A stretch of DNA of 23,321 nucleotides. It comes from Pseudobdellovibrionaceae bacterium (GTDB taxonomy: Bacteria; Bdellovibrionota; Bdellovibrionia; Bdellovibrionales; Bdellovibrionaceae). The translations under genes and the position numbers were made by a program. The DNA lies in assembly GCA_039810425.1 (NCBI GenBank), contig JBDHWW010000043.1:1-23321 (forward strand), given 5' to 3'. Every line of letters starts with the position of its first letter. Within the stretch, counting starts at the first letter, position 1. The notes under the pieces were generated by a model, which made no database searches, was not told where the DNA came from, and saw only the letters and a program-made list of their open reading frames with translations. Shown here piece by piece: positions 1-23,321 of the stretch.

Positions 1-200
1 GACACATGGATACACGGCGCCTATTCAAATATAGCAGCCTGGCATGAAACCTACCCACAGCTAAAACCCGAGAGGCGCCTTCTTGTGACTGCCAAAAGCG
101 GCACTGTCAAAAACGTGAACATCCTCAAAACCGATATATTTGCCAAAACCCCTCCGAAGGGCTGGCACCGCCATTGCTCTATAGATAAGTACCCCCCCAT

Positions 201-240
201 GGCGACTAGGCCCTCCCCCCCCACCTGGTCGCCTTTTTTT
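201..240 (+). terminator. Intrinsic terminator-like hairpin with a C-rich loop
   Basis: GGCGACTAGG (201-210) pairs with CCTGGTCGCC (224-233) with one G-U pair. The 13-nt loop is almost all C, and T7 follows at 234-240. Confidence 0.7.
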
Positions 241-316
241 ATTCCCCCACACAAAATACCCAAACCTAGAGCGAGTCCAAATAGAGCGCGAGTGCAAAAA
301 CGATTACACTTTTCCT

Positions 317-1084
317 ATGCATACGTTCCGTCACCGCTTCCTTTTTATTGCTGCCCTGTCGGTCCTTCCCATGAATGCCCGGGCCCTGCAGGTCATGATT
401 GACCCTGGCCATGGTGGAGTGGATTCAGGGACGTATCATTCTGGAATTCAGGAAAAGGATTTAGTGCTGAAAGTCGCAGGCTATTTAAAAACTCTGCTCG
501 CGGACAACCCGCAATTCAGTGTGCGGATGACGCGAGAAAAGGATCAGCACCTGTCCTTGCCCGAACGGGTAAAAAAGGCCGAGACGAACCAAGCAGATCT
601 GTTCATTAGCCTGCATGCGAACTCGAATCCCGACCGCCGCGTGAAGGGCACGGAGCTGTATTTCCAAAATTCGCTGCCGCCGGATGAAGAGAGCTTGATG
701 CTCGCGGACCAAGAAAATCAGACCGAGAAACCGGGAGCCGACGGCAAGGAGCACGTTGCCACGGAGGCCCCTTCTAAAAAGGGTGATATTATGGCAATCG
801 TGGAGGACCTGCATCGCCAGTATCGCGCAAAGAGCAGCTTGAAAATGACCCAACTCTTGTCAACCGATTGGCCTCACTCCGCGATCCGCCAGGCCCCATT
901 TTATGTAGTTTCAAAAACCACCATGCCGTCCGTGCTTGTGGAAGTGGGTTTCTTGAGCCATCCCGAAGAATCCCAGAAGCTAAACACCGCGAAGTACCAA
1001 CAGGAAATTGCCCAGAAAATCTACAAAGCCGTTCTTCAATACAAAGAAATGATGGACAAAATTGAGGGCCAAGCACTAGAGTAG
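317..1084 (+). CDS. N-acetylmuramoyl-L-alanine amidase (Amidase_3, AmiA/AmiC-like), exported
   Basis: N-terminal signal peptide ending in ARA. Zn-amidase motifs IDPGHGG-D-G, EKDLVL, SLHAN and LVEVGFLS. No AMIN or LysM domain. Confidence 0.92.
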   Translation: MHTFRHRFLFIAALSVLPMNARALQVMIDPGHGGVDSGTYHSGIQEKDLVLKVAGYLKTLLADNPQFSVRMTREKDQHLSLPERVKKAETNQADLFISLHANSNPDRRVKGTELYFQNSLPPDEESLMLADQENQTEKPGADGKEHVATEAPSKKGDIMAIVEDLHRQYRAKSSLKMTQLLSTDWPHSAIRQAPFYVVSKTTMPSVLVEVGFLSHPEESQKLNTAKYQQEIAQKIYKAVLQYKEMMDKIEGQALE

Positions 1085-1108
1085 GCCTTTCTTTTCAAAG
1101 GATGTCTC

Positions 1109-1849
1109 ATGCGCGCTCACGGCCGTTTGCCCCATCATTTACGCACAGTAAAAATCACGCCCCACGTCTCTGAATACGCCGAAGGTTCCGCCTTGGTGGA
1201 GTTCGGAAGAACCCGCGTTCTCTGCACCGCAAGCTACGAAGCAAAAGCTCCGCAATGGCTGCTCGGTTCTGGCGAAGGTTGGATCACGGCGGAGTACGGC
1301 ATGTTGCCACGCTCAACCCACCAACGCATGAAGCGTGATAAAACTTTGAACGGTGGGCGTACGCAAGAGATTTCACGTCTAATCGGCCGCTCCTTGCGCG
1401 CGGCCGTGGATTTGAAGCTCATGGGTGAAAAACAAATCACTATCGACTGCGACGTGATCAACGCTGACGGAGGCACCCGCACGGCTTCTGTGACCGGTGG
1501 ATTCGTGGCGCTGGCGCTAGCACTTAAAAAGCTGCACGGTCTCAGCGAAATCAAAAACATGCCCCTGATCAATTACGTCGCGGCGATCAGCGTTGGCATT
1601 CAAGGCAGCAATATCTTGTTGGATCTCGATTATGACGAGGACTCCGTCATCGGTACGGATATGAATTTTGTAATGACCGACAAAGGCCACTTTGTCGAAG
1701 TTCAGGGAACCGCCGAAGACGTGCCGTTCACTCGCGAACAATTGAACTCGATGATGGATGTCGCCCAGAAAGGTTGCTTCGAGCTTTTCAAAGCCCAGGA
1801 AGAAATCGTGGGTCCGATTTTTAAACGCACTCAAATCAGCGGAGTATAA
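1109..1849 (+). CDS. rph: Ribonuclease PH
   Basis: AEGSALVEFG-TRVLCTAS, GWITAEYGMLPRST, GRTQEISRLIGRSLRA, ADGGTRTAS and EVQGTAE motifs. Adjacent to rdgB, as is typical. Confidence 0.98.
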   Translation: MRAHGRLPHHLRTVKITPHVSEYAEGSALVEFGRTRVLCTASYEAKAPQWLLGSGEGWITAEYGMLPRSTHQRMKRDKTLNGGRTQEISRLIGRSLRAAVDLKLMGEKQITIDCDVINADGGTRTASVTGGFVALALALKKLHGLSEIKNMPLINYVAAISVGIQGSNILLDLDYDEDSVIGTDMNFVMTDKGHFVEVQGTAEDVPFTREQLNSMMDVAQKGCFELFKAQEEIVGPIFKRTQISGV

Positions 1850-1853
1850 TTCC

Positions 1854-2444
1854 ATGGAATTGTGGATCGCGACTGGTAACAAAGGCAAGGTCACGGAATA
1901 CAAACTCGGCCTGAAAGAACTCGCGGATTTAAAAATATTCACTCAGGCCGACATTCCTTCATTCACTCCCCGCCCTGAAGATGGCAAGACGTTCCTCGAG
2001 AATGCCCAAGTCAAAGCGCGCACTCTCAAAGCCGTGAAGCCCGGCGTGTGGGTTTTAGGCGAAGACTCCGGCCTTGAAGTCGAAGGACTTAACAATCTTC
2101 CGGGGATTCACTCGGCACGCTATGCGGGTCCAAAAGCTTCTGATAGTGAAAATATCGCGAAACTTTTGAAGATGATGACGATTCGTCCGATGGCGAATCG
2201 TCATGCAAGGTTTGTTTGCTGGACGGTGGTCTTTGCCCCAGACGGTGCTGAATGGCATTTCGAAGGAGTGTTGAAGGGCAGAATCTCCCAAAAGCCCGTG
2301 GGCCAGCTGGGCTTTGGTTACGATCCAGTTTTCATTCCGGAAGGCCAAACACAAACTCTCGCCGAGTTAGGCCCGGGGTATAAAAACCAACACTCACACA
2401 GGGCACAAGCTCTGAAAGCTTTTCTGAAAAAGCTAAAAGCCTAG
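1854..2444 (+). CDS. rdgB: Non-canonical purine NTP pyrophosphatase (XTP/dITP diphosphatase, Ham1 family)
   Basis: ATGNKGK, EDSGLEV, PGIHSARYAG, GFGYDPVF and KNQHSHRAQA motifs. Start moved from 1758 to ATG 1854, which follows GGAG at 1841-1844 and the rph stop. Confidence 0.96.
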   Translation: MELWIATGNKGKVTEYKLGLKELADLKIFTQADIPSFTPRPEDGKTFLENAQVKARTLKAVKPGVWVLGEDSGLEVEGLNNLPGIHSARYAGPKASDSENIAKLLKMMTIRPMANRHARFVCWTVVFAPDGAEWHFEGVLKGRISQKPVGQLGFGYDPVFIPEGQTQTLAELGPGYKNQHSHRAQALKAFLKKLKA

Positions 2445-2503
2445 ATTCAAGAAAACCTCGAAGTAAACAGTGACTTCGTTCGGTGGTCCGATAACCTTCT
2501 CGT

Positions 2504-3256
2504 ATGAGACTATTTCCGGCTCTTATACTCATGTTGGTTGCATCTCTGTCATGGGGGAAGGAAGACCCCACTGATAAACTTTACTTCGGCATCAACATCA
2601 ACTACTCGATGCCGCTGGTTGAGGTTCAAAATCCCCTGCATAAACCTGAGGTGGAGCACGGCCTCCTAAAAGATCTTGGCGAAGCTCTCGCGGCGGAACT
2701 CAAACTTAAAACGACATGGATCTTGCTCCCAAAAAATCGCGTGGCTCCGAGTTTGCTTTCTGGCGACATCGATATCATTTGCCACATTCACGAAATCTGG
2801 CTGCCCGCAACTCACAACGATGTCCAGTGGACGTCTGAACTCTTTCCTAGCGTCAACGTGATCGTATCAACCGACAAAAAACCGATTCAAAAAATGAAAG
2901 ATCTCCACGGCGCACGCGTCGGCACCATCGTCAACTTCGTCTATCATGATTTAGAACCTGAATTTAAAAGCGGTGAAATCACGCGCGAGGACGGCACCAA
3001 CAACCAAAGCAATATTCAGAAACTCATTCACGGCCGACTGAACTACGTCGTGATGTCCGAGATCGAGTACGGCTACTTCAACCATATATATCCGATTCTG
3101 AAAGAGTCCGATTTGCGCATGGATCGCGTTCGCACTAAATGTGCCGTTTCCAAAAAATCCAAGCTCTCTCTTTCGCAGGTCAATCGCGCGATTGAGAACA
3201 TCAAAAAAAACGGAACTTACCAAAAAATCCTCAAAAGCTACACGGACCTTCGCTGA
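2504..3256 (+). CDS. Periplasmic substrate-binding protein, family 3-like (orphan)
   Basis: Signal peptide, plus P-x-R-x4-L-x-x-G-x-x-D, DLHGARVGT, KLIHGRLNY and a C-terminal IKKNGTYQKILKSY pattern typical of SBP_bac_3. No permease genes adjacent. Confidence 0.8.
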   Translation: MRLFPALILMLVASLSWGKEDPTDKLYFGININYSMPLVEVQNPLHKPEVEHGLLKDLGEALAAELKLKTTWILLPKNRVAPSLLSGDIDIICHIHEIWLPATHNDVQWTSELFPSVNVIVSTDKKPIQKMKDLHGARVGTIVNFVYHDLEPEFKSGEITREDGTNNQSNIQKLIHGRLNYVVMSEIEYGYFNHIYPILKESDLRMDRVRTKCAVSKKSKLSLSQVNRAIENIKKNGTYQKILKSYTDLR

Positions 3257-3362
3257 GCTTAATGGTGGCACCACTGAAATGGCGCTGGAGGCCATCACGG
3301 GCCGGTGGGTGCGGTTTCGGGGCCCAACGACGCGTAAAAAATCGGCATTTCACTCCGAAAAG

Positions 3363-3391
3363 TGGACAAAGTCCAGCCCCCTTGTTAGCCT
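3363..3391 (+). promoter_or_regulatory. Putative sigma70 promoter of the prs-rplY unit
   Basis: TGGACA (3363-3368), a 17-bp spacer, then TAGCCT (3386-3391) with an extended -10 TG at 3383-3384. About 65 bp upstream of prs. Confidence 0.5.
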
Positions 3392-3454
3392 CCCGGGGGC
3401 GCACCTGAAGGTGCTATCTCTGCAAACCGCGCTTTTTAACTCAGGAGACTACGA

Positions 3455-4402
3455 GTGATGAAGGGCCTTAAGATCTTTTCGGGAAACTCCCATCCCCAAC
3501 TAGCCAAGAGAGTGGCCGAAGCTGCAGGCGTTGAACTTGGATATTCCCAGGTCAGTGCGTTTGCCGACGGCGAAGTTCAAATCGAAATCCATGAAAGCGT
3601 CCGCGGCCAGAACGTGTTTATCGTTCAAAGCACCTGCCCGCCTGTAAACCAAAGCTATATGGAACTTTTTATCATGGTGGATGCGCTGAAACGGGCCTCT
3701 GCCGCACAGATCACGGCGGTGATCCCTTATTTCGGATACGCCCGCCAAGACCGCAAGGTGGCTCCCCGGGCTCCGATCTCCGCCAAATTGATGGCGGATT
3801 TGCTGACCACGGCCGGCGTCAACCGCGTGGTTTCCGTGGACCTCCATGCCACGCAGATTCAGGGCTTCTTTAACAGCCCCGTCGACCATCTCTTTGCCAT
3901 TCCGACTCTTGCCCGTGCTTGGCGTGAGCAGTTGGGGACCGGCTCCGAGTTTGTCGCGGTGAGTCCTGATGCTGGAGGGGTCGAAAGGGCCCGCGCCTTT
4001 GCAAAACGAATTGAAAGCTCTTTAGCCATTATCGATAAACGCCGTTCCGGTCCGAACGAGGCAAAAGCTTTGCACCTTATCGGGGACGTTTCGGGTAAAA
4101 CAGCCGTGATTATTGATGACATGATCGATACGGCTGGAACCCTTACACAAGGGGTTGACAGCCTTATTAAGAATGGGGCAAAACGTGTCTTCGCCGTTGC
4201 AACGCATCCGGTATTATCGGGACCAGCGATCGCCCGATTGAAAGAAAGCCCTATCGAAAAGGTTTGGGTGACAGACACGATTCCGCTGTCTGACGCCGCC
4301 AAAGCTTGTGGCAAGTTTGAAGTCGTCTCCGTAGCACCTTTGCTCGCGGAAGCCATCAAGCGTATCCACGGCAACGATTCGGTGAGTTCGCTGTTCGACT
4401 AG
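3455..4402 (+). CDS. prs: Ribose-phosphate pyrophosphokinase
   Basis: FADGE, ESVRG, PYFGYARQDRK, VSPDAGGVERAR and DDMIDTAGTL motifs. SD AGGAG at 3443-3447. Start is GTG 3455 or ATG 3458. Confidence 0.98.
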   Translation: MMKGLKIFSGNSHPQLAKRVAEAAGVELGYSQVSAFADGEVQIEIHESVRGQNVFIVQSTCPPVNQSYMELFIMVDALKRASAAQITAVIPYFGYARQDRKVAPRAPISAKLMADLLTTAGVNRVVSVDLHATQIQGFFNSPVDHLFAIPTLARAWREQLGTGSEFVAVSPDAGGVERARAFAKRIESSLAIIDKRRSGPNEAKALHLIGDVSGKTAVIIDDMIDTAGTLTQGVDSLIKNGAKRVFAVATHPVLSGPAIARLKESPIEKVWVTDTIPLSDAAKACGKFEVVSVAPLLAEAIKRIHGNDSVSSLFD

Positions 4403-4442
4403 GAACGCCCCGGGCGTTGCTGTCTTTGATTTAGTAACAAGT

Positions 4443-4468
4443 GACCAGTATCCAAACGGAGATGGGTC
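4443..4468 (+). promoter_or_regulatory. Candidate L25 autoregulatory leader hairpin (5S rRNA loop E mimic)
   Basis: GACC-AGUA-UCC-AAAC-GGA-GAUG-GGUC: two Watson-Crick helices flank a 4x4 AGUA/GAUG internal loop, 18 nt before the rplY start. Confidence 0.55.
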
Positions 4469-4486
4469 TAACAGAAGGAAGATGAA

Positions 4487-5164
4487 ATGAAACAAAGAAT
4501 TGAACTCACTATGGAAGCTCGCGAGACTGGTAAACACAATAGCCGCGCACTTCGTAATGCTGCTAAAGTTCCAGGCGTGATCTATGGCGCCGTTGAGAAC
4601 ACAAATGTGTTCGTCGATGTTCGTGATATTTTGAAGTACAACACACGCGCTTACGAAAATGCTCTTTTCAACATAAAAAGCTCTATCAACAAAGCAAATG
4701 GTAAAGTGGTTTTGATCAAGTCCGTTGACGTTCACCCACTCACTCGCCGTCCGGTCCACGTTGATTTTTTCGCTCTTGATATGACTAAAACGGTCCGCGT
4801 ACACGTTGAAGTTCGTCTTGAAGGTAAACCAATCGGTTTGTCTGAGGGCGGTTTGTTAAACGTTGTTCAACGTCAAGTTGAGATCGAATGTTTGCCAACC
4901 GATATCCCGGAATTCTTCACTGCAGACGTTTCTAACTTGGGCGTGGGCGATGCTCTTCACGTGTCTGACTTGAACGTAGGGAGTGTTAAAGTTATCTCCC
5001 GTCCAGAAGACACGATCGCGGTTGTTGCGGTTCAAGAAGAAGAAGTGGCGGCAACTCCAGCGGCGGCGACAGCAGCGGCTCCGGCAGCAGGTGCGGCGGC
5101 TCCAGCGGCAGCAGCCACTCCAGCAGCGGGCGCAGCAAAACCTGCAGCTCCAGCGAAAAAATAA
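4487..5164 (+). CDS. rplY: 50S ribosomal protein L25 / general stress protein Ctc (long form)
   Basis: R-LR-x3-VPGVIYG, HP-x5-HVDF and C-domain CLPTDIPE / GDALHVSDL motifs. Conserved prs-rplY-pth-ychF order. Confidence 0.97.
   Translation: MKQRIELTMEARETGKHNSRALRNAAKVPGVIYGAVENTNVFVDVRDILKYNTRAYENALFNIKSSINKANGKVVLIKSVDVHPLTRRPVHVDFFALDMTKTVRVHVEVRLEGKPIGLSEGGLLNVVQRQVEIECLPTDIPEFFTADVSNLGVGDALHVSDLNVGSVKVISRPEDTIAVVAVQEEEVAATPAAATAAAPAAGAAAPAAAATPAAGAAKPAAPAKK
5047..5160 (+). repeat. Low-complexity Ala/Pro-rich coding repeat (C-terminal tail of L25)
   Basis: Repeated GC(A/G/T) codons and CTCCAGCGGC-like units encode AATPAAATAAAPAAGAAAPAAAATPAAGAAKPAAPAKK. Confidence 0.8.
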
Positions 5165-5183
5165 TTGGTGTCTTAAACCAGCT

Positions 5184-5212
5184 AAAAAGCGGCTCACAAG
5201 GCCGCTTTTTTT
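5184..5212 (+). terminator. Intrinsic terminator after rplY (potentially bidirectional)
   Basis: AAAAAGCGGCT-CACAA-GGCCGCTTTTTTT: GC-rich stem with an A-tract on the left and a T-tract on the right. Confidence 0.88.
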
Positions 5213-5285
5213 GTTTGTGGCGTAGATAAGACTTTTGTAGAAGTAGTTGCTCGCTCGGACAAACCAGCTTTCGGAGACAATGCAT

Positions 5286-5849
5286 ATGTGGCTCATCGTC
5301 GGCCTTGGAAATCCTGGGAATCAATATGCCCTCACCCGGCATAATATCGGCTTTATGGGCGTGGATTATATGCTCAAAGGCTTGGGAAATCCCCCGCTGA
5401 AAAATCAATTCAAAGCCGAGATCTTTCAAACCAAAATCGGCGACCATCCAGTTATTTTTTGTAAACCTCAGACGTTTATGAATCTCTCGGGCGAATCGGT
5501 GCAGCCTCTGATGGGTTTTTATAAGATCGCCATGGATCACATCATCGTTATGCATGATGAAATTGATCAGCCGTTTGGACAAATGAAAATCCAGAAGAAC
5601 CGCGGGCACGGCGGGCATAACGGCATTAAAAGCATTTCCGGTTTATTGGGCTCCGCCGACTATATTCGCCTCCGTTTAGGCGTGGGGCGCCCCGAGAACC
5701 CTAATATCCCCGTGGCTGACTATGTATTGAATAAATTCACCCCAGACGAGTTCACGAAAATGCCGGATTTTCTCAATAAAGCGGGCGATGCGGTCGAAGG
5801 CATCCTCTATGACGGAATCCAAAAAGCTTCGACGAAGTTTAATTCTTAG
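5286..5849 (+). CDS. pth: Peptidyl-tRNA hydrolase
   Basis: LIVGLGNPG-x-Y-x-TRHNIGF, KPQTFMNLSG, HDEID, GGHNGIKS and RLRLGVGRP motifs. Start set at ATG 5286, 9 nt after GGAG at 5273-5276. Confidence 0.97.
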   Translation: MWLIVGLGNPGNQYALTRHNIGFMGVDYMLKGLGNPPLKNQFKAEIFQTKIGDHPVIFCKPQTFMNLSGESVQPLMGFYKIAMDHIIVMHDEIDQPFGQMKIQKNRGHGGHNGIKSISGLLGSADYIRLRLGVGRPENPNIPVADYVLNKFTPDEFTKMPDFLNKAGDAVEGILYDGIQKASTKFNS

Positions 5850-5887
5850 GGTAAGGTAGTTTTTCAAATTTGTAAGGAGAAGCGCGT

Positions 5888-6988
5888 ATGGCACTTCAGG
5901 TCGGAATCGTAGGTCTACCAAACGTCGGTAAAAGTACTTTGTTTAACGCCCTCACATCGGCAAAAGCCGAGGCGGCGAACTACCCGTTCTGTACAATCGA
6001 TCCAAACGTGGGTGTTGTGACCGTCCCGGATTCTCGCATGGATAAAATCGTTGGCTTCGTAAAACCTCAAAGCATCGTTCCCACAACGATGGAGTTCGTC
6101 GACATCGCTGGTATCGTAAAAGGGGCCAGCCAAGGTGAAGGTCTCGGCAATCAGTTCTTGAGCCACATCCGTTCAACAGACGCGATCGTTCACGTGGTTC
6201 GTTGCTTCGACGATCCAAATATCATCCACGTATCTGGCAGCGTTGATCCAGTTCGCGACATGGAAATAATCAACACGGAATTGATGCTTGCTGATTTGGA
6301 CTCTGCTGAAAAGCGCGTAAAACGCGTTGAGAAAACTGCAAAGACCGGCACGGATAAGAAAATCAAAATGGAATATGAAGTGGCACGCAAAGTAGTTGAA
6401 GCCCTTGGTAAGGGATTGCCGGCGCGCTCGGTCGCTATTGATGATCAAGAAGCTCCTTTCTTGAAAGAGATGCATTTGCTCACGGCGAAGCCACAATTGT
6501 ATGCGATGAACGTGTCTGACACAGACTTCGCGGCTGGCGGCAATGATTGGACCCGCGCTGTGGAAAAACGCGCTGCTGAAGAAGGTAACACGACGATCTT
6601 GATCTGTTCAGCCATGGAAGCTGAGATTGCCCAGTTGCCAAAAGAAGAGCGCAAGGACTTCTTGGAGGCTCTCGGTGCTGAAGAGCCCGGCTTGAATCGC
6701 CTGATCCGCGAAGCTTATAAGTTGTTGGGCCTCCAGACCTACTTCACGGCGGGTGAAAAAGAAGTGCGCGCATGGACCATCCGCGCCGGCACGAAAGCTC
6801 CGCAAGCAGCCGGCGTGATTCACACGGACTTTGAACGTGGCTTCATCAAAGCTGAAACTTATCACTGTGAAGATCTCTTCACTTTGAAGAGCGAGCAAGC
6901 AGTGAAAGACGCCGGCAAGTACCGTGTCGAAGGTAAAGAGTACGTCGTTAAAGACGGCGACATCTTGTTTTTCAAATTCAACGTTTAG
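5888..6988 (+). CDS. ychF: Redox-regulated ribosome-binding ATPase YchF
   Basis: GIVGLPNVGKSTLFNALT, ANYPFCTIDPN, DIAG, GEGLGNQFL and a TGS domain (EVRAWTI, IHTDFERGFI). SD AAGGAG. Confidence 0.98.
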   Translation: MALQVGIVGLPNVGKSTLFNALTSAKAEAANYPFCTIDPNVGVVTVPDSRMDKIVGFVKPQSIVPTTMEFVDIAGIVKGASQGEGLGNQFLSHIRSTDAIVHVVRCFDDPNIIHVSGSVDPVRDMEIINTELMLADLDSAEKRVKRVEKTAKTGTDKKIKMEYEVARKVVEALGKGLPARSVAIDDQEAPFLKEMHLLTAKPQLYAMNVSDTDFAAGGNDWTRAVEKRAAEEGNTTILICSAMEAEIAQLPKEERKDFLEALGAEEPGLNRLIREAYKLLGLQTYFTAGEKEVRAWTIRAGTKAPQAAGVIHTDFERGFIKAETYHCEDLFTLKSEQAVKDAGKYRVEGKEYVVKDGDILFFKFNV

Positions 6989-6994
6989 TTTCTT

Positions 6995-7066
6995 AAAAAA
7001 GCCCTGGGTTGTTACCCGTGCTATGATCCGCATCCTTTACTGAGACGCAGGTCATAGCAAGGCTTT
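6995..7066 (-). terminator. Complex multi-stem structure between convergent ychF and protease genes; terminator-like on the minus strand
   Basis: Outer stem AAAGCC (6998-7003)/GGCTTT (7061-7066), small hairpin GGGT-TGTT-ACCC (7006-7017) and a long arm at 7019-7059. On the minus strand it ends in a U6 tract. Confidence 0.5.
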
Positions 7067-7102
7067 GTTGTCGGTCTAGGCGATGTAACTTTTTATCCCT
7101 GA

Positions 7103-7864
7103 CTAATTTGCGTTCTGATTAATCCAAGCCACCGCATCGCTGACTTTGCTGTAAATGCCGGGCTTGTTCGCGCGGGCACAACCATCACCCCAACTCACAA
7201 CACCAATCAAGTAGACTTTGTGGTCATCCGCTGTGGCTACCAATGGGCCACCACTATCACCTTGGCAAGAATCTTTACCACCTTGAGCATAACCCGCGCA
7301 AAGCATACGGTCTGTGATAGCACCGCGGTAGTTCTTATTGCAGACAGCCTGTGGAACCAACGGCACTTCTACTTTTTGCAAACGAGCCGGCAAGGTTTGG
7401 TTCGTTTCTTTCGTGGCCCCCCAGCCCGCAACGGTTGCCATGATTTCCGGACCACTGGCCGGAACTGCGATATCAGCAGTGTTCAAATCAACTGGCTGAT
7501 AGCGGGAGTTTTGGCTGAGCTCAATCAACGCGTAATCGTAGTCTGTCGTTGATTCATTGTACTTTGGATGACGGATGATTCTTTTGGGCTTGATGCTCTC
7601 GGCATTGCGAGTGTCATCCAAGTTGTGTAAGCCGATAACCACTTTATCAACACCATCCGCAACGCAGTGACCGGCGGTCAAAACCCAATTCTGACGAATC
7701 AAAGAACCACCGCAAAAATGACCCATGCTATCTTGCAAAGAAACGATGAACGGAAACTCACCCATGGAGGCTTCAACGCCACCAACGATTTTAGTTTCTA
7801 ACTGACCTGCAAACGCGAGATTGGATGCAAAAAGCATCGTGACAATACTGACATAAATTTTCAT
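7103..7864 (-). CDS. Secreted trypsin-like serine protease (family S1A)
   Basis: Signal peptide ending in AFA, activation site K-IVGG, triad motifs LTAGHC, DYAL and GDSGGP. Asp in DSCQGDSGGP indicates trypsin-type S1 specificity. Confidence 0.96.
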   Translation of the reverse strand: MKIYVSIVTMLFASNLAFAGQLETKIVGGVEASMGEFPFIVSLQDSMGHFCGGSLIRQNWVLTAGHCVADGVDKVVIGLHNLDDTRNAESIKPKRIIRHPKYNESTTDYDYALIELSQNSRYQPVDLNTADIAVPASGPEIMATVAGWGATKETNQTLPARLQKVEVPLVPQAVCNKNYRGAITDRMLCAGYAQGGKDSCQGDSGGPLVATADDHKVYLIGVVSWGDGCARANKPGIYSKVSDAVAWINQNAN

Positions 7865-7963
7865 AGAAAATCCCCCCGAGAAACAGCTTTCTAAAGTCTG
7901 GGAGGTTGCTCAATTCTTTTGCAAATTTCTATACAAAGGTCGGGCGGAAGAGTGGTGTCGTTT

Positions 7964-8800
7964 TTAATCCACTTCCTGCAAAAACTTTTCTGGCTGGCGA
8001 TTATGGAAGATAAGATGGAAGGCAAGAACGGTCAGAAATAAAACCAAAGCTGGGAGCAATAGCAGATGCGGAAACTGGGAAAGAGATCTCCACCCCTCTT
8101 GCAAAAGAATTCCCCAACTGACTTGCGGCGCCTGTAAACCATAGCCGGCAAAGCTAATCATGCTCTCATAGAGAATGCTTGCCGGGATTTGCATCACAAA
8201 AAGAGTGAGCAGCGTGCCTTGCATATTCGGAAGAACGTGCTTTTGTAAAATGCGGACCGGGGTCGCGCCCAAGGCGCGCGCGGCTTCGACATAGCTTAAA
8301 GCTTTGATCTGCTTTGTCTGCCCGCGCGTGATCTTGGCAACGTTAAACCAATGCACCAACGAGATCGACAGGGTGAGCGCTAACAGCGTTCGCAGATTAA
8401 AGTCACCGACTTCAAAAAGACCTTGTAAAAACAAACATAGCAGCGACACGAGCAAAAAGCTTGGAATCGCCTGCAGGACATCCAGACCGCGAATGATGAG
8501 CCTCTCGCTCACCCCCTCAAACCAGCCGGCCATCGCGCCAAAGACGATTCCCAAAAGCATCGTCAGCGCGCTTGAGAAAACCGCGACAAAGAGAGAAATA
8601 CGGGCGCCATAGAAGACTCTCGTAAAGAGGTCACGACCCAGGGAATCTGTTCCGAACCAGTGATGGGCTCCGGGCGGCATGAGGATGCTTTCGGTGTCTT
8701 GATGATCAAAGCGCACGCCGCTGACTTGCTCAGCAAACACCGAGAGAATGGCGAGCGCCAATAAGAAACCCAAACCGATGTAGCGGGAACGACTTTTCAT
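7964..8800 (-). CDS. oppC: Oligopeptide/dipeptide ABC transporter permease, OppC/DppC type
   Basis: HWFGTDSLGRDLFTRVFYGARISL, EAA loop YVEAARALGA-x5-I-x-KHVLPN and SWG motif. Start overlaps the oppB stop (ATGA). Confidence 0.9.
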   Translation of the reverse strand: MKSRSRYIGLGFLLALAILSVFAEQVSGVRFDHQDTESILMPPGAHHWFGTDSLGRDLFTRVFYGARISLFVAVFSSALTMLLGIVFGAMAGWFEGVSERLIIRGLDVLQAIPSFLLVSLLCLFLQGLFEVGDFNLRTLLALTLSISLVHWFNVAKITRGQTKQIKALSYVEAARALGATPVRILQKHVLPNMQGTLLTLFVMQIPASILYESMISFAGYGLQAPQVSWGILLQEGWRSLSQFPHLLLLPALVLFLTVLAFHLIFHNRQPEKFLQEVD

Positions 8801-9735
8801 CGCTGCCCCCGGATTCTTGGATCAGCCCACATCGCCATTACATCAAACACATTCGTCAGCACAATCATGCCTGAGCCGTAAAGAAGCACGAGTCCCATCA
8901 CCACGGGATAATCGCGCAAGTTGAGGCTCTCAACGAATTGCTGGCCTAGGCCGGGAACGGAAAAAAGCACTTCGACCAGGAAAGAGCCCGAAATCAAGCC
9001 AACGATCAAGGGCCCGCTCATGGAAAGAATCGGCATCAAGGAGTTCTTATACGCATGGCCCGTGAGAATTCGAAACTTTGAAAGGCCTTTGGCTTTCGCC
9101 GTGCGGATAAAGTCGAGCTGCAAAGTTTCTTGTAAGGAATTATCCAACAGCATGTGGAGTTGTGCCCAGGGGCGGATGCTCAAGGTCAGAACCGGCAAAA
9201 TATAATGCAGCGGACTTGAAAGCAACGCTGTCGGCAGCAGGTTCAGATGAAACCCAAAAAAGTAAATCAACACCGGCCCGAGGAACAACGACGGCAATGA
9301 AATTGCCAGAATATTCACCCAGCCGATACCACGGCTCAGCCAGGAGTACCTATTTGCCGAAGTCAGAAGTGTGGTGGCAAACGCCAAGAGGTATGAGGCC
9401 AGAATCGCCAGCACGTTGAGCCGCACTGTCTGTGAAAAGCCCTGGGATAGGATTTCACCCACGCTCTTTCCCGGCAGTTGCATGGAGGTGCCGAGATCAC
9501 CACTCATAAGGCTTTTTAAATAAGCAAAGAACTGAGCCCCAACCGGTTGGTCGAGGGCCCAGGTGCGAATCAGATTTTCTTTTACTTGGGGATTCAGAGA
9601 GGTCTCGTCATCAAAAGGCCCCCCCGGCATGGCATGAAGAAATAAGAAGCTAAGAAAAACCAGTGCCAACAAAGCCGTGAGAGTTTCAACGAGCTTGCGT
9701 GGTATAAGAACCCTCACGTCTCCACTAGATGTCAT
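8797..9735 (-). CDS. oppB: Oligopeptide/dipeptide ABC transporter permease, OppB/DppB type
   Basis: MPGGPF, LDQP, GDLGTS, DFIRTAKAKGL, VEVLFSVPGLG and RDYPVVMG motifs. Start uncertain (ATG 9735 overlapping the upstream stop, or GTG 9717). Confidence 0.9.
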   Translation of the reverse strand: MTSSGDVRVLIPRKLVETLTALLALVFLSFLFLHAMPGGPFDDETSLNPQVKENLIRTWALDQPVGAQFFAYLKSLMSGDLGTSMQLPGKSVGEILSQGFSQTVRLNVLAILASYLLAFATTLLTSANRYSWLSRGIGWVNILAISLPSLFLGPVLIYFFGFHLNLLPTALLSSPLHYILPVLTLSIRPWAQLHMLLDNSLQETLQLDFIRTAKAKGLSKFRILTGHAYKNSLMPILSMSGPLIVGLISGSFLVEVLFSVPGLGQQFVESLNLRDYPVVMGLVLLYGSGMIVLTNVFDVMAMWADPRIRGQR

Positions 9736-12229
9736 CCCAAGATTCCTTCTGTGCCATTTGTCCGTCGGTTTTAAATGGTACAGGATCTACGAGATAAGCA
9801 AAGAGGTCTTTTTTATTTCCGTAAAGTTGTGAGTACACGTAGCAGTTAGAAACAACTTTCTTCACATAGTTACGGGTTTCCAAGAACGGAATGTGCTCAA
9901 TGAACTCATCCGTCTCTAGGTGACCGAAAGACGCGAGCCAGTTTTTCACCCTGTGAGGGCCGGCGTTGTAACCCGCCGCCACGAGGGGAATCGTGTTATC
10001 AAACTTCGTCATCAGGCGCGCAAGGTAACGGCTGCCCATTTTGATCGCGGCACTTGGCTCGAGCAACTGACGCGGCTGGAAGTCTTTATCACCGAGCAAG
10101 TTCGCGACACGGTAACCTGTGAAAGGCATCACCTGCATCAGACCCAGCGCACCCACCGGCGAGATCGCATCTTTGCGGTACTGGCTTTCCGCGCGCATGA
10201 TACCCCAAACCAGCTCGCTAGGGACCGAGAAATCTTTTGAGTAGCGATCTACGAACTGAGAGAACGCCTTTGGATAAGCAAACTCCCAGAAGTTGCGGCC
10301 CACATCCACGCCGTTAGAGCGTTGGCCCGAGAAGTAAACTTGGCCAATGTACGACGAGCGGTGGTAGTACCCAACAGAATTGTATTCTGTCATCAAGGAC
10401 TTCATAAAGTCCTTGTTGCGGGTTTTCTTTTCGATGTCGTAAAGATCCCACTTCGCCCAGTCTTCCAGACCGACTTGCATCAAGTCTCGGGCTTTTTCGA
10501 AGCGCTTCACCAGCAACGGATTTGCGCCGACTTCCTTGGTGAACTCTTCGTCAGCGACATCGACTTGCTTCTCATCTGTCCCGTCAGCGGTATCGGTGGC
10601 TTCGGATTCCTCAGCGTCTCCTCTGAGTTCCTGCATCACGAGGCCCTCTTCGGTCTCAGTATCCAGCGAGCCCATTGCCGGCATCGCTTGATCGTCGATC
10701 GAAGGGATCATGAACTCACTGGCCGGTGCTCTTGAAACCCAGCGCATTGTCGCTTCTTGAACCGTGCCACGGCTAGCAATCTTCGGTTGCATCGACTGCA
10801 TCTTTTTCAAACGGTACTGAGCCGCGATGGAGTAGTAACCCAGCAACGGATCGCGCGCGAGTTTTTCAAAGCTTGCTTTTGCTTGTTCAAACTTTTCTTG
10901 ACGATACAAGCTCATCGCCATCCAGTAAGTCATGCGGTCTGCCGGATAACGAATACGATGACGGCGGCCACGGCCTTTTTCAGATTGAAGCTGCACGAAC
11001 GATTTGTAAGCGCCTTGGTAGTCCCCTTTCAGGTATTTAATCCAAGCCAGTTGCCATTTCGCATCGATGTTCAACGTCGACTTCGGGTAGACTTTCATGA
11101 ACTCTTTAAAGCGGCGGGCCGCACCGTCATAGTCTTGAAACTGATAGCTCAAGAAAGCCGATTGATAGAGCGCTTCTTTGGCCTGCTTCGCGCGCGGGCT
11201 CATTTTGTACGCCGAGTAATAGGAGCCGACCGCGGCTTGCACCTCACCGGCACGGGCAGAAACCGAGGCGAAACTCATCAAATAGCCAAAATTATTTTTC
11301 TTTTTCTCGTAGTAAGGTTTTAACAACCCATAAGCTTTGGCGAGCTCCCCCTGCTGGGCAAAGTACTGAGCTTGAACTTGATCCGCCAAGTAAGGGTCTT
11401 CATTAGTGAGGCGCTCGCGAATACCGTTGATTTCATCTTGGGCTTTTTTATCGTAGCCGGCAAAAATCAAATAACGAATACGAGTTTTGAAATCATCCAG
11501 CTCTGAAGGGCATTGGCTTGGCTTCTCGCCGATCTTGTTTTCAGAAAGATCAAATCCCCAGTCTTGGATTTTTGGATATGTCGGATATCGCCCGTAAAGC
11601 TTTTCGGCCCACTTACACATTTGTTTGTGGCTGCCGCCCCCTTGCTCGGCCAACGCCATGAAATATAGAACCTCTGGGTACTCCTCAGTTCCGCGAGTCC
11701 GCTTTTCGATCTTTTGAAAGTTGACTTTAGCGTCTTTGTAATTGCCATACTGAAGCGCAATTTGACCGAGCATAGAAATCGAATCGATTTTCAATTTCGC
11801 ATTCGGCGAAAGCGTGTCAACGCGTTTAAACTCCGCTTGGGCTTCAGCATATTTTTTCAAATTGAAATACGCCATGCCTTTATAGAAGTACCCGTACTCC
11901 TCGAGACTGGACTTCTCTTTCAATGCGGCCTCGAAGGCCGTGATCGCCTTTTCGTAATCTCCGGCGTTGTAGTAAAGCATCGCGAGCGTATAGGGCAAAA
12001 GTTTCTGGTCTTCTCCCGCCGGTTTTTTTTGCAACTCTTTTTGCACGAGTTCGATGGCCTCGGTTTGCTTCCCCTTAAGTTTGAGTTCGCGAAGCTTCGC
12101 CTGGAACTCGGGACCGGCGAAGGCCGCGGAACTTCCAAGCACCACCACGGCACCCATGAGAGTGTTCGTGAGCGAAATCAAGAGCGTGCTTCCTGAGAGA
12201 TTTTTTGCCTTGGCAGTATGTTTCAACAA
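9725..12229 (-). CDS. Soluble lytic murein transglycosylase (Slt70-like) with N-terminal TPR repeats
   Basis: C-terminal SLT motifs IMRAESQY, GALGLMQVMP, AAGYNAGP and IPFLETRNYVKKV, multiple TPR-like helical repeats and a signal peptide. Start moved to TTG 12229 (or 12226) behind SD AGGAGGAG at 12240-12233; the 12409 start would overlap radA. Confidence 0.92.
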   Translation of the reverse strand: MLKHTAKAKNLSGSTLLISLTNTLMGAVVVLGSSAAFAGPEFQAKLRELKLKGKQTEAIELVQKELQKKPAGEDQKLLPYTLAMLYYNAGDYEKAITAFEAALKEKSSLEEYGYFYKGMAYFNLKKYAEAQAEFKRVDTLSPNAKLKIDSISMLGQIALQYGNYKDAKVNFQKIEKRTRGTEEYPEVLYFMALAEQGGGSHKQMCKWAEKLYGRYPTYPKIQDWGFDLSENKIGEKPSQCPSELDDFKTRIRYLIFAGYDKKAQDEINGIRERLTNEDPYLADQVQAQYFAQQGELAKAYGLLKPYYEKKKNNFGYLMSFASVSARAGEVQAAVGSYYSAYKMSPRAKQAKEALYQSAFLSYQFQDYDGAARRFKEFMKVYPKSTLNIDAKWQLAWIKYLKGDYQGAYKSFVQLQSEKGRGRRHRIRYPADRMTYWMAMSLYRQEKFEQAKASFEKLARDPLLGYYSIAAQYRLKKMQSMQPKIASRGTVQEATMRWVSRAPASEFMIPSIDDQAMPAMGSLDTETEEGLVMQELRGDAEESEATDTADGTDEKQVDVADEEFTKEVGANPLLVKRFEKARDLMQVGLEDWAKWDLYDIEKKTRNKDFMKSLMTEYNSVGYYHRSSYIGQVYFSGQRSNGVDVGRNFWEFAYPKAFSQFVDRYSKDFSVPSELVWGIMRAESQYRKDAISPVGALGLMQVMPFTGYRVANLLGDKDFQPRQLLEPSAAIKMGSRYLARLMTKFDNTIPLVAAGYNAGPHRVKNWLASFGHLETDEFIEHIPFLETRNYVKKVVSNCYVYSQLYGNKKDLFAYLVDPVPFKTDGQMAQKESWDDI

Positions 12230-12243
12230 GGGCTCCTCCTGAG

Positions 12244-12273
12244 ACCTTAAATATTTGTAATGCACCTTAAATA
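12244..12273. promoter_or_regulatory. Direct repeat ACCTTAAATA x2 in the divergent transglycosylase/radA promoter region
   Basis: Identical 10-mers at 12244-12253 and 12264-12273, with a 20-bp period. Confidence 0.4.
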
Positions 12274-12289
12274 ATGATACCGAATAATC

Positions 12290-13681
12290 ATGGCAAAATC
12301 GAAGAGCAAAACACTTTATGTCTGTCAAAATTGCGGGGCGCAACGTACGCGTTGGGAAGGTAAATGCACCGACTGCGGAGCCTGGAATACTTTCGTCGAA
12401 GAAATCCAAGCCCCCGAGGCTAAGACCCGGGGCTGGTCCGTTGGGAGCGATGAGCGCGCGACGGTGTCATCGAAGCCGGTCCCTCTGGACCAAAGGCTTG
12501 AGGAAATGCATCTGACTCGTTTCGATACGGGTTATGGCGAATTAAACCGAGTTTTGGGTGGGGGTTTAGCAAAAGGCAGCTTCGTTTTGTTGGGCGGATC
12601 CCCTGGCGTGGGCAAAAGCACTTTGCTTTTACAAATGGCCGGAGGCTTGGCTGAACACAAAAGCCGTGTTTTATATATTTCGGGCGAAGAAAGTGTTGCC
12701 CAGACTGGATCCCGTGCTCACAGATTGGGCATCAAATCTCCTTTGATTGAGATCGGCAGTGAAAGCAATTTGCATGCAATCATGGAGTTGGCTCGCCAAA
12801 AAAGGCCGGATGTATTGGTCGTCGACTCGATTCAGACCGTTTACCTGTCGGACCTTCAGGCGGCTCCCGGCTCGGTGTCGCAAGTGCGCGAATGCGCGGG
12901 GCATCTGATGGGTCTTGCGAAACAAGAAAATATCACTGTCATTCTGATCGGTCACGTTACAAAAGATGGCAGCATCGCGGGACCAAAAGTTTTGGAACAC
13001 ATGGTGGACTGCGTGTTGTCCTTTGACGGCGATGCTTCGTACAACTTCCGTCTGCTGCGCTCCCTGAAGAATCGCTTCGGCGCGGCTCAAGAACTCGGCG
13101 TTTTCCAAATGAACGCCAAAGGACTTGAAGAGGTTTCAAACCCCTCAGAACTGTTTCTCGAAGAGCGTGGCAACCAATTAATTGGTTCTGCGGTTTTTGC
13201 CTCGATGGAAGGGACTCGGCCATTGCTTTGCGAGGTTCAGGCGCTGACGCTCTCGAGCCCGATGGCGATGCCACGTCGAACAGCCCTTGGAATCGACGTG
13301 AACCGGTTGCATCTACTAACGGCGGTCCTAGACCGACATCTTGACATTCGACTCAGCCACAGTGACATTTTTATTAATGTAGTTGGAGGACTGAAGTTGG
13401 TTGAGCCGGCGGCGGACTTGGCGGTGGCAGCCGCGATTCTTTCGACGGAAGGCCGTAAAGAGCTTGACGCCAAAATGGTCTTCTTCGGCGAGATTGGACT
13501 GACCGGCGAAGTTCGCGGAGTTTCATTTGTGGAAACGCGCTTGAAAGAGGCCGACAAACTGGGGTTCACTCATTTTGTGCTTCCGTTCTCCAACAAACGT
13601 CACTTAGGAGACTTCAAAATCTCTAAGGATAAAAAAGTGAGTTACATACGCAACGTGCACGAACTTCAGAAGCTGATATAG
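12290..13681 (+). CDS. radA: DNA repair protein RadA/Sms
   Basis: C4 zinc finger CQNCG...GKCTDCGAWNT, Walker A GSPGVGKST, VVDSIQT, KNRFG motif and a Lon-like C-domain (GEIGLTGEVR). Confidence 0.98.
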   Translation: MAKSKSKTLYVCQNCGAQRTRWEGKCTDCGAWNTFVEEIQAPEAKTRGWSVGSDERATVSSKPVPLDQRLEEMHLTRFDTGYGELNRVLGGGLAKGSFVLLGGSPGVGKSTLLLQMAGGLAEHKSRVLYISGEESVAQTGSRAHRLGIKSPLIEIGSESNLHAIMELARQKRPDVLVVDSIQTVYLSDLQAAPGSVSQVRECAGHLMGLAKQENITVILIGHVTKDGSIAGPKVLEHMVDCVLSFDGDASYNFRLLRSLKNRFGAAQELGVFQMNAKGLEEVSNPSELFLEERGNQLIGSAVFASMEGTRPLLCEVQALTLSSPMAMPRRTALGIDVNRLHLLTAVLDRHLDIRLSHSDIFINVVGGLKLVEPAADLAVAAAILSTEGRKELDAKMVFFGEIGLTGEVRGVSFVETRLKEADKLGFTHFVLPFSNKRHLGDFKISKDKKVSYIRNVHELQKLI

Positions 13682-13702
13682 AACGTAGGAGGGATGCTTC
13701 AA

Positions 13703-14113
13703 ATGTCGACGGAAACAATTGCAACCAGTGGAACAGCCATTGTTCGCGAAACCTATGCCCCGAATGATTTTATTTTCTTCGAGGGCGATATCGAGAGCCA
13801 TTTTTACATCGTAGAAACCGGTGAGGTGAAGATCTTTACTAAAAACAAACTCGGTAAGCGTATCGACATCATGACCGTCGATGCCGGCGAGTCCTTCGGT
13901 GAGTTCGCCTTGCTGGACAACAAGCCCCGCTCGGCGTCTGCACAAGCGATCACTGAGACTTCGCTGATTAAAGTCTCTGCCGAAGGATACGAGCAGCTCT
14001 TGTCGGAGCTTCCGGTGTGGGCCGCGTGCATGATGAAGTCTTTCGTAGTCCGTCTCAAAAACATGACCGATCAACTGCGTGCCAGCGACCAATTTTTGGA
14101 GCGCCAGAAATAG
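13703..14113 (+). CDS. Stand-alone cyclic nucleotide-binding domain protein (no HTH)
   Basis: IFFEGD, FYIVETGEV and phosphate-binding cassette GESFGEFALLDNKPRSASAQA. The protein ends after the C-helix. ATG 13703 is 9 nt from SD AGGAGGG, whereas ATG 13694 abuts it. Confidence 0.88.
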   Translation: MSTETIATSGTAIVRETYAPNDFIFFEGDIESHFYIVETGEVKIFTKNKLGKRIDIMTVDAGESFGEFALLDNKPRSASAQAITETSLIKVSAEGYEQLLSELPVWAACMMKSFVVRLKNMTDQLRASDQFLERQK

Positions 14114-14121
14114 GATTCTAA

Positions 14122-14532
14122 ATGAAGAAAATGATTTTCAAAATGCTGTTTATAATGGTTTTACTTCCGTCAGTATCTTTTGCATCCAGCGAAGCCTATC
14201 GCATCAATAGCGATCTCAGCATTAATGGCAAGCACGTTACCACTGCAAAACTCATTACCAACGCGGGCCAAGAAGCGATGATCACACAAAAAAGCGAAGA
14301 TGGCCTTGAGACTTTCATCGCGGTGACTCCGAGCGAAGGCCAGGGCCAAATCAAAGGACGTAAAGCGATCTTGATGAAGTTCGTTGTGGGCGTGATTGAA
14401 AATGGCGAGCGTAAAGTTCTAGGCCAGCCGCAAATCATGACGGCCGAAAACAGCAAGGCCGAAGTTTCCGTCGGCCGTCCGGGCGACGAGAAAGATTCGT
14501 TCAGCTTAAGCGTTGTTGCGGAGCGAGAGTGA
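14122..14532 (+). CDS. Small exported protein with duplicated secretin-like beta motif
   Basis: Signal peptide MKKMIFKMLFIMVLLPSVSFA. Contains motifs TTAKLITNAGQEAMIT and LGQPQIMTAENSKAEVSVG. Starts 8 bp after the upstream gene. Confidence 0.7.
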   Translation: MKKMIFKMLFIMVLLPSVSFASSEAYRINSDLSINGKHVTTAKLITNAGQEAMITQKSEDGLETFIAVTPSEGQGQIKGRKAILMKFVVGVIENGERKVLGQPQIMTAENSKAEVSVGRPGDEKDSFSLSVVAERE

Positions 14533-14585
14533 AAAACGCTCCCGTCCGGTTCATATATTAAACCCAAACTAGCCCGTGGTATTTA

Positions 14586-16067
14586 TCAAGCCTTCTTCAC
14601 GGCCTTTTCCCAACGGTCAAGTCGAAGTTTACGGTCCTTCACCGCCATTTCTACCTTGAAAGCGCGGTCGCTCTTCCAGATTTTTTTGATTTCGTTGGCG
14701 TCTTTCCAGAAACCCACGCCCAAACCTGCGAGATATGCGGCACCAATCGCTGTGCTCTCGACGATCTGCGGCCGGACGACCTCTGTTGCCGAGTAGTCGG
14801 CCTGCATCTGCATTAACAAATTGTTCGCAGACGCCCCACCATCGACCTTGATGGAACGCAATTTCTTGCCGAGATCCTTTTGCATCGCCGTTAAGATGTC
14901 GACGTTCTGCAGAGCCATCGCTTCCAATGTTGCGCGCGCGACGTGGGCCTTCGTCGTTCCGCGAGTCAGGCCGCACAGCACCCCACGCGCCTCCGGATTC
15001 CAGTGAGGCGCCCCCAAACCCGTCAGGGCCGGTACGAACTCGACACCTTCGCTGCTTGCCACGGAAGCTGCGAGTTGCTCAACCTCTGAACTGTGCTGGA
15101 AGAATTTTAAACCATCGCGCAGCCACTGAACTGCGGCTCCACAGATGAAAGCTCCGCCCTCTACCGCGTAAGTCATTTTTTGATCACGTAACTTCCAAGC
15201 GATCGTCGTTAACAAACGTGACTTCGATGCGACTGGTTTGCTGCCCGTGTTGAGCAAAATAAAACTGCCCGTACCGAAGGTGCACTTCACGTCGCCTGCA
15301 TCAAAACAAGTTTGCCCGAAGAGCGCCGCCTGCTGATCGCCCGCAATTCCCGCAACAGGAATTCCATCCGGAATGGCATCGAGGCCTTTTGTGACGCCAA
15401 ACTCCCCGCTCGAAGGTCCAATCTCCGGCAACAACGACTCGGGGACTTCAAACAATTTCAATAGCTCATCGTCCCACCAGCCCGTATGAATATTCATCAA
15501 CATCGTGCGCGAAGCGTTGCTGACATCCGTCTTGTGCGACTCACCGCCGGTCAGACGCCAAAGCAAGAAAGTATCGATCGTGCCCGCAGCGAGTTCGCCC
15601 TTGCGCGCACGCTCTTTAGCGCCCGGGACATTTTTCAAAATCCATTGGATCTTCGTCGCCGAGAAATACGGATCGATCACGAGGCCTGTTTTCTTGTTGA
15701 TGACTTTTTCTTTATTATTACGTTTCAATTTCTCGCAAACGTCCTGAGTCCGACGACATTGCCACACAATTGCGTTATATATGGCCTTTCCAGTCTTGCG
15801 ATCCCACACAACCACGGTTTCTCTTTGATTCGTTATGCCGATTGCGGCAATCTGATCTCCGCGGATACGAGTCTGCTCCATGGTATTTTTCAGCGTATTG
15901 AGCGTTGTCTGCCAAATATCTTCAGGGTCATGCTCGACCCAACCCGGCTGCGGGAATATTTGGCGAAAATCTTCGTTCTGCTGACCGACGAGACCTCCGG
16001 CTTGGTTCACAATCGCTGTGCGCGTGCTAGTTGTACCTTGATCAATGGAAATGATATAACGAGACAT
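14586..16067 (-). CDS. glpK: Glycerol kinase
   Basis: IDQGTTS, GWVEHDP, GITNQRET, DPYFSATK, TDVSNASRT, GDQQAALFGQ and VDGGA motifs. Start at ATG 16067 behind SD AGGAG. Confidence 0.97.
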   Translation of the reverse strand: MSRYIISIDQGTTSTRTAIVNQAGGLVGQQNEDFRQIFPQPGWVEHDPEDIWQTTLNTLKNTMEQTRIRGDQIAAIGITNQRETVVVWDRKTGKAIYNAIVWQCRRTQDVCEKLKRNNKEKVINKKTGLVIDPYFSATKIQWILKNVPGAKERARKGELAAGTIDTFLLWRLTGGESHKTDVSNASRTMLMNIHTGWWDDELLKLFEVPESLLPEIGPSSGEFGVTKGLDAIPDGIPVAGIAGDQQAALFGQTCFDAGDVKCTFGTGSFILLNTGSKPVASKSRLLTTIAWKLRDQKMTYAVEGGAFICGAAVQWLRDGLKFFQHSSEVEQLAASVASSEGVEFVPALTGLGAPHWNPEARGVLCGLTRGTTKAHVARATLEAMALQNVDILTAMQKDLGKKLRSIKVDGGASANNLLMQMQADYSATEVVRPQIVESTAIGAAYLAGLGVGFWKDANEIKKIWKSDRAFKVEMAVKDRKLRLDRWEKAVKKA

Positions 16068-16093
16068 AGACAAACTCCTGGGCACCAACCATC

Positions 16094-16861
16094 ATGATAA
16101 ATTTTTTTAGGAAACCCAACGAAAAAGTTTTTAATCTGAGAAATCTCGATCGTGATGTCCTCTTGTTTCGTGTTCTTCCACGTTGGTTGATGGAGCTCGT
16201 CCGCAAATATTTCCGCTTGGAAATCGAGGGCCTAGACAACATACCTCGCAAAGGACCTGTGATTATCGCGCCCAACCACTCCGGCTATATGGGGATTGAT
16301 GCGGCACTTCTTGCACACATTATTGCCCAAAACGCGAAACGCATTCCCCGCATTTTAACCCATCACTTCTGGTTCTTGACGAAAACCACCGCCCTGCCGG
16401 CGCAGAAAATGGGTTTTACCGAAGCCACCTATAGCAATGGAGTGGCCGAGCTGAACAAGCATCATGTCATTGTGATTTTCCCTGAAGGTGAAGCCGGCAA
16501 CTTCAAGCCGACGCAGAAGATGTACGAGCTACAGGAGTTCCGCCGCGGCTTCGTGCGTATGGCTCTAGAAACCGGTGCCCCCATTATTCCGTGTCTTGTG
16601 ATCGGCGCTGAAGAAAGTCAGATTAATTTAAGCCAATTGAAATTAACGAAATTCCTAAAAGGTCTCGTGATTCCATTGCCACTGAACGTGATTCCACTGC
16701 CGGTGAAATGGAAAATTATTTTTCTTGAACCGATTCAGCTGCCGTACGAAAAAAAGGCCGTGAAAGATATGTATCTGATCCGCGATATTTGCGATGAAAT
16801 CCAAGAAAAAATGCAAACAGCTCTTCACAACGAGCTTCGCAAAAGAAAGTCTTTGTTCTAG
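16094..16861 (+). CDS. Lysophospholipid/glycerolipid acyltransferase (LPLAT superfamily, MGAT/DGAT2-like)
   Basis: GLDNIP-x-GP-x-I-x-PNHSG...D, IFPEG, GFVRMALETGAPIIP and IGAEE motifs. Confidence 0.88.
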   Translation: MINFFRKPNEKVFNLRNLDRDVLLFRVLPRWLMELVRKYFRLEIEGLDNIPRKGPVIIAPNHSGYMGIDAALLAHIIAQNAKRIPRILTHHFWFLTKTTALPAQKMGFTEATYSNGVAELNKHHVIVIFPEGEAGNFKPTQKMYELQEFRRGFVRMALETGAPIIPCLVIGAEESQINLSQLKLTKFLKGLVIPLPLNVIPLPVKWKIIFLEPIQLPYEKKAVKDMYLIRDICDEIQEKMQTALHNELRKRKSLF

Positions 16862-17103
16862 TCCCCGTCCATCATGATATCTGTCAAATGGTGAAAGCGA
16901 ACCGGCACGGATGGGGCTGCCTTCTGAATTTTCTTTGTCGGGGGAATCACTACCCGCGCAACAGGGTCCGCGTGCTGTATCAGCCCGAGCTGGTCCATAA
17001 TTTCAACTCTACCCGACATCGCAGGAACTTGATCCAAACGATCGTCTGCGAAACTAATGCCTGTAATGAAAAGCGCAATGGCAACTAAGATTACGACCCG
17101 CAT
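16858..17103 (-). CDS. Small hypothetical exported protein (81 aa)
   Basis: ATG 17103 follows a G-rich SD (AAGGGGG). Clear signal peptide MRVVILVAIALFITGISFA. The stop overlaps the acyltransferase stop. Confidence 0.6.
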   Translation of the reverse strand: MRVVILVAIALFITGISFADDRLDQVPAMSGRVEIMDQLGLIQHADPVARVVIPPTKKIQKAAPSVPVRFHHLTDIMMDGD

Positions 17104-17278
17104 AAGAAAACCCCCTTTTGAGATCTTCCTGGATAAGACGATTTTCGACGACGAATCCTCTCGTCCCAAAATGACCTGCCAAAAACCGATTCGGATTGAG
17201 AATCGCCGCGCCTTTTTCTTGATTTTCAAATGCTTTGCCCGAGGTCAAAACGGCTTTCCACCATTGTTTCATTGACTC

Positions 17279-17315
17279 AAAAAAGCCCGAACGCAGAACC
17301 TCCGGACTGGCTCGG
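17279..17315 (-). terminator. Intrinsic terminator-like hairpin about 155 nt downstream of the dadA-like gene
   Basis: Minus strand reads CCGAGC-CAG-(10 nt)-CUG-C-GUUCGG-GC-UUUUUU. Confidence 0.55.
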
Positions 17316-17470
17316 AAAAAAACTCAGCCATCAAGAAAGACAACCAAAGCGTACATCTCCAAGCAAGCAAGAAAAACGGTTTTATGGGTTACCTTGGCCA
17401 GTATTGGAAAGCCTACATAAAAGGCCTCCTCAATGGATAGTGACCAAAGAACAGCAACTAGACTTACACC

Positions 17471-18718
17471 TTAGAATCGATTCGGGTTCAGCACACCCAT
17501 ATCCACGAACGGTGTTTTATTTTCAACTAAATCCGCGACTAACAAACCCGTCCCGGAGCCGCTTTGCAGGCCGAGCATCTGATGCCCCACGGCCAGCACC
17601 AGATTATTGATACTATCATGACGGCCAATCAAGGGCACACCGTCCGGCGTGCAGGGGCGAAGTCCCGCCCAGAGTTCTTGCACTTGCAATTCTTCCGGCA
17701 GATGCAGGAACTCGCGGGCGCCACGCTTGATGTTTTCAACACGCTTTTGCGTGATGGAAAAATCCTGATCCACTAACTCCAAAGTCCCGGCGATCCGCAA
17801 AGTATTTTGGCGAGGTGTGATCGCGATCTTCTTTTCCACAAGCATCATCGGATACTGCGGTTGTTTTTCCAGCTTTGGAACAATCATCGCATAACCTTTG
17901 CCACCCAGGATCGGCACACGAAGGCGGAGCATCTTTGCCATGCTCTTCGACCAACTGCCCGTCGCAATGATGACTTGCTTTGCCTGGATGTCGCCCGCGG
18001 ACGTCAGAACTTTTTCGATCTGACCGTTATTCAAAACCATATTGTAAAGCTCGGCGTTCTCTATAATCTCGCCACCGTGGCCGCGGATTTCCTTCGCCAT
18101 GGCTTGCACAACCAAGTATGGCTCAGCCATCGCCTCGTGCGAAAAGTACACGCCCCCCAAGAGCGGTGACTTCAAGGCCGGTTCCATCGCCTGGATGTCA
18201 TCGCTGTTTAAAACTTTTCCAGGCACGTCGAGATTTTTCACATAATTGAGCTCTTCAACCGCCGACGCCACGCCGGCCTCCGTGCGGCTGACCATCAAAA
18301 GACCTTTTTGCTCAAAGCGGATCTCAGGATACTTCTGTCCGAGCTTTTCATATTCTTCAAGACTTTTCTGAGACAATGCGACTAAACACTCAACCGCGCG
18401 ACGGGCTTGCTTCTCATTCATGGCTTTGAGAAAGCTCATCATCCACGAGGCCAAGTCCCAAGAGAACGAAGGCTTGATGTACAGCGGGCTTTGCGGGTCC
18501 ATCAGCCACTTCATGGATTTTAACAGCATGCCTGGCATCGGCAGAGGCATCGCAAAACATGGAGTCATCCAACCCGCGTTTCCGTAGGAACAACCTTTTC
18601 CCACCGTGCCCTTGTCGATCACACAAACCTTGGCGCCACGACGAGAAAGTTCCGCACCAATAGAGCTGCCAATGATGCCGGCACCGACAATCAAGATATC
18701 CGCTTGTTTTATTTGCAT
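17471..18718 (-). CDS. FAD-dependent D-amino acid dehydrogenase/oxidase (DadA/DAO family)
   Basis: Rossmann motif IVGAGIIG, GCSYGNAG, GKGY, WAGLRPCTPDGVPLIG and GHQMLGL. Start set at ATG 18718. Confidence 0.9.
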   Translation of the reverse strand: MQIKQADILIVGAGIIGSSIGAELSRRGAKVCVIDKGTVGKGCSYGNAGWMTPCFAMPLPMPGMLLKSMKWLMDPQSPLYIKPSFSWDLASWMMSFLKAMNEKQARRAVECLVALSQKSLEEYEKLGQKYPEIRFEQKGLLMVSRTEAGVASAVEELNYVKNLDVPGKVLNSDDIQAMEPALKSPLLGGVYFSHEAMAEPYLVVQAMAKEIRGHGGEIIENAELYNMVLNNGQIEKVLTSAGDIQAKQVIIATGSWSKSMAKMLRLRVPILGGKGYAMIVPKLEKQPQYPMMLVEKKIAITPRQNTLRIAGTLELVDQDFSITQKRVENIKRGAREFLHLPEELQVQELWAGLRPCTPDGVPLIGRHDSINNLVLAVGHQMLGLQSGSGTGLLVADLVENKTPFVDMGVLNPNRF

Positions 18719-18842
18719 GACCCTATTTGATGAATTTTTCGGACGAAAAACAAGAACTAAAAGACGGAGGACATAAGGCCGCAAAAAGAAGGACGTAAGC
18801 CAGTGCTTTTGTCGTCAGTATCTAAAGAGGCCTATCTTAATA

Positions 18843-19037
18843 TTATTTATCGGGAAGATCGCTGCCGATCTCCTTCAGAATGTCATCCCACTTCTTGATG
18901 AGAACTCCCGGAGCATCGGGATCCCGGCGCACGAGTTCTTTCGTGATCAGCGCCGCCACCGCCACGGCGATGACGAGGAGTAAAACGTACTCCACCACCA
19001 CTTGACCGCGTCTATTTGCCCGGGATTTTGTTTTCAT
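18843..19037 (-). CDS. Flp/TadE-like type IV prepilin (class III signal peptide)
   Basis: Basic leader, cleavage motif RRG/QVVVEY with Glu+5 and Tyr+6, then a hydrophobic helix. 64 aa. Confidence 0.8.
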   Translation of the reverse strand: MKTKSRANRRGQVVVEYVLLLVIAVAVAALITKELVRRDPDAPGVLIKKWDDILKEIGSDLPDK

Positions 19038-19041
19038 TGAA

Positions 19042-19473
19042 TTAAGCTTCGTGCTGAAGCTCAGGGACCGCTTTGAGAGAAGGTTTCCAATTCTGAATCG
19101 CTAGACCAATGGTTTCAACCAAAAGATCGAGATGGTTATCTTCCAAGGGGCCACGAAGGCCAACAACCACATCTTCATTCCACTTCTCAAGAGCCAGCGG
19201 ATGATTCGTTTGATTTTGACTTTCAAATGACAGCAGAAAACTTTCTTCAGATGGATAAACCATCACAAGGATGTTCGCGCCGGTTGCTTTAGAGATCTCT
19301 TTAGCGCGCACCACTTCGTTATTAAGCTTTTGCTGGATCATGAAGTAGATCTTCAAGGCTAAAGACTCTTGGAATTGAGCGAAATAGATGCGAATCGGTC
19401 CGTCGAAGATGGCTGAATTGAAAGCCGGGTTAAAAAACTTCGACTGCATCAAAGTAGAATAAGACGACTTCAT
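19042..19473 (-). CDS. Hypothetical cytoplasmic protein (143 aa)
   Basis: Clean ORF with SD GAGGGG and protein-like composition, ending 4 bp before the prepilin gene. Family not recognised. Confidence 0.75.
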   Translation of the reverse strand: MKSSYSTLMQSKFFNPAFNSAIFDGPIRIYFAQFQESLALKIYFMIQQKLNNEVVRAKEISKATGANILVMVYPSEESFLLSFESQNQTNHPLALEKWNEDVVVGLRGPLEDNHLDLLVETIGLAIQNWKPSLKAVPELQHEA

Positions 19474-19552
19474 GATTATTTTTCCCCTCTAGAAATATCT
19501 TTCAATTTCTAAGACTAGGAATACTTGGTTCCCTTTTTCAAACTTTTTTTAA

Positions 19553-19574
19553 GAATCTTAAATTTTTAAGATTC
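19553..19574. promoter_or_regulatory. 22-bp palindrome, candidate operator
   Basis: GAATCTTAAA-TT-TTTAAGATTC, with perfect 10-bp arms, in the AT-rich gap between hutI and the hypothetical/prepilin pair. Confidence 0.4.
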
Positions 19575-19602
19575 GTCGCGTTATTTAGTTCTGTTAAGAA
19601 TT

Positions 19603-20835
19603 CTAAAAAATCTTGTTTCCGCTCTGATAGACCAAGGTCGGGGAACGCTCACCAATGGAGTAAAACAACTGCCGCCAGTCAGCATCAATGCACATAAAAT
19701 CAGCACTCTTGCCAAGCTCCAAGGAACCGATCTCAGATTGCAGATTGAGCGCATAAGCACCGCCCACCGTGTAAGCCGCGATCACTTCAGGCAAGGTCAT
19801 CTTCATTTCTAAGCGCGCCAGAAGCCCTACAAGGTTCACATCCTGCGTAGGAGAAGTCCCCGGGTTGAAGTCCGTCGCCAGAGCCACACGTGCGCCGCCA
19901 TCAATCAATTCGCGGGCCGGTGGATATTTACACTTCATATATAAGTCCGCCGCCGGCAACAGCACACAAGTCACTTGTGACTTAGCAAGTTTTTGTATCT
20001 GCGTGCTCCCTATCTGAATCAAGTGATCACCCGACAAAGCTCCCAACTCAACTCCCAGATCAGCCCCGCCACTGAGAGTGAGCTGATCTGCATGCATCAG
20101 AACCTCAAAACCTAACGCTTGAGCGGCCTTTAAGAACTCGCGGGAATCGTCTTTGTCAAAGAAACCATTTTCGACATAGATGTCGACACGCTTTGAAAGC
20201 TTTTGCCGTTTCACCTGAGGCAGAACTTTTTCTTTTAAGAAATCAAGGTAGGCCTTGTAAGTGTCAAACTCCGGTGGTTTGGCGTGCGCCCCCAAGAATG
20301 TCGTCACTATGCGCGGACCTTCGAGAGACTGCGCCACCTTTAAAACTTTCAATTCGTTTTTTTCATCCAGTGCATAGCCCGATTTAACTTCAAGGGTTGT
20401 GACACCTTGGCAAGAAAACGCATCCGCGCGCTTCTGTGCCAGCGCCTTCATCTGTGCAGCTGGCATCGCGCGGGTTTGCTGCATCGTCGAAAGGATGCCG
20501 CCGCCTTTTTTGGCGATCTCCTGATAGCTCACACCACTATTACGGAGCTCAAACTCGGCCGCACGGCTGCCTGCAAAAACCAGGTGCGTGTGACACTCGA
20601 CCAGGCCCGGTAAAACCGTCATGCCTTTTGCGGAAACTTCTTTCAGTTTCTTCTTTGCCAACTCTTTAGGAATTTTCTTGTGCGGGCCGATCCACGCGAT
20701 ACGGCCCTTTTCAATAAACATCGCTTGCTGTTGCACAATCCCCAGATCGGACTCGGCCACCTTACGGCCTTCTTTTTCCATCGCCGGGGCAAGAGTTAAT
20801 AGCTCGCTGATATTGGTCACAAGTAAATTTGCCAT
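19603..20835 (-). CDS. hutI: Imidazolonepropionase
   Basis: PGLVECHTHLVFAGSR-x-EF, GGGILST, GVTTLEVKSGY, FLGAHA, HADQL and ATDFNPGTSP motifs. Start at ATG 20835. Confidence 0.96.
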   Translation of the reverse strand: MANLLVTNISELLTLAPAMEKEGRKVAESDLGIVQQQAMFIEKGRIAWIGPHKKIPKELAKKKLKEVSAKGMTVLPGLVECHTHLVFAGSRAAEFELRNSGVSYQEIAKKGGGILSTMQQTRAMPAAQMKALAQKRADAFSCQGVTTLEVKSGYALDEKNELKVLKVAQSLEGPRIVTTFLGAHAKPPEFDTYKAYLDFLKEKVLPQVKRQKLSKRVDIYVENGFFDKDDSREFLKAAQALGFEVLMHADQLTLSGGADLGVELGALSGDHLIQIGSTQIQKLAKSQVTCVLLPAADLYMKCKYPPARELIDGGARVALATDFNPGTSPTQDVNLVGLLARLEMKMTLPEVIAAYTVGGAYALNLQSEIGSLELGKSADFMCIDADWRQLFYSIGERSPTLVYQSGNKIF

Positions 20836-20873
20836 AGGTTTTTTGTAGCCCCGTGGCAAAATCCTGGCAACCC

Positions 20874-21953
20874 TTAAATCTCAAAATCCCGCGCGTCTGT
20901 CAGTTTGCTGGCAAAGCCTAAGTCCACAGAGGGCTCCCGGTTTACAGGAGCCCTCTCTTCGGCTTCGCTCGGTGCACCCTCTTTTTCTTTTTCAACAAGC
21001 GCATGGCGCGGGAAAACCAAGACTGGGCACGGCGCCGCGCGCACAATGTTTCGGGCAATACTTCCAAGAAGCGCCACCTTCATCGGCCCGCTTTGCCCTT
21101 CCATGATAATCAGATCAGAACCTGTTATCGTCGCTCGACGGCAAATCAGATCGTCGACCGGTTCGCCGACGGTCTCGATGAAAGCTTCACACGACACACC
21201 TTCGGACTTCGCCCAATCAGCCCAGTTCTCAGCCCGCTTGATTTGATGATCGGCCTGAATGCGCAGGAAATCCTCGAGAGAAACCATTTCCCCTTCCACG
21301 CCGTAAAGCGAAGGGTAGTACCCCGAATCCATCACGAGTCGCGCCGGCATCGGCACGGCGTGATAGATACTCACCGAGGCGTTCATCTGTTTTGCAGCGG
21401 ACACGGTTCTGCGGAAAACTTCGCGCGCGTAATCGCCGAACTCTGTCGGGAAAAGAATTTTACTAAATTGCGGCTCCATTTTAAGGCCCGCGCCAATGAC
21501 AAGGACCGGCACTGCGGAGTGGACCAGCAGCGTTTCAGCAAAGCTGCCCAGAAAAAAACGATCCAGCCCCTTTCGTCCATGGCTGCTGACAATAATCATA
21601 TCGGCATGTTGTTTGTTGGCGTAATCAAGCAGCGTTTCCACCGATGCCGAGGTCGACGCCAAAGGTTCCACCAGAATCTTCGGAGTCAGAATGTGTGGAA
21701 AGCCGGTTGTTAGCAGAACCTCTTCAAGATGCGCGCGCAGATTTTGTTGAAAATCGCGCATCCATTCCGTGCTGTAGTCCACGGGCCAGTTCATTTCTGT
21801 TGAGCCCAACACGAACACCGGTTCGATTTGCGCATAAGTCTTGTTCTGGAAGACCCCCAGGACCCTTGCTGCTTTCTCCTGAAGGTCTTCTTTTTCTTCA
21901 AAAGCATCAATGGACCAAATAATTTTCTTCATTTTAAATCGATCGTTCAGCAT
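20874..21953 (-). CDS. Universal stress protein with two tandem USP domains
   Basis: Two USP signatures: SSHGRKGLDRFFLGSFAETLL...PVLVI and GQSG...LLGSIARNIVRAAPCPVLV. ATG 21953 follows SD GGAGAGG (alternative start 21932). Confidence 0.92.
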   Translation of the reverse strand: MLNDRFKMKKIIWSIDAFEEKEDLQEKAARVLGVFQNKTYAQIEPVFVLGSTEMNWPVDYSTEWMRDFQQNLRAHLEEVLLTTGFPHILTPKILVEPLASTSASVETLLDYANKQHADMIIVSSHGRKGLDRFFLGSFAETLLVHSAVPVLVIGAGLKMEPQFSKILFPTEFGDYAREVFRRTVSAAKQMNASVSIYHAVPMPARLVMDSGYYPSLYGVEGEMVSLEDFLRIQADHQIKRAENWADWAKSEGVSCEAFIETVGEPVDDLICRRATITGSDLIIMEGQSGPMKVALLGSIARNIVRAAPCPVLVFPRHALVEKEKEGAPSEAEERAPVNREPSVDLGFASKLTDARDFEI

Positions 21954-21967
21954 AAGCCTCTCCACTG

Positions 21968-22435
21968 TTAGTTAATTTTAATTTCTTGAAAATCCGTGAG
22001 ATGCAGTTTTGGCAGCAGTATCCATAGGACGCCGTCATCAAAATGAGCTGTAATTTTATTGGTATCGATATTGCCAGGAATGCTGAAGCTTCTCAGAAAC
22101 TTCCCATGGGCGCGCTCGTAGTAACTTTCATTGTCCGCATGGGTGGCACGGCGACGTTCGCCAGAGACTCGCAAGTCGTGAGCATTCAAATCGATGCGGA
22201 TCTCGTGGCTTTTCAAGCCGGGAACATCCACTGTGATTAGAAACATCGTTTCTGACTCTTCGACATCGATATCCGGGATAAAAACACTCAGAGCTTCATC
22301 TTCAGGCCCAGCAATTTCTCGCTGGTGGTCGAAGTATGCGTTTTCAAAGCGATTAAAAAACTCATCAAAGCGCGTAAGGATTTTGTGGCTGCCCGAACTG
22401 CCACGTCCGGAGCGAATCGTGGGCACATATCTCAT
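21968..22435 (-). CDS. Small heat shock protein (Hsp20/alpha-crystallin family)
   Basis: PDIDVEE, DVPGL, L-x-VSGER, ER-x-GKF-RSF-x-P, A-x-FDDGVL-x-I-x-LPK and a C-terminal I-x-I motif. ATG 22435 follows GGGGGG. Confidence 0.94.
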   Translation of the reverse strand: MRYVPTIRSGRGSSGSHKILTRFDEFFNRFENAYFDHQREIAGPEDEALSVFIPDIDVEESETMFLITVDVPGLKSHEIRIDLNAHDLRVSGERRRATHADNESYYERAHGKFLRSFSIPGNIDTNKITAHFDDGVLWILLPKLHLTDFQEIKIN

Positions 22436-23146
22436 AAGACCCCCCATGCAAAAGCAAAGCTTTTAACACTGTCATTCTACGGGTGGCTTATGACTAAGAG
22501 TGGGAGGAGATAAGAAGATATTGCGAAAAAAAACACGGCCCTGACGAAACAACATACAACTTCAACATCCGTATACCACTGAAACCGTATCCAACTTCCG
22601 CTTGAACATCTGCTCTGCTGACAGGGCCGTAACCTAAAACAACACCAAAAAGACAGTCCCAGTATGCCTGTCTCTTCCGAATGAAACCAGTGAAAAAACA
22701 CAACGCGAACGTTACTCTAATTCATGTTAAGAAACTTTGTTATCGAACGAAATGCGTTGATGTGATTGTGACAAATAGGAGACGATCTGAAACTGCCCCC
22801 TTACGCTGTTGATGGCAAAGGGGTTGCAGGAGTCCGCACGACGGTGGTGAAGTTCGGAAGCTTTGTCAGAAGGCCTTTTCTTTAACCACACTGTCTCGTT
22901 GTTATAAACAAAAGAAAAGACACCTTAATCCGCAAATATACCTCCAACTCGTAGAAGGACCTTCTTCCTCAATTAAACCATGTCTACATGCAAACCCTTA
23001 TCCGGCCCGCGTTTCTGTGAGTGCTTGGTGATAATGTGTCGATGTGAAATCAAGGCTTTGGTGGAGAATACAGAGTTTTTTATTGCCGCAAAGTCACTGC
23101 AAACAGACATCCTGTCTGTTGAGGGCTCTCCCCTCAAACTCCCGCT

Positions 23147-23173
23147 ACTCCTGATGCCTCCCGCATCAGGAGT
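23147..23173. repeat. Perfect 11-bp inverted repeat overlapping the first tandem repeat unit
   Basis: ACTCCTGATGC (23147-23157), loop CTCCC, GCATCAGGAGT (23163-23173). Confidence 0.85.
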
Positions 23174-23265
23174 TCCAGGCACTATTCAGGAGTTCCAGGC
23201 ACTATTCAGGAGTTCCAGGCACTATTCAGGAGCTCCAGGCTCTGTTCAGGAGTTCTAGGCTTAAT
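23166..23265. repeat. Tandem array of five 20-bp units (consensus TCAGGAGTTCCAGGCACTAT)
   Basis: Three identical units at 23166, 23186 and 23206, then degenerate units at 23226 (TCAGGAGCTCCAGGCTCTGT) and 23246 (TCAGGAGTTCTAGGCTTAAT). No spacers. Confidence 0.95.
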
Positions 23266-23274
23266 TGGGATAAT

Positions 23275-23302
23275 AAAGACGGACCCGGATGGTCCGTCTT
23301 TT
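23275..23302. terminator. Terminator-like hairpin after the repeat array (could act on either strand)
   Basis: AAAGACGGACC-CGGAT-GGTCCGTCTTT(T): perfect 11-bp stem with short A and T tracts. Confidence 0.7.
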
Positions 23303-23321
23303 CCCGGGGAATGGGGGCGGA

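What the first reader, a model, noticed from the sequence alone, without database searches (positions are those of the whole stretch)
4404..4486. 5S rRNA loop E mimic in front of rplY: candidate L25 autoregulatory leader
Seen: the 84-nt prs-rplY spacer holds GACC-AGUA-UCC-[AAAC]-GGA-GAUG-GGUC (4443-4468). A small hairpin AACGCC/GGCGUU (4404-4418) precedes it, and the purine-rich SD region (AAGGAAG) follows within a few nt. Established: L25/Ctc binds loop E of 5S rRNA, whose first submotif is G72-A73-U74-G75 opposite A101-G102-U103-A104, i.e. 5'-GAUG-3'/5'-AGUA-3'. The leader has exactly this 4x4 internal loop in the same register, closed by Watson-Crick helices on both sides. Inference: L25 binds its own mRNA by rRNA mimicry and represses translation. 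I know of an L25 leader described for Gammaproteobacteria but not a compact loop E mimic in this lineage; I could not check this.
Basis: partly seen in the sequence, partly recalled or inferred. Interest (0 to 1): 0.78.

Follow-up and report, generated by a model that had tools for sequence, protein, structure and literature searches.

The report
Loop-E-like hairpin before L25 gene
A small, strongly conserved RNA hairpin just ahead of the ribosomal protein L25 gene of a group of Bdellovibrio-like bacteria spells out half of the 5S ribosomal RNA site that L25 binds, so it is probably the switch by which surplus L25 turns down its own synthesis.

Summary
GACC-AGUA-UCC-AAAC-GGA-GAUG-GGUC lies at 4443-4468, 19 nt before the rplY start and 6 nt before the SD AAGGAAG.

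It is under strong selection. A 36-nt block (4435-4470) is 35-36 of 36 identical in genomes whose four-fold sites are only 41-46% identical. The most divergent genus member keeps AGUA/GAUG but changes two stem pairs compensatorily.

It occurs once per genome in 7 of 7 genomes of one Bdellovibrionaceae genus. The covariance model found it in none of 40 other genera of the family.

AGUA-hairpin-RAUG cores with different stems, and related layouts, sit before rplY in five other genera of the family, one doubtful. I count 25 hits in 104 regions against about 0.1-0.2 expected. Fuller loop E plus helix IV copies precede rplY in two unrelated lineages.

No Rfam family matches, and no paper found describes it. 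The published L25 leader is enterobacterial, for short L25, and does not resemble loop E.

Best reading, at about 0.7: a translational operator bound by L25 through partial, topologically permuted loop E mimicry. Binding and repression are untested.

This scan noted the same kind of element before on other DNA (Bacteroidales, Gemmatimonadaceae, Anaerolineales-type).

The small hairpin at 4404-4418 is a G000-only insertion, not part of the element.

The parts
3455..4402 (+). prs (ribose-phosphate pyrophosphokinase), the upstream gene. Its stop codon is TAG at 4400-4402.
   Evidence: ORF list. Pfam PF13793, PF14572 and PF00156.
4392..4422 (+). 31-nt insertion found only in this genome. It carries the small GC hairpin 4404-4418, which is terminator-like with a poor U tract. 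It is not part of the conserved element.
   Evidence: Absent from G005 and from metagenome L043. Skipped by contigs of runs X15 and X6. Terminator-like match.
4435..4442 (+). Invariant 5' flank UAACAAGU. No pairing is predicted and its role is unknown. It may extend the protein site.
   Evidence: Identical in 8 of 8 genus sequences, including the divergent G001.
4443..4446 (+). Outer stem, 5' arm GACC. It pairs with 4465-4468.
   Evidence: 4 pairs, 100% paired. C-G changes to U-A in G001.
4447..4450 (+). AGUA, the 5' strand of the 4x4 internal loop. These are the letters of 5S A101-A104.
   Evidence: Invariant in 8 of 8 sequences. Same word in the genus's 5S rRNA.
4451..4460 (+). Inner hairpin UCC-AAAC-GGA.
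   Evidence: 3 pairs, 100% paired. U-A changes to C-G in G001. The loop varies: AAAC, AAAU, GUAU.
4461..4464 (+). GAUG, the 3' strand of the internal loop. These are the letters of 5S G72-G75.
   Evidence: 7 of 8 sequences have GAUG and G004 has AAUG.
4465..4468 (+). Outer stem, 3' arm GGUC.
4475..4481 (+). Shine-Dalgarno region AAGGAAG, 6 nt after the hairpin and 5 nt before the AUG.
   Evidence: Sequence. GGAAG is kept in all 8 genus sequences.
4487..5164 (+). rplY, the long two-domain bL25/Ctc/TL5 form with an Ala/Pro-rich tail. It is the presumed regulator and target.
   Evidence: ORF list. Pfam PF01386 and PF14693.

Best explanation
The 26-nt hairpin 4443-4468, probably together with its invariant flanks 4435-4470, is an RNA operator in the rplY leader.

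Its 4x4 internal loop can form the non-Watson-Crick stack of one submotif of bacterial 5S rRNA loop E plus the central G.A pair: sheared A.G, reverse-Hoogsteen U.A, G.U, then A.G. It is set next to a short helix.

When L25 is made in excess of free 5S rRNA, it binds this half-site mimic. Sitting 6 nt from the SD and 19 nt from the AUG, it keeps the 30S subunit off the start site, or traps it there, and so lowers its own translation.

Shown here: the element exists, is under strong selection as an RNA hairpin, is specific to rplY, and copies letters of the L25 site. Inferred: the non-canonical geometry, L25 binding, and repression by competition.
For: (1) Selection. The 36-nt block is 35-36 of 36 identical between G000 and G002, G003, G004 and G006, where four-fold degenerate sites of rplY are 41-46% identical. 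The spacer parts on either side of the block vary.

(2) RNA structure. All 7 pairs are paired in 56 of 56 cells. In G001 two pairs change on both sides (C-G to U-A, U-A to C-G) and 3 of 4 loop letters change, while AGUA, GAUG and the flanks stay the same. 13 of 500 shuffles reach this. RNAalifold predicts the same hairpin unaided.

(3) Likeness to the target. The genus's 5S rRNA has loop E strands GAUGGUA/GAGAGUA, as in the E. coli L25-5S crystal RNA (PMC1920249, Table 1). The only loop variant in a leader (AAUG, G004) is the change that G001's own 5S rRNA shows (AAUGGUA).

(4) Specificity. The covariance model R1 finds one copy per genome in 7 of 7 genus genomes, always before rplY. The descriptor is expected about 3e-5 times in this leader.

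(5) Recurrence in the family. AGUA-hairpin-RAUG occurs in the last 100 nt before rplY in 25 of 104 regions:
- g1 7/7
- g9 10/10
- g19 1/1
- g40 1/1
- g3 3/18
- g7 3/8 (ambiguous)
The stems differ between genera. Expected numbers are 0.08 from the whole-genome rate and about 0.15 from 2854 other gene-start regions. Another 8 of 18 g3 genomes and 1 certain of 2 g42 regions carry RAUGG-long hairpin-AAGUA in the native 5S topology, with a covarying closing helix abutting the SD.

(6) Recurrence elsewhere. 11 of 28 usable rplY leaders of an unrelated lineage (G167 and relatives) have AUGGUA-helix-GAGAGUA directly before the SD. All 6 helix pairs covary (0 of 500 shuffles), and the strands match their own 5S loop E. 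A Gemmataceae MAG has GAGGGUA-helix-GAGAGUA.

(7) Precedent. E. coli L25 represses rplY translation through its leader (PMC4408793 and PMC10931766 section 3.8, passages read).
Against: - No binding or expression data exist for this element.
- Within the genus, covariation comes from one genome (G001), that is, one lineage. The shuffle control is only 13 of 500, and related sequences can beat shuffles without any structure.
- Only 4 of the 7 non-canonical pairs of loop E are copied, and the topology is permuted. Whether L25 accepts such a half-site is unknown.
- The helix next to the A.G pair is 3 bp, against 8 bp for helix IV.
- The invariant flank UAACAAGU is not explained by the model.
- The SD is fairly strong. 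In E. coli a strong SD abolished control.
- The descriptors used for the family survey were widened after seeing the data (RAUG, no outer stem). Their background rates were measured with the same widened form.
- 31 of 37 genera surveyed, including Bdellovibrio proper (0 of 8), lack the motif.
- The leader's overall folding energy is not unusual (z = -1.31).
Confidence: 0.7

Rival explanations
1. The hairpin is a real, selected RNA structure, but its likeness to loop E is incidental. It serves the mRNA itself. For example, it could be a protective 5' stem-loop or processing signal that uncouples rplY from the prs transcript, or a ribosome standby or enhancer element. No L25 feedback is involved.
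For: - The hairpin sits directly after the prs stop codon in the genomes without the insertion.
- There is no promoter-like site in 4100-4700.
- A contig from an RNA library bridges the prs end, the leader and rplY. That fits co-transcription but does not prove it.
- The invariant single-stranded A-rich flank would suit a standby or S1 site.
- The energy z-score is unremarkable.
Against: - A stability hairpin needs no invariant 4x4 internal loop. Here the loop letters are fixed while the stems change.
- The same loop words recur before rplY, and not before other genes: 5 of 2855 gene starts, 1 of them rplY.
- They recur in other genera with other stems.
- Fuller loop E copies occur before rplY in unrelated lineages.
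Confidence: 0.12
2. The RNA motif is bound by a protein other than L25, or by L25 for another purpose. It could be a different factor that recognises loop-E or sarcin-ricin-like modules. It could also be a site that sequesters or chaperones L25, or controls the downstream pth-ychF genes rather than rplY translation.
For: - AGUA/GA-type modules are common RNA building blocks (recalled, not from a call).
- rplY is followed by pth and ychF on the same strand.
- Nothing here identifies the ligand.
Against: - The association is with rplY across different gene neighbourhoods: prs upstream here, tRNA-Gln upstream in the G167 lineage.
- The motif sits at or inside the rplY ribosome-binding site in g9, g19, g40, g3b and the G167 lineage.
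Confidence: 0.1
3. The conserved block acts as DNA. It would be an imperfect palindrome (GACCAGTATCC / GGAGATGGGTC) serving as the operator of a dimeric transcription factor, or part of a promoter for rplY.
For: - The two halves match in 8 of 11 positions when compared as a palindrome (read).
- The changes in G001 are symmetric, as co-evolving half-sites could be.
- The flanks are as conserved as the hairpin.
Against: - There is no sigma-70-like site on either strand in 4100-4700.
- The candidate -10 word TATCCA becomes TACCCG in G001.
- In genomes without the insertion the block starts right after the prs stop codon, which leaves no room for a promoter in the spacer.
- The loop words match loop E only on the sense strand.
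- Other genera keep the words but not the palindrome arms.
Confidence: 0.05

Closest known systems
Enterobacterial rplY (L25) leader, autogenous translational operator (Aseev, Bylinkina and Boni 2015, PMC4408793; re-found by Eckert and Weinberg 2020, PMC7247131; review PMC10931766 section 3.8). I read passages of all three.
   Same: It lies in the 5' leader of rplY. It is a hairpin just upstream of the ribosome-binding site. The proposed or shown ligand is L25 itself. The proposed mechanism is competition with the 30S subunit.
   Different: The E. coli operator hairpin HII 'does not resemble' loop E according to its authors. It depends on a weak GAGA SD. The review states that its features are found only in species with the short one-domain L25. 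Here L25 is the long two-domain form, the SD is AAGGAAG, the hairpin copies loop E letters, and the host is a Bdellovibrionaceae bacterium. There is no sequence or structure homology.
5S rRNA loop E with helix IV, the ribosomal binding site of L25 (crystal RNA of PDB 1DFU as printed in PMC1920249 Table 1; 'seven non-Watson-Crick pairs' and 'symmetry centre G75-A101' from PMC1976436). The pair geometries are recalled from Correll 1997 and Leontis and Westhof 1998, which I did not read here.
   Same: The words GAUG and AGUA face each other in a symmetric internal loop closed by Watson-Crick helices. They are the same words as in the genus's own 5S rRNA.
   Different: Only one submotif plus the central pair is copied (4 of 7 pairs). 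The strand order relative to the terminal hairpin is reversed. The neighbouring helix is 3 bp with a tetraloop, not 8 bp. The RNA is an mRNA leader, not rRNA, and there is no RF00001 match.
Loop-E-copying rplY leaders in other lineages. Seen here in the G167 lineage and a Gemmataceae MAG. Noted earlier by this scan in Bacteroidales, Gemmatimonadaceae and Anaerolineales-type genomes (AI notes, unchecked by me).
   Same: They precede long-form rplY, lie close to or abut the SD, and have loop E words flanking a covarying hairpin.
   Different: Those copy both strands nearly in full (AUGGUA/GAGAGUA) in the native topology. The genus here has a compact half-site in permuted topology, with no sequence similarity outside the loop words. 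This points to independent origin or fast turnover.
Other ribosomal-protein leaders that mimic the rRNA site of their regulator, for example the L20 leader (RF00558) and the S15, S8/spc, L1 and L4 operators (named from recall and from the reference list of PMC4408793).
   Same: The logic is the same: a primary or 5S-binding r-protein, when in excess of rRNA, binds a look-alike site in its own mRNA.
   Different: The protein, the rRNA site and the structure all differ. None of these families matches the region.

Membership tests
Enterobacterial rplY (L25) leader (Aseev 2015) | Lies in the 5' leader of rplY, just upstream of the ribosome-binding site | tested here: met
   The hairpin is at 4443-4468, the SD at 4475-4481 and the AUG at 4487.
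Enterobacterial rplY (L25) leader (Aseev 2015) | Irregular operator hairpin HII plus a conserved weak GAGA SD, in species with short one-domain L25 | tested here: not met
   L25 here has both PF01386 and PF14693. The SD is AAGGAAG. The review says these features occur only with short bL25.
Enterobacterial rplY (L25) leader (Aseev 2015) | Sequence and structure homology to the described family | tested here: inconclusive
   No Rfam match at gathering score in the window, nor at E<=10 in 4350-4540 other than two chance-level hits. I did not verify that Rfam 15 holds a model of this leader.
Enterobacterial rplY (L25) leader (Aseev 2015) | Repression of rplY translation by L25 in vivo | not testable with these tools
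   Needs reporter assays.
5S rRNA (RF00001) | Match to the whole-molecule covariance model | tested here: not met
   0 matches in the window and none at E<=10 around the leader. The model does find the 5S genes of relatives.
Bacterial loop E motif (5S rRNA type) | Symmetric internal loop closed by Watson-Crick helices on both sides | tested here: met
   A 4x4 loop between a 4-bp and a 3-bp helix.
Bacterial loop E motif (5S rRNA type) | Submotif letters 5'-GUA / 5'-GA(U/G) giving A.G, U.A and G.U(G), next to a helix | tested here: met
   AGUA faces GAUG. The same words occur in the genus's 5S rRNA. The motif definition is recalled.
Bacterial loop E motif (5S rRNA type) | Two submotifs around a central G.A, seven non-canonical pairs in all | tested here: not met
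   Only one submotif plus the central pair is present. The other side is the Watson-Crick stem GACC/GGUC. 'Seven pairs' is from PMC1976436.
Bacterial loop E motif (5S rRNA type) | Non-canonical 3D geometry, widened minor groove, Mg2+ sites | not testable with these tools
   Needs probing, NMR or crystallography.
Autoregulatory r-protein leader acting by rRNA mimicry (functional class) | Conserved structured RNA in the leader of the regulator's own gene | tested here: met
   7 of 7 genus genomes have one copy each, always before rplY. The block is 35-36 of 36 identical where four-fold sites are 41-46% identical.
Autoregulatory r-protein leader acting by rRNA mimicry (functional class) | Covariation supporting the structure | tested here: inconclusive
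   2 of 7 pairs have compensatory changes, both from one genome; 13 of 500 shuffles reach this. Cross-genus pairing is circular, because those sequences were picked by a pairing descriptor.
Autoregulatory r-protein leader acting by rRNA mimicry (functional class) | Resemblance to the rRNA site of the encoded protein | tested here: met
   8 of the 14 loop E letters are present, in the right pairing register. It is a partial and permuted copy.
Autoregulatory r-protein leader acting by rRNA mimicry (functional class) | Specific binding by the protein, and repression | not testable with these tools
   Needs EMSA or filter binding, and reporters.

The most novel reading that the evidence does not exclude
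Long-form bL25 is feedback-controlled in many bacterial phyla by leaders that re-invent its 5S rRNA site. Within the single family Bdellovibrionaceae this operator has been rebuilt at least three times from one loop E submotif:
- a permuted hairpin, sometimes with the SD inside it;
- a perfectly symmetric double submotif;
- the native-topology form.
This would imply that L25 recognises a pseudo-symmetric half-site and that such operators turn over at the genus level. It would fill the gap left by the E. coli work, whose operator is confined to short-L25 species and does not look like loop E.
Probability: 0.45. Interest if true: 0.75.

Novelty: new variant of a known kind. Interest (0 to 1): 0.6.

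Why it matters
L25 is the only 5S-binding protein with its own transcription unit. Its feedback control is known only for E. coli relatives that have the short protein, and there the operator gives no clue to how L25 recognises it.

A compact leader that copies half of loop E would give three things:
- a minimal, testable L25 binding site;
- a first regulator for the widespread two-domain L25/Ctc form;
- a clear example of how rRNA mimics arise and are remodelled, since different layouts occur among sister genera.

It also supplies seeds for covariance models that would improve annotation of rplY leaders.

Tried and rejected
- Own 5S rRNA. RF00001 was not found in the 149-contig assembly, so I used relatives instead.
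- Whole-leader folding energy is not unusual (z = -1.31), so energy alone says nothing.
- Blastn with the spacer missed G001 (5 of 6 other genus genomes matched). The covariance model found it.
- The weak R1 hit in G112 (E = 0.225) is not near rplY and is chance.
- First strict descriptor scan of 64 rplY leaders. It missed G004 (AAUG), g9 and g40 (no outer stem) and Gemmataceae L068. With its background of 0.0055-0.0078 per 210 nt, two hits outside the genus were not significant by themselves. I replaced it with the descriptors, with matched backgrounds.
- G024 (g19) alone. There is one sequence, its 27-mer prefers another fold, and no genus relatives are held, so it carries little weight on its own.
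- Pair count on the cross-genus alignment A5. It is circular, because the rows were chosen by a pairing descriptor, and I do not use it as evidence.
- Promoter reading. TTGATT-17-TATCCA is not kept in G001, and TTGAT is the prs Phe-Asp-stop codons in several genomes. There are no scan hits.
- Long-range pairing of 4424-4434 with 4484-4498 in the MFE is not conserved and is not predicted by RNAalifold.
- Sequencing runs. Only contigs were available, and shares were small (0.06-0.33). Runs X1 and X2 have no cover over 4397-4577. Nothing can be said about transcript ends, strand or level.
- Lu and Steitz 2000 (PMC15747) is not held. The nucleotide-level contacts of L25 are therefore recalled, not read.
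- I did not open the Additional files of PMC7247131, which hold its enterobacterial L25 alignment.
- The taxon of the G167 lineage was not determined. Its record title says only 'uncultured bacterium'.

Full report
**What is there.** The window carries prs (3455-4402), rplY (4487-5164), pth (5247-5849) and ychF (5888-6988), all on the + strand. Pfam confirms each gene, and L25 here is the long form, with PF01386 plus the TL5 C-terminal domain PF14693.

The 84-nt spacer holds GACC-AGUA-UCC-AAAC-GGA-GAUG-GGUC at 4443-4468. It also holds the SD AAGGAAG at 4475-4481 and a small GC hairpin at 4404-4418. The minimum-energy fold of 4403-4500 contains both hairpins and leaves the SD open. The energy as a whole is not unusual (z = -1.31). 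Titles of related records place the organism in the Bdellovibrionaceae.

**Is it more than chance?** A descriptor of stem>=3 / AGTA / hairpin / GATG / stem>=3 hits twice in both strands of the 3.54-Mb assembly. Shuffles give 3-4 hits. One such hit somewhere in the genome is therefore expected. One in this particular 84-nt leader on the sense strand is a chance of about 3 in 100,000. Among 2855 putative gene-start regions of the same genome, 5 carry the looser AGTA-hairpin-RATG form, and one of them is rplY.

**Conservation in the genus.** L25 was found in 40 of 41 related genomes. The spacer is alignable only within the window's own genus g1. Blastn finds it in 5 of the 6 other g1 genomes, and the covariance model R1 finds all 7 of 7, one copy each, always before rplY. 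Among the other 40 genera of the family R1 gave only one chance-level hit, which is not near rplY.

I aligned eight sequences, the 7 genomes plus one metagenome contig.
- A 36-nt block, UAACAAGU + hairpin + UA (4435-4470), is 35-36 of 36 identical between G000 and G002, G003, G004 and G006. Four-fold degenerate sites of rplY are only 41-46% identical in the same comparisons.
- The spacer on either side of the block varies.
- In the most divergent member, G001, the block is 29 of 36 identical. The seven changes are two compensatory pairs (C-G to U-A in the outer stem, U-A to C-G in the inner stem) and three loop letters.
- AGUA, GAUG and both flanks are untouched in G001.
- All 56 pair cells are paired, and 13 of 500 shuffles reach the observed covariation.
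- RNAalifold predicts exactly this hairpin unaided.
- G004 has AAUG in place of GAUG.

**The small hairpin is not part of the element.** The hairpin at 4404-4418 lies in a 31-nt insertion peculiar to G000. It is absent from G005 and L043 and is skipped by contigs of two public runs.

**Likeness to the L25 site.** The own assembly lacks a 5S gene. In three other genus members the 5S rRNA has loop E strands GAUGGUA and GAGAGUA around an 8-bp helix IV with a GCAA loop. G001 has AAUGGUA. These are the strands of the E. coli L25-5S crystal RNA as printed in PMC1920249 Table 1. PMC1976436 gives seven non-Watson-Crick pairs with G75-A101 as the symmetry centre.

The leader thus carries the eight letters G72-G75/A101-A104, that is, one submotif plus the central pair. 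The G-to-A variant seen in G004's leader is the one that nature tolerates in G001's 5S rRNA.

The topology, however, is permuted. In the leader AGUA comes first, and the terminal hairpin closes next to the A.G pair. By the pseudo-two-fold symmetry of loop E (recalled from Correll 1997 and Leontis and Westhof 1998, not read here), this is equivalent to the second submotif next to helix IV, with G.U for G.G. That is the side that L25 contacts together with helix IV (recalled from Lu and Steitz 2000, which is not held; PMC1976436 mentions an L25 amino group near U80).

**Recurrence inside the family.** L25 was located in 146 of 151 family genomes. I fetched the upstream 220 nt for 79 of the 122 genomes not fetched before. 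I dropped most further species of the two large genera g3 and g10, and hits at contig ends. With the earlier loci this gives 104 regions from 37 genera.

AGTA-hairpin(>=3 bp, loop<=10)-RATG in the last 100 nt occurs in 25 regions:
- g1 7/7
- g9 10/10
- g19 1/1
- g40 1/1
- g3 3/18
- g7 3/8 (ambiguous)
- none in the other 31 genera, including Bdellovibrio proper (g10, 0 of 8)

The expected number is 0.08 from the whole-genome rate, or about 0.15 from other gene starts. This descriptor was widened after seeing the data, and the background was measured with the same widened form.

The layouts differ between genera.
- In g9, g19 and g40 the 3' arm of the hairpin is the SD itself, for example AGUA-UCCU-CAAAGA-AGGA-GAUG-GGAU-AUG.
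- Three g3 species and a metagenome contig have a symmetric RAUG-AGUA-[4-bp covarying stem]-RAUG-AGUA.
- A further 8 of 18 g3 genomes, and one certain of the two g42 regions, carry NAC-RAUGG-CCUC...GAGG-AAGUA-GUN-AGGAG. This is the native 5S strand order. Its closing helix covaries (AAC/GUU, GAC/GUC, CAC/GUG) and abuts the SD.

A pair count on a cross-genus alignment is circular and is not used as evidence.

**Recurrence outside the family.** In a distant lineage (the genome of L070 and its relatives, with gene order tRNA-Gln-rplY-pth), 11 of 28 usable leaders read C-AUGGUA-[5-7 bp helix]-GAGAGUA, followed within 0-4 nt by AAGGAG.
- All six helix pairs show compensatory changes, 98.4% of cells are paired, and 0 of 500 shuffles reach this. 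The rows were picked by the two loop words, not by pairing.
- Their 5S rRNAs have GAUGGUA/GAGAGUA.
- A Gemmataceae MAG has GAGGGUA-[6 bp + GUUC]-GAGAGUA, 25 nt before the AUG.

Earlier notes of this scan report the same kind of leader in Bacteroidales, Gemmatimonadaceae and Anaerolineales-type genomes, and one case judged to be chance. I did not check those notes.

**What is known.**
- Rfam 15 has no match at gathering score in the window.
- In 4350-4540 there are only two chance-level hits at E<=10.
- There is nothing relevant in twelve related leaders.
- Aseev et al. 2015 showed autogenous translational repression of E. coli rplY. They state that the operator hairpin does not resemble loop E (passages).
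- Eckert and Weinberg 2020 only re-found that enterobacterial motif (passages).
- The 2024 review says its features are confined to species with short bL25 (section 3.8).
- Five full-text searches found no paper describing a loop-E-like rplY leader.

**Mechanism.** The most likely reading, at about 0.7, is a translational operator. Free L25 binds the half-site mimic. From 6 nt upstream of the SD it hinders 30S binding, or traps the 30S there.

In the sister layouts the SD lies inside or directly next to the structure, which makes the same logic more direct.

The rivals are:
- a stability, processing or standby hairpin with only an incidental likeness to loop E (0.12);
- another ligand or another target (0.10);
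- a DNA operator or promoter (0.05), which is weakened by the lack of promoter-like sites, the loss of the candidate -10 in G001 and the strand-specific match.

A contig from an RNA library joins the prs end, the leader and the first ~100 nt of rplY. That fits co-transcription but proves nothing.

**Open points.**
- The invariant flank UAACAAGU is unexplained.
- Within-genus covariation rests on one genome.
- Binding and repression are untested.

**Verdict.** This is a genuine, strongly selected, rplY-specific RNA hairpin that partly and permutedly copies the L25 site of 5S rRNA. It is a new variant of a known kind, the r-protein leaders that act by rRNA mimicry, and is not in Rfam or in the papers searched. 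Interest 0.6.

Noticed in passing
window 4392-4422: A 31-nt insertion found only in this genome. It supplies a new prs stop codon and a GC hairpin (4404-4418, terminator-like with a poor U tract). It appears to be flanked by a short GCTGT direct repeat. The ancestral prs end (CTTTGATTTAG) is still readable after it.
   Followed up: partly
window 4435-4442 and 4469-4470: UAACAAGU and UA, flanking the hairpin, are invariant in all 8 genus sequences but are in no predicted pair. Their role is unknown.
   Followed up: partly
L090-L096, L099, L102, L105, L106 (= L070 lineage), about 15-70 nt before rplY: C-AUGGUA-[covarying 5-7 bp helix]-GAGAGUA-(0-4 nt)-AAGGAG. This is a near-complete copy of 5S loop E plus helix IV directly before the SD, in 11 of 28 usable relatives of an unnamed lineage with gene order tRNA-Gln-rplY-pth. 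There is no Rfam match.
   Followed up: partly
L068:~1440-1480 (Gemmataceae MAG): GAGGGUA-GUGGGC-GUUC-GCCCAC-GAGAGUA, 25 nt before the rplY start. This is another near-full loop E copy, in a planctomycete.
   Followed up: no
L187, L189, L206, L044 (genus g3 subgroup): A symmetric 8x8 loop, RAUGAGUA facing RAUGAGUA, around a covarying 4-bp hairpin (CGGC/GCCG, AGGC/GCCU, AGAC/GUCU), 27-48 nt before rplY.
   Followed up: partly
L020, L186, L196, L199, L200, L203, L204, L205, L207, L169 (genus g3 subgroup and g42): NAC-RAUGG-CCUC...long hairpin...GAGG-AAGUA-GUN-AGGAG. This is a loop E submotif in the native 5S strand order. Its closing 3-bp helix covaries and abuts the SD.
   Followed up: partly
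L017, L146, L151, L153, L155, L156, L158, L173-L175 (g9); L160 (g40); L021 (g19): AGUA-YYY(Y)-loop-RGR(A)-GAUG with the SD forming the 3' arm, 2-6 nt before the AUG. This is the same core as in the window but overlaps the ribosome-binding site.
   Followed up: partly
L009, L184, L185, L191-L195 (g10, Bdellovibrio proper), L008 (g12), L149 (g51): A different conserved rplY leader word, CUCUAUYGGACUAGARGGA, preceded by a variable GC hairpin. It has no loop E words and its function is unknown.
   Followed up: no
L010, L129, L130, L133, L135, L140, L143, L147 (g7): A conserved AGUAAUAGGAAGUAGCC...GGAGGU(C/A)AUGGCCUAUG. It has two AGUA words and the SD in a GCC/GGC hairpin loop. Whether it is related to the loop E class is unclear.
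   Followed up: no
L039 (G001 5S rRNA) and L122 (G024 5S rRNA): Natural loop E variants. G001 has AAUGGUA (A at position 72). G024 has GAUGAUA/GAAAGUA (A at 76 and at 100).
   Followed up: no
window 4482-4490: An out-of-frame AUG-AAA-UGA mini-frame overlaps the rplY start codon. It is present in G000, G005, L043 and G003 only.
   Followed up: no
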